64,000 nt of DNA from an uncultured Myxococcales bacterium (GTDB taxonomy: Bacteria > Myxococcota_A > UBA9042), in the NCBI GenBank assembly GCA_903955385.1, contig CAJBNH010000072.1, positions 40,063-104,062 of the forward strand, given 5' to 3'. A model generated the notes under the pieces. That model saw only the letters and a list, made by a program, of their open reading frames with translations. It had not been told where the DNA came from and did not search any database. How positions within the stretch are numbered: the first letter of the stretch is position 1; every line of letters starts with the position of its first letter. Position numbers and translations under genes: made by a program. Below are positions 1 through 64,000 of this stretch, one piece after another.

Positions 1-1
1 T

Positions 2-1702
2 CTGTACCTGGCAGGGCGTCTGTTCTTCTCCGACCGCTACACCATCGGCCCCAAGGGGCGCTTGGCGCGGCCGTTCGCGCTGCTGGCGGCGGTGGGCTAC
101 CTGTGCCTGCCTCGGCCGTTTTACCATGCGCATCTGGCGGTGTTCGACACCACGATCACGGCGCTGCTGCTGCTGACGACGTTCGCCTGGCACCGCTCGC
201 TGCGGTCGAAGCCTTGGATCTGGATCACGGCCGTGCTGTGGGGGCTGTCGCTGCTGGCCAAGCACAACGCCTTCTTCCTGCCGGTGCCGTTCGTGGTGCA
301 TTGGCTGTGGAATGGGTGGCGCGAGCGGCAGATCCGCGTCGTGGCACCGCTTTCCGGCTGGAAGTCGTGGGCGACTCTGGCTGCGGCCGGCGCGCTTGCG
401 GTGTTGGCGGCGGTCCTGGTGCACCCTGCGGCAGGGCTGGCACTCGGACTGTGGGCGCTGGCGAGTCGCAAGCGAGAAGTGGAGCTGCCGCCCGTGCCGA
501 TGGCGTTTTTCGCGATGCTGCCGATCGGCTTTGCGATGTTGGTCGCGTTCTGGCCGCTGCTGTGGGTCGACCCGCTGGAGAATCTGGCGCGCTGGATCGA
601 GTTCCACCTGCACCACGAACACTACATGCAGGCCTACTTTGGCAAGGTGGAAGCGCTGCCGCCGTTCCCGGTCGAATTCCCTTGGGCGATGACGCTGTTT
701 TCTTGGCCGTTGACGTTGCTAGCGCTGTTCCTCGTGGGTCTGGTGGTGGTGTACCTGCCCCGTCGGCTGCCGGTCTGGTGGCCGCGTCGTCTGCGCCTGA
801 TGGCGGCGACAAACGGTTGGGCGGTTTCGACAGGATTCGCGACGGGCGATTTGGACGACCGTGGCCGCAGCGCCGAGCAGCGGTCCCTCGACCGGTTGAC
901 GCTGCTCTCGGCCCTGTGGCCCATGGCGCTCATCTCGATGCCGGGCACGCCGATCTTCGGCGGCATCAAGCACTGGATGCTTGCGTATCCCTTCATGCTT
1001 CTCATCGCAGCCAGGGGGGCTCAGGCGATTTGGTGTGGCTTGGTGCGCTGGGCGGGCATGGTGCCGACAGCCGACGAGTCGAGGTCGCCCGCGGAGGCCT
1101 TCGAGCTTCAGTCGACTTCACAGGTGGCCGGTTCGTGGCTGCGCAGGTGGACGTCCCGAGCGGCGATCACGGTGCTGGCTTGGTGCATCGCCGCCGTCGC
1201 GCTGGCACCCGCGGCCCGAGCCACCGCCGACATCCACCCCCACGGCACCGCCTACTACAACGAGCTGTTGGGCGGTGTCCCCGGTGCCACTGAGTACGGC
1301 ATGCAGCGTCAGTTCTGGGGCGGAGCGACGCGCGACGGCTTGGAGGAAGTCAACCGCCGCGCGCCAGCCAGGTCCTCGATTTACTTCCATAAGTCGGCGT
1401 GGGGCGCGTTTGTCATGTACCAGCGTGAGGGCTGGTTCCGCCGCGACCTGCACTACGGCGGCGACCCGGCCGGCACCGCCCTCGGCTTCTACCACCACCA
1501 GTGGGACCACGACGATTACGAGCTGGACCTGATGGCCGACTACGGCACCCGTGCGCCGGTCTGGCAGCGCGATCATCAGGGAGTCCCTCTGCTTTCCGTC
1601 TACGAGCGACCCGGCACGCGCCATCCGTCGCCGCCGCCCGCCCCACGCCCGGCGGCCGCCTTACCCGCAGTTCCTCGTCCGCCCGTCGCCCCCGTGAAGT
1701 GA
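2..1702 (+). CDS. GT-C fold membrane glycosyltransferase (ArnT/PMT, GT39/GT83-like), 5'-truncated by the window edge
   Basis: Frame is open from base 2 (LYLAGRLFFSDRY...). Many hydrophobic helices, plus motifs FDTTIT, GLSLLAKHN, WPLLW..P, HYMQAYFG, YYNELLGG..GA and FWG typical of this family. Confidence 0.75.
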   Translation: MYLAGRLFFSDRYTIGPKGRLARPFALLAAVGYLCLPRPFYHAHLAVFDTTITALLLLTTFAWHRSLRSKPWIWITAVLWGLSLLAKHNAFFLPVPFVVHWLWNGWRERQIRVVAPLSGWKSWATLAAAGALAVLAAVLVHPAAGLALGLWALASRKREVELPPVPMAFFAMLPIGFAMLVAFWPLLWVDPLENLARWIEFHLHHEHYMQAYFGKVEALPPFPVEFPWAMTLFSWPLTLLALFLVGLVVVYLPRRLPVWWPRRLRLMAATNGWAVSTGFATGDLDDRGRSAEQRSLDRLTLLSALWPMALISMPGTPIFGGIKHWMLAYPFMLLIAARGAQAIWCGLVRWAGMVPTADESRSPAEAFELQSTSQVAGSWLRRWTSRAAITVLAWCIAAVALAPAARATADIHPHGTAYYNELLGGVPGATEYGMQRQFWGGATRDGLEEVNRRAPARSSIYFHKSAWGAFVMYQREGWFRRDLHYGGDPAGTALGFYHHQWDHDDYELDLMADYGTRAPVWQRDHQGVPLLSVYERPGTRHPSPPPAPRPAAALPAVPRPPVAPVK

Positions 1703-1774
1703 AGGCGGTTGAAGCCGGGGGCCAACGCCCCTACACTGACGCGCCTCGTGGATAGCCCTAGGAGTCGATTCCCC

Positions 1775-3394
1775 ATGCCCCTCGCGCCCGCTCGCTCGTC
1801 AGTCACCCGGCGTGCGCGCCTCGTCGCGTGGGTTTGGGCTTGCCTGCTGGTCGCGCTGCCCGTTCGCGCACAGACGCAAGAACCCGCGGCGCCGGGGCCC
1901 CCGGACGCGCGCCCGCTCGTGACGCTCGAGTGGTCGGGTGAGGCCCGCCTGCGCACCGAGTGGCTGCAGGGCGTGGGTCTGGTGACCGACTCGACCAACA
2001 CCCCGCTTCGCTTCGGCTTGCGCCACGACGGCTCAACGATGGACCCGCTGCTGTCGGGCGGCAGCGTTGGCACAGGGGACCTGCGTCTGCGTCTGCGGCC
2101 GGTGCTGCGGGTGGCCGAGTGGTCTGAGGTGCACGCGCAGCTCGACCTTGCCGATGGTCTGGTGCTCGGCGACCTGTCGCGCGAAGACTTTCTGGCTCGG
2201 CTGACCGGCGACCCGTCGCAGTCGGTGACCAGCGGCATCGCGGTGCGGCGGTTGTGGGCGAAAGTGCGCCTGTTTGGTCTGGCTGAGCTGTTGGTGGGGC
2301 GCACGCCGGACCACTTCGGCATGGGCGTGCTGCGCAATCAGGGTGGCTCGCTGGGCGGCGACTATCAATCCGACGTCGACCGAGTCGCCGTGCTGACCGA
2401 CCTGATCGGCGTGCACTGGATGCTCGCCCGCGACACGATGGCCAGCTGGCCGGTGACGCGCTCGACCGGTGAGGACCCGCTGCAGTCGTGGGAGGATGCC
2501 GCCGACGTGATCCGCTGGGTGGTCGAGGCCTCTGGAGGTCGCAAGCCTGCAGATACACAAGGTCTTGCCTGGTCGGCCGCGGTGCTATGGCAGACGCAGG
2601 ACCGGGGCTTGTCTCTGGAACACGACGTGGACCCGGCCGGTCCCGTGCTCGTCGACTCGACCGATTGCCTGGTCGTCGGCACTTGCGCGGGCGTCGTGCC
2701 TCGCGGTGCGTCGATCGTGACTTCGCAGGCGGCGCTGGACTGGCGCTCGGGCGACCTGCACTTCGAAGCGGAAGGTGCCTTCCAGTACGGCACGTTCGAA
2801 CGCACGGAGCCCTTGCCGCGCACCGACACGTCCAAGACGCTGGTGGCGGGCGGCTTTGCGACCCGCACCACGTGGCGGCGCGGTCCCGGCGAGCTGAAGC
2901 TGGACGCAGGCCTGGCGACGGGAGAGGGCGACGGCGGCTTCGGCGTGCTGGACACGGACAACTTTCACCAACCGGGCTCGTCGGACGCCCAGCGGTCACT
3001 GCTGACCGGCTTTCGCTTCCACCGAGAATTCCGTGTAGACGGCCTGATGTTCCGCGATCTGATCGGAGCCGTCGCCAACGCTTGGTACGTGCGGCCCTCT
3101 TGGCGCCACGACCTGTTGCCGACCGGCACCGACACCGGGCTTCGTGTGGAAGCGGCCGTTCTGACCGCCGGTGCCGCCTCGCCCGACGCGACCCCTGGCG
3201 GCGCGGAGTGGCTGGGGCTCGAACCAGAGCTTGTCCTCGACTACCGCGGCGCTTCCTGCGGGACCGGCCTGTGTCTCGAGGGGCAGCTGCGCGGTTCCTG
3301 GCTGATGCCCGGAGCGGCGTGGGACGACGGCACCGGTGGGCTCGCCGCTCAGTCGGCTTGGCGCACGGAAGCCCTGTTGCGGCTTGCGTTCTGA
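1775..3394 (+). CDS. Outer-membrane beta-barrel, TIGR04551-like (myxobacterial alginate-export-type barrel)
   Basis: Signal peptide ending VRA-Q and GGAG RBS at 1761. Motifs GRTPDHFGMG..N.G, D..SDVDRV and FRFHREFRVDGLMFRDLIGAVANAWYVRP; C-terminal aromatic (LAF). Confidence 0.7.
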   Translation: MPLAPARSSVTRRARLVAWVWACLLVALPVRAQTQEPAAPGPPDARPLVTLEWSGEARLRTEWLQGVGLVTDSTNTPLRFGLRHDGSTMDPLLSGGSVGTGDLRLRLRPVLRVAEWSEVHAQLDLADGLVLGDLSREDFLARLTGDPSQSVTSGIAVRRLWAKVRLFGLAELLVGRTPDHFGMGVLRNQGGSLGGDYQSDVDRVAVLTDLIGVHWMLARDTMASWPVTRSTGEDPLQSWEDAADVIRWVVEASGGRKPADTQGLAWSAAVLWQTQDRGLSLEHDVDPAGPVLVDSTDCLVVGTCAGVVPRGASIVTSQAALDWRSGDLHFEAEGAFQYGTFERTEPLPRTDTSKTLVAGGFATRTTWRRGPGELKLDAGLATGEGDGGFGVLDTDNFHQPGSSDAQRSLLTGFRFHREFRVDGLMFRDLIGAVANAWYVRPSWRHDLLPTGTDTGLRVEAAVLTAGAASPDATPGGAEWLGLEPELVLDYRGASCGTGLCLEGQLRGSWLMPGAAWDDGTGGLAAQSAWRTEALLRLAF

Positions 3395-3591
3395 CCCAGG
3401 CGTGCGGCGTTCAGCGGTGCTCGGTCGTCACCCGTGCAGACGGCAGGTCCGTCACGGGCCGATTTGAATCCCCCAGTCTGCGCGTGTACGATGCCGGGTT
3501 CTGCGCTGGCGCCACTCGTTCTCGGGAGGTGCGGCACCGCAAGGCCCATCGCCCGCCACGATGAACCGGAGACCAGGAGACCACGACGCCC

Positions 3592-6500
3592 ATGACGACC
3601 CTCTTCCGCTCGCGGCTCTGGCCGGCGCTCGTCGGATTCGCCGTCGTCGTCGGCTGCGGCAACCCTGACGCCGCGACCACCAAGGACACCGCTGCGCCCG
3701 ACGCGGAGGTGGCCGACAGCGAGGACGGGGCCGCTACCGACGCAGTGGCGCCCGACACGTTGGACGTTCTCGAAGTCGACGACGGCGGTGCCGACACCCA
3801 GAGCACCGACACGTTGGACGTGCTTGCGGATCTGGAGCCTCAGGACGCGGCGACCGACATCGCTCCCGATCTCGTGACCGATCTGGATGCGCCCGCCGAC
3901 CTCGGCTCGGATGCAGCTGAGGGCATTGCAGAGGACGTTGCCGAGGACATTCCGACCGACGTTGGCGACATCGGCAAGTCGACCCACGCCAAGGCCTGCC
4001 TGACTGACGCTGATTGCAAGATCCCGTGTGGCAAGGGTGTTTGCGTCGCGGGCTCGTGCGACTTCAAGACCGTGTACGGCGGTGCATGCCTGGTCGGTCA
4101 GGGGGCGGACAAGGTCGGCTGCTACGGTGCTGGTGAGCAGGCGGACGGCCTGCCTTGCCTCGTTTGCATGCCCGATCTGGCGAAGACCCAGCTCAGCGCG
4201 GTGGCGACGCTCTTGCCGATGGACGGTGGGGAAGGTTTTGAGCTGCTGGACGCCTATCAGTCCGGTATTACTTGGAATTTCCACGACAAGCGCACGATTG
4301 ACGGCAACAAGAGCCTGTATTTCGGCAACCCCACGACCGGAACGTATGCGGGGACCAAGCCCGCCAGTGGCACTGCGACCAGCCCGCCGCTGGACGTCCC
4401 TGCGGGAGGCAACGCCAAGCCCCAGCTGCAGTTTTGGCTCTGGCTCGACACTGAACAGACCGCTGGCTACGACCTCCTGACGGTGACCATCGTGCAAGGG
4501 GAGGCGGTCAAGCAGGTCTGGACCAGCGACACGATCGGCGGCTCCACCGATGGTGCCTGGCAGCGGGTCGTCGTCGACCTGGCGCCGTATGCCGGACAGT
4601 CGGTCAAGGTCGTGTTCGCGTTCGACACCAAGGATGCCTTCGTCAATGCTTTCGAGGGCGTCTACATCGACCGCCTGCTCGTCACCAGCGGCTGCTGCGG
4701 CGGCGTGTCCGATTGCGACGACGGCGATGCCTGCACCCTCGACACCTGCGCGGCCGATACCGACGGCGTGCCCGTTTGCGGCCATCAGGCCGTCTCCGGT
4801 TGCTGCTCAGTCCACGCCGACTGCGACGACGGCTTGGCGTGCACGGTGGACCTGTGCAGCGGTCCCGGCGGCACCTGCGCCCACTCGCCCAAGCCCAGCT
4901 GCTGCGCCGGCGCAAAGGACTGCGACGACGGCGATGCGTGCACGCTGGACAGCTGCCCGATCGTAGGCGGAGCCTGCGAACACGTGAACACCTGCTGCAA
5001 GACGGCGGCCGACTGCAAGACGTCCGACCCGTGTCAGGTGCCCTCGTGCTCGGGGGGCCAGTGCTCGTTCGCCTCGACGTGCTGCTCCACGGCAGCTGAA
5101 TGCGACGACTTCAACCCGTGCACCAAGGACGCTTGCAGCCAAGGGCAGTGCCTGTACACGCCGTCGACGGCTCCCGGCTGTTGCTCGCCTGACGTGCTGG
5201 GCTCTGCCTTCTCTGGTTCGGCGGAGGGATGGACGTCTTCGGCAGCGCAGAACGGTCTGGACTGGCACTACAAGGCGTCGGACGCGGCCAAGAGCCCCCC
5301 GGGTGTGCTGCACTTTGGCGACGCCGGCAAGGACACCTACAGCCTGTCCAACGTCAAGATCAAGGTCACGGCAGCCTCACCGCCGTTCACCCTGATCTCA
5401 GGCAACGAGGCTTCGCTGACGTTTGAGGTCTCCGGACAGCAGGCGGGCTCTGGCAACACCCTGCGCGTCTACACGATCGTCGACAACGTCGAGGTGACGC
5501 TGACGACCATCCAGTCCTACACGATCTCGAACGTATGGAAGCTGTTCACGATCGACTTGACTCCGGTGGCGGGTCGCACGCTGCAAGTCTACTTCGAGGC
5601 CAACGTCGGCAACGGCTTTGGCACCGTCAGCGGTCAAGGCGTGCTGGTCGACAACATTCAGGTGAAATCGACCTGCCAGATCCGCAAGTGCTCGACCAGC
5701 GCCAACTGTCCGTCGGGCCCCTTCTCTTGTCTCACTGGCGTCTGCACGAACGGACAGTGCACGTACCCCACGTCCTGCTGTGCTTCGTCGGCGGAGTGCG
5801 ACGACAGCAACCTCTGCACCACCGACTCGTGCAACAGCTCTGGCAAGTGCACGTTTGCGGAACAGGCCGGGTGCTGCATGGGCAGCGGCGACTGCAACGA
5901 CAATAACGCTTGCACCACAGATACTTGCACCGGGCCTGGAGGGCAGTGCGTGTTCTCGCCGATCTCCGGGTGCTGTCTCAGCTCCGCCGCCTGCAACGAT
6001 CAGGACACCTGCACCGCCGACGACTGCGTGGACCAGAAGTGCAAGTACACCAACCTGTGCTGCGCGAGCGACAAGGAATGCGACGACGGAGAGACCAAGT
6101 GCTCCATCGACAAGTGCGTCGCGAAGTCCTGCGTGCACGAATCGACCGGTGCCGCCGGCTGCTGTCAGCCGATCGCTTGGTCCAACGCCTTCGAAGTGTC
6201 TGACCTGAAGGGGATCGCCATCTCGAACAGCGTCTCCGCCTCCAAGGGGTGGCAGATCTGGACGCCTGCGTGGGTCAGCAAGTCCCCATCGGGCGTGCTG
6301 TATTACGGCGATCCCACGCTGCAGAACTACAACTTCGGGGTCTCGTACGGGACGGCCAAGACGCCGACGGTGCAGCTGCCGGCCGACAAGCCGTCGGCGC
6401 TGACGTTTTGGCTGTACACGGACACCGAAGCTGGCGGCTTCTACGACGTGCTGACGGCGACGCTGTTCGTCAACGGCGCCAACGCCGGGCAGGTGTGGTC

Positions 6501-6672
6501 CAACAGCGCGATCTTGGTAGGCAAATGGACGCAGGTCAAGATCGACCTGACGGCGCACAAGGGCAAGCAGGTTCGCATCGACCTGAAATTTGATACGAAA
6601 GACGGGCTGAGCAACAGCGGCAAGGGCGTGTTCGTGGACGACCTTGCGTTCACGACGGCGTGCGAAGGCTGA
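3592..6672 (+). CDS. Large Cys-rich acidic lipoprotein with CDDGxxCTxDxC (Dictyostelium CTDC-like) repeats and three beta-sandwich (MAM/cleaved-adhesin-like) domains
   Basis: AGGAG RBS, lipobox VVGC, Asp-rich linker, repeated CDDG..CT.D.C units, three domains ending G(V/I)x(I/V)D(x)L. Confidence 0.7.
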   Translation: MTTLFRSRLWPALVGFAVVVGCGNPDAATTKDTAAPDAEVADSEDGAATDAVAPDTLDVLEVDDGGADTQSTDTLDVLADLEPQDAATDIAPDLVTDLDAPADLGSDAAEGIAEDVAEDIPTDVGDIGKSTHAKACLTDADCKIPCGKGVCVAGSCDFKTVYGGACLVGQGADKVGCYGAGEQADGLPCLVCMPDLAKTQLSAVATLLPMDGGEGFELLDAYQSGITWNFHDKRTIDGNKSLYFGNPTTGTYAGTKPASGTATSPPLDVPAGGNAKPQLQFWLWLDTEQTAGYDLLTVTIVQGEAVKQVWTSDTIGGSTDGAWQRVVVDLAPYAGQSVKVVFAFDTKDAFVNAFEGVYIDRLLVTSGCCGGVSDCDDGDACTLDTCAADTDGVPVCGHQAVSGCCSVHADCDDGLACTVDLCSGPGGTCAHSPKPSCCAGAKDCDDGDACTLDSCPIVGGACEHVNTCCKTAADCKTSDPCQVPSCSGGQCSFASTCCSTAAECDDFNPCTKDACSQGQCLYTPSTAPGCCSPDVLGSAFSGSAEGWTSSAAQNGLDWHYKASDAAKSPPGVLHFGDAGKDTYSLSNVKIKVTAASPPFTLISGNEASLTFEVSGQQAGSGNTLRVYTIVDNVEVTLTTIQSYTISNVWKLFTIDLTPVAGRTLQVYFEANVGNGFGTVSGQGVLVDNIQVKSTCQIRKCSTSANCPSGPFSCLTGVCTNGQCTYPTSCCASSAECDDSNLCTTDSCNSSGKCTFAEQAGCCMGSGDCNDNNACTTDTCTGPGGQCVFSPISGCCLSSAACNDQDTCTADDCVDQKCKYTNLCCASDKECDDGETKCSIDKCVAKSCVHESTGAAGCCQPIAWSNAFEVSDLKGIAISNSVSASKGWQIWTPAWVSKSPSGVLYYGDPTLQNYNFGVSYGTAKTPTVQLPADKPSALTFWLYTDTEAGGFYDVLTATLFVNGANAGQVWSNSAILVGKWTQVKIDLTAHKGKQVRIDLKFDTKDGLSNSGKGVFVDDLAFTTACEG

Positions 6673-6710
6673 CGACCGGTTCCCACGAACCGGCGTGCGA
6701 TGGGGGCGAC

Positions 6711-8855
6711 ATGCAGCGGCCATGGGCGACAACGGTGCAGTGGCTCGCGATTCTGGCGCTTGCGGGCGGGCTTGCCGCCTGTTCGGAAGACCCGGCGGCG
6801 ATAACGCCTCCGACCACCGACGCCGATGAGGTCGTGGACGAGATTGCCGACGATGTGACGGATGACACCGCGGTGCCGGACACCGTTGCCGATGGCGATG
6901 ACGTGCCGGACGCGACCGATCTGGACATCGAAGAGACCTTGGAGGAAGTCGCTGTCGACGCAGCCGAAGTTGGACCCGACGCCGCCGGATGTCAGGGCCC
7001 CGAAGACTGCACCGCCAAGTTGACGCTGAAGTCGTGCCAGGCCGCCGCGTGCGAGGAGGGCGTCTGCAAAGCCGTCACCATGCCGGGCGGGTGCTGCGAC
7101 GACGCTGAGTGCGACGATCAGGTGGACTGCACATCGGACATCTGCGACCCCGCGACCCACAAGTGCGGTTCAGAGCCCATCGCCAACTGCTGCAGCGGCA
7201 AGGTCACGTTGTTGAAGACCGGGTTTGAGGCAGGCGGACTCGAGGAGTTCGTGGTCTCCGACGCGGCGACCAACGGCAACGTGCAGTGGCAGGCGACCAA
7301 CTTCCGCGCGCACTCGGGCAAGTCCGCGTTGTACCTGGGCAACGAGTGCCGCACCTACGACAACGGCATGTCCGGCGACGAGGGCTGTCAGCCCGGCGCA
7401 GTGGGGACGGCCGTCTCCAGTCAGCTGACCAGCAAGGAATACGCTCTGCCCAAGGAGAAGTCGGCGCACCTGCACTTCTGGCTGTACCTGGATACCGAAC
7501 CGCCGTACGTCGGCACCCTGCCCAAGGGCAACTGCGCGACCCCGTGTGGCCCCTCCGCAGCGTGCATCAGCGTCAACGGCGCGCCGCAGTGCGTTCCGGA
7601 GAAGGACGTGCTGTCGATCCAGGTCGTGACCGCCGACAAGTCCGCCGCCGTGTTCCATTCCACCAGCATTGGCAAGACGACGGGCGGGAACTGGCGGCAT
7701 GTGGCGGTCGATCTCAGCGAGTGGGCCGGGCAGAACGTCAAGCTGCAGTGGCAGTTCCAGACCGGCACTGCGCTGAAGAACGGCTACGAGGGCGTGTACT
7801 TGGACGACATCGTGGTCGAAACCGTGTGCGCTGAGGGCACCGCCTGCAACGCCACGACCCCGTGTGTTGACGACGATCAGGCCTGCACCATCGACGCGTG
7901 CACGACCTACGCCAACCTGGACGGAGCAGGCTTCTGCTTCTCGGACAAGAAGGTCGGCTGCTGCTTGGGCAACAGCGACTGCGGCGACGGCAACTCATGC
8001 ACCGTAGACACCTGTGTGGAGGGCACTTGCTCCCACGCTCCCGACGCCACGCAGCCGACCTGCTGCAAGCCCGAGGTGCTGCTCTACGATGACTTCGACA
8101 CGGGCGACCTGACCACGTGGTCCGTCAAGGAAGCCAACTCGAATTTGGCCAAGTGGCGCATCGACCCGACGGGGGGCGTGAGCGGCAGCGACGCTCTGTT
8201 CTTTGGCACCGAAGCGATGACCGGCTATGCCGACGCACAGCTGGTCGATGACGGACCCACCGGCACGATCTGCTCGGGACCGGTGGTACTGAAGTCCGGA
8301 ACGCTCTTCGACTTGCTGACGTTCGACCTGCAGCTCGTCACCGAGTGGTCGGGACAGCCAGCCACCGCGTATCTCAACCCGCCCTTCGCCGGCCAGCCCA
8401 AGTTCGACGAGTTTACGGTGCAGGTCTACTACAATGGCGTCTTCACTCAGGCTTGGAGCAGCGACACCGTCTACGGCACGACCGAGGGCGAGTGGGTCGC
8501 AGTGACCGTTCCGCTGGATGCGTGGGCCGGCAAGACCGTCAACATTTGCCTGAAGTTTGACGCGGGCGACCCGCAGACCAACGACGAGGGCGGGGTTCGG
8601 ATCGACAACCTCGTGGCCAAGGTCGCGTGCGCCAAGAAGTCCTGCTACTTCGACTCGCAATGCGCGCAGATGACCTGCGCGAACCAGTGTGGCGTCCCCG
8701 CCTGCACCGAAGCCGGCTGCGCCTGCGTCGCCAAGCCGGGGTGCTGCTCGTCCGACGCCGACTGTGACGACGCCAACGCCTGCACGGTCGATACCTGCGG
8801 CATGGACACCAAGTGCATCCACTCGCCCAGCAACGGCGAGGGCTGCCCGGGCTGA
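6711..8855 (+). CDS. Paralogous Cys-rich acidic lipoprotein with two beta-sandwich domains
   Basis: Lipobox LAAC, Asp/Glu-rich linker, same Cys repeats and same domain motifs (ALYLGN, LxFWLYLDTE, WxxVxVDL..WAG..V, EGVYLDDI) as the upstream gene. Start refined to ATG 6711. Confidence 0.7.
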   Translation: MQRPWATTVQWLAILALAGGLAACSEDPAAITPPTTDADEVVDEIADDVTDDTAVPDTVADGDDVPDATDLDIEETLEEVAVDAAEVGPDAAGCQGPEDCTAKLTLKSCQAAACEEGVCKAVTMPGGCCDDAECDDQVDCTSDICDPATHKCGSEPIANCCSGKVTLLKTGFEAGGLEEFVVSDAATNGNVQWQATNFRAHSGKSALYLGNECRTYDNGMSGDEGCQPGAVGTAVSSQLTSKEYALPKEKSAHLHFWLYLDTEPPYVGTLPKGNCATPCGPSAACISVNGAPQCVPEKDVLSIQVVTADKSAAVFHSTSIGKTTGGNWRHVAVDLSEWAGQNVKLQWQFQTGTALKNGYEGVYLDDIVVETVCAEGTACNATTPCVDDDQACTIDACTTYANLDGAGFCFSDKKVGCCLGNSDCGDGNSCTVDTCVEGTCSHAPDATQPTCCKPEVLLYDDFDTGDLTTWSVKEANSNLAKWRIDPTGGVSGSDALFFGTEAMTGYADAQLVDDGPTGTICSGPVVLKSGTLFDLLTFDLQLVTEWSGQPATAYLNPPFAGQPKFDEFTVQVYYNGVFTQAWSSDTVYGTTEGEWVAVTVPLDAWAGKTVNICLKFDAGDPQTNDEGGVRIDNLVAKVACAKKSCYFDSQCAQMTCANQCGVPACTEAGCACVAKPGCCSSDADCDDANACTVDTCGMDTKCIHSPSNGEGCPG

Positions 8856-8957
8856 CCCGTCCTGTTCAGGGGTATCCCCGCGAGTTCTGCGGGGTTGCTC
8901 GTGCTGCAGGCCAGTCCCCACTTCCCGCGCGGCGGAATCCGCGCCTGTCGAGACCAG

Positions 8958-9854
8958 ATGCCAGCCCTCAGTGACCGCACCTTCAATCCCAAGGCTTGGG
9001 CCCGTCTGGCCCTGATTGGCGTCGCTCTGCTTGCCGTCGCCGGCCTCGTCTGGGCTTCGTCGGTCTATCACCGTGACCAGATCGAGGCGCCCCGCCTGCT
9101 GGAACAGCGATTCAACGACCCTCCTGGCCGCGTCGGTCCTTCCACGTCGCAAGTTTCCTACTTGGGGAAGCGGGCGGTGGAGACACTGGTGGACGACCTG
9201 AAGTCGGAAAAGGCCGACGAGCGCTCCAAGGCCTTGGAATTGCTATCGACCATTGATGACCCCCGCGTCATTCCCGCCTTGGGCGCGGCCCTGGGGGACC
9301 GCGACTTGGGCGTGCAGGTGTCCGCACTGGCCGGGCTGGCGCGCACCCGCAAGACCGCAGGGGCCGTCTATGTGTGGCCCCTGCTGCAACGCAACGACCC
9401 CTTCATCCGTCAGCGCGCGATGGTGACGCTTGGTCTGGTCGGCAGTCGGGCCGACGCGGAGAAGCTGCTCAAGACGCTGCCGGAGTTCTACAGCATCGAG
9501 CGGTACCTGCTGGCATGGTCAGCCGGGCGCATCCTGCGTCGACTGGAGCTGGGCGGACCGACCGGGTACTTGGCACCGCCGCCCGATCCGGGTGATGACG
9601 AAGGCTTGGCCCGTATCCATCAGGAGGTTCTGGGGCTGCACGCTGCTCTGGATGCCTTGCAGGACGTTCGAGCGACGGCGATGCGATTGTCGGCGCTGAC
9701 GGACGTCAATTTCGCTACTTGGGACTATGCCCACCAGATCAGTGCTCAGGTGATCGCGGTAGGAGGGCCCCTCGCGCTGCTTCGCGGCGTCGAGTCGGAA
9801 CTCACACCACCCCGGCCGACGCAGCGTCGTCTGGAGCTTGACGTGCAGCGGTGA
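8958..9854 (+). CDS. Membrane-anchored HEAT/PBS-repeat protein
   Basis: Single N-terminal TM helix followed by HEAT-like units (LVDDLKSE..DERSKALELL, LGAALGDRDLGVQVSALAGL, LLQRNDPFIRQRAMVTLG). Confidence 0.65.
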   Translation: MPALSDRTFNPKAWARLALIGVALLAVAGLVWASSVYHRDQIEAPRLLEQRFNDPPGRVGPSTSQVSYLGKRAVETLVDDLKSEKADERSKALELLSTIDDPRVIPALGAALGDRDLGVQVSALAGLARTRKTAGAVYVWPLLQRNDPFIRQRAMVTLGLVGSRADAEKLLKTLPEFYSIERYLLAWSAGRILRRLELGGPTGYLAPPPDPGDDEGLARIHQEVLGLHAALDALQDVRATAMRLSALTDVNFATWDYAHQISAQVIAVGGPLALLRGVESELTPPRPTQRRLELDVQR

Positions 9855-10078
9855 GCTCTGGTCAAGCGTTTGCGCCAGAGTTGCGACCGGCACCTCTGGT
9901 ACACACCACAGGGGTCTGTCAAACTTTGTGATTCGAGTCCCCGGAAGGGGCATCCGCCCGCGGCTGTGTGGTACAACCGCGGACTCCGTGAGGGTTCCCG
10001 CCCAAGCGGCGCGTGATTCCGGCCAGACCCGTGGCGGAATCTCAAGGCGAGGGTGCTCGGGGGGACGGAGGGTGTTTC

Positions 10079-10783
10079 GTGGCTCGGCTTCTCATCATCG
10101 ACGACGACGTCCGGTTGGGCGCCCTGCTCGAAAGACTGCTCAAGCCCGAAGGATTCCACGTCACGCTGGTGACGGATGGTCTGCAGGGCGTGCGCCGGGC
10201 GACGGCTGAGGTCTTTGACCTGCTGGTGCTCGACGTCATGTTGCCTGGGATCGACGGCTTCGAGGTTCTGCGCCGCGTGCGCGCCCACTCCCGGGTGCCC
10301 GTGGTGATGCTGACCGCGAAGGGGACGGACAACGACCGCATCGTCGGCTTGGAGCTCGGGGCGGACGATTACCTGCCCAAGCCGTTCAATCCGCGAGAGT
10401 TGGTGGCCCGCATCAAGGCGGTCCTGCGGCGGGCGGAGGGCGGCACGACCGCCGTTCCCTCGGCCGAAGTCTTCCGCGAGGGCGATCTCGAAATGGACTG
10501 CGCGCGGCGGGAAGTGACCATCCGCGGCGAGTCCGTCTCACTGACCACCACCGAATTCGACTTGCTGCGCTGCTTCCTGCGCTATCCCGGTCAGGTGTTG
10601 TCCCGCGACGCGCTGATGGACATGTTGCGCGGCGTCGGCTATGCCGCTTACGACCGCTCGATCGACGTGCACGTGAAGAACCTGCGCGCCAAGATCGAGG
10701 AAGACGCCAGAACGCCCCGATACGTCAAGACGATCTGGGGCACCGGCTACATGCTCTCGACCGAGACTCGGCGCCGCGACTAG
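10079..10783 (+). CDS. OmpR/PhoB-family response regulator
   Basis: GTG start with GGAG RBS. Receiver LLIIDDD, LDVMLP..DG, MLTA, GADDYLPKPF; winged-helix R..SIDVHV.NLR.KIE and TIWGTGY. Confidence 0.92.
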   Translation: MARLLIIDDDVRLGALLERLLKPEGFHVTLVTDGLQGVRRATAEVFDLLVLDVMLPGIDGFEVLRRVRAHSRVPVVMLTAKGTDNDRIVGLELGADDYLPKPFNPRELVARIKAVLRRAEGGTTAVPSAEVFREGDLEMDCARREVTIRGESVSLTTTEFDLLRCFLRYPGQVLSRDALMDMLRGVGYAAYDRSIDVHVKNLRAKIEEDARTPRYVKTIWGTGYMLSTETRRRD

Positions 10784-10809
10784 AGCTCGGACGGGCGGGA
10801 AGAACGACC

Positions 10810-12066
10810 TTGGCCTCGCACGACCTTTCGCCCACCGCTACGCCCGCGCCATCGCCTCCCGCAGAGATGCCGGAACGACCGGCCGTCCCTCGGGGCCGTT
10901 CGCCTGCGGTTCGCATCGAAATTACGCTGCGGGAACGAACCTTGATGGCGCTGGCGCTGGGGTCGCTGGTCGCGCTTGCGGTCGCGGGTCTGATGGTCGT
11001 GCACTGGACTGCGCTGGCCTCTGCGCGGCTGTGGATCGTCGTCGGTCTGCTGGCGGTCGCGGGGTTTCTGGTCGGCGTCATGCTGTCGGTTGCCTTGGGT
11101 GCGTCCCATGCCGTGGGCGCGCGCGTGCGACAGCTTCGTGAGATTGCTGGAGATCTCGGGTCCGGCGACCTGTCTGTCCGCGCGCCGATCGAGCCCTTTG
11201 ACGATCTGGGGTCGCTTGGCCTTGCGCTCAACGCGATGGCCGACCGGGTGGCGCGCGTGCTGCAGGCGCAAAAGGACCTGCTTTCCGGCGTTTCGCACGA
11301 GCTCCGGTCGCCTCTGGCCCGGATTGCCGTCGCCTTGGAGCTGATTCGCCAGGAGTTCGAGGCGGCCCGTGCCGCGGCTCCCGGAGGCGAGAATCGTCGT
11401 CGCGAAGCCGGTCCCCAGCTGCTGACGGACATTCTGGAGGAGGTGGCCCTGCTGGAGCGCCACATCCAGCGACTGCTCGAAGCCCAGCGCGTTGGCGTGG
11501 ACCGCGTGCTGGTTCAGCGGGCCAACATCGTGCTGGACGAACTGGCGGCGACGGTATTGCGGCGCGAGCAGAACCGTTTGGATGAACAGGGTTTTGTGGT
11601 CGAGGCGCAGTTCGGCGCCCCCGGACAGGTGCTCTCGGGAGACGCGAATGCCCTGGACCGCGTGCTGTCGACTCTGATCCAGAACGTGATCGAGCACACC
11701 GCCGACTCGTCGGCACCATCCGGCACCCAGGCGGCCAAGTCGCTGCGGGTCGAGACGGAGCGAGTGGGAGCCGAGCTGGTCGTGCGCGTCCTCGACCGCG
11801 GCCCGGGACTGACGCCGGAACAGTGCTCGCGAGTCTTCGAGGCCTTCTACCGCACCGATGCCTCGCGCACCCGCAACACAGGCGGCACCGGCCTTGGACT
11901 GTATGTGGTCAAGAAGCTGACGGAGGCGCACGGGGGCTCGGCTCGGGCCATACCGCGTCCGGGCGGCGGTTTGATGATCGAGCTGCGCCTGCCCCTGCCG
12001 GGGGTGAAGATGGCGAAAGAGACCGTGCGGATGAAGTTGCCGCGCGGGGGCTTGGGGGACGTGTGA
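10810..12066 (+). CDS. HAMP-domain sensor histidine kinase with two closely spaced TM helices
   Basis: Two TMs, HAMP (D+LG.L...LN.MA), H-box VSHELRSPL, N-box LIQNVIEH, G1 DRGPG, F-box FEAFYR, G2 GGTGLGL. Confidence 0.92.
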   Translation: MASHDLSPTATPAPSPPAEMPERPAVPRGRSPAVRIEITLRERTLMALALGSLVALAVAGLMVVHWTALASARLWIVVGLLAVAGFLVGVMLSVALGASHAVGARVRQLREIAGDLGSGDLSVRAPIEPFDDLGSLGLALNAMADRVARVLQAQKDLLSGVSHELRSPLARIAVALELIRQEFEAARAAAPGGENRRREAGPQLLTDILEEVALLERHIQRLLEAQRVGVDRVLVQRANIVLDELAATVLRREQNRLDEQGFVVEAQFGAPGQVLSGDANALDRVLSTLIQNVIEHTADSSAPSGTQAAKSLRVETERVGAELVVRVLDRGPGLTPEQCSRVFEAFYRTDASRTRNTGGTGLGLYVVKKLTEAHGGSARAIPRPGGGLMIELRLPLPGVKMAKETVRMKLPRGGLGDV

Positions 12067-12962
12067 CGAACCGCGTGCTGCACGGTTGGTCGGTGGACGT
12101 CGAGGACTGGTTCCACATCCTGGACTGCCCCGGCGCGCCGTCTGCCGCCGATTGGGAGCATCTGCCCGCCCGCGTCGCGTTGGGTACGGAGCGGATGCTG
12201 TCGCTGTTGCAGGCGCACGGGCTGCACGGCACGTTCTTCGTGTTGGGGTGGGTCGCCGAGCGACATCCCGAGTTGATCGCCCGCATTGCAGCCGCCGGTC
12301 ACGAGATCGGCTCGCACGGTCACACCCACCAACTCGTGTCGCAGCAGGGACCGGACGCGTTCGCGCGCGACCTGGATGCCTCGCTGCAAGCGCTGACCCG
12401 CGCGACTGGTCGGGACGTGCACGCGTTTCGCGCCCCCGGGTTCTCGATCACGCCCAACCAGCACTGGGCGTTTCCGATTCTGGCGTCGCGCGGCATCACG
12501 TTGGACGCGTCGCTGTTTCTGACGGCCCGAGCCCACGGGGGCTATCCCTTGGATCGACAAGGACCTTTCGAGCTGCAGCTGGGCGATGGCCGGCGCATCG
12601 TCGAGGTGCCCACCGTGCCGCGGCGGCTGCTGGGGCGCGAGCTTGCGTTCTCTGGGGGCGGCTACCTGCGCCTGTTGCCGGATCGACTGCTGGAACAGAG
12701 CTTTGCCGACGCCGAGCGACGCGGCTGCCCGGCGGTCGCCTACCTGCATCCCCGGGAGCTGGACCCGGGCCAGCCGCGGATGAACCTGCCGCTTGCGCGT
12801 CGCTTCAAGTACTACGTGGGACTGTCGAGCGTTGAACGAAAGATCCGGATGCTGTTCACGACCTTCCGCTTCGGTACGCTGTCGCAGGTCGCCGCTGACC
12901 GACCGCTGGGACAGCCGCTGGACGTGTCGGAGCTGGGGCGCGGGCGCGAGGCCGGACGATGA
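12063..12962 (+). CDS. Polysaccharide deacetylase (NodB/CE4, DUF3473/XrtA-associated type)
   Basis: SVDVEDWF, GTFFVLGWVAE.HP, GHEIGSHG, FRAPGFS, GGGY.RL.P, YLHP.E.DP.QP. GTG start overlaps the kinase stop. Confidence 0.88.
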   Translation: MTNRVLHGWSVDVEDWFHILDCPGAPSAADWEHLPARVALGTERMLSLLQAHGLHGTFFVLGWVAERHPELIARIAAAGHEIGSHGHTHQLVSQQGPDAFARDLDASLQALTRATGRDVHAFRAPGFSITPNQHWAFPILASRGITLDASLFLTARAHGGYPLDRQGPFELQLGDGRRIVEVPTVPRRLLGRELAFSGGGYLRLLPDRLLEQSFADAERRGCPAVAYLHPRELDPGQPRMNLPLARRFKYYVGLSSVERKIRMLFTTFRFGTLSQVAADRPLGQPLDVSELGRGREAGR

Positions 12963-14272
12963 TGCGCGCGGCCCTGACGTGGGCCGTGAGCACGACCTTC
13001 CTCTGGGTCGCCCCGGCGGCGCACGCCACGTCGATGGAACTCTACGGCTTTGGTCCAAGGGCCTCGGCGCTTGCGGGCACGGCAGAGGCGGTCGCGGACG
13101 ACTTCTATGCCCTGTACGCCAACCCCGCCAACCTCGCCTACGCCAAGCACATTCACTTCGGCTACGGCACCGACGCGGTGTGGAATCGCATGTCCGTCGA
13201 CCGCAACGACCCGACCGGCGACTACCCGACCCGCTTGCCGCGCCACAACTGGCTGGGGCACGTGGGGGTGTCGACTCCCCTGGGCGGCTGGGCCAAGGAC
13301 AAGGCCGCGTTTGGTCTGGCCTTTCACATGCCGCTTTCCGGCGTGACGCGTCTGGATGCGCTGGACCATCGCACGCCGCAGCTGGTCTTGTACGACACCT
13401 TGGGCGACCGGTTGACGTTGCTGGCGGGGGCGGCGGTTCGGCCTTGGCCGTGGCTGTCGTTTGGCGCGGCGGTGCAGCTGCTGACCACGTTGGAGGGGCA
13501 GGCAAGGGTCGATCTGGCCGTGCTGGACCATCGCGTGACGCGCAAGGAGCTGCAGGTCGAGCTGTTGACTCGGCCGTACCCGATCCTGGGCGTCACCGTG
13601 CAGCCGCGCGAGGACATCCGGGTGGCCGTCGTCTGGCGCGCAGCGTCGGAAGTCCGCTATCGACAACCCCTTGCGGTGCGGGTCGAAGACGTGGGCGAGC
13701 TGGCGTTCGTGCTGGAGGGCGTCGGGCTCTGGCTGCCGGACACGCTGGCCGTCGCGGGGTCGTGGCAGCGTGGGCCCTGGCTGGTGACGGCAGGTGCGGT
13801 CTGGGCGCGCTGGTCGCAGTTGCCGCCGCTGGCGCCCGCAGTCGTGCTGCGTCTGGACGACAGTGAGTTGGTGTCGCAGCAAAACACGGCAGACCTGCTG
13901 ATCGACATGCAGAACACGCCGGTGCCGATCGGTGCCCGTGACATCCTGCAGCCCCGTGCAGGCATCGAATGGCAACGGGGCGGCATGGTGTGGCGTGCAG
14001 GCGTGCAGTACCGACCCACCCCGCTGCCCAAGGCCGACGGTGCGGCCAGTTACCTGGACGCTCCCGCCACGACGGTGGCACTTGGTGCGGGAGTGCAGCT
14101 GGCCGACCCGCTCGAGCTGGCCCGTCGGCCCCTGCAAATCGACGCCGCGCTGGGCTGGACGGTTCTGTCGCGCCGGACGGTGCAGAAGCTGGACTCCACC
14201 GACCCGGTCGGCGACACGTCGGTCTATGGCGACAACCTGCACCTGTCGGTCGCCCTGCACCACGACTTCTGA
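12959..14272 (+). CDS. OmpP1/FadL/TodX-family outer-membrane transporter
   Basis: Signal peptide AHA, then YGFGPRASALAG...AVADD..ALYANPA.LA (FadL hatch motif); C-terminal barrel ending in F. Confidence 0.8.
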   Translation: MMRAALTWAVSTTFLWVAPAAHATSMELYGFGPRASALAGTAEAVADDFYALYANPANLAYAKHIHFGYGTDAVWNRMSVDRNDPTGDYPTRLPRHNWLGHVGVSTPLGGWAKDKAAFGLAFHMPLSGVTRLDALDHRTPQLVLYDTLGDRLTLLAGAAVRPWPWLSFGAAVQLLTTLEGQARVDLAVLDHRVTRKELQVELLTRPYPILGVTVQPREDIRVAVVWRAASEVRYRQPLAVRVEDVGELAFVLEGVGLWLPDTLAVAGSWQRGPWLVTAGAVWARWSQLPPLAPAVVLRLDDSELVSQQNTADLLIDMQNTPVPIGARDILQPRAGIEWQRGGMVWRAGVQYRPTPLPKADGAASYLDAPATTVALGAGVQLADPLELARRPLQIDAALGWTVLSRRTVQKLDSTDPVGDTSVYGDNLHLSVALHHDF

Positions 14273-14287
14273 CCTCGGCGAGGCCCC

Positions 14288-15442
14288 TTGCGCGAAAAGA
14301 CCAACGCCCACGATACCTTGCCAGACTCGACCGTCGATCTGGTGCTGGACCCCGCCGCGCGGCAGGCGCTGCTCGACTGGTATGGCCGCGAACATCGCCG
14401 ACTGCCTTGGCGCGCGGAGCCGGGAGGACTCGCGCCCGCGCCTTACGCCGTACTGGTGTCCGAGTTGATGTTGCAGCAGACCCGCGTCGACACCGTGATC
14501 GAGCCCTACCGACGCTGGATGGCGCGCTGGCCGACGCTACACGATCTGGCCCGCGCCGACCTGCAGGACGTCTTGGCGCAGTGGACGGGGCTGGGCTACT
14601 ACCGCCGTGCCCGGCATCTGCACGCCGCGGCAGTCGCCGCGCTTGAACGGCATGGGGAATTGCCAAACGATCCTGACCTGCTGCGCCGCCTTCCCGGTCT
14701 CGGTCCTTACACCGTCGGCGCCGTGCGATCGATCGCGTTTGGCGAGCCCGAGGCCCTGGTGGACGGCAACGTGGTGCGGGTGCTGGCCCGCTGGCACGCC
14801 TGGACCGACGCTGAGCCGCCGACCTTGTCCAGAACATGGAAGATCGCGCGGAGACTGGTTTCTCGGCCGCCCGCGAGTCTCGACCCGTCGTCGTGGAATC
14901 AGGCGTTGATGGAGCTTGGGGCGACCGTTTGCACCCCGCGGCGTCCTGCCTGCCTGCGGTGTCCTGTGCGTGAGCCGTGCCGGGCGCGGCAGCTTGGCTT
15001 GGCGGAAGCGATTCCTCCGACGAGGGTGCGCGCTGCGGTTCAGGAGGTTCAGGCGGTGCACGCTTTGGTCTGGCGAGCGGGACCGCATGGGCGCCAGGTG
15101 CTGCTGGGGCGGCGGCCGGCGACAGGACGCTGGGCGGGGCTGTGGGAGCCGCCGGGTGCCGAGGGGCCGGACGCGCGCGCCACCGTCGCGGCTTGGCTGG
15201 CACAGAACAATCTGCGTGAGTCCGGGCAGATCGACGCGTTCGTGCATGTGCTGACCCACCGCCGCTATCAGGTCTCCGGGGTCGTGGTAGCGGCGCAGGC
15301 GACAGCGCCGGACCCGGTGGCTTTGGGCTACGTGGAGGCGCGGTGGCTGCCGCTTGCCGAAGTCGCATCCCCCACCTCCGGGATGTCGCGACTTGCGGTG
15401 CGGCTGTGTGAAGGGTGGAGTCCGCAGGACCTCGCGAGGTGA
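14288..15442 (+). CDS. mutY: A/G-specific adenine glycosylase
   Basis: R.LPWR, VSELMLQQTRV, W.GLGYYRRA, HhH LPGLGPYT, VDGNV.RV, 4Fe-4S motif CTPRRPAC..CP....C, and a NUDIX-like C-terminus. Confidence 0.93.
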   Translation: MREKTNAHDTLPDSTVDLVLDPAARQALLDWYGREHRRLPWRAEPGGLAPAPYAVLVSELMLQQTRVDTVIEPYRRWMARWPTLHDLARADLQDVLAQWTGLGYYRRARHLHAAAVAALERHGELPNDPDLLRRLPGLGPYTVGAVRSIAFGEPEALVDGNVVRVLARWHAWTDAEPPTLSRTWKIARRLVSRPPASLDPSSWNQALMELGATVCTPRRPACLRCPVREPCRARQLGLAEAIPPTRVRAAVQEVQAVHALVWRAGPHGRQVLLGRRPATGRWAGLWEPPGAEGPDARATVAAWLAQNNLRESGQIDAFVHVLTHRRYQVSGVVVAAQATAPDPVALGYVEARWLPLAEVASPTSGMSRLAVRLCEGWSPQDLAR

Positions 15443-15559
15443 CGGCGGCGAGCGGGCGATACTGGCGCGCGTCGTTGCGCCGTGCGACAAGGGGCGCTGA
15501 GGCATAGGCAGGTCAGCAGAACGTCCCGGGGCCGCTCATGGCCGGGTTGTGGAGCACCG

Positions 15560-16933
15560 ATGGGCATCACGTTCGTCGAGAAGGGAGACCGCAGCCGCGT
15601 GCGTCCGCACGCCAAGATCGCGTTGGTGTTGGCCGGCGGCGCGGTGCCGGGCGGTGCGTTCCGCATCGGCGGCCTGATCGCGCTAAACACGCTGCTGACC
15701 AACCGTTCCGTCACCGATTTCGACATCTACGTGGGCATTTCGGCGGGCGCATTCATGGCCGCGCCCATCGCCGCGGGCATCGGACCCGAGGAAATGCTGC
15801 GCGCCATCGACGGCAGCAGCGAGCGACTGACCCGGCTGCGGCCGATCGACTTCTATGGTCCCAACTGGCGAGAAGCCTTCAGTAAGCCAGCCCACTTGGC
15901 CCAGGACGCCTTGTCGTTGCTGCCGACAGCGGGCCTTGCGCTGGTGCGGCAGCTCGGGTCCCGTTTCCGGCCCGAATTGATCAACCGCGTGCGCGACTTC
16001 GTGGCCGCGCCGGGTTACGACAGCGCTGAGGCCCTGCTGCGGCCGATCGCCATCGACATCGCCCGCTCCAGCCGCCTGCGTCCCGGCCTGTCGTACCTGC
16101 CGTCGGGCCTGTTCGAGAACTCAGGCATCGAGCGATTCGTGCGCGAGAACCTGCGCAGCAACCAGGCCCCCAACGACTTCCGCCTGTTGCAGATCGAGCG
16201 CGGCAAGGCCCTGTACATCGGTGCGACCAACCTCAACACCTCCGAAGGCGTGGTGTTCGGGCACGACGAGGACAACACCGTCACGATCTCAGAGGCCGTG
16301 CAGGCTTCGACCGCGATCCCCGGCTTCTATCGTCCCGCGCGCATCCGGGGGCAGGATTACGTCGACGCAGGTGTGCGACACACCGCCAACGTCACGCAGG
16401 CGGTCAAGGTCGGTGCCAGTCTGGTCGTCGTGTACAACCCCTTCCGTCCCTTCGTGAATTACTCGACGGACCAACTGCTGAACAACAAGACCTCGATCTC
16501 GGACATGGGCATCGGCGCCGTCATCAACCAAGCCTTCCGCACCATGCTGCACACGCGCTTGGTGTTGGGCATGGAAAAGCTGGCGGCGAATCCGGACTTC
16601 CATGGCGACGTGGTGCTGCTGGAGCCCAGCGAGTCCGATTTGCACTTTTTCAACTCGAATCCGCTGGATTTCTGGCAGCGCGCTCCGTCGGCCCTGCACG
16701 GCTACATCAGCGCCACAGAGGCGATCGAGCACCACCACGACCGGCTGGACGGGATCCTGCGCAGCTATGGCCTTCGCACCGACCTTGACCGCGTGCGTGA
16801 GCGGGTCGAGCAGATCCGACGGGCCAACTACGACGACCGCACCATCATGAAGGTGCTGCAGCGCGACCAGCATCCTCTGCGCGACACCGCGACCGCTCGC
16901 GACTCAACGGTGCCGCTGCGCGTGGTGCGGTAG
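15560..16933 (+). CDS. Patatin-like phospholipase
   Basis: Gly-rich LAGGAVPGG, nucleophile elbow GISAG, AS.AIPG.Y.P, DAG motif. Confidence 0.85.
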   Translation: MGITFVEKGDRSRVRPHAKIALVLAGGAVPGGAFRIGGLIALNTLLTNRSVTDFDIYVGISAGAFMAAPIAAGIGPEEMLRAIDGSSERLTRLRPIDFYGPNWREAFSKPAHLAQDALSLLPTAGLALVRQLGSRFRPELINRVRDFVAAPGYDSAEALLRPIAIDIARSSRLRPGLSYLPSGLFENSGIERFVRENLRSNQAPNDFRLLQIERGKALYIGATNLNTSEGVVFGHDEDNTVTISEAVQASTAIPGFYRPARIRGQDYVDAGVRHTANVTQAVKVGASLVVVYNPFRPFVNYSTDQLLNNKTSISDMGIGAVINQAFRTMLHTRLVLGMEKLAANPDFHGDVVLLEPSESDLHFFNSNPLDFWQRAPSALHGYISATEAIEHHHDRLDGILRSYGLRTDLDRVRERVEQIRRANYDDRTIMKVLQRDQHPLRDTATARDSTVPLRVVR

Positions 16934-17008
16934 GCGAGTGGCTTGGAACCGGCGGCGCGGCCCTGTTAGGATCGCCCCGACCACGACGACGACAAGGGGT
17001 AGACTACG

Positions 17009-18367
17009 ATGACTTCCAGGCTGTTTGGCACCGATGGTGTGCGCGGTGAGGCCAACTCGGGCGTGATGACGGTCGAGAACGCTTTGCAGATCGGCCGTGC
17101 GGTAGGTCTGCTGTGCAAAGGCCGGCACGAGCGCACCCGCGTCATCATCGGCAAGGACACCCGCCGCAGCGGCTACTTGTTCGAGACGGCGCTGGAGGCG
17201 GGCGTGTGCTCTGTGGGCGCAGAGCCCTATCTGGTTGGCCCGCTGCCGACGCCCGGGATCGCCTTCATGACGCTGGGGATGCGCGCCGACGCCGGCATCG
17301 TGATCTCCGCGTCGCACAACCCGTTTTACGACAACGGCATCAAGATCTTCGGCGCCGACGGCTTCAAGCTGCCCGACGAGATGGAGGAGCGTATCGAGGC
17401 GATGGTCGCCCATCCCAAGCCGCTGCACGACGGCCTGGCGCACGGGGCTGCTATCGGTCGCGCCTATCGCATCGAGGAGGCTTGGGGTCGCTACGTCGTC
17501 AGCCTGAAGCACACCTTCCCCAACGACCTGACGCTTGACGGTCTGAAGATCGCGGTCGACTGCGCCAATGGGGCTGCGTACAAGGTCGCGCCCGCCGTTT
17601 TCGAGGAACTGGGCGCCACCGTCGTGCGACTGTCGGTATCGCCGGACGGTTTGAACATCAACGAGGCGTGCGGTGCCTTGCATCCCCAGGCGCTGGCCCG
17701 CGCGGTGGTTGAGCACGGCTGCGATCTGGGTCTGGCGCTGGACGGCGACGCGGACCGTCTGATTCTGGTCGACGAGCACGGCAAGGTCGTGGACGGCGAC
17801 CGCATCATGGCCCTGTGCGCCCTGCGCATGGCGGCGGCAGGCACGCTGAACCACGGCACGCTGGTGGCCACGGTGATGAGCAACTACGGTCTGGAGCTGG
17901 CCATGCGGGCCGCGGGCTTGAACCTTGTACGCACCGATGTCGGGGACCGTCAGGTGGTCGAGTCGATGCGCAAGAACGGCTACACCCTGGGCGGCGAACA
18001 GAGCGGTCACTTGGTGTTCCTGAACCACGCGACCACGGGCGACGGTGTGCTCGCCGCCCTGCAGGTGCTGGCGATTGCCGTGCGCGAGGGCAAGCCGATC
18101 TCCCAGCTGGTTCAGGTGATGGAGACGCTGCCGCAGGTGCTGATCAATCTCGCCGTGCGCGACAAGCCGCCGCTGCAGTCGCTGCCTGCCGTGTCGGGGA
18201 CGATCACGGCCGCCGAACACGAGCTTCAGGGACAGGGCCGGGTACTGGTGCGGTACAGCGGCACCGAGCGCAAGTGTCGCGTGATGGTCGAGGGGGCCAA
18301 CCCTGTGCTGGTCGAGACCCACGCCCGCCGCATTGCCGACTCGGTCATCGCCGCCATCGGCGCCTAG
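17009..18367 (+). CDS. glmM: Phosphoglucosamine mutase
   Basis: [42 protein letters not shown]. Confidence 0.97.
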
Positions 18368-18390
18368 CGCCATCCGCCCCCGGAGCCATC

Positions 18391-19146
18391 ATGTCCGTCA
18401 CCCTGACCGCCGACCGCACCGAACGCATTCGCTTGGGCGTCAACGTCGACCACATCGCCACCCTGCGTCAGGCACGTGGCACCCGCTACCCGGACCCCGT
18501 GTTCGCAGCCTCGCTGGCCGAGCTCGCCGGTGCTGACCAAATCACCATCCACCTGCGCGAAGACCGCCGCCATATTCAGGAACGCGACCTGCAGATCCTG
18601 CGCAAGACGCTGACGGTGCCGTTGAACCTCGAGATGGCCGCGACCCAGGACATGGTCTGCAAGGCGCTGGAGTACCTGCCCGACACTGTGACGCTGGTCC
18701 CCGAGAAGCGTGAAGAGCGGACGACGGAGGGCGGTCTGGACGTGGCCGGGCAGCTGGCGGTGATCACCAAGGTCGTCGGGCAGTTGCAGGCGGCCGGCAT
18801 CGTCGTTTCGCTGTTCATCGACCCGACTGAAGCTCAGGTGCGTGCGTCGGCCCAGACGGGGGCCCCGGCGATCGAGCTGCACACGGGGGATTACGCTGAG
18901 GCCAAGACGGCGGCCCTGCATTGCGAGCGCCTGCAGCACCTGCGCGATGCGGCGCTGCTGGCGCACCGCCTTGGTCTGCGGGTAGCGGCGGGTCACGGTT
19001 TGGACTACCAAAACGTCCAGTCCGTTGCGGCGCTGCCTCACGTCGAAGAGTTGAACATCGGCCACAGCATCGTCGCCCGCGCCGTTTTGGTCGGGTTCGA
19101 GCGGGCCGTTGCCGAGATGATCCTGGCCATGCACACCGCGCCCTGA
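18391..19146 (+). CDS. pdxJ: Pyridoxine 5'-phosphate synthase
   Basis: [54 protein letters not shown]. Confidence 0.97.
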
Positions 19147-19191
19147 GCCCTGCACGCTCCGGTCGAGGCTGTGCGCAACAGGGAGTCCTCC

Positions 19192-20799
19192 ATGCGGATC
19201 CTGACGCCGGAACAGGTGCGGGGGCTGGACGAGCGCACCATCGCGACGCTCGGCCTCGAGGGCGCGCTGCTGATGGAGACGGCGGGGCGTGCGATGGCCC
19301 GCGCCATTGTCGACCGTGTCGGGCGCGGCGACGGCCGCTGGGTCACCGTGCTCGCAGGCACCGGCAACAACGGCGGCGACGGCTTTGTGGTCGCGCGCGT
19401 TTTGGCCGCCCACGGCTTTCGCGTAGAAGTCTACGGCGTTGGCGACGCGGGCAGGATGACGCCTGAGACGCAGACGCACTTCAAGGCGATGCGGGCCTGC
19501 GGGCTGGACTGCCGGTTCTTCACCCAAGCACCTCGCCCACCCGAGCTGCAGGGCATTCGCCGGTCGCTTGGACGGTCCGCCGCGATCGTCGACGCGTTGG
19601 TCGGCATCGGCCCGACGGAAGACCTGCGCGATCCGCTCGCCACCTTTGCCGCACAACTGGACGGCCGTTACCGGGGCCTCGTGGTCGCCGCCGACGTGCC
19701 AAGCGGCCTGTGCGCTGTCGATGGCCGGATTCTGGGCGTGGCGGTCAAGGCCCATCTGGTCGTGACCATGGCAGCGCCCAAGGCCGGATTGTTCCTGGGA
19801 AAAGGCCCGGAGCTGTGGGAAGAGCTGGAGGTGGCCGACATCGGCGTGCCCCCCGCATGGATCGAGGCCGTGCACCCCTGTGGCGAGCGGCTCGACGTTG
19901 CGCGCGCGCGCGCGCTGTTGCCGGCACGACCTGACGACGGTCACAAGGGCAAGTTCGGCCACGTGTTTGTCGTTGCGGGTTCGCCGGGCAAGGGCGGTGC
20001 GGCGCTGCTGTGTGCCGGCGCGGCGATGCGGTCCGGGGTGGGCCTGTGCACGGTGGGCACCTCAGGCGAGATCCGCGCTCGGTTGGAGGGCGACTGGCCC
20101 GACGCCATGGTCGAGGCGATTCGCGGCGGAGCCAGCGAGATCAAGCGGATCGAGAAGTTGCTGCAGCGCAAGACCGCGATCGTCGCCGGGCCGGGACTGG
20201 GGACGGGGGCAGCCGAGCTCGACCTGGTCGGCCGACTGCTGGCCATGAGCACGGTTGCCGTGTTGCTGGATGCCGACGCGCTGACCGTGCTTGCCACCAA
20301 GCCCGAGCTCGCACAACCCGCGGCGGGACGTCTGGTGCTGACGCCGCACCCGGGCGAGATGGCTGTGCTGCTCGACTCCACCGTCGAGGCTGTCGAGGCG
20401 GACCGTCTGGCGGCGGCGCACACGGTAGCTCAAAGGTTTCAAGCCGTTGTGGTGCTCAAAGGCAGCCGAACGCTGGTGGTCGCGCCCGACGGTGACTGGG
20501 CGATCTGGCCCACGCCCAACGCCGCGCTGGCCAAGGGCGGTTCGGGCGACGTGCTGGCCGGGATCATCGGTGCGCTGCTGGCCCAAGGGCTGTCGTGCTT
20601 CCACGCGGCGCAGCTGGGCGTGTCCGTCCACGCGTTGGCGGGCGAGAGGCTGCGGGCCGAGTTCGGAGAGCGCGCCGGGCTACCGTCCGACTTGACCCAG
20701 CTGCTGCCGGCGGTGTGGCGGTCGCTCGAGGATTCCGCCACGGGTGGCGTCGAGAGCAGCCCGAACCGGTCGCTTGCTCCAAGGTCGGGCGAAAGATAG
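19192..20799 (+). CDS. nnr: Bifunctional NAD(P)H-hydrate epimerase/dehydratase
   Basis: LMETAG, GTGNNGGDG, D.PSG, HKG.FG, GPGLG, DADAL, TPHPGEM, LAKGGSGDVLAG. Confidence 0.94.
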   Translation: MRILTPEQVRGLDERTIATLGLEGALLMETAGRAMARAIVDRVGRGDGRWVTVLAGTGNNGGDGFVVARVLAAHGFRVEVYGVGDAGRMTPETQTHFKAMRACGLDCRFFTQAPRPPELQGIRRSLGRSAAIVDALVGIGPTEDLRDPLATFAAQLDGRYRGLVVAADVPSGLCAVDGRILGVAVKAHLVVTMAAPKAGLFLGKGPELWEELEVADIGVPPAWIEAVHPCGERLDVARARALLPARPDDGHKGKFGHVFVVAGSPGKGGAALLCAGAAMRSGVGLCTVGTSGEIRARLEGDWPDAMVEAIRGGASEIKRIEKLLQRKTAIVAGPGLGTGAAELDLVGRLLAMSTVAVLLDADALTVLATKPELAQPAAGRLVLTPHPGEMAVLLDSTVEAVEADRLAAAHTVAQRFQAVVVLKGSRTLVVAPDGDWAIWPTPNAALAKGGSGDVLAGIIGALLAQGLSCFHAAQLGVSVHALAGERLRAEFGERAGLPSDLTQLLPAVWRSLEDSATGGVESSPNRSLAPRSGER

Positions 20800-20840
20800 C
20801 CTTCCCGACCACAGCGCCTGTCTGGCGTATCGAGACTGCC

Positions 20841-23800
20841 GTGCCCGTCACGTGTGCCGCCGACCGAGACAGTCCGTTGCTGCGCTGGGGCCTCCCGGGC
20901 GTGACGGCGCTGCTGATCGCGATGGCAGGAGGCTGTGGCGACAGCATCGTGGACGTGGGAGAGACCTGTCGGGCGTCCAGCGAGTGCGGCTCGCACCTCT
21001 GCTACGTCAACCGCTGCCTCGACCCGGCCGCCGACCTGGACGGCGACGGTCTGACCAATGCCGTCGAGCACCAGCTGGGGACCCACCCGCTGCAGGCGGA
21101 CACCGACGGCGACGGCAAGCCCGACGGGATCGAGGTCGGGGCGGACCCGGACAAGCCAGTCGACACCGACAACGACGGCAAGCCCGACGTCGTGGAATCT
21201 CTGGTGGCGGATCAGGACCGCGACTGCCTGCCGGACGAGCGAGACGCACAAGATACCTCCGTCAACCTCGACCCCATCGTGCTGGCCGAGGGCGCCTGCC
21301 CTTCCCAAGGTGTCTGCGCGGGCAAGCCCACCTTGGTGAAGGCGATCTGCACCGCTGGCGTGCTGTCGTGCGACTACAGTGCGGTGGCCGGCTGGTCATC
21401 GTCCGAGCAGTGCGACGCGGTGGACAACGACTGCGATGGTCTGGTCGACGAGGGGTTCACTTGGCAGGGAGCCGGTGTTGGCAAGGTCTGCGCCGGGCAG
21501 GGCGGCTGCGGCCCCGGCGTCGTGGTCTGTCTGGCAGGCAAGGCGGCGTGCTCGACGCTACCGGGAGGACCTGCGGACGCCTCCCTGCCTGAGGCTTGCA
21601 ACGGTGTGGACGATGACTGCGACGGCCAGACCGACGAGGGCTTCGCGATGGGCGGGTTGCCGGTTGGTTCTCCATGCTTGGGCGTGGGAGAGTGCGGGAT
21701 CGGCGCGGTGTTATGCGGGGCAGGCGGCGAGCCGATGTGCTCCAGCAACCCCGGAGGCCCCGAAAGCAAGATGGCCGTGGAGGTGTGCAACGGTCTGGAC
21801 GACGACTGCGACGGCCAGACCGACGAGCACGCCCTTCTGGACGGCAAGCCCATCGGTGCGCCGTGTGAGGGCGCGGGCGTCTGCGGAGCCGGTCAGGTGG
21901 TCTGCGGCAAGACGGGCACTGCCGTGTGCTCGACCACGCCCGGCGCGTCTGGTTCGCCCGCCACCGCCGAGACCTGCAACGGCCTGGACGACAACTGCAA
22001 CGGTGCAACAGACGAGGGTTTCTCGTTCCTGGGCCTCAGCTTGGGCGGCGAGTGTCCGGGTGTGGGGGCCTGCGGCGCCGGTGTCGTGTCGTGCAGCAAG
22101 TCCGGCACGGCAACCTGCTCGACGGGTCCCGACGGCCCGGACAGCCAAGCGCAACCTGAAGCGTGCAACGGCATCGACGACGACTGCGACGGCCAGACCG
22201 ACGAGAAGCTCGCGTGGCAGGGCTATTCCCTGGGCGGCCCCTGCGTCGGCACAGGCGCGTGCGGCAATGGCACGGTCGAATGCGGCCCCATGGGTGTCGC
22301 CGCCTGCTCGACCAATCCCGACGGGTCGGATCCTCAAGGTTGGCCTGAGGAATGCAACGGTCAGGACGACGACTGCGACGGCCAGACCGACGAGGGCTTG
22401 GCTGCACCCGACGGCCTTGTCTGTCCGATGCAGGGCGTGTGCGCAAGCGCCGTGCCTGAGCTGCTGTGTCAGGGCGCAGCGTGGCAGTGCGTCTATTCGC
22501 AGGAACCGAAGTGGCAAGCGGACGAGTTGGCCTGTGACGCGCTGGACAATGACTGCGACGGCGCGACCGACGAGGGGCTGCCCCAACAGTGGGCCGGAGC
22601 GACCAAGGGCGTGTGGGGACAGCCTGAAGCGAGAACCGGCTTCGCGCAGGCGGTGGGCGGCGGCGGGCTGTGGATCCTGGGCGGAGTCGGGGGCACGCTG
22701 GCAGTCGGCAAGAGCCCGCAACCGTTGGGAGATCTGTGGCGCTACGACTTGGCCGCAGGGACCTGGCAGCGCTGGCTCGAAGACCCGACGTTGGCCCGGG
22801 TCGATGCGAGCTTGCTGTGGCTTCCGGCGGGCGCGGGGTCGACCAAGGCTCCGGCCCGGCTGTGGCTGGTGGGGGGGCGTGACGCCGACGGCAAGTCAGC
22901 ACAGGCCATGCAGATCGACGTTGAGACCCGCAGCTTGACGAGTCCCGGCTGGCCCAACGCTCCCAAGCCCCGCGAGGGGGCGACGCTGGTGCACGTGCCG
23001 ACCAGCGACCAGGTGTGGCTGCTCGGGGGCGACGCGACGGGAGAGGGCGCTTCGGTGCAGCGCGTCGGCCTGGTTCAGGACTGGTGGACTTCGTCGGCCG
23101 AGAACGTCCCGCAGTTGACGGGTGTTCAGGGCGGGATGACGGCGTGCTTGGGGACGGCGGGCTACCTGTATGCCCGGGGACGCACAGCCGCGGGAGTCGC
23201 GGTGTTTGCGCGGCTGTTGCCCGGCTCGGCATGGGAGCAGCTGGCGGCCGATCCGGTCGGTGAGCCGGGTGCCGCAGGTGGCCGTCTGGTGTGCCCGCCC
23301 AGTCTCGACGAGGTTTGGCTGGTCGGCGCGGCCGGAGGCGACGGCAAGTCCCTGCACGTGCGAAAATTCTCAGTTGCGACAACCACTTGGCTCGCGTCAC
23401 CGGATGCCGATGGCCCGTCGCTCGTCGACCCGGCGGCGGCTCCGCTTCCAGGCGGCGGATTGGTCGTTGCACTGGGGTTGGCGATTGACGGACTGCCCCA
23501 GTCGTTCGCGTGGACGGGTGGGCCCGGTGGCTGGACGGCAGCAGGGACAGGGCCTGAACCCGTCATCGGCGCGCGCTGGATCGCGGTGGGCGACGACCTG
23601 TACCGCTTGGGGGGCGCCAGCTTGCGCGGGGCGGCCTTCGACCTGACGGGACCGGCTTGGCGCCTGCACGCGGGAGTCTGGCAGCCGCTGCCGTTGCCGC
23701 CCGGACTTACGGGACGGGTGCACGCTGCGCTGATGCTCGAGCCGTCGGGCACCGGCCTGCGGCTGTGGGGAGGGCTGGGACAGGTCTCTCAAGCCTCGCA

Positions 23801-24494
23801 ACTCTTGGCCGACGAGGTTGCACCGGCAATGACGGGCGGGCTGCGGCTCGACCTGATTTCAGGTGCATGGACGCCCCTGACGACGGCGCAGCTGGCCGCG
23901 CTGCCCGCCACGCGCACCGACCCGGCGCTTGCGCAGGTGCAGCCCGGCATCGCGTGGCTGTTTGGCGCCGGGGCTCAGCCAACCGCGGCCGAGCTGTGGC
24001 GGGTCGACTTGACCAAGGCCTCCAAGCAGCTGGTCTGGCAGTCGTCCGACAGCACGGGACCGCCTTTCCGTCCAGGCACTTCGCTGGTGTACGACGCCGC
24101 CGCGGGGCGGCTGGTGCTGGTGCAAGTGCAGTCCGGGCTGAAGGTGTGGACGCTGCCGCTGGCAGGAGCTCCGGTCTGGAAGGTCGCCGCGGTCTCGCCT
24201 CTTGCCTGGCCAGGTCGGGCATTGGTTCTGGGGAACGACGGAATGGACGAGCGGTTGGTGCTGGCGACATCGGCCCCGGGCGGTCCTGCGGCGGTTGGGC
24301 GGTTGCTGACCTTGGGCGAGACACCGCTGCTGAGCGATTGGAACGGCCCGACACCCGCGTGGTGGGGGCCCGCGGCTGCCGGTTGGTCCGGTCAGGGCGA
24401 TCGCGCGCTGGTCGATGGAACCTTGGGCGTTGCGGGGGCCCCGCGCGGCGGCTACGAGCCGATCGCGCGCGAGTGCAAGCCGACCACGCCTTGA
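20841..24494 (+). CDS. Lipoprotein with Ca-binding DxDxDG repeats, seven MopE-related CNG.DDDCDG.TDE repeats and a C-terminal Kelch-like propeller region
   Basis: Lipobox AGGC; repeat cysteines at 21411, 21597, 21786, 21975, 22164, 22353 and 22533; Kelch-like LWILGG / LWLVGG / VWLLGG units. Start codon uncertain. Confidence 0.7.
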   Translation: MPVTCAADRDSPLLRWGLPGVTALLIAMAGGCGDSIVDVGETCRASSECGSHLCYVNRCLDPAADLDGDGLTNAVEHQLGTHPLQADTDGDGKPDGIEVGADPDKPVDTDNDGKPDVVESLVADQDRDCLPDERDAQDTSVNLDPIVLAEGACPSQGVCAGKPTLVKAICTAGVLSCDYSAVAGWSSSEQCDAVDNDCDGLVDEGFTWQGAGVGKVCAGQGGCGPGVVVCLAGKAACSTLPGGPADASLPEACNGVDDDCDGQTDEGFAMGGLPVGSPCLGVGECGIGAVLCGAGGEPMCSSNPGGPESKMAVEVCNGLDDDCDGQTDEHALLDGKPIGAPCEGAGVCGAGQVVCGKTGTAVCSTTPGASGSPATAETCNGLDDNCNGATDEGFSFLGLSLGGECPGVGACGAGVVSCSKSGTATCSTGPDGPDSQAQPEACNGIDDDCDGQTDEKLAWQGYSLGGPCVGTGACGNGTVECGPMGVAACSTNPDGSDPQGWPEECNGQDDDCDGQTDEGLAAPDGLVCPMQGVCASAVPELLCQGAAWQCVYSQEPKWQADELACDALDNDCDGATDEGLPQQWAGATKGVWGQPEARTGFAQAVGGGGLWILGGVGGTLAVGKSPQPLGDLWRYDLAAGTWQRWLEDPTLARVDASLLWLPAGAGSTKAPARLWLVGGRDADGKSAQAMQIDVETRSLTSPGWPNAPKPREGATLVHVPTSDQVWLLGGDATGEGASVQRVGLVQDWWTSSAENVPQLTGVQGGMTACLGTAGYLYARGRTAAGVAVFARLLPGSAWEQLAADPVGEPGAAGGRLVCPPSLDEVWLVGAAGGDGKSLHVRKFSVATTTWLASPDADGPSLVDPAAAPLPGGGLVVALGLAIDGLPQSFAWTGGPGGWTAAGTGPEPVIGARWIAVGDDLYRLGGASLRGAAFDLTGPAWRLHAGVWQPLPLPPGLTGRVHAALMLEPSGTGLRLWGGLGQVSQASQLLADEVAPAMTGGLRLDLISGAWTPLTTAQLAALPATRTDPALAQVQPGIAWLFGAGAQPTAAELWRVDLTKASKQLVWQSSDSTGPPFRPGTSLVYDAAAGRLVLVQVQSGLKVWTLPLAGAPVWKVAAVSPLAWPGRALVLGNDGMDERLVLATSAPGGPAAVGRLLTLGETPLLSDWNGPTPAWWGPAAAGWSGQGDRALVDGTLGVAGAPRGGYEPIARECKPTTP

Positions 24495-24513
24495 ACACCA
24501 AGCGTTTGTTTTG

Positions 24514-25035
24514 TCAGCGCGCCGGACCGTGGCGCAGCAGCACGGGGCGCGGTCGCCAAGTCGGCGCCCAGACGGGCGCGCTGGTCGCATCGCCGCCGTC
24601 GTGGACCTCAAGCAGGCTGCCCGACAGGTGCGCGGTCAAGCGCACTCGAAATAGGCGCCCGCCCCCTTTGAGGTCCATCAGGTAGGACCGGTCGGGCTCG
24701 AGCCAAGTGAAGCCCTCGAGTCGGAAGCCTTCGTCCAAGGTGCGGCGGCTGCTGACGGTGGCCCTCGCCAGCTCTGCCGCGCGATCGAAGTCGACCGTCG
24801 ACACCAGCCAGAGATCGAAGCCGCCCCTGTCGTTTCCAACGACCCGCCGCGCGGAGACCGAGCCCAGCAGCGCCCGGGCCGCGGATTCCACGGCAGTCTT
24901 GGGCTCGGGCAGCGCAGCGTGAACCGCTCCCGTTCCCGCAGCAGCTGGAGGATCGGCCGCCGCGGAACGGGCCATCGCGAGACCGCCCGCTGCCACCACC
25001 GCCAAGCCCGCCCATGTCCAGCCGTTCGTCGTCAT
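24514..25035 (-). CDS. Secreted hypothetical protein (173 aa)
   Basis: ATG 25035 followed by a signal peptide ending AAA-D and a globular-looking remainder. No family recognised. Confidence 0.55.
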   Translation of the reverse strand: MTTNGWTWAGLAVVAAGGLAMARSAAADPPAAAGTGAVHAALPEPKTAVESAARALLGSVSARRVVGNDRGGFDLWLVSTVDFDRAAELARATVSSRRTLDEGFRLEGFTWLEPDRSYLMDLKGGGRLFRVRLTAHLSGSLLEVHDGGDATSAPVWAPTWRPRPVLLRHGPAR

Positions 25036-25258
25036 GCGGGCCAGTGTAGCGGCCCACAGCAGGCGCGACCAGAGGGTGGCCGCGCGGATTTGTTGCTCCG
25101 GCCATGACAACCCCATGATCTGCTTGCGGTTCCCATCCTTGACGTCGTTCGGCCCCGCGACTATCATCCCGCGCTTGCGAACGGCCTGTCCCGCAACGTC
25201 TTTGGGCTACCGTCACGCGAACAACCCCCGCAGCAGTTCACCCTACGGCAGGTTCAAG

Positions 25259-27136
25259 ATGGTCAATTTCCGGAGCGCAGGCCTCGCGGCTCTCCTCGTC
25301 CTCACGGCAGCGAGCACCCTGGCAGGCTGCCAGCGCGGCGAGAAGTCGTGCCGGTACTATAGCCTCGTGCTCGAGCGTTCGCAGACAGCGGATGACCGCC
25401 GACGCGCCCTCGAGGAAATCAAGAAGCTGTCCAGCAAGGACCAGATGAAGTGCGAGGACGACAAAGTCTTCGGCCGCTTCACCAAGGCGCTGACGGACAC
25501 CAAGTACCGGCCGTTCGTGCTCGACATGCTCGAGAACTTGGGGCGCGCCAGTCCGGGGCTGAAGACGCGCTCTGAGAAGCTCGTCGCCGCTGGCATGCGG
25601 TTCAACGACTCTGCCCTGCAGGCGGCGGAGATCATTCGCACCTGGCGGCTCGAGAGTGCAGAGGCTGGCAACTCCTGGCTGCCCTCGAAGGAGACCGCCA
25701 AGACCATCGCGGACATGATCCCGAAGGTGACCCAAGGCAGCTCGCGCGCCGCGCTGGTCGAGGCGTTGTTCCTCGCCGTGCCCGATCCCAAGGAGCGTCA
25801 GCAGTTCGAGGGCTTGCTGATCGATCTGGCGGACACCGATCCGTCGCTGCAGACCGTCGAGGTCAACATCAAGGCGCTGCAGTACCTGTCCGAGATGCGC
25901 ACCCAGAACCCCAAGGCCTTCGACGCCTATGTCCACGGTCTGTTCCAGCGTGACGCCGCCCGTGCCGAGACCTACGGGGCCGCCCGTCTGGCGCTGTCGA
26001 CCCAGCCCCGCGACAAGGTGGTCGATGCGATGCTGCTGCTCTACCAGCAGAAGGACACCAACTTCGAGGGTTGGGCCAAGCAGGCCGGTCTGTTCGACTG
26101 GGAGTGGAAGGAAGGCCCCAAGGTCATGCAGGTGCTGTCGGACTTGCATGATCCGCGCACGGCGTCGGTCATCATCACGGCGCTCGGTCAGGCCATCGAC
26201 GCTTCCGAAGAGGGAACGCCCAAGAGCTTTGTCGCCGTCAACAAGGCACTGCCGTGGGGCGCGTACATCACCAGTCGGTTGCAGCTGTCGCTTTGGGCGC
26301 TTGCCGCGATGGGCGACGGTCTGACGCCGTATGCCGAGGCCATCGCCACGGTTGCCAAGACCGCCGGCCTGACGGTCGAGCAGCGCACGCTGCCGTTCAT
26401 CGCGCTGGGCATGTCGGGCGCCTCCAACGCGTGGCCGGTGATGTCGGCGGCGTTCCAGGCGATTCCCGACTTCGAGCGCCCCGACTTCCTGACGCCGATG
26501 TCCTACGCGGTGGAGACTGAGAATCTGGACGAGTGGATCAAGATCGTCGACGGCGACAAGAGCGAGGGCGTGACCAAGGGCCGCGCTGACCCGACGATTG
26601 TCGGTCGCATCAAGGTCGTCACCGATTGCAAGGCCGCACTGGTCGGCGCCGCGGATGACAACGACAAGAAGATGAAGCTTGGCAAGTGCTACGAGGGCTT
26701 CCTGAAGACCGGCGACGATATCGCCAAGGAAAAGGCGGCGATCGGCCTGATCCACTTGGGCGCTCGTGGTGGTATCGACGTGGTTCCCGGCCTGATCGAC
26801 GCGTTTGGCGTCTCGCAGCCGTCTTCGGTCACGCTGCGCCAGATCCTGTTCGTCGGGTTCAAGGCGCTGTCGAAGCCCAAGCACATGAAGATGCTGTACG
26901 ATCTGCAGCAGATCCAAATCGGCCTCGGGACGGTCAACCAGGTGTGGATCTGGGAGTTCGACGTACTGCTCGCCCACTTGCTGCAGCAGCTTGAGGCCAT
27001 CGACCCCAACGCGGCCGCTCCTGGCAACAAGCCGTTCGACCCCGCGATGGAGAAGCCGTCGGCCCCCGACGCTGCCCCTGGTGCCGCCCCGGCACCTGCC
27101 GCGCCCGCTGCCCCCGCCGCTCCCGCCGCGCCGTAA
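25259..27136 (+). CDS. Alpha-solenoid (HEAT-like) lipoprotein with Pro/Ala tail
   Basis: Lipobox LAGC, strong coding-type codon bias, all-helical amphipathic pattern, (APA)n C-terminus. Confidence 0.7.
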   Translation: MVNFRSAGLAALLVLTAASTLAGCQRGEKSCRYYSLVLERSQTADDRRRALEEIKKLSSKDQMKCEDDKVFGRFTKALTDTKYRPFVLDMLENLGRASPGLKTRSEKLVAAGMRFNDSALQAAEIIRTWRLESAEAGNSWLPSKETAKTIADMIPKVTQGSSRAALVEALFLAVPDPKERQQFEGLLIDLADTDPSLQTVEVNIKALQYLSEMRTQNPKAFDAYVHGLFQRDAARAETYGAARLALSTQPRDKVVDAMLLLYQQKDTNFEGWAKQAGLFDWEWKEGPKVMQVLSDLHDPRTASVIITALGQAIDASEEGTPKSFVAVNKALPWGAYITSRLQLSLWALAAMGDGLTPYAEAIATVAKTAGLTVEQRTLPFIALGMSGASNAWPVMSAAFQAIPDFERPDFLTPMSYAVETENLDEWIKIVDGDKSEGVTKGRADPTIVGRIKVVTDCKAALVGAADDNDKKMKLGKCYEGFLKTGDDIAKEKAAIGLIHLGARGGIDVVPGLIDAFGVSQPSSVTLRQILFVGFKALSKPKHMKMLYDLQQIQIGLGTVNQVWIWEFDVLLAHLLQQLEAIDPNAAAPGNKPFDPAMEKPSAPDAAPGAAPAPAAPAAPAAPAAP

Positions 27137-27215
27137 TTCTGCGCCGGCCCCCGCGTCGTTTTCCGTCAGCAAACGATCATCTCGCGCGGCCCTTTCCTGC
27201 CGCGAGAGGTGAACC

Positions 27216-27935
27216 ATGCCCTGTGCTTCCTTTCGGCACGCGCTGTTGCCGTGCCTGACCGTGCTTGCGTCCGCCTGCCTGTCGTTGCCGCCGTCTGCGC
27301 TGGCGGGGCAGTCAGACGTAGTCGCGTCCCCACAAGACGTCCTCGCGACCGATGCCGACGATGCGGTGCAAGCCGCCGTGCCCGAGACGTGTCTGCCCGT
27401 GCTGACGGGCGAGCTCATCGTCAACGAGGTGCTGGTGCGCCCTGGGGGCTTGGATGTGGACGGCGACGGGGTCTCGAACGGCCGTGACGAGGCGATCGAG
27501 TTCGTGCTGGACGCCTCGGCTTCAGCGGCGAATCTGGAAGGCGTGACGCTGGAAGTCGATGGTGTCTTGCGGGGTTCCGTGCATCTGGCGGAGTGCGTGC
27601 CGAAGGGGACGCTGGTCGTCCTGGTGGGCTCGACGACCCAGGCGCTGGACCTGCCCCCGGGAGCCGTCGCCGTGCGGCTGGACAAGACGCTGAAGCTGCC
27701 GGACGAGGGTGGGACGCTGGCTCTACGCGGCGTGACAGGGTCGGTGTTGGCTCAGGTCTCGTGGCCGGCAGAGAAGGACGGTCTGGGTACCAGCCGCACC
27801 CGCACCCGCGACGGTGACCGCAATGCTGGTTTCGCCCGCCATGCCGACCTGCCGCTGGCCAAGGGGCAACGCGCGTCGATCGGCTGGTGCCTGAGCGGAA
27901 AAACGCCTTGCGACTGCCTGCCTTGCGCAAAGTGA
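27216..27935 (+). CDS. Secreted lamin-tail-domain (LTD)-like protein
   Basis: Signal peptide, then LIVNEVLVRPGG.D.DGDG...DEAIE and L.D.GG.L.L motifs typical of bacterial LTD. Confidence 0.65.
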   Translation: MPCASFRHALLPCLTVLASACLSLPPSALAGQSDVVASPQDVLATDADDAVQAAVPETCLPVLTGELIVNEVLVRPGGLDVDGDGVSNGRDEAIEFVLDASASAANLEGVTLEVDGVLRGSVHLAECVPKGTLVVLVGSTTQALDLPPGAVAVRLDKTLKLPDEGGTLALRGVTGSVLAQVSWPAEKDGLGTSRTRTRDGDRNAGFARHADLPLAKGQRASIGWCLSGKTPCDCLPCAK

Positions 27936-27950
27936 CCGGCCAAAACGGCC

Positions 27951-27986
27951 GAGGGCCCGGCACCCCTTGCGGAGCACCGGGCCCTC
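27951..27986. terminator. Hairpin between convergent LTD gene and rpsA (probable terminator)
   Basis: GAGGGCCCGG...CCGGGCCCTC 10-bp perfect stem; GCAA loop and downstream GTTTT on the minus strand. Confidence 0.6.
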
Positions 27987-28016
27987 AGGCCTTTCACATG
28001 GCGCTGGCGGTGGAAC

Positions 28017-29714
28017 CTAGCGGCCCAGGTTCAGATCGCCCAGCTTCTCGCGGACCAGATCGCCGATGGTGGTCGGCCCGGCGGACGGATTGTCGTAGCC
28101 GGAGTAGTCCTCGTCCTCGTTGTTCACGCGCTTGATCGACAGGCCCAGCTTGCGCTCCTCGGGGATGACGCTGATGACCTTGACCTTGGAGGTCTGGCCT
28201 TCCTTGAGAGCCGAGTGGATGTTGTCGATCTTCTCTTCGGAGATCTCGGAGATGTGCAGGAAGCCCTCGATGAACTCGTCGAGCTCGACGATCGCACCGA
28301 AGTCCAGCAGCTTGCTGACCTTGCCCTCGTGCACCGAGCCGCGCGGGTACTTGCGCTGGATCTCGGCCCAGGGGTCGGACGACAACTGCTTGATGCCGAG
28401 CGAGAAGCGCTCCTTCTCGGCGTCGATGTTGAGCACGACCGCCTCGACCTCGTCGCCCTTCTTGTAGATGTCCTGCGGGTGCTTGACCCGGTGGGACCAC
28501 GACAGGTCGGTCACGTGGCACAGGCCGTCGATGCCGTCTTCGATGCCGATGAAGATGCCGAAGTTGGTGATGTTGCGGACCACGCCCTTGACCTTGGAGC
28601 CAACGGGGTAGGTGTTCGCCATCACGTCCCACGGATTCTGCTCGATCTGCTTCATGCCGAGCGAGATCCGCTTGTTGCGGCTGTCGATCTCGAGCACTTG
28701 CGCCTCGACCTCGTCGCCCAGCGACAGGACCTTGGACGGGTGCTTGACGCGCTTGGTCCAGGACATCTCGCTGATGTGGATCAGGCCTTCGACGCCCGGA
28801 TCCATCTCGATGAACGCGCCGTAGTCGGTCAGGCTGACGACCTTGCCCTTGACGCGCTGCCCGATGTTGTAGCGGGCCTCGATGTTGAGCCACGGATCCT
28901 CGAAGTTCTGCTTCAGGCCCAGGCTGACGCGCTCGCGCTCGGGGTCGTACTTGAGTACGCGGACCTTGACCTCCTGGCCGACCTCGAAGAGCTCGGACGG
29001 GTGGTTGACGCGGGCCCACGACATGTCGGTGATGTGCAGCAGGCCGTCGATGCCGCCCAAGTCGATGAACGCGCCGTACTCGGTGATGTTCTTGACGATA
29101 CCGTCGACGACCATACCGACTTCGAGCTTGTTCAGGGTCTGGCTCTTCAGGGCCTCGCGCTGCTTCTCGAGGAGGGCACGACGCGACAGCACGATGTTGC
29201 CGCGCTTCTTGTTGAACTTGATGACCTTGAAGTGGAAACGCTGGCCGATGTACTTCTCGAGGTTGCGCACGGGGCGCAGGTCCACCTGGCTGCCGGGCAG
29301 GAACGCCTTGACGCCGATGTCGACCGTCAGACCGCCCTTGACGCGCGCGGTGATGACGCCCTCGACAAGCTCTTCGTTCTCGCAGGCTTCGGCGATCTCG
29401 TCCCAGATCTTGAGACGGTCGGCCTTTTCCTTGGAGAGTTCGACGAGGCCGTTGTCGTTCTCGCGGCTCTCGACATACACGTCGATCACATCGCCGGCGG
29501 CGACGTTGACGGTGCCGTCGTGCTCGGTGAACTCGTGGACGGGGATCTGACCTTCGCTCTTGTAGGCGATGTCGACGATCACGAAGTCCTTGGTCACGGC
29601 CAGGACGGTTCCGCGCACGATCTCGCCTTCGACGACGTTCTGCTGCTTCTCCCAATCGAGGAACTGCTTCTCGAAATCGTCTTCGAAGGACAAGGTCTGG
29701 AGTTGGTCAGTCAT
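28017..29714 (-). CDS. rpsA: 30S ribosomal protein S1
   Basis: Six S1 repeats (DIAYKSEG, AFLPGSQVD, YGAFIDLGGIDGLLHITDMSW, EGLIHISEMSW). Start MTDQL at 29714. Confidence 0.97.
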   Translation of the reverse strand: MTDQLQTLSFEDDFEKQFLDWEKQQNVVEGEIVRGTVLAVTKDFVIVDIAYKSEGQIPVHEFTEHDGTVNVAAGDVIDVYVESRENDNGLVELSKEKADRLKIWDEIAEACENEELVEGVITARVKGGLTVDIGVKAFLPGSQVDLRPVRNLEKYIGQRFHFKVIKFNKKRGNIVLSRRALLEKQREALKSQTLNKLEVGMVVDGIVKNITEYGAFIDLGGIDGLLHITDMSWARVNHPSELFEVGQEVKVRVLKYDPERERVSLGLKQNFEDPWLNIEARYNIGQRVKGKVVSLTDYGAFIEMDPGVEGLIHISEMSWTKRVKHPSKVLSLGDEVEAQVLEIDSRNKRISLGMKQIEQNPWDVMANTYPVGSKVKGVVRNITNFGIFIGIEDGIDGLCHVTDLSWSHRVKHPQDIYKKGDEVEAVVLNIDAEKERFSLGIKQLSSDPWAEIQRKYPRGSVHEGKVSKLLDFGAIVELDEFIEGFLHISEISEEKIDNIHSALKEGQTSKVKVISVIPEERKLGLSIKRVNNEDEDYSGYDNPSAGPTTIGDLVREKLGDLNLGR

Positions 29715-29931
29715 GGTGTTCTTCTTCCTACGGTGCCTTCCGCCGCCCGCGCGTTCCTGCCGCAACATTGCGGACGTGGAGCGCGTCGGTTTGTCATGGT
29801 TTCGCGGGACCAGCGGCCCTTGCCCGGGCTGGCAAGGGTGCGAAAGGGTAAGGCAGATCGCCTTTCGAGGTCAAGCGGGATCGGTACTTGCGTAGGGCGG
29901 TCCCGAGTACGGTCGAGGTACGGATTTGGGC

Positions 29932-30110
29932 ACGCCCCCGGGCTGAAGACCGTGGGCTACCTGTCGAGAAGTCTGCGTCGATGACTTCGCAGACTGCCGG
30001 CGGATCGAGATGCGTTGGCCTGCGGATCAGCGTGAGCCGAGCGTGGCTCCGGGCCCAGTCCCGGCAGGGACTTCTTGAACGGTAGCCCACGGACTTGAGT
30101 CCGGGGGCGT
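29932..30110. mobile_element. Non-autonomous REP doublet (REPIN/MITE-like), internally deleted relative of the RAYT element at 34732-35313
   Basis: About 42-bp imperfect terminal inverted repeats each carrying GTAG-CCCAC-GG...CC-GGGGG. Both ends are near-identical to the ends of the transposase element. Confidence 0.85.
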
Positions 30111-30234
30111 CTGTCCATCGGGCATTCTTGCGATCGCCCAGGGTACTTGCGTCGGTTTGCGGGCGGTCGATCGAAGCAAATCGCGGCGGATGGCGCTACC
30201 GTCGTGGAGACAAGGGTGATCGCGATTCCCAGCT

Positions 30235-30254
30235 TGACCAACATGGCTTGGTCA
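30235..30254. promoter_or_regulatory. Probable vapBC operator overlapping a TTGACC -35 box
   Basis: Perfect inverted repeat TGACCAA-N6-TTGGTCA about 70 bp upstream of the antitoxin start. Confidence 0.5.
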
Positions 30255-30325
30255 GGCAGCCTGACGGGGGGAGCACGCCGCACGCTCTGCCGTTTCCGCA
30301 GGGCAGCGGCCGCCAGGAGGCCACT

Positions 30326-30568
30326 GTGGTTCAGGTCAACGTCCTCGAAGCCAAGACGCACTTGTCCAGGCTGCTCGCACAAGTTGCGCGTGGCGATGAA
30401 GTCGTGATCGCCAAGGACGGCCGGCCGGTGGCGCGTCTGACGCCGATTCGCGACGAACCAGAGGAAGGCCGAGTCTTCGGCGCGGCCCAGGGGCGTTACG
30501 GAAGCCCGCCGGACGACACGTTTGCGCCGCTGGACGACGCCGAGCTCGCCGAGTGGGAGGCCCCGTGA
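30326..30568 (+). CDS. vapB: Phd/YefM-family antitoxin
   Basis: AGGAGG RBS then GTG; VNVLEAKTHLSRLL..V..G.EVVIAK.GRPVARL. Confidence 0.9.
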   Translation: MVQVNVLEAKTHLSRLLAQVARGDEVVIAKDGRPVARLTPIRDEPEEGRVFGAAQGRYGSPPDDTFAPLDDAELAEWEAP

Positions 30569-30954
30569 GCGGTCGCTTGCTGCTGGACACCCATGCTGTC
30601 GTGTGGTGGCTGCTGGGCGACGGGCGCCTGACGCCCAGCGCGCGCGAGGCGATCGGTCAGGGGCGCGAGGTCTATGTCAGCGCCGCGAGTGCGTGGGAGA
30701 TCTCGACCAAGGCGCGCCTGGGCAAGTGGCCTGAGGCGGCGGAATTCGCGCAGGATCTTGGGATGTGGGTGCGGCGGCAGGGGATGCGCACGCTCGAGAT
30801 CACGCTGGACCATGGCCTGCGCGCGGGGCAATTGCCGGGACCGCATCGGGATCCGTTCGATCGGATGTTGCTGGCCCAGTGTCAGGCCGAGGCGCTTTCG
30901 CTTGTGAGTTGCGACGTTGCGTTGGACGGCTATGGCGTTCGGCGGGTTTGGTAG
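30565..30954 (+). CDS. vapC: PIN-domain VapC toxin
   Basis: GTGA overlap with the antitoxin; LLLDTHAVVWW, VSAASAWEI..K, HRDPFDRML.AQ, LVSCD. Confidence 0.92.
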   Translation: MSGRLLLDTHAVVWWLLGDGRLTPSAREAIGQGREVYVSAASAWEISTKARLGKWPEAAEFAQDLGMWVRRQGMRTLEITLDHGLRAGQLPGPHRDPFDRMLLAQCQAEALSLVSCDVALDGYGVRRVW

Positions 30955-30959
30955 GGGCG

Positions 30960-32483
30960 TCAGGTCTCGAACCGCGCCTTCAACCGCTCCAGCAACGCCC
31001 CATGCAGCCCCTGGAAGTCGCGGCCGCTCATCGCAAGCACCACGTCTCCCGGTTCGGCGGCGCCGGCCACGTAATCGACGATGTCCGCGACGGCCGGAAT
31101 GAAGCGGGCGGACGTCCCCTGCGCCTCGATCGATTGGCACACCGCGCCCGCGTCCATGATCTCGTCGGGCTTGAGCTTGTCGCCTTCCTTGTGCAGCGGA
31201 CTGCACAGCACCACGCGATCGGCTAGCGCGAACACGTCGGGGTACACCGTCTCGAAGACCTTGCGGCGCGACGTGTTGGACTCGGCCTCGAACAGCGCCC
31301 ACAGCCGGTGCCCCGGGTACTGGCCGCGGATCGCCGCGATCGTCTCCTTCACGGCGGTCGGATGGTGCGCGTAGTCGTCGATGACCGAGACGCCCCCCAC
31401 AACCCCGCGCAGCTCCTGACGTTTGCGTACGCTCTTGAACTGTGCCAGCGCCGCGATCGCCTGCGCGATCGTCACGCCCAGATCCAACGCCAGCAGCAGG
31501 GCCGCCGTCGCATTCAGCACGTTGTGGCGACCCGGCGACGGGCACAGGAACGGCCCCAGAATCGCGGTCTCGCTGGGCCACCACGGCAGGTCAGCCTGCG
31601 ACCCGGCAGGGCGGTAGAGGCTGAAACGTGCACCATCCGGGCCCAAACCGTGCAGATCGATCGCCACGTCCAGCGGCAGCCCGCCCTCGAAGCCGTAGCG
31701 GGCCACACGTCCCTTGCAGGCGTCGAGCACCGCTGTTACCCGCTCGTCCTCGCCCCACGCCACCAGCAGGCCGTCGGCCGGGAAGAGCGACGCGTACAAG
31801 CGAAACGCCCGCTGCACCGCCGCGAAGTCGGGGTAGATGTCGGCATGATCGAACTCGACCGAGGTCAACACGCCGTGATGCGGCCGGTAGTGCACGAATT
31901 TCGGGCGCTTGTCGTAATACGCGGTGTCGTACTCGTCGCCCTCGATGACAAAGGGCTTGCCCTCGCCCAGGCGAAACGACGTCCCCAGGTTCAGCGGCAC
32001 TCCGCCGACCAACAGCCCCGGCGACAGGCCCGAGGCCTCGAGCAGCCACGCGAGCATGGACGTGGTGGTCGTCTTGCCGTGCGTGCCCGCGACGACGACG
32101 GGAATGCGGCCCGGCAGCATCCACTCGCCCAGCCCTTCGGGAAACGAGCAGTACGGCAGGTTCTTGGCGCGCATCGCCTCGGCCTCGACGTTGTCGCGCT
32201 TGACCACGTTGCCGACGACCACCAAGTCCGGGCCCCAGTCCAGGTTCTTGGCGTCGTAGCCGTCCCAGAAGGGGATGCCCCAGCGCTCGAGCTGGCCGCG
32301 CATCGGGTGGAAGACGCCCGCGTCCGAGCCGCGCACTTCCATGCCGCGCGCTTGCAGCATGCCGGCGAAATTGCCCATGGCCGACCCGCCGATGCCGATC
32401 AGGTGGACCTTCTTGACCTTGGCGTAGTCGACGGGCGGGCGGGCTTCCGGGACGCGCTCGGCGGGGCCGGGGATGAAGGGCAT
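30960..32483 (-). CDS. mpl: Mpl/MurC-family UDP-MurNAc peptide ligase (Mpl-like)
   Basis: HLIGIGGSAMG, VAGTHGKTTT, FVIEGDEYDTAYYDKRPKF.HY, EFDHADIY, DDYAHHPT. DEYD/HADI and GxAMG fit Mpl better than MurC. Confidence 0.82.
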   Translation of the reverse strand: MPFIPGPAERVPEARPPVDYAKVKKVHLIGIGGSAMGNFAGMLQARGMEVRGSDAGVFHPMRGQLERWGIPFWDGYDAKNLDWGPDLVVVGNVVKRDNVEAEAMRAKNLPYCSFPEGLGEWMLPGRIPVVVAGTHGKTTTTSMLAWLLEASGLSPGLLVGGVPLNLGTSFRLGEGKPFVIEGDEYDTAYYDKRPKFVHYRPHHGVLTSVEFDHADIYPDFAAVQRAFRLYASLFPADGLLVAWGEDERVTAVLDACKGRVARYGFEGGLPLDVAIDLHGLGPDGARFSLYRPAGSQADLPWWPSETAILGPFLCPSPGRHNVLNATAALLLALDLGVTIAQAIAALAQFKSVRKRQELRGVVGGVSVIDDYAHHPTAVKETIAAIRGQYPGHRLWALFEAESNTSRRKVFETVYPDVFALADRVVLCSPLHKEGDKLKPDEIMDAGAVCQSIEAQGTSARFIPAVADIVDYVAGAAEPGDVVLAMSGRDFQGLHGALLERLKARFET

Positions 32484-32951
32484 GGCGGGGGCTCCTTGCT
32501 GGCGGGAATGCGAGACGGCGAGGGCGGTTCCGGGGCCTCAGTGTCGTCGGCCGCAGACTAGCGCGGGGCCGGTGGGTGTCAAAAAGGCGGGAGGGGTCAG
32601 GTATTCCCATTTCGCACTTTTCGGCGGGCCTGACGAGTCCGGTCGGGAGGCAAGGGCGGTCGGGCGTGCCCCTGCGGCCCTAACGGGCCTGGGGTCGCGC
32701 TGGCGGTCGGCTGCGCCGACTCGTGACGCCCGGCGGCCGGGCGCCACGACCCCTGCGGGGCGCACATCGCTCACGCGTGAGATTTCTGGCGTCCATGCAG
32801 AGACTTGTCCTATCCACCGCACCATCGGCCCTCCCGAATTCCACCACGTCGCGCGGCAAATCCCGCCAGCGAGCGACAAGTAGGCGACGTTTGCCCACGT
32901 CGCCGGCGGTCGGACCGCCGCGACGCGCGGGCACTTTCGGGAGGAACCGCC

Positions 32952-33212
32952 ATGCCAGAGATCAGTCGCTTCCTCGGCCTTGTCGTCCGGATGTACTGGG
33001 ACGATCACCCGCCGCCGCACATCCATGTCGAATACGCCAGCGAGCAAGCCATCTTGCGCTTCGATACGATGGAAGTCGTCCGAGGTCGCCTGCACGGCCG
33101 CGCACTTGCGCTCCTGATCGAGTGGGCGGTCTTGCATCGGGCGGAGTTGGCCGCAAACTGGACCCGTGTCGAGCGCGGCGAGCCCCTGCAGCCCATCGCC
33201 CCGCTGGAGTAG
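32952..33212 (+). CDS. DUF4160 protein (DhiT/HicA-like putative toxin)
   Basis: GGAGGA RBS; MPEISRFLG+V+.MY..DH.PPH.H..Y, EWA..H..EL..NW, I.PL. Confidence 0.88.
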   Translation: MPEISRFLGLVVRMYWDDHPPPHIHVEYASEQAILRFDTMEVVRGRLHGRALALLIEWAVLHRAELAANWTRVERGEPLQPIAPLE

Positions 33213-33214
33213 TC

Positions 33215-33457
33215 ATGGAACGCATCGTCGAACTCGAGTCGCGGCCGCCGTACCGCCTGTATCTCCGCTTCGATGATGGCGTGTGCGGCGAAGTCGATCT
33301 CGCGGACCGATTGCTGGGGCCCATGTTCGCACCGCTGCACGACCCCACCTACTTCGCGCGGGTGGTGCTGTCGGACTACGGTGCGCCGCTGTGGCCGAAC
33401 GGGCTCGACCTCGCGCCCGACGCGCTGCACGAGCGGCTGCGGCGTCGGCGCGGGTGA
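33215..33457 (+). CDS. DUF2442 protein (DhiA-like putative antitoxin)
   Basis: Y.L.L.FDDG..G.VDL, F.PL.DP.YF..V, ...WPNGLDLAPD.L; starts 2 nt after DUF4160. Confidence 0.88.
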   Translation: MERIVELESRPPYRLYLRFDDGVCGEVDLADRLLGPMFAPLHDPTYFARVVLSDYGAPLWPNGLDLAPDALHERLRRRRG

Positions 33458-33619
33458 GCCTCGGTGCGGCACAAGGCGCGGGCGATTTGCGGGCGTCTGC
33501 CGGGCCTCCCTTCTCGGAGTGTGCCGGCGCGCGAGCCAGCCAAACCAGGCTTGATGACACGGGCTCGCGAGTTCTGCAGACTGGGCTGCGGCCATCGCGG
33601 ATTGCCTGCGGGAGAATTC

Positions 33620-34147
33620 ATGCGACACCTCGCAATCACAGGTTGCCTCCTCGCGGTTTCGGTCGCCGCCTGCGTCTCGGCCCCCGACCCACCCCTGCCC
33701 GGTGCCTACTGCGGCACGTGGCGCGTGGAGGCGTGGGCCAACCGGCCTGGCTACCCTTCCTGCGGAGCTGCCGACGCGTGGCAAGCCGGGCGTCCTGGGC
33801 GCTTCACGGCGACCATCCAGGGCGACTCGGCCGAGCAGCGCGTCATGGCAATCGCGCTGGACTACGCCGGTGCACCGGGCGCTCCTTCGGTGCTTGATCT
33901 CTCGGTCTTCTGCCCGATCGGGATCGAGTCGACGGTCTGCTTCGGCGACGCCTGGACAGGAACCTGGGATGAGGCGGACACCAAGGTCCAACTGGAGGTG
34001 AACAACCCGGCCGTGATGTGGGAGGCCCGCGATGCCCGGCTGAGCGTCCTGCGCATCCTGCGCCGTTTCGAGGGCGCAGCCGTGCTGCCGACCAGCACTT
34101 GCGCGGACTTCCTCTTCCTCGAGCAGGGTCCGTCCTGCCCGCCGTGA
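33620..34147 (+). CDS. Hypothetical lipoprotein
   Basis: GGAG RBS, lipobox VAAC, lipocalin-like start YCGTWRV, several Cys. Confidence 0.6.
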   Translation: MRHLAITGCLLAVSVAACVSAPDPPLPGAYCGTWRVEAWANRPGYPSCGAADAWQAGRPGRFTATIQGDSAEQRVMAIALDYAGAPGAPSVLDLSVFCPIGIESTVCFGDAWTGTWDEADTKVQLEVNNPAVMWEARDARLSVLRILRRFEGAAVLPTSTCADFLFLEQGPSCPP

Positions 34148-34189
34148 CCTGCGGGTGACTCCCACTGGCGCCGCACCTATCCTCGCCCC

Positions 34190-34636
34190 ATGGCACACGA
34201 ACCCGCCGACGCCGAGCTGCAGGCCGCCCGCGACGAGGCGATCCGCATCGCCCACGTCGTGGTCGAGGCGCTTCCCGCTCGCGTCGCCCTCGACACCGCC
34301 TGGCTCTACGGCTCGGGCGCCACGGGGCGGCTGCGCAAGGACAGCGACCTCGACATCGGGCTGCTGCTGCAGGGCAGTGTCTCCGCTTGGGAACTCGCTA
34401 AGCTCGCAGCGGAATTCGAACCGCTCGCCGGCCGCCCCCTGCAGTTGGTGGATCTCGACGCGGCCGGACCCATCCTCGCGCGCCAGGTGCTCGCCAAGGG
34501 GGTGCTGGTGCTCGACGCCAAGCCCGCGCGGCGGCATCACTTCCTGATGCGCACGATGACGGCTTACGCGGACTTGAAGCACGCGCGAGCGCCAGTCGAG
34601 GCCGCCTTGCGAGCGAGGTTGCGCCGTGAGGGGTGA
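34190..34636 (+). CDS. Minimal nucleotidyltransferase (MntA-type antitoxin-like)
   Basis: WLYGS.A.G..R.DSDLDI (GS-x10-DxD), G.P+.LVDL..A.P+L..QV...G.L. Confidence 0.85.
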   Translation: MAHEPADAELQAARDEAIRIAHVVVEALPARVALDTAWLYGSGATGRLRKDSDLDIGLLLQGSVSAWELAKLAAEFEPLAGRPLQLVDLDAAGPILARQVLAKGVLVLDAKPARRHHFLMRTMTAYADLKHARAPVEAALRARLRREG

Positions 34637-34731
34637 CGTCGATCAAGCTACGAACCATCGCGTTCACGGCGCGCTGCTCGCGGCCGTGCTGCTCCCGCAG
34701 GCCAAGATCCTTGGCAGATCGCTGAGCAGGG

Positions 34732-35313
34732 GGTAGCCCCCGGACTGAAGTCCAGGGGCTACCGTTCGAGAAGTCCGCGTCGATGACGCGCGGACTGGCA
34801 AACCGCGCGGCGAATTTCGTCTCGGAGCGATAATCGCTTGCGCATTGCCACGCGCGAACCGGTGACGTCGATGAGCCACGTCCATTCTTGTTTGCACGTC
34901 CACCTGGTCTGGTCGGTCAAGGACCGTGCCCGCTTGTTGACACCGGAGGTCTGGGGTTGGCTTGCGGGGGCCATGTCGACGAAAGCGCGCGCCCTGGGCT
35001 GCCGGCATGGCGTTGTCGGCGGCGTCGACGACCACATCCATGTCCTGGCAGACCTGCCGCCCACGCTGGCCGTGTCCGAATTGGTGCGCCAGATCAAGGG
35101 CGCGACCAGCTACATCGCACATTCGAAAGGTGCCGCGCTTTCCTGGCAGCCGGGTTACGGCGCGTTTGCCGTCAGCAAGGACGACGTCGCTGCGGTCGAC
35201 GCGTACGTTCGAGGGCAGGTCGCGCATCATGCGGACCGAACGCTTCGCGTGGACCTGGAGCCAGTCCCGCAGGGACTTCTTGAACGGTAGCCCACGGACT
35301 TCAGTCCGGGGGC
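34732..35313 (+). mobile_element. REP-flanked Y1 transposase element (REPtron/RAYT-like)
   Basis: Inverted GTAG-REP palindromes at 34732-34763 and 35287-35313 bracket the tnpA; about 39-bp terminal inverted repeats. Confidence 0.8.
34871..35290 (+). CDS. tnpA: IS200/IS605-family Y1 (HUH) transposase, RAYT-like
   Basis: HLVWSVK.R, HUH motif DHIH, +.ELVR.IKG.TS, WQ.GYGAF.VS, catalytic Y in AYVRGQ..HH. Confidence 0.9.
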   Translation: MSHVHSCLHVHLVWSVKDRARLLTPEVWGWLAGAMSTKARALGCRHGVVGGVDDHIHVLADLPPTLAVSELVRQIKGATSYIAHSKGAALSWQPGYGAFAVSKDDVAAVDAYVRGQVAHHADRTLRVDLEPVPQGLLER

Positions 35314-35385
35314 CCCCGCCGTTGCCGACGCTGCCCCCTGCTGCGGTGCCGACCTTGCGCCCTGCTTTGCGCCCGCGATCGCCCC

Positions 35386-35655
35386 CTACTTCAAAGCCGC
35401 CTTCATGCGCGCCAAAAGCGGCGAAGCCTCGTCGTCCAACCCAAAGCTCCGCCCCGCCTCCTTGAACGCCACGGTCCCGGCCGTCGCCTCCAACCCATGC
35501 TTGCCGAAAGCCTTCTCCTGAATCGCCATCGGCAGCGCGATCATCTTGGCCACGTCGCCCGCCGCCTTGGCCGCCGCCATGTTGGCCTTGAACGTCGGGT
35601 CCTCGAAGCCCTCTACGATGGTCTGGAGGATGTCGAGAAACGTTGCCTTGTCCAT
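35386..35655 (-). CDS. 89-aa helical protein resembling eukaryotic protein C10 (C12orf57)
   Basis: GAGGAG RBS inside the last codons of the upstream ATPase and strong codon bias. By-eye match to recalled C10 motifs. Confidence 0.6.
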   Translation of the reverse strand: MDKATFLDILQTIVEGFEDPTFKANMAAAKAAGDVAKMIALPMAIQEKAFGKHGLEATAGTVAFKEAGRSFGLDDEASPLLARMKAALK

Positions 35656-35658
35656 GGG

Positions 35659-38046
<2,388 letters not shown>

Positions 38047-38088
38047 GGCGAGCGAGGTTAGCGCAATCCGGGGCCTTTGTCTCTCGCG

Positions 38089-38117
38089 TTGACCCTCTGG
38101 CCAGTGGGCGGTATCGT
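38089..38117 (+). promoter_or_regulatory. Sigma70-like promoter upstream of serA-like gene
   Basis: TTGACC-N17-TATCGT. Confidence 0.5.
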
Positions 38118-38227
38118 GCCGTCGCCGTCCACGAAGAGGTTTCTCCTCCGCCCGACGTCGCCGGACAGCTCCGGCTCTCCCGTCCAGGGCCAGCGACGGC
38201 AGCACCTTCCCCCGAAGAGGTTTCCCC

Positions 38228-39190
38228 ATGAGCAACGCCAAGTTCCATGTCCTCGTCAGCGACAGCATCGCCGCAGAGGGCGTGGACGTCCTGCGCAACA
38301 GCGGTGTCTGCGAAGTCGACGTCAAGGTCGGACTCAAGCCTGCGGAATTGCACGAGATCATCGGCAACTACGACGCGCTGGTCATCCGGTCGGCCACCAA
38401 GGTCACGGCAGAGACGTTCGGTTTCGCCAAGAAGCTCAAGGCCATCGGCCGCGCGGGCGCCGGCGTCGACAACGTGGACGTTCCCGCCGCCACCACCAAC
38501 AAGACCGTCGTCATGAACACGCCGGCGGGCAACAACTTGAGCGTCGCCGAGCTGGCGATCGGCCACATGTTCGGCCTGTTGCGCCGCATCCCCGAGGCGT
38601 CGGCGTCGACCAAGGCCGGCAAGTGGGAGAAGGCCAAGCTGATGGGCCAGGAGCTGACCGGCAAGACGGTCGGCATCCTGGGTCTGGGCGGCATCGGCAA
38701 GATCGTCGCCAAGAAGGCCAACGCCTTGGACACCAAGGTGATCGGTCACGACCCGGTCGTCACCGCAGAGCAGGCCAAGGCGCTGGGCGTCGAGTGGGTC
38801 TCGTTCGACGACCTGCTGGCCAAGGCCGACATCCTGACCATCCACGTGCCCCTGAACGGCGCCACCCGCGGTCTGCTGAACAAGGCGGCGTTTGCCAAGG
38901 CCAAGAAGGGCCTGATGCTGATCAACGCCTCGCGCGGCGGCATCGTGGTCGAGGCGGATCTGGTCGAGGCGCTGCAGAACGGTCAGGTGGGCGCGGCTGC
39001 CGTCGACGTGTTCGAGGCCGAGCCGACCGACCCGCAGAACCCGCTGTTCGCCTTCCCGAACGTGGTCTGCACCCCGCATCTGGGCGCCTCGACGGTGCAG
39101 GCGCAGGACAACGTCGGCGTCCAGATCGCGCACCAGATCGTCGAGTTCCTGCGCGACGGCACGATCGTCAACGCGGTCAACAAGTTCTGA
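38228..39190 (+). CDS. serA: D-3-phosphoglycerate dehydrogenase-like D-2-hydroxyacid dehydrogenase (no ACT/ASB domains)
   Basis: DALVIRSATKVT, IGRAGAGVDNVD, G.EL.GKT+GI+GLG.IG, IN.SRGG+V.E, DVF..EP, TPHLGAST..AQ; only 320 aa. Confidence 0.78.
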   Translation: MSNAKFHVLVSDSIAAEGVDVLRNSGVCEVDVKVGLKPAELHEIIGNYDALVIRSATKVTAETFGFAKKLKAIGRAGAGVDNVDVPAATTNKTVVMNTPAGNNLSVAELAIGHMFGLLRRIPEASASTKAGKWEKAKLMGQELTGKTVGILGLGGIGKIVAKKANALDTKVIGHDPVVTAEQAKALGVEWVSFDDLLAKADILTIHVPLNGATRGLLNKAAFAKAKKGLMLINASRGGIVVEADLVEALQNGQVGAAAVDVFEAEPTDPQNPLFAFPNVVCTPHLGASTVQAQDNVGVQIAHQIVEFLRDGTIVNAVNKF

Positions 39191-39220
39191 TGGCTTCTTT
39201 GGGTCGTCCGTCCGGGACCG

Positions 39221-40954
39221 TTACGGCGGCCCGGGCGGGCATGCCCCGTTCTGCCGCGCGTCGATCAGCAGCAGCGGATTGAGGCAATACGCCAGCGAAT
39301 AGCCGACCTTGCTGGTCGCGTCGAACGCCGGCAGCTTGCTGCCCATGCGTGCGTACCAGGCCCAGGCCGGGTCCAGCGCAGGCGCCCCCTGCGGCATCTC
39401 GTAGTACGGCCCCACGTTCCACTTCCAGGCCCAAGGCGGTCGGCCGTAGTCGCTGGCATTCGACGTGCGCAGCTTCGATCCGATCGTGTGCGCCGGCAGT
39501 CCGGGGCGGCCCGAGGGCGGAGCGTAGGCAAACCCCGTGTCGCCAAACAGCATCCCCGCGCCCATGTTCTCGCGGCGAGGGAACCACTCGTCGTGCAGCG
39601 ACTGCAGCTCGTAGGTCGCGTGCGGTCCCGGGTTCGCGGCCGTTTGCGTCGCGGCAGAGGCCAGTGGGACCGGCAGGTACGAGATCCACTTGTCGCTGGC
39701 CTGCGTTGCAGCATCGTTGGGGCAGCGCGAGATCGCGCCGTTGTCGCCCGCGTCGAGCAGCAGACAGCTTTGGTGGGTGCGGTTGGTCAGCAGCGCAGGA
39801 TAGCGACGGGGCGTGCAGCCCGGGATGCCCTCGCAACCGAACGTGTCGTTGGCCACCGGGAACAGCTGAGCTTCCGGGTATGTGCCGCGCAGGTAGACTG
39901 CACTGGGTGAGCTGCCGCCGAATCCGCTCTCGGTCGTCGCCCAGGACCACATCGCCTCGTCGCTCTTGGCCTTGAACCACGTCGTGACGGCGACCGGATG
40001 CTCCTGCGGGAACTTGGCGACCAGCACGATGCTGCCGGCGGTATCGTTGGCGAAGGCGGTCGTGCCGTCGGCGTTGACGCGCTTGGGCCAGAAGTACAGA
40101 TAAGTAATGAAGTAGTGGCTTTGGGTCTCGGCAACCGACCAGCCGACCCTGGCGATGGGCGGGATCGGCTCGACGCTGTCCGCGTTGTCGTCGGCGTTCC
40201 AGTTGCCGTCGTAGTCGACCGAGCGAAGGCGGTCGCTCTTGCCGATAGCGGCGGAGGCATCGATGCGCTGGCGCAGCACCGGGGCATAGCGAGCGGCCAC
40301 GCGCCGGTACGCCTCCAGCTTGGGCAACCCCGCGGTGTAGAAGTGGAAAGTGTAAGGCGCCTGCAGTGACGGCCCCTTCTGCGCTTGCACCATGCCCGTG
40401 ATGACGACCTGCACGCGCGTCGCCGCCGGGACGGTGTCGGTCGCCACGAACTGCAGCTGCTTTCCCGTGACCGTCAGCTTGCCGGACACCACGGCGTCGG
40501 ACAGCGCGGTGACCAGCACGGTGTACTTCGTCACGGTCTCGGGTCGCACGTCGGCATTGAAATTCACGGTGAACGTCACGGGCGCGCCCACTCCGGTCTG
40601 GTCCTGCGTCGGGGTCGTCGACACCACCTCGAAGCTGAGCAAGGGCACGTCGGGGCCGAGATCGGGGGCCACATCCGTCGCCACGTCTATCGCATCCACG
40701 GCGTCGGTCCCGTCGACTTCCGCAGGCGTATCCGGCAGATCCGCATCCACCGTGCCGTCCGCCACGACCCCGTCGGTGGCGACCTCGCTGCCGTCGACCC
40801 ACTGGTCGAACGCGATGCCGTCGAAGGCGTCGGGCGCATCCGTGACCGTGTCTGCAGTGGTCTTGGTCGGCAGGGGATCGTCGCCACACCCCGCTGCCAG
40901 CCACACCAGCAGTGCGAAGCCCGTCAGCCAGCGTGCGGAACCGTGATGCCTCAT
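39221..40954 (-). CDS. Lipoprotein with acidic linker, SbsA/Big_5-like Ig domain and uncharacterised C-terminal domain (NPP1/Vps62-like features)
   Basis: Lipobox AAGC; VVSTTP...QTGV......VNFN (Big_5-like); then RYAPVLRQ, YFITYLYFWP, NDTAG.IVLV. Confidence 0.6.
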   Translation of the reverse strand: MRHHGSARWLTGFALLVWLAAGCGDDPLPTKTTADTVTDAPDAFDGIAFDQWVDGSEVATDGVVADGTVDADLPDTPAEVDGTDAVDAIDVATDVAPDLGPDVPLLSFEVVSTTPTQDQTGVGAPVTFTVNFNADVRPETVTKYTVLVTALSDAVVSGKLTVTGKQLQFVATDTVPAATRVQVVITGMVQAQKGPSLQAPYTFHFYTAGLPKLEAYRRVAARYAPVLRQRIDASAAIGKSDRLRSVDYDGNWNADDNADSVEPIPPIARVGWSVAETQSHYFITYLYFWPKRVNADGTTAFANDTAGSIVLVAKFPQEHPVAVTTWFKAKSDEAMWSWATTESGFGGSSPSAVYLRGTYPEAQLFPVANDTFGCEGIPGCTPRRYPALLTNRTHQSCLLLDAGDNGAISRCPNDAATQASDKWISYLPVPLASAATQTAANPGPHATYELQSLHDEWFPRRENMGAGMLFGDTGFAYAPPSGRPGLPAHTIGSKLRTSNASDYGRPPWAWKWNVGPYYEMPQGAPALDPAWAWYARMGSKLPAFDATSKVGYSLAYCLNPLLLIDARQNGACPPGPP

Positions 40955-41169
40955 GGCCAGCCTCCCAGATGCGTCCAGAACCCTCGGCGCGGCGCGGCGG
41001 GTGGTCCCGGGGCGTCGCTTGCGAGGCGCGGGCGGTCGTGTCAGTGTCCCGCGCGCGAAGTCCCCGCAGCATCGGGGGGGCGGACGGACTCGTCAAGCCG
41101 CCGCCCGCACTGGAAGCGCCTGTTTGGTGCACATTTGCGTGCCTCGCCGTCTCGCCAGGAGCCCGACCC

Positions 41170-43185
41170 ATGTCCCAAGCGCCCGCTCGCCCCGCCAGCC
41201 CGAAGACGACCTTCGGCGAGCGCTGGTACGAGCTGCTGCTCGCGGGACGGCTGCTGCGGTCGCGTCGCAGCCTGCACCTGTCGCTCGTGACCACGATGTC
41301 GGTGGCCGGCATCGCCTTGGGCGTGGCGGCGCTGATCGTGGTGCTGGCCGTCAACACGGGCTTCCAGGCGGCGTTTCAGGACCGCATCCTCGCCAGCTAT
41401 CCGCACCTGGTGGTGATGCGCCGGGGCGTCGATGTGCGCGACCACCGCGAGCTGGTAGCCAAGCTGCTGCGGGTGGAAGGCGTCAGGCACGTGGCGCCGG
41501 CGACTTACGACGACATGATGCTGTCCAGCGCGGGCGGTCGGGCAGGCGCCGTGGTCCGCGGGGTGCCGGTCGAGACGCTGGCGGGGCTGCCCGAGGGCGC
41601 GATCGTCGCGGGCGTTTTGGACAAGCGCGGCGAGGCTCCAGTGCTGCGATCCGATGCGCCCGGCTGGCAGGTGCTGGCGGGCGTGGCGGGCGCCAGACAC
41701 GCCGTCGTGGTGGGGCAGGGGCGTGCGGGCCAGCCGTGGTCGCAGACGGTCCCGGTGCTGCCCCAGCCGTCGGGTCTGGCGGGTCTGATGGTGCTGGACG
41801 TGCAGGGCTGCGGTGACGCGCCTGTGCCATCGCCCAACGCAGAAGCGGCCGCAGGAGTCTATCTGGCGACGCAAGGCGTCGAGGACCCGGTGCGCCGTGG
41901 TGTGCGCCAAAAGTGCACCATCGTTGCAAGTTGGGACGCTGCGCCGGGGCCGTATCTGGTGCGGTGGCTCGACGGCGGCATCCAGCGTGAGGCGCCCATC
42001 GAGCTGCGCAACGGACGCACCTCAGTCGCGGTGCTCGTGGGCGGCGAGCTGCGGGTGATTCCTCCCCCGCCGGACGATCTGGCGCCGACGCTTGCGGGTG
42101 TGGCGTGGCTGGACCTGGGCGCAACCCGGTTGGCCTTGCGCGTGCCCGAACAGCCGCCGTTCGCGCCCACCTCGACCGCCGAGTGGCACAGCTTTCCGGC
42201 CGAGCTGCCGCCGATCACGTTGGGAGAGGGCCTGGCCCAGCGTCTGCAGGTCAAGCCGGGCGACGAGGTGCGGGCGGTGTCACCGATGCGTGGGCTGGAC
42301 CGCGGTGCCGACGATGCGGCGGGCAGCGCGTCGGGTCGGTTCAGGGTCGCGGCGATTGTGAGAACGGGCTTTCACGATCACGATCAGCGCATGGCGTTGG
42401 TCGATTTCACCGCCGCCCAACGCTTCCTGGGTCGCGGCGACATCGCTCGTTGGCTGGAGGTTCGCGTCGATGATCCGATCCTCGCGGCAGCCCGCTCCGA
42501 GTCCTTCCGGGCCGCTCTGGAACCCACGGCCATGGCGGAAGTGCTCAAGGGAGCCCAAACCTTGCGCGACAAGTTCGTGACGCTTCAGGACTCAGGGCCG
42601 ATTCCGGGACTCGAGCTGCGTGCGCCCAACGACGCCATCGCCTCGGTCGACAACTGGGTGTCGGGCGTGCGCGCGGCGCGACAGACCCGGGTGCGGACGG
42701 CCGGGGCGTTTCGCGTGATCGACTGGGAGGAGATGAACCGCAACATCTTCGATGCCGCCCGGATGCAGAAGATCGCCATGTCGCTGTTTCCCTTCATCAT
42801 CGTGCTGGTGGCGGCACTGAACGTGGTCGGTACGCAGGCCGTCGTGGTGCACGAGCGGGCGCGCGATATCGCCATCCTGCGGGCGATGGGCTCGAGTCGG
42901 CGGTCAGTTGCGTCGATCTTCCTGATGCAGGGGCTGGCCGTCGGCGTGGTCGGCACGCTGCTGGGACTGCTGGTCGGCGGCGTGGCCTGCTTCCTGCTCG
43001 ATGCCGTGGGATACCCTTTGGATCCGCAGGTCTATCTGATCTCGCGGCTGCCCGTGCTGGTCGAGGCGTCGTCGTTCTTCCTGGCCGGTGGAGCCGCGAT
43101 CGTCCTTGCGTTTGCCGCCGCTTGGTTCGCCGCCCAACGTGCCGCCTCTCGCGCTCCGGTCGAGGCCCTGCGGCGCCTCGACTGA
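41170..43185 (+). CDS. LolC/E-like (MacB/FtsX) ABC permease with large periplasmic insertions
   Basis: SVAGIALGVAALIVVLAVNTGFQ, LGEGLA.RL.V..GD.V, G...+DQ......AQRF, DW.EMN.N+F.A, +.+AA.N+, ER..DIAILRAMG, VYLIS.LPV. Confidence 0.8.
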   Translation: MSQAPARPASPKTTFGERWYELLLAGRLLRSRRSLHLSLVTTMSVAGIALGVAALIVVLAVNTGFQAAFQDRILASYPHLVVMRRGVDVRDHRELVAKLLRVEGVRHVAPATYDDMMLSSAGGRAGAVVRGVPVETLAGLPEGAIVAGVLDKRGEAPVLRSDAPGWQVLAGVAGARHAVVVGQGRAGQPWSQTVPVLPQPSGLAGLMVLDVQGCGDAPVPSPNAEAAAGVYLATQGVEDPVRRGVRQKCTIVASWDAAPGPYLVRWLDGGIQREAPIELRNGRTSVAVLVGGELRVIPPPPDDLAPTLAGVAWLDLGATRLALRVPEQPPFAPTSTAEWHSFPAELPPITLGEGLAQRLQVKPGDEVRAVSPMRGLDRGADDAAGSASGRFRVAAIVRTGFHDHDQRMALVDFTAAQRFLGRGDIARWLEVRVDDPILAAARSESFRAALEPTAMAEVLKGAQTLRDKFVTLQDSGPIPGLELRAPNDAIASVDNWVSGVRAARQTRVRTAGAFRVIDWEEMNRNIFDAARMQKIAMSLFPFIIVLVAALNVVGTQAVVVHERARDIAILRAMGSSRRSVASIFLMQGLAVGVVGTLLGLLVGGVACFLLDAVGYPLDPQVYLISRLPVLVEASSFFLAGGAAIVLAFAAAWFAAQRAASRAPVEALRRLD

Positions 43186-43308
43186 CCCCGGAATCGGCGT
43201 TGCACCTTGCGTCGGGCGGCCCGGTGCTGCTATGACCGCGCCGCTTGCGGTCGGGCCGCGGGCGAAGGTCATTTCGGCGGATTCCAGCAGTTTCAAGAGG
43301 TTGAGCGC

Positions 43309-43815
43309 GTGGTGCAAACGGTCGGCGAGCGCTTGCGGCAGCGACGGGAGGCCAAGGGGCTCAGCCTCGAAGCCGTCACGCGCGCCACGAGGCTGACCCG
43401 CACGGTGCTGAGCGCGCTGGAAGAAGACCGCTACGAGGACATCGCCGCGCCGGTCTACGTCCGCGGTTTTCTTCGCATCTACGCCCAGTTCCTCGAGGTC
43501 GACGCCGATCAGGTCCTGCAGGCCTGGGACCAGCAGACGACCGTTCGCGATGAGGCACTGGCGACCCCCGCAGCCCCCGCCGCAGCTTTGCCCGAGTACT
43601 TCAAGTCCTCCACTCGCCCCAGCCGGTCGCTGACTCCTGCGCAGCTGTTCCTGCTGGTCGCCACGGCTGCGATCGTGGTGGTGTTCATGTGGTCGGTGAA
43701 CCGCAAGCGCCCGGTGCAGATCGCCGCGCGCCCCGAGGTCCAGACCGCCCCCGCCACCGCCACCGGTCCCGCCGCCCCGACCTCGCCCCTGCAGAGGGGC
43801 GAAGCCCGCCGCTAA
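43309..43815 (+). CDS. RodZ-like HTH_25 membrane protein (short)
   Basis: GERLRQ.RE.KGLSLE.V...TR+....L.ALEE, VYVRGFLR.YA.FL, followed by one TM helix. Start codon uncertain. Confidence 0.8.
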   Translation: MVQTVGERLRQRREAKGLSLEAVTRATRLTRTVLSALEEDRYEDIAAPVYVRGFLRIYAQFLEVDADQVLQAWDQQTTVRDEALATPAAPAAALPEYFKSSTRPSRSLTPAQLFLLVATAAIVVVFMWSVNRKRPVQIAARPEVQTAPATATGPAAPTSPLQRGEARR

Positions 43816-43818
43816 CCC

Positions 43819-44589
43819 ATGGCCGCCACTCGTGAACTGGGACCGTGCCTGGTTGCGCGGCTGACACCGTTTCGCGACGCGGACCTGATCCTCTCGCTGC
43901 TGAGCGCGGCCCATGGCCGGGTGGATGCTATCGCGAGAGGCGCCCGCTCTAGCCGCCGACGGTTTGGCGGGGCCATGCGCCTGTTTTGCGAGGTGAATGC
44001 CGCGGTGCAGGGTGGCCGCGGCAGCCTGCCCGTGCTGTCCCAGGCCGACGTCCAGCGGGTTTGGCTGCAGGACGAGGTCGGCTACGATCAACTCTGTTTT
44101 GCCTCGTATCTCACAGAGTTGGCGCTGGTTGCCAGCCAGCCCGACCACGCGGACGCCGACCTGTACGATTGGCTGAGTGGCTGGTTGACGATCACGCAGC
44201 TGGGCGTGTCCGGCCACGTGCGGTCGCTGCGTCTGGCGGCCGAGGTCACTTTCCTGCACGTGATGGGCCTGTTTCCCGACGTGCGTTCCTGTCACTCGTG
44301 TGGCCGCGAGACGTCGGCCGGCGCCGCGTGGCCCGATCCGACCGAAGGCCTGCTGTGTGGCGACTGTGCCGGGGACGCCGGACCCGTGATCGCGCCCGAC
44401 ATGCTGCTGGCATTGGCCGTGCTGATCTCGCAGCCAGAGCCCGCGATCGAGCTTGCCCGCTCGCTGCCCGTCCAAACCTTGCGCCCCGTCGAAGACCGCG
44501 TGGCGCGACTGCTGGCCCGGGTGCTGCCGTCTACGCTGCGGTCGTCGGAAGCCCTGCGAACCGCGGTGCGAGACGACCTGCCCGTCTAG
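43819..44589 (+). CDS. recO: DNA repair protein RecO
   Basis: F.+.D.I+.LLS..HGR+.AIARGAR.S.RRFGG, Zn-type C..C and LLC..C motifs. Confidence 0.88.
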   Translation: MAATRELGPCLVARLTPFRDADLILSLLSAAHGRVDAIARGARSSRRRFGGAMRLFCEVNAAVQGGRGSLPVLSQADVQRVWLQDEVGYDQLCFASYLTELALVASQPDHADADLYDWLSGWLTITQLGVSGHVRSLRLAAEVTFLHVMGLFPDVRSCHSCGRETSAGAAWPDPTEGLLCGDCAGDAGPVIAPDMLLALAVLISQPEPAIELARSLPVQTLRPVEDRVARLLARVLPSTLRSSEALRTAVRDDLPV

Positions 44590-44649
44590 CACGCCCCCGC
44601 ACCACCGCGAAAACCCGGCACATCCAACCGATTCTTCGGCGGTTTCTCC

Positions 44650-44678
44650 TTGTCATCGAACGGTTGCGATCTTACACT
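44650..44678 (+). promoter_or_regulatory. Sigma70-like promoter of the rpsB-tsf operon
   Basis: TTGTCA-N17-TACACT, about 180 nt upstream of the rpsB ATG, leaving a long leader as is typical for autoregulated rpsB. Confidence 0.6.
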
Positions 44679-44859
44679 ACCGCCCCTCGGATGCCCGACC
44701 CTTGCGGTCGGTGAGGCGGCCTGGCCGCGCAACCGCTCGAAAAGAAAAGAGCATCCAAGTCAATGCACGCCCCGCGCGGCCTAAGTCAGGTCGTGTCTCT
44801 CCGTGTCGCCTTCGGGCGATGCAAGACCGGGGCGGAGGTCCAACGGAGGCAACAAGATT

Positions 44860-45702
44860 ATGGAACCGACTACCGTTCGTCAGATGCTCGAGGCCGGCGC
44901 TCACTACGGCCACCAGACGCGGCGCTGGAACCCGAAGATGAAGCCGTACATCTACGGCGCCCGGAATGGCATCTACATCATCAACTTGGGCAAGACCGCC
45001 AAGCTGCTGCGCGACGCCCAGAACTTCCTCTCCCGCATCACCGCCCGCGGCGAGCAGGTGCTCTTCGTCGCCACGAAGCGCCAGGCCCGCGACATCGTGA
45101 AGGAAGAGGCCGGTCGCGCGAAGATGCCCGTCATCGCCCACCGCTGGCTCGGCGGCACGCTGACCAACTTCCGCACCGTGAAGACCTCGATCGAGAAGAT
45201 GAACGAAATCGAGCGCATGCTCGCGCCTGAGATGGCCGTCCGTCTGCCCAAGAAGGAGCAGAGCTCGTTGGCCAAGCAGCACGCCAAGCTCGTGCGCAAC
45301 TTGGGCGGTCTGCGCAACATGCCCGGCATGCCCGGCGCCCTGTTCGTCGTCGACCCCAGCGAGGAGCACATCGCCATCGCCGAGGCCCGCCGTCTGAAGA
45401 TCCCGGTCGTCGCCCTGATCGACACCAACGCCAATCCCGATCTGGTCGACTACGTGATCCCTGCGAACGACGATGCCATGCGGTCCATCCGTCTGTTCGT
45501 CCAGGCCGCTGCCGACGCGTGCATCCTGGGCGCGTCGCTCAGCCGCGATCAGTTCAGCCGCGGCGAGTTCGACGGCGGTGCCGCTCCCGCGACGCCGGGC
45601 AGCGAGAACGTCGAGGTCATCCGCAAGCCACGCCACGTCGAGGCTGCTGTCATCGAGGCTGCGACCGTTGAGGACGATGCCGCGGACGAGGAAGCCGAGT
45701 AA
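44860..45702 (+). CDS. rpsB: 30S ribosomal protein S2
   Basis: MLEAGAHYGHQTRRWNPKM.PYI, LFV.TK.QA, RWLGG.LTN, EARRL.IPV+A+.DTN, ANDDA.RSI. Confidence 0.97.
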   Translation: MEPTTVRQMLEAGAHYGHQTRRWNPKMKPYIYGARNGIYIINLGKTAKLLRDAQNFLSRITARGEQVLFVATKRQARDIVKEEAGRAKMPVIAHRWLGGTLTNFRTVKTSIEKMNEIERMLAPEMAVRLPKKEQSSLAKQHAKLVRNLGGLRNMPGMPGALFVVDPSEEHIAIAEARRLKIPVVALIDTNANPDLVDYVIPANDDAMRSIRLFVQAAADACILGASLSRDQFSRGEFDGGAAPATPGSENVEVIRKPRHVEAAVIEAATVEDDAADEEAE

Positions 45703-45794
45703 CTCTCGCGCCCTGCATCGAAAGACCTCTCCCTATTTCGTCCTATTCCCCCATGCAGCGATTCGGCATTGACCGTGTCGCGAAGGTGAACCTC

Positions 45795-47310
<1,516 letters not shown>

Positions 47311-47326
47311 TTCCCCCGGAGGAGCC

Positions 47327-47875
47327 ATGGAAGAGGAGATCCTCGTCGAACTGGACGACCGTCTGCACAAGTCCATCGAAGCCTTCCACCGCGAGACCAC
47401 GCGCCTGCGCACCGGTCGCGCCCACGCAGGCCTGCTGGAAGGGGTCAAGGTCGATTACTACGGCACGACCTCGCCGCTGACTCAGGTGGCCAACATCTCG
47501 GTCATCGACGCGCGTCTGATCAGCGTCAAGCCGTGGGACCGCAACATGGCGGGCCCGATCGAGAAGGCGATCCTGGCAAGCGACGTTGGTCTGACGCCCA
47601 GCAACCGCGGCGATGTGGTGCTGGTCCCCGTGCCGTCGCCGACTGGTGAGCGCCGCCGCGAGATGGTCAAGGTGCTCAAGCGCTTGGTCGAGGAGTGCAA
47701 GGTCTCGATCCGCGCCGCCCGTCGCGACGCCAACGAGATGCTCGAGCTCGTCGAGAACATGCCTGAGGACGACAGCTTGCGCGCCAAGAAGAAGATTCAG
47801 GACAAGATCGACGCGGCCGGCAAGAAGATCGACTCGCTGTCCATCGAGAAGGAAGCGGAGATCCTCGAGGTCTAG
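47327..47875 (+). CDS. frr: Ribosome recycling factor
   Basis: LRTGRA...LL..+.VDYYG...PL.QVA.IS, I.PWD, LGL.P, T.ERR.E+VK, +R..RRDAN. Confidence 0.95.
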   Translation: MEEEILVELDDRLHKSIEAFHRETTRLRTGRAHAGLLEGVKVDYYGTTSPLTQVANISVIDARLISVKPWDRNMAGPIEKAILASDVGLTPSNRGDVVLVPVPSPTGERRREMVKVLKRLVEECKVSIRAARRDANEMLELVENMPEDDSLRAKKKIQDKIDAAGKKIDSLSIEKEAEILEV

Positions 47876-47890
47876 AACCGCTTGTTCTGA

Positions 47891-48610
47891 TTAGGCTGTC
47901 CGCCCTTCCTGCCGCACCGATTGCACCCAAGTTCGCAGGAAGGCCTCGTCAGTCTCGCCGCAGGCCCGCTCGTGCGCCGGTCCGAACCGGTGGCCGTTGC
48001 GCATCGCCTGACACAGCGCGCTGAGCTTGCGGTTGCCGAACCGCTCCATCCAAGTCTGAAAAGCCAACGCAGCGGCCGTGTAACAGGCGTCCGGGTCGTC
48101 GGTCATCTGCCTGTCGGTGGCGGTGGGCAGCGTGTCCAGGGCGGGATGGTCCGCCAGCAAACGGCGCAGTGCCGGCCGAGGAGCGCCACTTGCGGCGACA
48201 GTGGCCATCCCCTCGCGAAACCACGTCGGCAGATACGCGGCGGTCGTTGCATCCTCAGGGGCGCAGCGCTGAAACATCAGGACGTGGGCGAGCTCGTGCA
48301 GCACCACCTGCTCAAAGGCGTGGCTGGCCGGGGGCAGGCTCCAGGCCTGCGGGGCCAACAGCAGCAGCCCGTCCAACGACGCAATCGCGTGCAGCTGCAA
48401 GTCGGTAGGACAGGCAGCGGCAGCTCGCAACTCCGCTTGACTATGGACAGTTGCCACCCGCACCGGCCGACGAAAGTGGCCCCACTGCGACAGCACGCGC
48501 GCCATGCCGTCCAGCTCGCGATCCAACAGAGACCGGACGAACGGGTCTAGCGGCTCGATGAGCTCAACCACCAGACCCGCTGCCGCCGCCGAACCGTCCA
48601 TGCGGGTCAT
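47891..48610 (-). CDS. Peptidase MA-like (gluzincin-type) protein
   Basis: VVLHELAHV followed by PTWFREGMA. Start MTRMDG at 48610 (or 48601) assumed. Confidence 0.6.
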   Translation of the reverse strand: MTRMDGSAAAAGLVVELIEPLDPFVRSLLDRELDGMARVLSQWGHFRRPVRVATVHSQAELRAAAACPTDLQLHAIASLDGLLLLAPQAWSLPPASHAFEQVVLHELAHVLMFQRCAPEDATTAAYLPTWFREGMATVAASGAPRPALRRLLADHPALDTLPTATDRQMTDDPDACYTAAALAFQTWMERFGNRKLSALCQAMRNGHRFGPAHERACGETDEAFLRTWVQSVRQEGRTA

Positions 48611-48704
48611 GCTAACGATTTGCAGCCACCCGGCAAGAGGGGTACGGTGCGCCCGCTGCGGCCGACCCCGATGCGGGACGACGGGCGTGCGGAGGGGCGA
48701 CGGG

Positions 48705-49793
48705 ATGCAGATGGCAGCGACGTGGGGCACGGACTCGGCCGTGCATCGCAACTCCGGTGCGGCAAGGTGTCCGCGCGTGGGGTTGACGCTGGGCGACCCT
48801 GCGGGCATCGGCCCGGAGGTCGCGCTGCAGGCGCTGGTCCACACCCATGTTCACGAAAAGTCGCGTGTCTATCTGTACTTCGCGGCGGAGCTCGAGAACT
48901 GGCTGCGCACCGCGTGCGAACGCTTTGGGCTGCTGCGCCGGACGTCCAGCGGCTGTCCCGGGCTGGTGCTGGTTCCGTTGCCCAAGGACGGCCTTGCGTA
49001 TCCGGATCCCGTGGCGATGCCCGGCCGGTCGACGCCGCAGTCGCGCGAGCAGGCGTTTCGCGCGCTGGATGCGCTGGCCCAAGCCGCCATTGCTGGGCAG
49101 ATCGATGCGATGGTCACAGGGCCGGTCCCCAAGGGCATCTTCGACCACCTGCAGCCTCGGCCCCCTGGGCAGACCGAATTTCTGGCGGCACGTTTGGGGG
49201 CCGATCGGTTCGCGATGATGCTGGCGGGTCCTCGGCTGCGCGTCGTGCCTGTCACAACCCACGTGCCCTTGCGCGACGTGGCCGCCCTGATCACGGAGCA
49301 GCGCATCGTCGACTGTTCGTTGGCGGCTGCCGATGCGTTGCAGCGGTGGCTCGACATCTCGGGGCCGCGTCTGGCGGTTTGCGGCTTGAACCCCCATGCG
49401 GGAGAGGGCGGGCGCATCGGGGATGAGGAGGAGCGGGAGATTGCCCCCGCCGTCGCTCACTTGCGTCGTCTGGGCATCGACGTCGAGGGGCCCGTCGTCT
49501 CCGACACGGTCTTTCACCAGGCCATGACCGGTCGTTACGACGCCGTCATCTGCATGTACCACGATCAGGCGCTGGGGCCGTTGAAGACCGTGCACTTCCA
49601 CGACGGCTACAACCTCACCTGCGGCCTGTCCGTGCCGCGCATCTCACCCGACCACGGCACGGCCTACGACATCGCGGGCAAGGGCGTGGCCGATCCCGGC
49701 AGCATGATTCAGGCGATCGTCCGCGGAGAGCGGATGGCGGCGCTCGTCAGCGCGTCTCGAGGAGTTGCAGATGACCCGAATTCTCCTGCGTAA
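48705..49793 (+). CDS. pdxA: 4-hydroxythreonine-4-phosphate dehydrogenase
   Basis: TLGDPAGIGPE, PGQTEFLA, TTHVPL, GLNPHAGE.G..G.EE, DT.F, MYHDQ, SPDHGTA.DIAGKG.A. Confidence 0.93.
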   Translation: MQMAATWGTDSAVHRNSGAARCPRVGLTLGDPAGIGPEVALQALVHTHVHEKSRVYLYFAAELENWLRTACERFGLLRRTSSGCPGLVLVPLPKDGLAYPDPVAMPGRSTPQSREQAFRALDALAQAAIAGQIDAMVTGPVPKGIFDHLQPRPPGQTEFLAARLGADRFAMMLAGPRLRVVPVTTHVPLRDVAALITEQRIVDCSLAAADALQRWLDISGPRLAVCGLNPHAGEGGRIGDEEEREIAPAVAHLRRLGIDVEGPVVSDTVFHQAMTGRYDAVICMYHDQALGPLKTVHFHDGYNLTCGLSVPRISPDHGTAYDIAGKGVADPGSMIQAIVRGERMAALVSASRGVADDPNSPA

Positions 49794-50109
49794 TGTTCTG
49801 GTTCTGGCTGGCTGCCTGCTGGGGCTGCTGGCCGGTTGCACCAAGGACGCGCCCCCTCCGCCGCCGCAACCGACCGTGAAGGCAGTGCCCGTCGTCGCGC
49901 CTGCAGAACCGGCTCGGCCGCGGGTGCGCATGGTGGTTCCCCAGCGCCTGCTGGCAAACCCGAATGGCAACAGCCCGTTGCAGCCCTCACGACGCGTGCG
50001 ACTGCTGCGCGACATGCGGCCGCTGTTCCCCAAGGGGCTGCCGACCCGCGCACCCCTGCGGACGGCCCCGACGACGCCCGCTCCGGCTGCCGCGCCGGCT
50101 CAGCCCTGA
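49771..50109 (+). CDS. Small Pro/Arg-rich lipoprotein
   Basis: GAGGAG RBS, lipobox LAGC, overlaps the pdxA end and ends 2 nt before the ABC ATPase. Confidence 0.55.
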   Translation: MTRILLRNVLVLAGCLLGLLAGCTKDAPPPPPQPTVKAVPVVAPAEPARPRVRMVVPQRLLANPNGNSPLQPSRRVRLLRDMRPLFPKGLPTRAPLRTAPTTPAPAAAPAQP

Positions 50110-50111
50110 CC

Positions 50112-50930
50112 ATGCCTGCTGACCGCGACCCGCCCGTGCTGGAGGTCGAGGGCCTCTCGATTGCGGTGCATGGCGACCATGGCCCGGTCCCGGTCGTCCA
50201 CGATGTCGGCTTCACCGTCGGGCGCGGCCGGACGCTTGGGTTGCTGGGCGCAAGCGGCAGTGGCAAGACCTTGACTTCGTGGGCGATCCTGCGGCTGCCC
50301 GACCAGGACCAACGGGTGACGGTCCGGGTGCTGCGGTTGCAGGGGCGCGACCTGCTGACGATGTCGCAGCGTGAGCTGGACCGTGTGCGCGGGCGGGACA
50401 TCGCGCTGGTGCAGCAGGACCCAAACGCCGCTCTGAACCCGTATCTGTCCGTCGGCACCCAGCTTTGCGAGGGGTTGCGTCTGCATCGCGGTCTGTCGGC
50501 GCGTGAGGCTGAGGTCCGGGCGGTGTCCGTGCTGCACGAGCTGGGCGTGGCGGCTGCCGTTGAGCGAATGCGGTCGTATCCTCATGAATTATCAGGGGGA
50601 ACCCGACAACGAATGGCGCTGGCGATGGCGTTGCTGATGGAGCCCGCGCTGCTGTGGGCCGATGAGCCGACGACCGCGCTGGACCCGACGACGCAGGCGC
50701 AGGTGCTGGCGGCGTTGCGGGCGCGACAGCGGGCGACGGGCATGGCGATCGTGTTCGTGACGCATGACCTCGGGGTGTTGGCGCAAGTGGCCGACGATGT
50801 GGTCGTGTTGCACGAAGGGCGCGTGGTCGAGGCGGCGCCGGTCGAGCAGCTGTTTCGTGCGCCGCAGCACGCCTTCACGCGGCAGCTGCTCGCGTGCCTG
50901 CCCGACCGGACGGAGGCAAGCGATGTCTGA
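50112..50930 (+). CDS. Oligopeptide/dipeptide ABC ATP-binding subunit (OppD/DppD-like)
   Basis: GASGSGKT, QDP..ALNP, YPHELSGG.RQR, ADEPTTALD, THDLG; lacks the C-terminal Cys extension. Confidence 0.88.
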   Translation: MPADRDPPVLEVEGLSIAVHGDHGPVPVVHDVGFTVGRGRTLGLLGASGSGKTLTSWAILRLPDQDQRVTVRVLRLQGRDLLTMSQRELDRVRGRDIALVQQDPNAALNPYLSVGTQLCEGLRLHRGLSAREAEVRAVSVLHELGVAAAVERMRSYPHELSGGTRQRMALAMALLMEPALLWADEPTTALDPTTQAQVLAALRARQRATGMAIVFVTHDLGVLAQVADDVVVLHEGRVVEAAPVEQLFRAPQHAFTRQLLACLPDRTEASDV

Positions 50931-51897
50931 GGTCGTTGCCGCACCGTTGATAGAATTGCGCAACATTTCCGTATCGTTTCGAGGGGCATCGGGCGTCATC
51001 CGTGCGGTGGACGACGTCTCGCTGGTGCTCGGACGCGGCGAGACACTTGGCCTGGCGGGCGAGTCCGGCGCGGGCAAGTCCTCGATCCTCAAGGCAATGC
51101 TGCGACTGGTGGACGTGGACTCGGGTGAGGTGCGCTTCGACGGCCAGGACGTGACCCGTGCCTCGGGCCGTGTCCTGCGGCCGATTCGTCGGCGCATGCA
51201 GGCGGTGTTCCAGCAGCCCGAGACGACCCTGAACCCCCGAATGCGCGCGGGCACCTCGGTGGCCGAGCCGCTGCGGGCGCACTTTGGGGCTGCAGCGGTG
51301 ACGCAGGGACGGATCGCAGCGCTGTTCGAGCAGGTGGGCCTGCATCCCGACCTTGCCGACCGGTATCCGCACGAGCTCTCAGGCGGCGAGTGTCAGCGGG
51401 TGGCGGTGGCACGGGCGCTTGCGGTCGGGCCGGAGCTCCTGATGCTGGACGAGCCGACCTCCGGCCTTGACCTTCTGGCCCAACGGGAACTCGTTCAGTT
51501 GCTTCAGAATCTGCGGCGCGATCGGGGTCTTGCGTGGTTGTGCGTCGGCCATGATCTGACGACCCTGCGGCAGCTTTGCGACCGGGTGGCCGTGCTGCAC
51601 GCCGGACGTGTCGTCGAGATCGGCCCTGCTTCCAAGGTGTTGCAGCGCCCGCGGCATCCGTATGCCCGTGCGCTGGTGGCGAGCTTGCCTGTGCCCGACC
51701 CGACCCGCCGAACCGTCATTTCGCCGCTGGCGGGAGATCCGCCTGACCCCGGTGCTCTGCCCAAGGGCTGCGCGTTCCACCCACGGTGTCCACACGCGCA
51801 GGACCGCTGTCGCAACGACCGACCGCTGCTGGTGCCGTTGCCGGGGGACGACGCGCACCAAGTCGCGTGCCTCCGATCGCAAGAACTTGAAGGTTGA
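50923..51897 (+). CDS. Oligopeptide/dipeptide ABC ATP-binding subunit (OppF/DppF-like)
   Basis: GESGAGKS, YPHELSGGECQR, LDEPTSGLD, HPY..AL, GC.FHPRCP.A...C. Confidence 0.9.
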   Translation: MSEVVAAPLIELRNISVSFRGASGVIRAVDDVSLVLGRGETLGLAGESGAGKSSILKAMLRLVDVDSGEVRFDGQDVTRASGRVLRPIRRRMQAVFQQPETTLNPRMRAGTSVAEPLRAHFGAAAVTQGRIAALFEQVGLHPDLADRYPHELSGGECQRVAVARALAVGPELLMLDEPTSGLDLLAQRELVQLLQNLRRDRGLAWLCVGHDLTTLRQLCDRVAVLHAGRVVEIGPASKVLQRPRHPYARALVASLPVPDPTRRTVISPLAGDPPDPGALPKGCAFHPRCPHAQDRCRNDRPLLVPLPGDDAHQVACLRSQELEG

Positions 51898-53580
51898 TTA
51901 GGGGTTGCCTTCCGTCGTGGGCGTCGGCTCGGCGATGTCCTCTGCCACCTGATCTGCCTCGGCGGTGACCTCGTCCAGCGGCCGACCCAAGCGCCAGCGC
52001 TGCGCGGGCTCTTCGTCGGTCAGCAGGCGGACGTCAGCGCTGCCGGGCGACAGGCGCGCGTGTTCATTGACCTGGATCTGCACGCCACTGGTGCGCTCGA
52101 GGTCGCGCAGGGCCCCCGACAGCTGGTCGTTCAGGATGGCCGCCACCCGCTGGGGGACCTGGACGCGAAACGCCTTGGTCTGCCCGCGGTCCGCCCGGAT
52201 CGCCGCCTGCAGTCGGCCCAACGCCTCGATCGCAAGGTCACTGGAGGACCGCACGTAGCCGCGGCCTTTGCAGGTGGGGCAGGTCTCCGTCAATCGTTCG
52301 TAGATGCTCTCCCGCACACGCTTGCGGGTAAGTTGGACCGTGCCGAATTCATTGATCTTGCCGACCCGCACCCGCGCACGGTCGCGCGCAAGCTCGGCCT
52401 CGAACGCCGCTTCCAGCGTGCGGCGATCGACCGACTTCTGCATGTCGACGAAGTCCACGATCACGAGGCCGCCGACGTTGCGCAGCCGCAGCTGACGCGC
52501 AACAGCCCGCGCTGCCTCGAGGTTCAGCGCAAGCACAGCCTCCCCCAAGCTCTCGGACCCCACCTGACGCGCTGAATTGACGTCGATGACCGTCATCGCT
52601 TCGGTTCGGCTGACCACCAGCTCGCCGCCGCCGTGCAGTCGGACCCGGGGCTCGACGGCTTCGAGCACGGCGCGGTCGATCCCCCACAGCTCGAACAGAC
52701 CCGTCGTGGCAGTGTGCAGCCGCACTTCGGGGCGGGCCTCCGGGTGAAAGCGGCGCACGAAGGTCTCGACGCGCGCAAGCTCCTCCGGGTCGTCGATCCA
52801 CACAACCGACGTGGTCGGGCTGACCATGTCGCGCAGCGCCCGCAGCACCAGATCCAGGTCGTCGAAGATGAAGCTGGGACCAGAAGCGCAGGCAAAACGG
52901 GTCTGTACGTCCTCCCACTGTCGCACCAGAAAGCCTATGTCGTCGGCCAGCTCAGCCTCGGTCGCTCCTTCCCCGACGGTTCGCACGATCGCGCCGGAAC
53001 CCGCGGGCGTCAGCTTGGCGACGATGCCCAGCAGTCGCTCGCGCTCGACCGGGTCGGCGATCATCTTCGACACGCCGTGGTGGACGTCGCGGGCCAACAG
53101 CACCACGTTGCGGCCGGGCAGCGACACCTGCATCGTCACGCGCGGTCCCTTCTTGGCGACCGGCTCGCGCACCACCTGCACCATGACCTGCTGGCCCGGA
53201 GTCAGCAGCTGGGCGATCGGACGAACGGCCTTGCGGGGCAACGGGTTCTCTGGGTCGAGGCCTTCCGCGTCGTGTACGCCGGGCAGCCACACGTCGGCCG
53301 CGTGGAGCAGCGCCATGCGGTCCAGACCGATGTCGACGAACGCCGCGTCCATGCTGGGCTGGATGCGCGTGACGCGGCCCCGGTAAATGTTGCCCGACAG
53401 TCCTCGGCCGGCGGTGCGCTCGACCTGCAGCTCGACGACCTCGTCACCTTGGCGCAAGGCAACGCGGGTTTCGTGAGGCGACGAGCGGATGAAGAGCTGC
53501 TCGTCCTCGCCGCCACGCTTGCCCGGACGGCCGCCGCCAGAGCGGGGCAGGGCAGGATCGGTCGCGGCAGGGTCAGTCAC
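51898..53580 (-). CDS. Ribonuclease E/G family
   Basis: GNIYRGRV.RI.P.M.AAFVDIG, VQV..EP...KG.R.T..+SL.GR, IDVNS, NL.AA..+ARQLRLRN+GG+++DF+DM, C..C.G.G; RNase G-like length. Confidence 0.93.
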   Translation of the reverse strand: MTDPAATDPALPRSGGGRPGKRGGEDEQLFIRSSPHETRVALRQGDEVVELQVERTAGRGLSGNIYRGRVTRIQPSMDAAFVDIGLDRMALLHAADVWLPGVHDAEGLDPENPLPRKAVRPIAQLLTPGQQVMVQVVREPVAKKGPRVTMQVSLPGRNVVLLARDVHHGVSKMIADPVERERLLGIVAKLTPAGSGAIVRTVGEGATEAELADDIGFLVRQWEDVQTRFACASGPSFIFDDLDLVLRALRDMVSPTTSVVWIDDPEELARVETFVRRFHPEARPEVRLHTATTGLFELWGIDRAVLEAVEPRVRLHGGGELVVSRTEAMTVIDVNSARQVGSESLGEAVLALNLEAARAVARQLRLRNVGGLVIVDFVDMQKSVDRRTLEAAFEAELARDRARVRVGKINEFGTVQLTRKRVRESIYERLTETCPTCKGRGYVRSSSDLAIEALGRLQAAIRADRGQTKAFRVQVPQRVAAILNDQLSGALRDLERTSGVQIQVNEHARLSPGSADVRLLTDEEPAQRWRLGRPLDEVTAEADQVAEDIAEPTPTTEGNP

Positions 53581-53618
53581 GCAGGCCTCGCGGGCTGGAA
53601 GAAAGGGGGCGGCGGCGG

Positions 53619-54788
53619 TCAGCTGCCGCGTGCAACGTCGAACGAGCCGTTCAGGTAGATCAAGGAGTTGTCCAATGCATTGGTCAGTTCAGCGGTGAAC
53701 GAGCCCTTGACGCGGCCGCCCGGGGCACCGAACTCGTCGATCTGGATGGTGTAGTCGCTCGCCTGGTACAGCCACTGCAGGGTCGCTTGGTCGTTGCTGC
53801 CGTCATTCATCAAGACGTTGGCCTCGGGCGCCTCGCCACCGACCATGGTGAAGGTCCCGGTGATGTACTCGTCGACCTTGGCGATCTGCAGCTCCAGCTT
53901 GTTCAGCCCCTCGTCGCCGGTGATCTGCAACATCTGGATGGTGGACAGGTAGTTGGCGCCTGCGAACCCGAACTTGATCTTCTGCCCCGTGGTGTCGGGG
54001 GTCTGCGAGATCGTGACCTCGAAGAGGTCCAGCGGCTCCCAGTCGATGTCCTTCTTGGGCACATCCAGCGTGGTCGGCGTGTCGGTTTGCACGGTGCCGT
54101 CGCCAGCGGTGACATCCTTGCCGGTCGATGCGTCGGGGCTGTCGGGGTCCTTGCCGACCACCAGCGAGTGGCAGACGCCGTCATAGCAGCCCTGCCCCGC
54201 CGCGCACGACTGACCGACCCATGCCGTTCCGGTCGCGTTGCACACCTGCGCCGCAGACGACGTCAGGCACTGGCGAGCGCCCGGAACACACTGTCGGGCC
54301 ACGCATTTCGGACTCGCGGCGTTGCAGACCTGGCCGGTGCCGCACGCCGTCTCCTTGTAGGTCCCGCCCTTGCACTCGAGCAGGGTCTTCCACCCACAGG
54401 ACTTCGCCCCGTCCGTGCAGCTGGCCGGCACGCAGACGCCCGCCTTGCAAACCGTCGAGCCACCACAGGTCTGGGCCGCCGTTGCGTCGGCCGCGCCGTT
54501 GTCCGGGCACGCCATGACGGTATTGCCGCTGCACGAGCGCTTGCCCTTCTCGCAGATGACAGCCTGACACTTGCCCCCTGCGCAGTACTTCGACTCGCCG
54601 CAGGAGGCTACGCCGTAAGCCTTGCCGCCCTCGATGCATGTGGCGGTGGCGTTGCCCACGCAGACGACGGACCCTTCCTGGCAGAACGTGGCGACCGGGC
54701 CGGGCGTTGTGGCGGCGTCCTCGCTGCAGCCGGAAAGGCCAAGGCAAAGGAGGAAGATCGCGGTGCCGAAGGGGAAGCTGCGTGCCAT
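53619..54788 (-). CDS. Cys-rich lipoprotein with C-terminal beta domain
   Basis: Lipobox LSGC; repeated C..G...C.G.....C units; Asp/Thr linker; beta-rich C-terminus. Confidence 0.65.
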   Translation of the reverse strand: MARSFPFGTAIFLLCLGLSGCSEDAATTPGPVATFCQEGSVVCVGNATATCIEGGKAYGVASCGESKYCAGGKCQAVICEKGKRSCSGNTVMACPDNGAADATAAQTCGGSTVCKAGVCVPASCTDGAKSCGWKTLLECKGGTYKETACGTGQVCNAASPKCVARQCVPGARQCLTSSAAQVCNATGTAWVGQSCAAGQGCYDGVCHSLVVGKDPDSPDASTGKDVTAGDGTVQTDTPTTLDVPKKDIDWEPLDLFEVTISQTPDTTGQKIKFGFAGANYLSTIQMLQITGDEGLNKLELQIAKVDEYITGTFTMVGGEAPEANVLMNDGSNDQATLQWLYQASDYTIQIDEFGAPGGRVKGSFTAELTNALDNSLIYLNGSFDVARGS

Positions 54789-54873
54789 GACGGTCCTCGC
54801 GGGCCGGCAGAGTCGGGGCCGGCCACCGCCCTTGTAGCCAACCCCACGTCCGATCGGCAAGCGCCGTCGCAGA

Positions 54874-57645
54874 CTACAGATGATCGTGCATGATTTCGCG
54901 CGGTTTGTTGGGACCGCGGGAGGGGCCCACGATGCCGCGCGCTTCCATGGTGTCGACGATGCGCGCCGAACGACCGTAACCGATGCCCAGCTTGCGCTGC
55001 AGGAAGCTGACGGAAGCCTGATTGGCGTCGATGACGACCTGCACCGCCTCGTCGTACAGCGGATCGAGCTCGCCGTCGTCGATCTGGTCCACCGCCTCGA
55101 CTTCGGGGTCGCGCAGGATGTCCATGTCGTACACGGGCGCGCCCTGCTCCTTCCAGTGCCGAGCGAGCTCGACCACCTCCTCGTCGGTGATCCAGGTACC
55201 GTGGCAGCGCTTCAGGTGGCCCTCGCCGGGGGGAACGAACAGCATGTCGCCCTTGCCCAGCAGCGTCTCAGCACCGGTCGAGCCCAGCACGACCTTGGAG
55301 TCCATCGACGACGCGACCTGAAACGACAGGCGCGTGGGGAAGTTGGCCTTGATCAGGCCGGTGATCACGTCCACCGACGGCCGCTGCGTCGCGAGCACCA
55401 CGTGAATGCCGGCGGCGCGAGCCTTCTGCGCCAGACGGGCCACGGCGTGCTCCACTTCCTTGCCCGACGCCATGATCAGGTCGGCGAACTCGTCGATCAC
55501 GATCACGATGTAGGGCATGTCCTCGGGCACATCCACCACGTCCGGTGAGGTCTGGCCTTCCGCATCCAAACGCTCGGCGGCGGCGCGGCGACGCAGGGCC
55601 TGGGCACGCAGCTCCGGGAGCTTTTGCTTGTAGCCCGCGAGGTTGCGTACTTCCACGGCGGCCAACAGACGGTAGCGGCGGTCCATCTCCGTCACGGCCC
55701 ACTTCAGCGCCAGCTCGGCCTTGTGGGGCTCGTCCAGCACGGGCAGCAACAGGTGGGGGATCCCTTCATAGACGCTCAGCTCCAGCACCTTGGGGTCGAT
55801 GAAGATGAAGCGGACCTCGTCAGGCGTCGCGCGGAACAGCATCGAGCAGATGAACGAGTTGATGCCCACCGACTTGCCCGTGCCGGTAGCGCCGGCGACC
55901 AGCAAGTGCGGCGCGCGGGCGAGGTCGGTGCAAAGCGGCCGCCCTTCGATGTCCTTGCCCAGGATCAGGGTCAGCAGGCTCGCACTGTCGCGAAAGACCG
56001 GGCTGTCCACGATCTCGCGGAAGTACACGAGCTGGCGCTGGGCGTTCGGCACCTCGATGCCCACCACGTCGCGGCCGGGAATCGGCGCCACCACGCGCAC
56101 CCGCAGGGCAGACAGCGACATGGTCAGGTCGTCGCGCAAGTTCACGATCTTGCTGATCTTGATGCCGGCGGCGGGACGGTATTCGTAGGTGGTGACCACG
56201 GGTCCCGGGCGGATGTCGGTGACTTCGCCCGTGATGTTGAAGTCACGCAGCTTCTGCTCGAGCACAAGGGCGTTCTCTCGCAGGGTGATGTGATCGCAGT
56301 TCACGACGCGGCTGGGCGGCTCCCGTAGCAACGTCGACGGCGGCAGCTCCCACGACTTGTGCTTGCCGATGCCCAGTGAACCCTGTGCCTCGACCGGCGC
56401 GGGCAGCGGCGCGTTGCGCGTGGCCTCGGTTTCGACGATGCGCGGCCCCTTGGCCTGCTCCCCCGCCGCCGCCACTTCCGCAATCGCGGCAGGCGCTTCC
56501 ACCCGCTCACCGCCAGAGGCCGCGGTGGGCGCCATCGGCTTGGCCAGCGCCTCTTCCAGCTCGGCGCGGGCCATCTCGACGTCGCGCACGTCCATCTCGG
56601 ACGTCGCAAACGGTTCCGACGGCGGCGGCGGGATCACTTCCACGGCGTGACTGGGGTGGACGCTGGCTTCCTCAGCCGCGGCACCCGCAGGCATCCGGAC
56701 GCGGACGCTGGGTTCTTCGCGGGCACGGCGCAGCGAAGAAGGGATCAGGTCGTTGGGCGGCGCGATCGACTCGCCCATGGGGAACCCGTCGGGAGCGGGC
56801 ATCGACACGCGGACCACCGCGGTCTCAGGCAGGGCGGCTTGGGCAGGCTCGTCCAAGTCCTTCACGGTGAAGTGGAATTCGTTCTCGTCTTGCAGACCGT
56901 CGGACAGACCATCGGCCAATGCAACGTCCTCGTTGCGGCGACGGCGGAACCAGGACCGCTTGCCCAAGCCCCGCAGGTGACCGCGTGCGGCCTGCGCGCT
57001 CTGGGACGCTACCTCACCGACGACGGGCGCTGCCTTTCCGGTGGCCCACAAGAGCGTCGAACGCACCAGCGACCGGCCCGTGATCGCCGCCAGCGACGTG
57101 CCCAACACAAGCACGGCGAGCAGTGTCGTGCCCACTGTCGACACCAGCGCCTTGCACACGACAGCGACTGCGCCCGGCAGCAACCCTGCGGCATCCTTGC
57201 CGAACGGGCGGAACGCGATCGACTGCGCCACCAAGTGCAGCAGCACCAGTGAAGCAAGGCTGGCCCCGGCGATGCCGAACATGGCGCGCGGCCGCGGCAG
57301 CTCGACCTTACCCATCAGGATGCGCACGGCGAACACAAACAGCAGACCGTCGAGCAGGAAGGCGCCCAAGCCCAGCGCCTGCAACAGCAGGTCCGCGATG
57401 CGCGCGCCGACGGGTCCGATCAGGTTCACGACCCCTTCGGAGCCGCGTCCCGACTGCATGATCTCCATGTCGCGGGCGGTGTACGACCCCAAGGCCACGC
57501 CGAAAGCGACCGCGGTGATCGTCAGGACGATCCCCAACATTTCGCCTCGGAGCTCCAGCCGACGCGCCTCAGCCAGGACGGCCGTCGGCGACGCGGTGGT
57601 CTTCTCGGATTCGCGGGATTTGGCTTCGGTCTGGGCGTGGGCCAT
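54874..57645 (-). CDS. ftsK: DNA translocase FtsK/SpoIIIE
   Basis: N-terminal 4TM region, linker, GPVVT.YE, PHLLVAG.TG.GKS, DEFADL, RLAQKARAAGIH, TQRPSVDVITG.IKAN, gamma domain S.S.LQR.L.IGY.R+AR. Confidence 0.96.
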   Translation of the reverse strand: MAHAQTEAKSRESEKTTASPTAVLAEARRLELRGEMLGIVLTITAVAFGVALGSYTARDMEIMQSGRGSEGVVNLIGPVGARIADLLLQALGLGAFLLDGLLFVFAVRILMGKVELPRPRAMFGIAGASLASLVLLHLVAQSIAFRPFGKDAAGLLPGAVAVVCKALVSTVGTTLLAVLVLGTSLAAITGRSLVRSTLLWATGKAAPVVGEVASQSAQAARGHLRGLGKRSWFRRRRNEDVALADGLSDGLQDENEFHFTVKDLDEPAQAALPETAVVRVSMPAPDGFPMGESIAPPNDLIPSSLRRAREEPSVRVRMPAGAAAEEASVHPSHAVEVIPPPPSEPFATSEMDVRDVEMARAELEEALAKPMAPTAASGGERVEAPAAIAEVAAAGEQAKGPRIVETEATRNAPLPAPVEAQGSLGIGKHKSWELPPSTLLREPPSRVVNCDHITLRENALVLEQKLRDFNITGEVTDIRPGPVVTTYEYRPAAGIKISKIVNLRDDLTMSLSALRVRVVAPIPGRDVVGIEVPNAQRQLVYFREIVDSPVFRDSASLLTLILGKDIEGRPLCTDLARAPHLLVAGATGTGKSVGINSFICSMLFRATPDEVRFIFIDPKVLELSVYEGIPHLLLPVLDEPHKAELALKWAVTEMDRRYRLLAAVEVRNLAGYKQKLPELRAQALRRRAAAERLDAEGQTSPDVVDVPEDMPYIVIVIDEFADLIMASGKEVEHAVARLAQKARAAGIHVVLATQRPSVDVITGLIKANFPTRLSFQVASSMDSKVVLGSTGAETLLGKGDMLFVPPGEGHLKRCHGTWITDEEVVELARHWKEQGAPVYDMDILRDPEVEAVDQIDDGELDPLYDEAVQVVIDANQASVSFLQRKLGIGYGRSARIVDTMEARGIVGPSRGPNKPREIMHDHL

Positions 57646-58131
57646 GGCTCACCTGCGGGGACGAACGTCTGGAGCTTTCAGCAAAAAAGGCGGGCGGTCG
57701 CCTTCGCCTGAAGCATCCTGAACCGTACCATGCAGCCCCGGGGGCGCCAGAAAATGGTCGTGTCGCAGCCACGGTGCCATCCAGGCGAAATTCCGCAGCG
57801 GATCCGGCCGCTGAGGCCCTCGCGGGGCCCTTCGCGAAGTGGTTGGATTGACAAGTAATCCGGCGGGTCGTCGGCTCAGGCCGGTCCGCGCCCTCCCTAC
57901 GTAGCCACTGTCCGCAGCGAGGTTGCCTCCGGGGCCGCTCTGTAGGTGGATGAAGCACAAGGCGTTTTTTGCACGCACGGCGACAAGCATCTGGGCGGCC
58001 GACCCGCCGTCGGCGGCGAATTCACCGGCCCGTCGAAGCCGAAGCCGTGCTCGCCCGTTGTGACCGACAGGGGGGCAGTGGATACTGCCGCCGCCAGAGA
58101 CCGCCCCCGACCCCGACCGCAGGAGAACGAC

Positions 58132-58941
58132 ATGCGTGAACGTCTGATTGCCCTCACGCTCGCGAGCTGCCTCGCCCTCGCCGCGCTGCTGCCGTCTGCG
58201 GCCGAAGCCGCCGCCAAGAAGAAGAAGCCAAAGGCAAAGCCGGCCGCCACTGCCCCGGCAAGTCCGACGGAGGCCAAGGCCGCGCAACCCACGGAGGCCA
58301 AGGTGGATCCGGCCGTTCCTGCCGTCGCTTCGCCTGCGGTGCCCGCTGCAGACTCCGTCGACCCGGCGGCGGTTGCCAAGGCGGTGCAAGGCTTCTACGA
58401 ACGGACCTCGGCCTTCCAGGCGCGCTTCGTGCAAGTGGTCAAGAAGAAAGGGCTTGCCAAGGGTCTTCAGCGTGAGGGCGTGGTCTACCTGACCAAGGGC
58501 GATGCCGCCAAGCCCGGCAAGATGCGCTGGGACTACCCGACGGAGGAGATCTTCTACTTCTCTGACGGTGAGATCCTGTGGTCGTACGAGCGCAAGGAGC
58601 GACTGGCCGTCCGTGTGCCCGTCAAGAACAGTCAGGTGGCCCAGGCGACCACGTGGCTGACGGGACAAGGCAACCTGGCGGCGAACTTCACCCTGACGCT
58701 GGTGCCGTCTTCCGTGGCGGACACGTGGGCCCTCAAGCTCGTTCCCAAGCAGGGCACGCAGACCATGCGGTCGTTGACGCTGGTGGTCGACAAGAAGACC
58801 GCGGCGGTGCGGGCCACGGTGCTTGAGGACCCGCTGGGCGACTCGACCACGCTGCAGTGGCTGGACCCGAAGTACGACGCCATCGATGACAAGGTCTTCG
58901 CCTGGTCGCCGCCCCCCGGCGTGACCATCAAGAACCTCTAG
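58132..58941 (+). CDS. lolA: Outer-membrane lipoprotein carrier LolA-like with Lys/Pro/Ala-rich N-terminal extension
   Basis: AGGAG RBS and signal peptide; A.F.Q, KPGKMRWDY, SDG..LW.Y, D..G..T.+, F.+.PP.G; sits next to ftsK as in many proteobacteria. Confidence 0.8.
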   Translation: MRERLIALTLASCLALAALLPSAAEAAAKKKKPKAKPAATAPASPTEAKAAQPTEAKVDPAVPAVASPAVPAADSVDPAAVAKAVQGFYERTSAFQARFVQVVKKKGLAKGLQREGVVYLTKGDAAKPGKMRWDYPTEEIFYFSDGEILWSYERKERLAVRVPVKNSQVAQATTWLTGQGNLAANFTLTLVPSSVADTWALKLVPKQGTQTMRSLTLVVDKKTAAVRATVLEDPLGDSTTLQWLDPKYDAIDDKVFAWSPPPGVTIKNL

Positions 58942-59028
58942 TCGCAACGGGCGATTGACGCAGCGCGGGCTTTCGCGGCAGGCTGCTCCCCTTGCCGCGG
59001 CTGTTCCTGCTGCGCGCCACGAGGGGCC

Positions 59029-60570
59029 ATGCACAGCCCAGCACGCCCACTTGTCGCCGGAAGCCTTGCCGTCCTCTGCACTTGCGTCGTCGCGTGGTCG
59101 CCGGCGGCTTTCGCGCACGAGCTCGACGCGCCCTCGATCGATGTCCAGACCTGGCAGCCGGTGGCGGGCGTGCATGACGGCGCCATCACGCGTTCGGCCC
59201 GGCCGATGGACGACGCGGCGTGGGCGATGCTTCTGGCGATCCACTACACGCGGATGCCGCTTGTCTTCGTCAACGATGCGGGCACGGTCAGCCGCACGCA
59301 GATGGTCGTCGGCGACCTGTGGATGGCCGAGTTGGGCGCCGCCGTTGGCTGGCACGGGTGGACGTTCGCTGCGGGACTGCCAGCATCGCTGGATGCGCGA
59401 GGTGGCGGTCCCAACCTCGTTCAGGTGGACTCGCCTACGTCGCCCGCGTTCGGTGATCTGCGGGTCGAGGCTCGCAAAGCCCTGCACCACATCGCGATCT
59501 CCGGTGGAGCGGTCGATCTCGGCGCTGCCGCCGTCGTGGGATTGCCGACCGCCGCCGCAGCAAGCTGGCTTGGCGGGACGCCCAGCTTGGCCCTTGAAGG
59601 CTTGGCGACCTTGCAGACGGGGGCGTGGCAGGCGGACCTGAATGCGGGTTTGCGACTGCGGTCAGAGCAGGCCCTGTCCGTGCATCAGCTCGACCTCGAG
59701 GGTCAGCCGCTGCACACCGAACCCGTCACCGTGGCCCTGCGCTCGGGTTCGTCGTTTGTCGCGCGGGTCGGCGTTTTGCGGCGCTTTCTCGATGACCGGG
59801 TTCGCGCCCGGGCCGAGGCGCAGCTGGGCCTGCAGGCGCCGTGGGTCGCTGCGGTGCCCGACAGTCTGCTGCAGCTCGATGGTGCGCTGAGCGTGGACTA
59901 CGCCATCCTGCCGTATCTCCGCGGGTTCTTTGGCCTCTCTGGCGCACCCACCACCGGCCCGGGCTCGGCCTCGCTGCGCGCGGCGGTCGGCCTGACCTTC
60001 GACGCGCAAGAGGTGCCCTCCGACGATGACGGCGACGGTCTGGTCGACAAGCTGGACCGATGCCCCAACCAGGCAGAGGACCGCGACGGCTTTGAAGATC
60101 AGGACGGCTGCCCCGACGCCGATCACGATCAAGACGGTCTGGCCGATCGGACGGACCGCTGTCCGATGCAGCCCGAGGACATGGACGGCTTCCAGGACGA
60201 GGACGGCTGCCCCGACCCCGACGACGATGGCGATGGCGTGCTGGATGCGGCAGACGCCTGTCCCCACGAGGCAGAGGACAAGGACGGCTTCCAGGACGCC
60301 GATGGCTGTGTCGATGCCGACAACGATGAAGACTCCGTGCCGGACGTCGACGATCTGTGCCCGCAGCAACCGGAAAATCGCAACGGGTTCGAGGATTCGG
60401 ACGGCTGCCCGGATACGCCTCCGCGTCCGCCTCCGCCGCCTGCACCCGTGATCGAGACCCCTGCCGTCGCACCGGCGCCCGCTCCGCCACCGGTGGACGA
60501 GAAGGCCGCGAAAGGCAAGGAGAAAGCCGTCAAGGCCAAGGCGAAGCCGACGAAGAAGGGCGGCAAGTAG
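59029..60570 (+). CDS. Outer-membrane beta-barrel with thrombospondin type 3 repeats (TraB/OmpA-like architecture) lacking the OmpA C-terminal domain
   Basis: Signal peptide AFA, barrel with GDLR.E.R, four D.DGDG..D..D.CP / ED.DGF.D.DGCP double units, then a Pro-rich and Lys-rich tail. Confidence 0.72.
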   Translation: MHSPARPLVAGSLAVLCTCVVAWSPAAFAHELDAPSIDVQTWQPVAGVHDGAITRSARPMDDAAWAMLLAIHYTRMPLVFVNDAGTVSRTQMVVGDLWMAELGAAVGWHGWTFAAGLPASLDARGGGPNLVQVDSPTSPAFGDLRVEARKALHHIAISGGAVDLGAAAVVGLPTAAAASWLGGTPSLALEGLATLQTGAWQADLNAGLRLRSEQALSVHQLDLEGQPLHTEPVTVALRSGSSFVARVGVLRRFLDDRVRARAEAQLGLQAPWVAAVPDSLLQLDGALSVDYAILPYLRGFFGLSGAPTTGPGSASLRAAVGLTFDAQEVPSDDDGDGLVDKLDRCPNQAEDRDGFEDQDGCPDADHDQDGLADRTDRCPMQPEDMDGFQDEDGCPDPDDDGDGVLDAADACPHEAEDKDGFQDADGCVDADNDEDSVPDVDDLCPQQPENRNGFEDSDGCPDTPPRPPPPPAPVIETPAVAPAPAPPPVDEKAAKGKEKAVKAKAKPTKKGGK

Positions 60571-60588
60571 CCCAGAGCGCAACTGGCC

Positions 60589-62145
60589 CTACAGCGGGAT
60601 GTTTCCGTGCTTTTTCGGCGGGTTGCTGTCGCGCTTGCCGGCCAGCATCCGCAGCGACGAGATCAGGCGTGGGCGGGTGTCCTCCGGGTGGATCACCTCG
60701 TCGATGTAGCCCAGCTCCGCGGCCTTGAACGGGTTGGCGAACACGTCGCGGTAGCGCTCGACGTACTCGGCCTTGGCCTTGGCGGGGTCCGGTGCGGCCT
60801 TCAATTCGTTGCGATACACGATGTTGACGGCGCCGTCGGGACCCATCACCGCGATCTCTGCTGTGGGCCACGCGAAGTTGATGTCGCCGCGGATGTGCTT
60901 GGACGACATGACGTCGTAGGCACCGCCATAGGCCTTGCGCGTGATGACCGTCAGCTTGGGTACGGTCGCTTCCGCGTACGCATACAGCAGCTTGGCGCCA
61001 TGGCGGATGATGCCGCCGTACTCTTGTGCCGTGCCTGGCAGGAAGCCCGGAACGTCGACGAACGTCAGCAGCGGGACGTTGAAGGCATCGCAGAACCGCA
61101 CGAAACGCGCCGCCTTCACCGATGCATCGATGTCCAGACACCCCGCGAGCACCGACGGTTGGTTGGCGACGACGCCGACCGTGTCTCCGCCCAACCTTGC
61201 AAAACCGCACAGAATATTGCGCGCGAAGTGCTTGTGGACCTCGAAGAACCAGCCATCGTCCACCACGGCACCGATGACCTCGTGCATGTCGTACGGCTTC
61301 ATCGGGTCGTCGGGCACCAGCTCGGTCAGCCGCGGGTCGCGTCGGTCGGTCGGGTCCTGGGTCGCCCGTTTGGGGGGCGCATCCATGTTGTTCGACGGCA
61401 AAAAGCTCAGCAGTTCCCGAACGGTGGCGATCGCCTGCTTCTCATCGTCGGTGGCGAAGTGCGCGACGCCTGAGGTCGTGGCGTGCCGCATGGCGCCGCC
61501 CAGTTCCTCCTGCGTCACGTTCTCATGTGTCACGGTCTTGATGACGTCCGGTCCCGTGATGAACATGAAAGACGTCTCGCGCGCCATGATCACGAAGTCG
61601 GTGATCGCGGGGCTATAGACCGCGCCACCCGCGCAGGGTCCCAGCACGACCGAGATCTGCGGCACCACGCCTGACGCCTGCACGTTGCGCAGGAAGATGT
61701 CGGCATAGCCCGCCAGCGACACCACACCCTCCTGGATGCGCGCGCCGCCCGAGTCGTTGAGTCCGATCACAGGGGCGCCGGTCTTGATCGCCATGTCCAT
61801 GATCTTGCAAATCTTCTCAGCGAAGGCGCCGCTCAGCGAGCCGCCGAACACCGTGAAGTCTTGCGCGAACACGAAGATCGTCTTGCCGTCGACCTGTCCG
61901 TAGCCCGTGACGACGCCGTCGCCCGGGATCTTCTTGTCGGCCATGTCGAAGTCGGTGCAGCGGTGCGTCACCAGCCGGTCGAGCTCGACGAAGCTGCCCG
62001 CGTCGAGCAGCAGGTCGATGCGCTCGCGCGCGGTCAGCTTGCCGGCCGCGTGCTGCTTCTGCGTGCGCTCTTCGCCGCCGGCGGCCACAGCTTGACGGTC
62101 CAGTCGCTCCAGCCGGTCGAGGATCTTCTTTCTCCGCAGGGTCAT
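60589..62145 (-). CDS. pccB: Acyl-CoA (propionyl/methylmalonyl-CoA-type) carboxylase, carboxyltransferase beta subunit
   Basis: [76 protein letters not shown]. Confidence 0.9.
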
Positions 62146-62281
62146 CGGGGCACTCTCCACAGACACGCGACTCCCGAAAGGGTCATCGGGGCGGGGCAGG
62201 GCCGGCGGGGGGACCGGTTCGGGGGGGCAGGGCGCGGTGATACCAGCGAACCCGTTGCGCGGCAAGGACTCGCCATCTCTG

Positions 62282-62332
62282 TAACGCGATGCGTCAATTC
62301 CTTCTTGACAACTTGACGCAACGCGTTAGATT
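62282..62332. promoter_or_regulatory. Inverted-repeat operator enclosing a promoter between divergent pccB and phasin-like gene
   Basis: TAACGCGATGCGTCAA-N15-TTGACGCAACGCGTTA (15/16 match), with TTGACA (62305) -N16- TAGATT (62327). Confidence 0.55.
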
Positions 62333-62444
62333 GGGTGCGTCACGAACGAACACGAACCCAATCAGTGCCGCGGCAGGGACCAGATCGACGCACGCAGAGC
62401 CCTTCGCCAGCCGATGCCCGCCGCCCACATGGAGGAATTCCCAG

Positions 62445-63035
62445 ATGAGCAAGCCCGATATCGTCGACGTCGACGCCGTGCGTCATGAATCCCAGACGCC
62501 TCGCCATGACAACCCCGCCCAGCGTTTCGCCCGCAGCCTGCTCGGCACCGCCGTGCTCGAGCGAGCAGAGGCCGCCCGCGTGGCCGTGCGCGAGCAGTTC
62601 CAGACGCGCGTGACCGAGGCCCACACCCGCCTGAACGTCCTCGAGAAGCGCGCCCAGGATATGGTCAGCCAGGTGCAGACGTCGGTGCAAGCCACCGCGA
62701 ATGCTGCGCGCGACCGCGTCATGGAAGAGAAGACCGAGGCGGTGCAGAAGGTTGAGCAGCTCGTCGCGGCCGTCGCCAAGGTCGATCGCTCCAGCCTCGA
62801 GGCGTGGCTCAAGCAGCCGGCAGAGGTGCGTGAGGACGTGCTGACCGCCGTCGGTCTGGCGTCGCAGAAGCAGGTTCAGACGCTGCACGAGGAAATCGCC
62901 GCGTTGCGCGCCGAGATCGCCGGACAGTTCGAAGCCCAGACCGAAGCCCTCGGCCACATCGTCGGCAAGTCCGACGTTGCTGAGAGCACAGAAAAGAAGG
63001 CACGCGCGAAGAAGACCCCCGCCGCGCACGCCTAA
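62445..63035 (+). CDS. Coiled-coil phasin-like (PHA/lipid granule-associated) protein
   Basis: GGAGGA RBS; amphipathic helical body, GLAS..++..L..++..L motif, Lys/Ala tail (KKARAKKTPAA). Family assignment is tentative. Confidence 0.5.
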   Translation: MSKPDIVDVDAVRHESQTPRHDNPAQRFARSLLGTAVLERAEAARVAVREQFQTRVTEAHTRLNVLEKRAQDMVSQVQTSVQATANAARDRVMEEKTEAVQKVEQLVAAVAKVDRSSLEAWLKQPAEVREDVLTAVGLASQKQVQTLHEEIAALRAEIAGQFEAQTEALGHIVGKSDVAESTEKKARAKKTPAAHA

Positions 63036-63043
63036 CCCCCCGG

Positions 63044-63166
63044 CCGGCCGGTCCTGCCCAGACTGGCCGGGTTCGGAGTGACCGCACCCTACGCTTCCCC
63101 GTCGGTGTGGTCTGCGACCCGCAGTTCGGAGCTCCCTTCCCCGTTAGCTCCGGACCTGCGGGTCGC
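63044..63166 (+). ncRNA. Candidate structured RNA: three tandem hairpins, two with CUUCCCCGU loops
   Basis: Stems 63044-63070, 63080-63112 and 63114-63166, with G-U-compatible mismatches. Strand not established. Confidence 0.4.
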
Positions 63167-63285
63167 GCATTCTTGTCGATTCAGGTGCATCATCAGCGGT
63201 TTCCGGCTAGCCTGCGACGCCCAGAGGCCACGTGATCCGTTCAGGGGGCACAAGCCACGCGGATCCGGCCGTTTTTCGGGGGGAT

Positions 63286-64000
63286 ATGCACACCAATCGT
63301 CACCTGATCGCCGCTGGCGTCGCTGCTGGGCTGTGCCTGCTTGCCGTGGCCGCCGTGGCCCAAGAGGCCGCAGGGGTCGAGGCCGCGCCCCTTGCCACGC
63401 CCGCGACGCCGACCGCGGCCCCTCCCGCTGCCGTTGCAGCACAGACGCCACCAGATACCACTTGGTGGCCCGCCGGTCTGTCCGCGATTGTCGAGGACCG
63501 TGTGGTGGGGCGTCGCGAGCCTTCGGTTCAGGTCGGCCGCCCCTTGGCCACGGACGACGCACGGCTGGACGGCGAGGACTTGAGCGAGCACCGCCTGCGG
63601 GTCGGCGCGGAGTGGAAGCATCCGCTGCAACGTTGGGGAGTTGCTGACCTGCGAGTCGCTGCGCAGGCTGACCTGTTCGCGCAGACCTTTGATGCCGCCG
63701 GCACCGCATCAGACCCGCGGCTGCGGCAGGCTTGGCTGGAGGCGACGACGGCGGTGGGACGTTTCGGCGCCGGTCGCACGATGTCCGCATGGGGCCTGGG
63801 GATTGTCGCGCAACCGGGACTTGCGGACCCCCTGCAATTCGGGCTGGAGCGGGGCGGTTCGCTGGTCGATCGTGTGCAAGCGGCACTGCTGCCGGCGGCG
63901 TTGTGGACCAAGGACCCGCGCAAGGCCTTTCCGCTGGCGTTGGTGCTGGCCGCCGACCGTGTGGCGCGCGACGGGCTGGCGGACGTGGATGCAGGCGACG
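63286..64000 (+). CDS. Outer-membrane beta-barrel protein (alginate-export/TIGR04551-like), 3'-truncated; absent from the ORF track because it has no stop in the window
   Basis: Manual translation MHTNRHLIAAGVAAGLCLLAVAAVAQE... is open to the window end. Contains LRQAWLE, GRFGAGR.M.AWGLGIVA and FG...GGS.VDRV. Confidence 0.65.
   Translation, partial: MHTNRHLIAAGVAAGLCLLAVAAVAQEAAGVEAAPLATPATPTAAPPAAVAAQTPPDTTWWPAGLSAIVEDRVVGRREPSVQVGRPLATDDARLDGEDLSEHRLRVGAEWKHPLQRWGVADLRVAAQADLFAQTFDAAGTASDPRLRQAWLEATTAVGRFGAGRTMSAWGLGIVAQPGLADPLQFGLERGGSLVDRVQAALLPAALWTKDPRKAFPLALVLAADRVARDGLADVDAGD

Follow-up and report, generated by a model that had tools for sequence, protein, structure and literature searches.

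A predicted five-helix-bundle protein resembling eukaryotic C10 is encoded beside an AAA+ ATPase in one family of uncultured Myxococcota

The stretch of DNA analyzed here, hereafter the window, comprises 64,000 nucleotides of an uncultured Myxococcales bacterium (contig CAJBNH010000072.1) and carries on its minus strand a gene for an AAA+ ATPase, immediately followed by a small gene which we name C10L (C10-like) for its resemblance to the eukaryotic protein C10, known as C12orf57 in human and GRCC10 in mouse (Table 1). The start of the ATPase gene is fixed by 27 orthologues, all beginning with MA[RK]xG[LI][ST]GLPP, and a longer ORF of 902 aa was rejected as the ATPase gene since it would overlap the divergent serA-like gene.

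Table 1. Position of the features of the C10L locus in the window.
Feature	Position	Strand	Description
Mobile/toxin-antitoxin-type block	30553-35290		Lies between mpl and C10L
VapC/PIN	30553-30954		In the mobile/toxin-antitoxin-type block
DUF4160	32805-33212		In the mobile/toxin-antitoxin-type block
Pol-beta-type nucleotidyltransferase	34190-34636		In the mobile/toxin-antitoxin-type block
IS200-like Y1 transposase	34838-35290		In the mobile/toxin-antitoxin-type block
C10-like gene (C10L)	35386..35655	-	89 aa + stop; ORF and translation; predicted five-helix bundle
Shine-Dalgarno GAGGAG of C10L	35662..35667	-	Coincides with the two Glu codons that precede the stop of the ATPase gene
AAA+ ATPase gene	35659..38046	-	795 aa, start MARTGLSGLPP; Pfam AAA, WHD, Ribosomal_S13
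Single classical-clade AAA domain of the ATPase	35923..36291	-	PF00004, E 7.7e-26
ATPase Walker B	36097-36117	-	LLFDEAD
ATPase Walker A	36259-36282	-	GPSGTGKT
Walker-A-like motif without lysine	37042-37059	-	GPERAG, middle region of the ATPase
Variant winged-helix domain of the ATPase (PF22977)	37270..37560	-	aa 163-259; Pfam E 4.6e-8, 33.4 bits
uS13-like N-terminal domain of the ATPase	37840..38046	-	aa 1-69; PF00416, 28-31 bits

At the junction of the two genes the minus strand reads ...GTA GAG GAG TAA CCC ATG, where the ATG of C10L lies 6 nt downstream of GAGGAG and 3 nt beyond the TAA of the ATPase gene, a stop-to-start gap which implies translational coupling. A promoter/terminator scan identified neither a promoter nor a terminator on the minus strand for the pair. 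When searched against 5.8 billion proteins, C10L retrieved homologues forming 48 clusters at 90% identity, with a length of 86-92 aa in all clusters except for one 48-aa fragment; the few homologues bearing a name are hypothetical proteins of Myxococcales or Deltaproteobacteria MAGs, no precomputed Pfam domain is assigned to any of the 48 clusters, and the alignment of 47 sequences retains 17 invariant columns. The original prediction regarded C10L as a real small gene on the basis of its ribosome binding site and codon bias, and this holds: the ORF translates exactly to the 89 aa quoted at the time, is preceded by GAGGAG, has a GC3 of 0.89 against a genomic GC content of 68%, and shows pairwise dN/dS values of 0.06-0.23 with respect to its orthologues. 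C10L is a genuine gene and evolves under purifying selection.

C10L is also a narrow, lineage-specific, single-copy core gene. A profile built on the bacterial sequences detected it in 28 out of 29 genomes of one Myxococcota family, whereas about 370 genomes from the rest of the phylum gave no match, and among 185,579 species genomes it is present in 28 species, all represented by uncultured Myxococcota MAGs. Using C10L as query, phmmer retrieved 14 representatives, all bacterial and short, among 1.84 billion clustered proteins, the remaining matches being low-complexity ones to two proteins some 2000 aa long. The hosts are mostly freshwater bacteria, and lake samples (Baikal, Erken, Mendota-type bins) and groundwater are the source of many of the MAGs. 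As regards sequence labels, several MAG records with the gene pair (L033, L039, L045, L052, L053, and L056) bear the title "uncultured Enterobacteriaceae bacterium" or "Klebsiella pneumoniae", which looks wrong.

The ATPase encoded upstream of C10L combines a uS13-like N-terminal domain, a variant winged-helix domain and a single AAA domain. The uS13 assignment is strengthened by a profile of 21 orthologues, which matched uS13 chains of the PDB with an E-value of 5.7e-10, residue 1 being aligned to residue 1; canonical rpsM is also kept in the genomes (G000, C8:77780-78100), and such an N-terminal uS13 copy on an AAA+ ATPase is unusual in itself. The winged-helix match exceeds the 27-bit cut-off of PF22977, and the same domain is annotated in three orthologues (L001, L003, and L005). 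In the AAA domain both Walker motifs are intact and the arginines of the second region of homology lie in AFMRRIR, the closest solved structures being those of VAT, Cdc48, p97, AFG2, and Rix7 (E-values from 1e-32 to 1e-25). The GPERAG motif in the middle region suggests that the active AAA domain is preceded by a second, degenerate domain of nucleotide-binding-like character. ATPase orthologues, sharing 64-100% identity, are confined to the taxonomic family of C10L; outside it paralogues only were recovered, with 25-40% identity, and at eight paralogue loci in other families no C10-like ORF was found beside the ATPase gene. Among the Myxococcota paralogues, tandem AAA-AAA pairs were observed in L025 (1981-6889), L026 (1907-6396), and L028 (84-6228), none of them with a C10-like ORF nearby.

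The ATPase orthologue adjoins C10L in all of the 28 loci with a readable flank (16 of 16 in an earlier subset). The two genes are co-oriented in 27 species, with a gap of 1-141 nt that does not exceed 51 nt in 24 of them. In the genome G008 (locus L052) C10L (3001-3258, plus strand) is instead inverted and convergent with the ATPase gene (3308-5689, minus strand), from which it is 50 nt apart, so that co-translation of the two is not obligatory. The other neighbors of the pair vary: a TPR protein and ClpB are found in one locus, while serA-like, Big_5, FtsX-type, mpl, and rpsA genes lie nearby in other loci, including the present window. The mobile/toxin-antitoxin-type block is an insertion specific to this genome, and at its position related genomes encode a protein of 408-501 aa and a MopE-like protein of about 1100 aa. 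It had been anticipated that the gene neighborhood could reveal the function of the C10 family; it does provide a lead, i.e., the strictly conserved AAA+ ATPase neighbor, but the role of the family itself is not yet revealed.

The resemblance to C10 had originally been proposed from a series of ordered motifs, with the Pfam profile P_C10 (PF14974) as the suggested comparison. P_C10 proved to be the sole Pfam match of C10L, with an E-value of 0.0029 (corrected for 24,736 models) and an alignment of aa 1-77 to positions 1-84 of the 103 in the model, but the score of 18.1 bits lies below the curated gathering cut-off of 27 bits and C10L does not qualify as a Pfam member of P_C10. The match is a repeated one, given that 16 of 47 C10L homologues matched P_C10 at E < 1 (best E-value 7.2e-4) and that no other Pfam family was matched by more than one of the 47; many homologues have no Pfam match, and P_C10 is no longer matched by most of those that diverge further. 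The consensus of the family scored 15.3 bits (aa 1-86 vs. model positions 1-94 of 103). In six-frame genome searches with P_C10 the C10L ORF was the top match in five genomes of its family, while no match over the cut-off occurred in 401 genomes of the phylum, where the two noise matches outside the family, both of partial length only, reached 17-19 bits.

Comparison of the two families as profiles gave a stronger signal. The eukaryotic search was carried out with a human C12orf57 sequence, which shared 97-99% identity with mammalian C10 entries of the database; the resulting alignment contained 20 vertebrate sequences, drawn among the matches listed, which vertebrates took up entirely, and to these one invertebrate C10, from the brachiopod Lingula, was added after being found with a truncated profile. 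The eukaryotic profile consists therefore of vertebrates and a single brachiopod and has a low diversity (Neff about 2). Using hhalign, the bacterial and vertebrate alignments could be joined over 80 collinear columns with a score of 29.3, an E-value of 1.4e-4 and a probability of 52%. With the bacterial set enlarged to 72 sequences the E-value became 8e-5 and the probability 61%, and adding the Lingula sequence gave 81 collinear columns, a score of 32.3, an E-value of 4e-5 and a probability of 70%; this climb of the score with added diversity is the behavior expected of true homology. Shuffling the bacterial alignment by columns (200 replicates) or by blocks (200 replicates) yielded mean scores of 11.7 and 13.8, respectively, with a maximum of 25.0, and none of the 400 controls reached the score of 29.3. 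In the reciprocal direction, each of the 21 eukaryotic C10 proteins was matched by the bacterial HMM along its entire length, at 12.8-24.0 bits and with per-sequence E-values from 2e-9 to 6e-6. With the vertebrate plus Lingula HMM, C10L came first among the 55,343 ORFs of 50 aa or more in the genome of the window, although its score of 9.8 bits is not significant. Twenty columns reach 90% conservation or more in each of the two families, the eukaryotic set being made of vertebrates and one brachiopod: seven are identical, eight similar and five different. The identical ones are, for C10L and C10 respectively, F17/F27, A29/A39, D34/D46, L41/L55, Q46/Q62, F64/F81, and K85/K103. The residue L51 of human C12orf57, associated with disease (PMC13478489), aligns with I39 of C10L, in helix 3, where the family conserves a hydrophobic residue (L, M or I). 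The motif likeness first noticed goes thus beyond chance, with P_C10 as the only Pfam match and no shuffled alignment attaining the real score, and no unrelated family scored better in the databases searched.

The predicted structures are in line with the profile alignment. AlphaFold2 modeled C10L from the bacterial alignment with a pLDDT of 95.5 and helices at residues 3-18, 20-32, 35-51, 57-71, and 77-88, and vertebrate C10 as five helices at 13-28, 30-43, 47-69, 76-89, and 93-104. In the hhalign register, helices 1 and 2 of the two models coincide within a residue and helices 4 and 5 deviate by no more than 2-3 residues, while helix 3 is longer by six residues in C10, exactly where hhalign places its gaps. 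Human C12orf57 has been independently described as a five-helix bundle (PMC13478489). Foldseek searches of the PDB with the C10L and vertebrate C10 models returned nothing meaningful (best E-value above 1, TM below 0.4) and no match common to the two, nor did either model have a meaningful match in BFVD. We know of no solved structure of C12orf57/C10. The structural argument for kinship, as far as these models go, is one of secondary-structure congruence only. Searches of NCBIfam, PADLOC and, by sequence profile, the PDB did not return any other family for C10L, and its placement in an unrelated known helical family was rejected, as nothing of the kind emerged from Pfam, NCBIfam, PADLOC, the PDB searched by sequence, or the PDB and BFVD searched by fold.

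These results have to be weighed against the possibility that C10L is an orphan helical protein of this lineage, still a partner of the ATPase, whose likeness to C10 arose by convergence, as could happen if two five-helix bundles of similar size, both rich in Ala and Leu, came to have a few motifs in common by chance. The sub-threshold scores (18 vs. 27 bits), the fact that partial-length noise matches score equally well, the loss of the Pfam match in most of the more divergent members, and the narrowness of the family, which with 14 representatives in 1.84 billion proteins offers no bridge to eukaryotes, would all be compatible with such an origin. We consider it rather unlikely, nonetheless, because three independent statistics agree (Pfam E-value 0.003, hhalign E-value 4e-5, reciprocal HMM E-values from 2e-9 to 6e-6), the score rises with diversity while the shuffles never reach it, and the alignment is collinear over the full length, with coinciding conserved columns and helix boundaries. 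The proposal of a prokaryotic homologue of C10 comes out of these tests with the resemblance intact, but with every score below the Pfam cut-off. Homology of C10L to eukaryotic C10 is therefore probable, and is held short of proven since the scores are below cut-off, the eukaryotic profile is almost entirely vertebrate, and the agreement of the models is one of secondary structure.

The link with the ATPase can likewise be read in other ways. C10L might act as a substrate or inhibitor rather than as a cofactor, or it might form with the ATPase a toxin-antitoxin-like or defense pair of the IetAS type, since the AAA domain of the ATPase matches the IetA models of PADLOC and NCBIfam (E-values from 1e-22 to 1e-25) and VapC, nucleotidyltransferase and Y1 transposase genes lie nearby. 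The IetA match, however, covers the generic AAA core only, with 79.7 bits against a cut-off of 510, no IetS-like protease occurs among the neighbors, and C10L has no PADLOC match; assignment to an IetAS-type system was rejected on the IetA score and on the missing protease neighbor. The nearby mobile genes belong to the insertion specific to this genome, whereas the pair itself behaves as a single-copy core gene set: 28 of the 29 family genomes have it, and serA-like, mpl, rpsA, and FtsX-type genes accompany it in conserved synteny, unlike defense islands, which are typically patchy. A role in defense or as a toxin-antitoxin system appears unlikely. Even less credit can be given to the idea that C10L merely travels in the operon with a function unrelated to the ATPase. 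Genomic context alone links the two genes, and in one genome they are convergent, as that idea would allow; yet the adjacency persists in 28 of 28 species, at protein identities of 51-98%, while the other neighbors change, it survives a local inversion, and the two genes share the same phyletic range. Such persistence across 28 species and across an inversion makes pure hitch-hiking quite improbable.

The explanation that best accounts for the observations as a whole combines a distant homology of C10L to C10 with a role as dedicated cofactor of the adjoining ATPase, a joint reading to which we assign a probability of roughly 0.6. Only the position of the genes points to the partnership. The conserved unit consists of the ATPase and C10L, and the dedicated-cofactor reading is the most economical one; the occurrence of ATPase paralogues elsewhere in the phylum without any C10L counts against it. 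Gene order and domain content suggest how the pair might work. C10L, a small and presumably soluble five-helix-bundle protein distantly related to C10, would be made together with the ATPase, by translational coupling in most species, and would bind it as a substrate adaptor or regulator of a presumably hexameric unfoldase. The uS13-like domain may serve for docking on rRNA, ribosomal particles or other nucleic acid, and would direct the pair toward an RNA- or ribosome-associated substrate.

Like C10, C10L is a small protein with a folded core of about 90 residues predicted to be a five-helix bundle, and the helices of the two correspond in order and boundaries. Set against the vertebrate and brachiopod C10 sequences, it shares F, D, L(-P), Q, F, and a basic residue, as well as a basic-hydrophobic-K pattern in the last helix. 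It differs from C10 in being only about 25% identical, with scores below the Pfam cut-off. It also has neither the disordered segment at the N-terminus nor the Pro-rich tail (LPPMxxPPHG) at the C-terminus, ending right after helix 5. It is, moreover, bacterial, limited to one Myxococcota family, and encoded in an operon with an AAA+ ATPase, while C10 is eukaryotic. In the literature searched we found no mention of prokaryotic relatives of C10, of PF14974 or of PF22977.

C12orf57 is the Temtamy syndrome gene. According to the authors of its main functional study, the human protein has no recognized motif or domain, and it was reported to bind the autoinhibitory region of CAMK4 (PMC11838199); it is also predicted to bind residues 66-505 of ANKRD50 (PMC13478489). 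Neither of these partners is a Cdc48-like ATPase. The gene pair offers the testable hypothesis that proteins with the C10 fold bind and modulate P-loop ATPases. The N-terminal part of ANKRD50 probably carries a NACHT-type P-loop NTPase domain; if it does, the bacterial and the human C10-fold protein would each have a P-loop NTPase as partner, which is a lead only. One could go further and speculate that C10 proteins are ancient small helical cofactors of P-loop NTPases of the AAA+ or STAND type, that the bacterial pair is a remodeling machine acting on the ribosome or on RNA, to which its uS13-like domain would dock it, and that C12orf57 acts through an NTPase partner; we regard this broad generalization as improbable, but if it were true the above region of ANKRD50 would be a candidate partner and Temtamy syndrome a defect of an NTPase-cofactor module. 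The significance of the finding is bounded by the remoteness of the homology and by a narrow, uncultured bacterial family, and any transfer of function to humans is speculative. C10L itself, modeled with a pLDDT of 95, appears a small and well-behaved target for structural work.

Among bacterial systems, the arrangement recalls by analogy that of clpS-clpA and of the small cofactors of Cdc48, p97, and AFG2, in that C10L is a protein of about 90-100 aa encoded beside, and presumably expressed together with, an AAA+ ATPase of the hexameric type. ClpS, however, is an alpha/beta protein, whereas C10L is predicted to be all-helical, with no relation to ClpS in sequence or fold; an identity as a ClpS-type adaptor was rejected, as no match to ClpS or to another adaptor family emerged from Pfam or NCBIfam and the model is all-helical. 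The partner of C10L differs also from the ATPase of the clpS-clpA pair: its single AAA domain is of the classical clade, and no protease is associated with it. With the bacterial WHD-AAA ATPases (PF22977 plus PF00004), a large paralogous family of Myxococcota and other phyla, it shares the succession of winged helix, middle region and C-terminal AAA domain at 25-40% identity over nearly the full length. What sets it apart from the WHD-AAA paralogues examined, which often have a tandem second AAA gene, is the presence of C10L downstream, a feature of the orthologous group of this family only.
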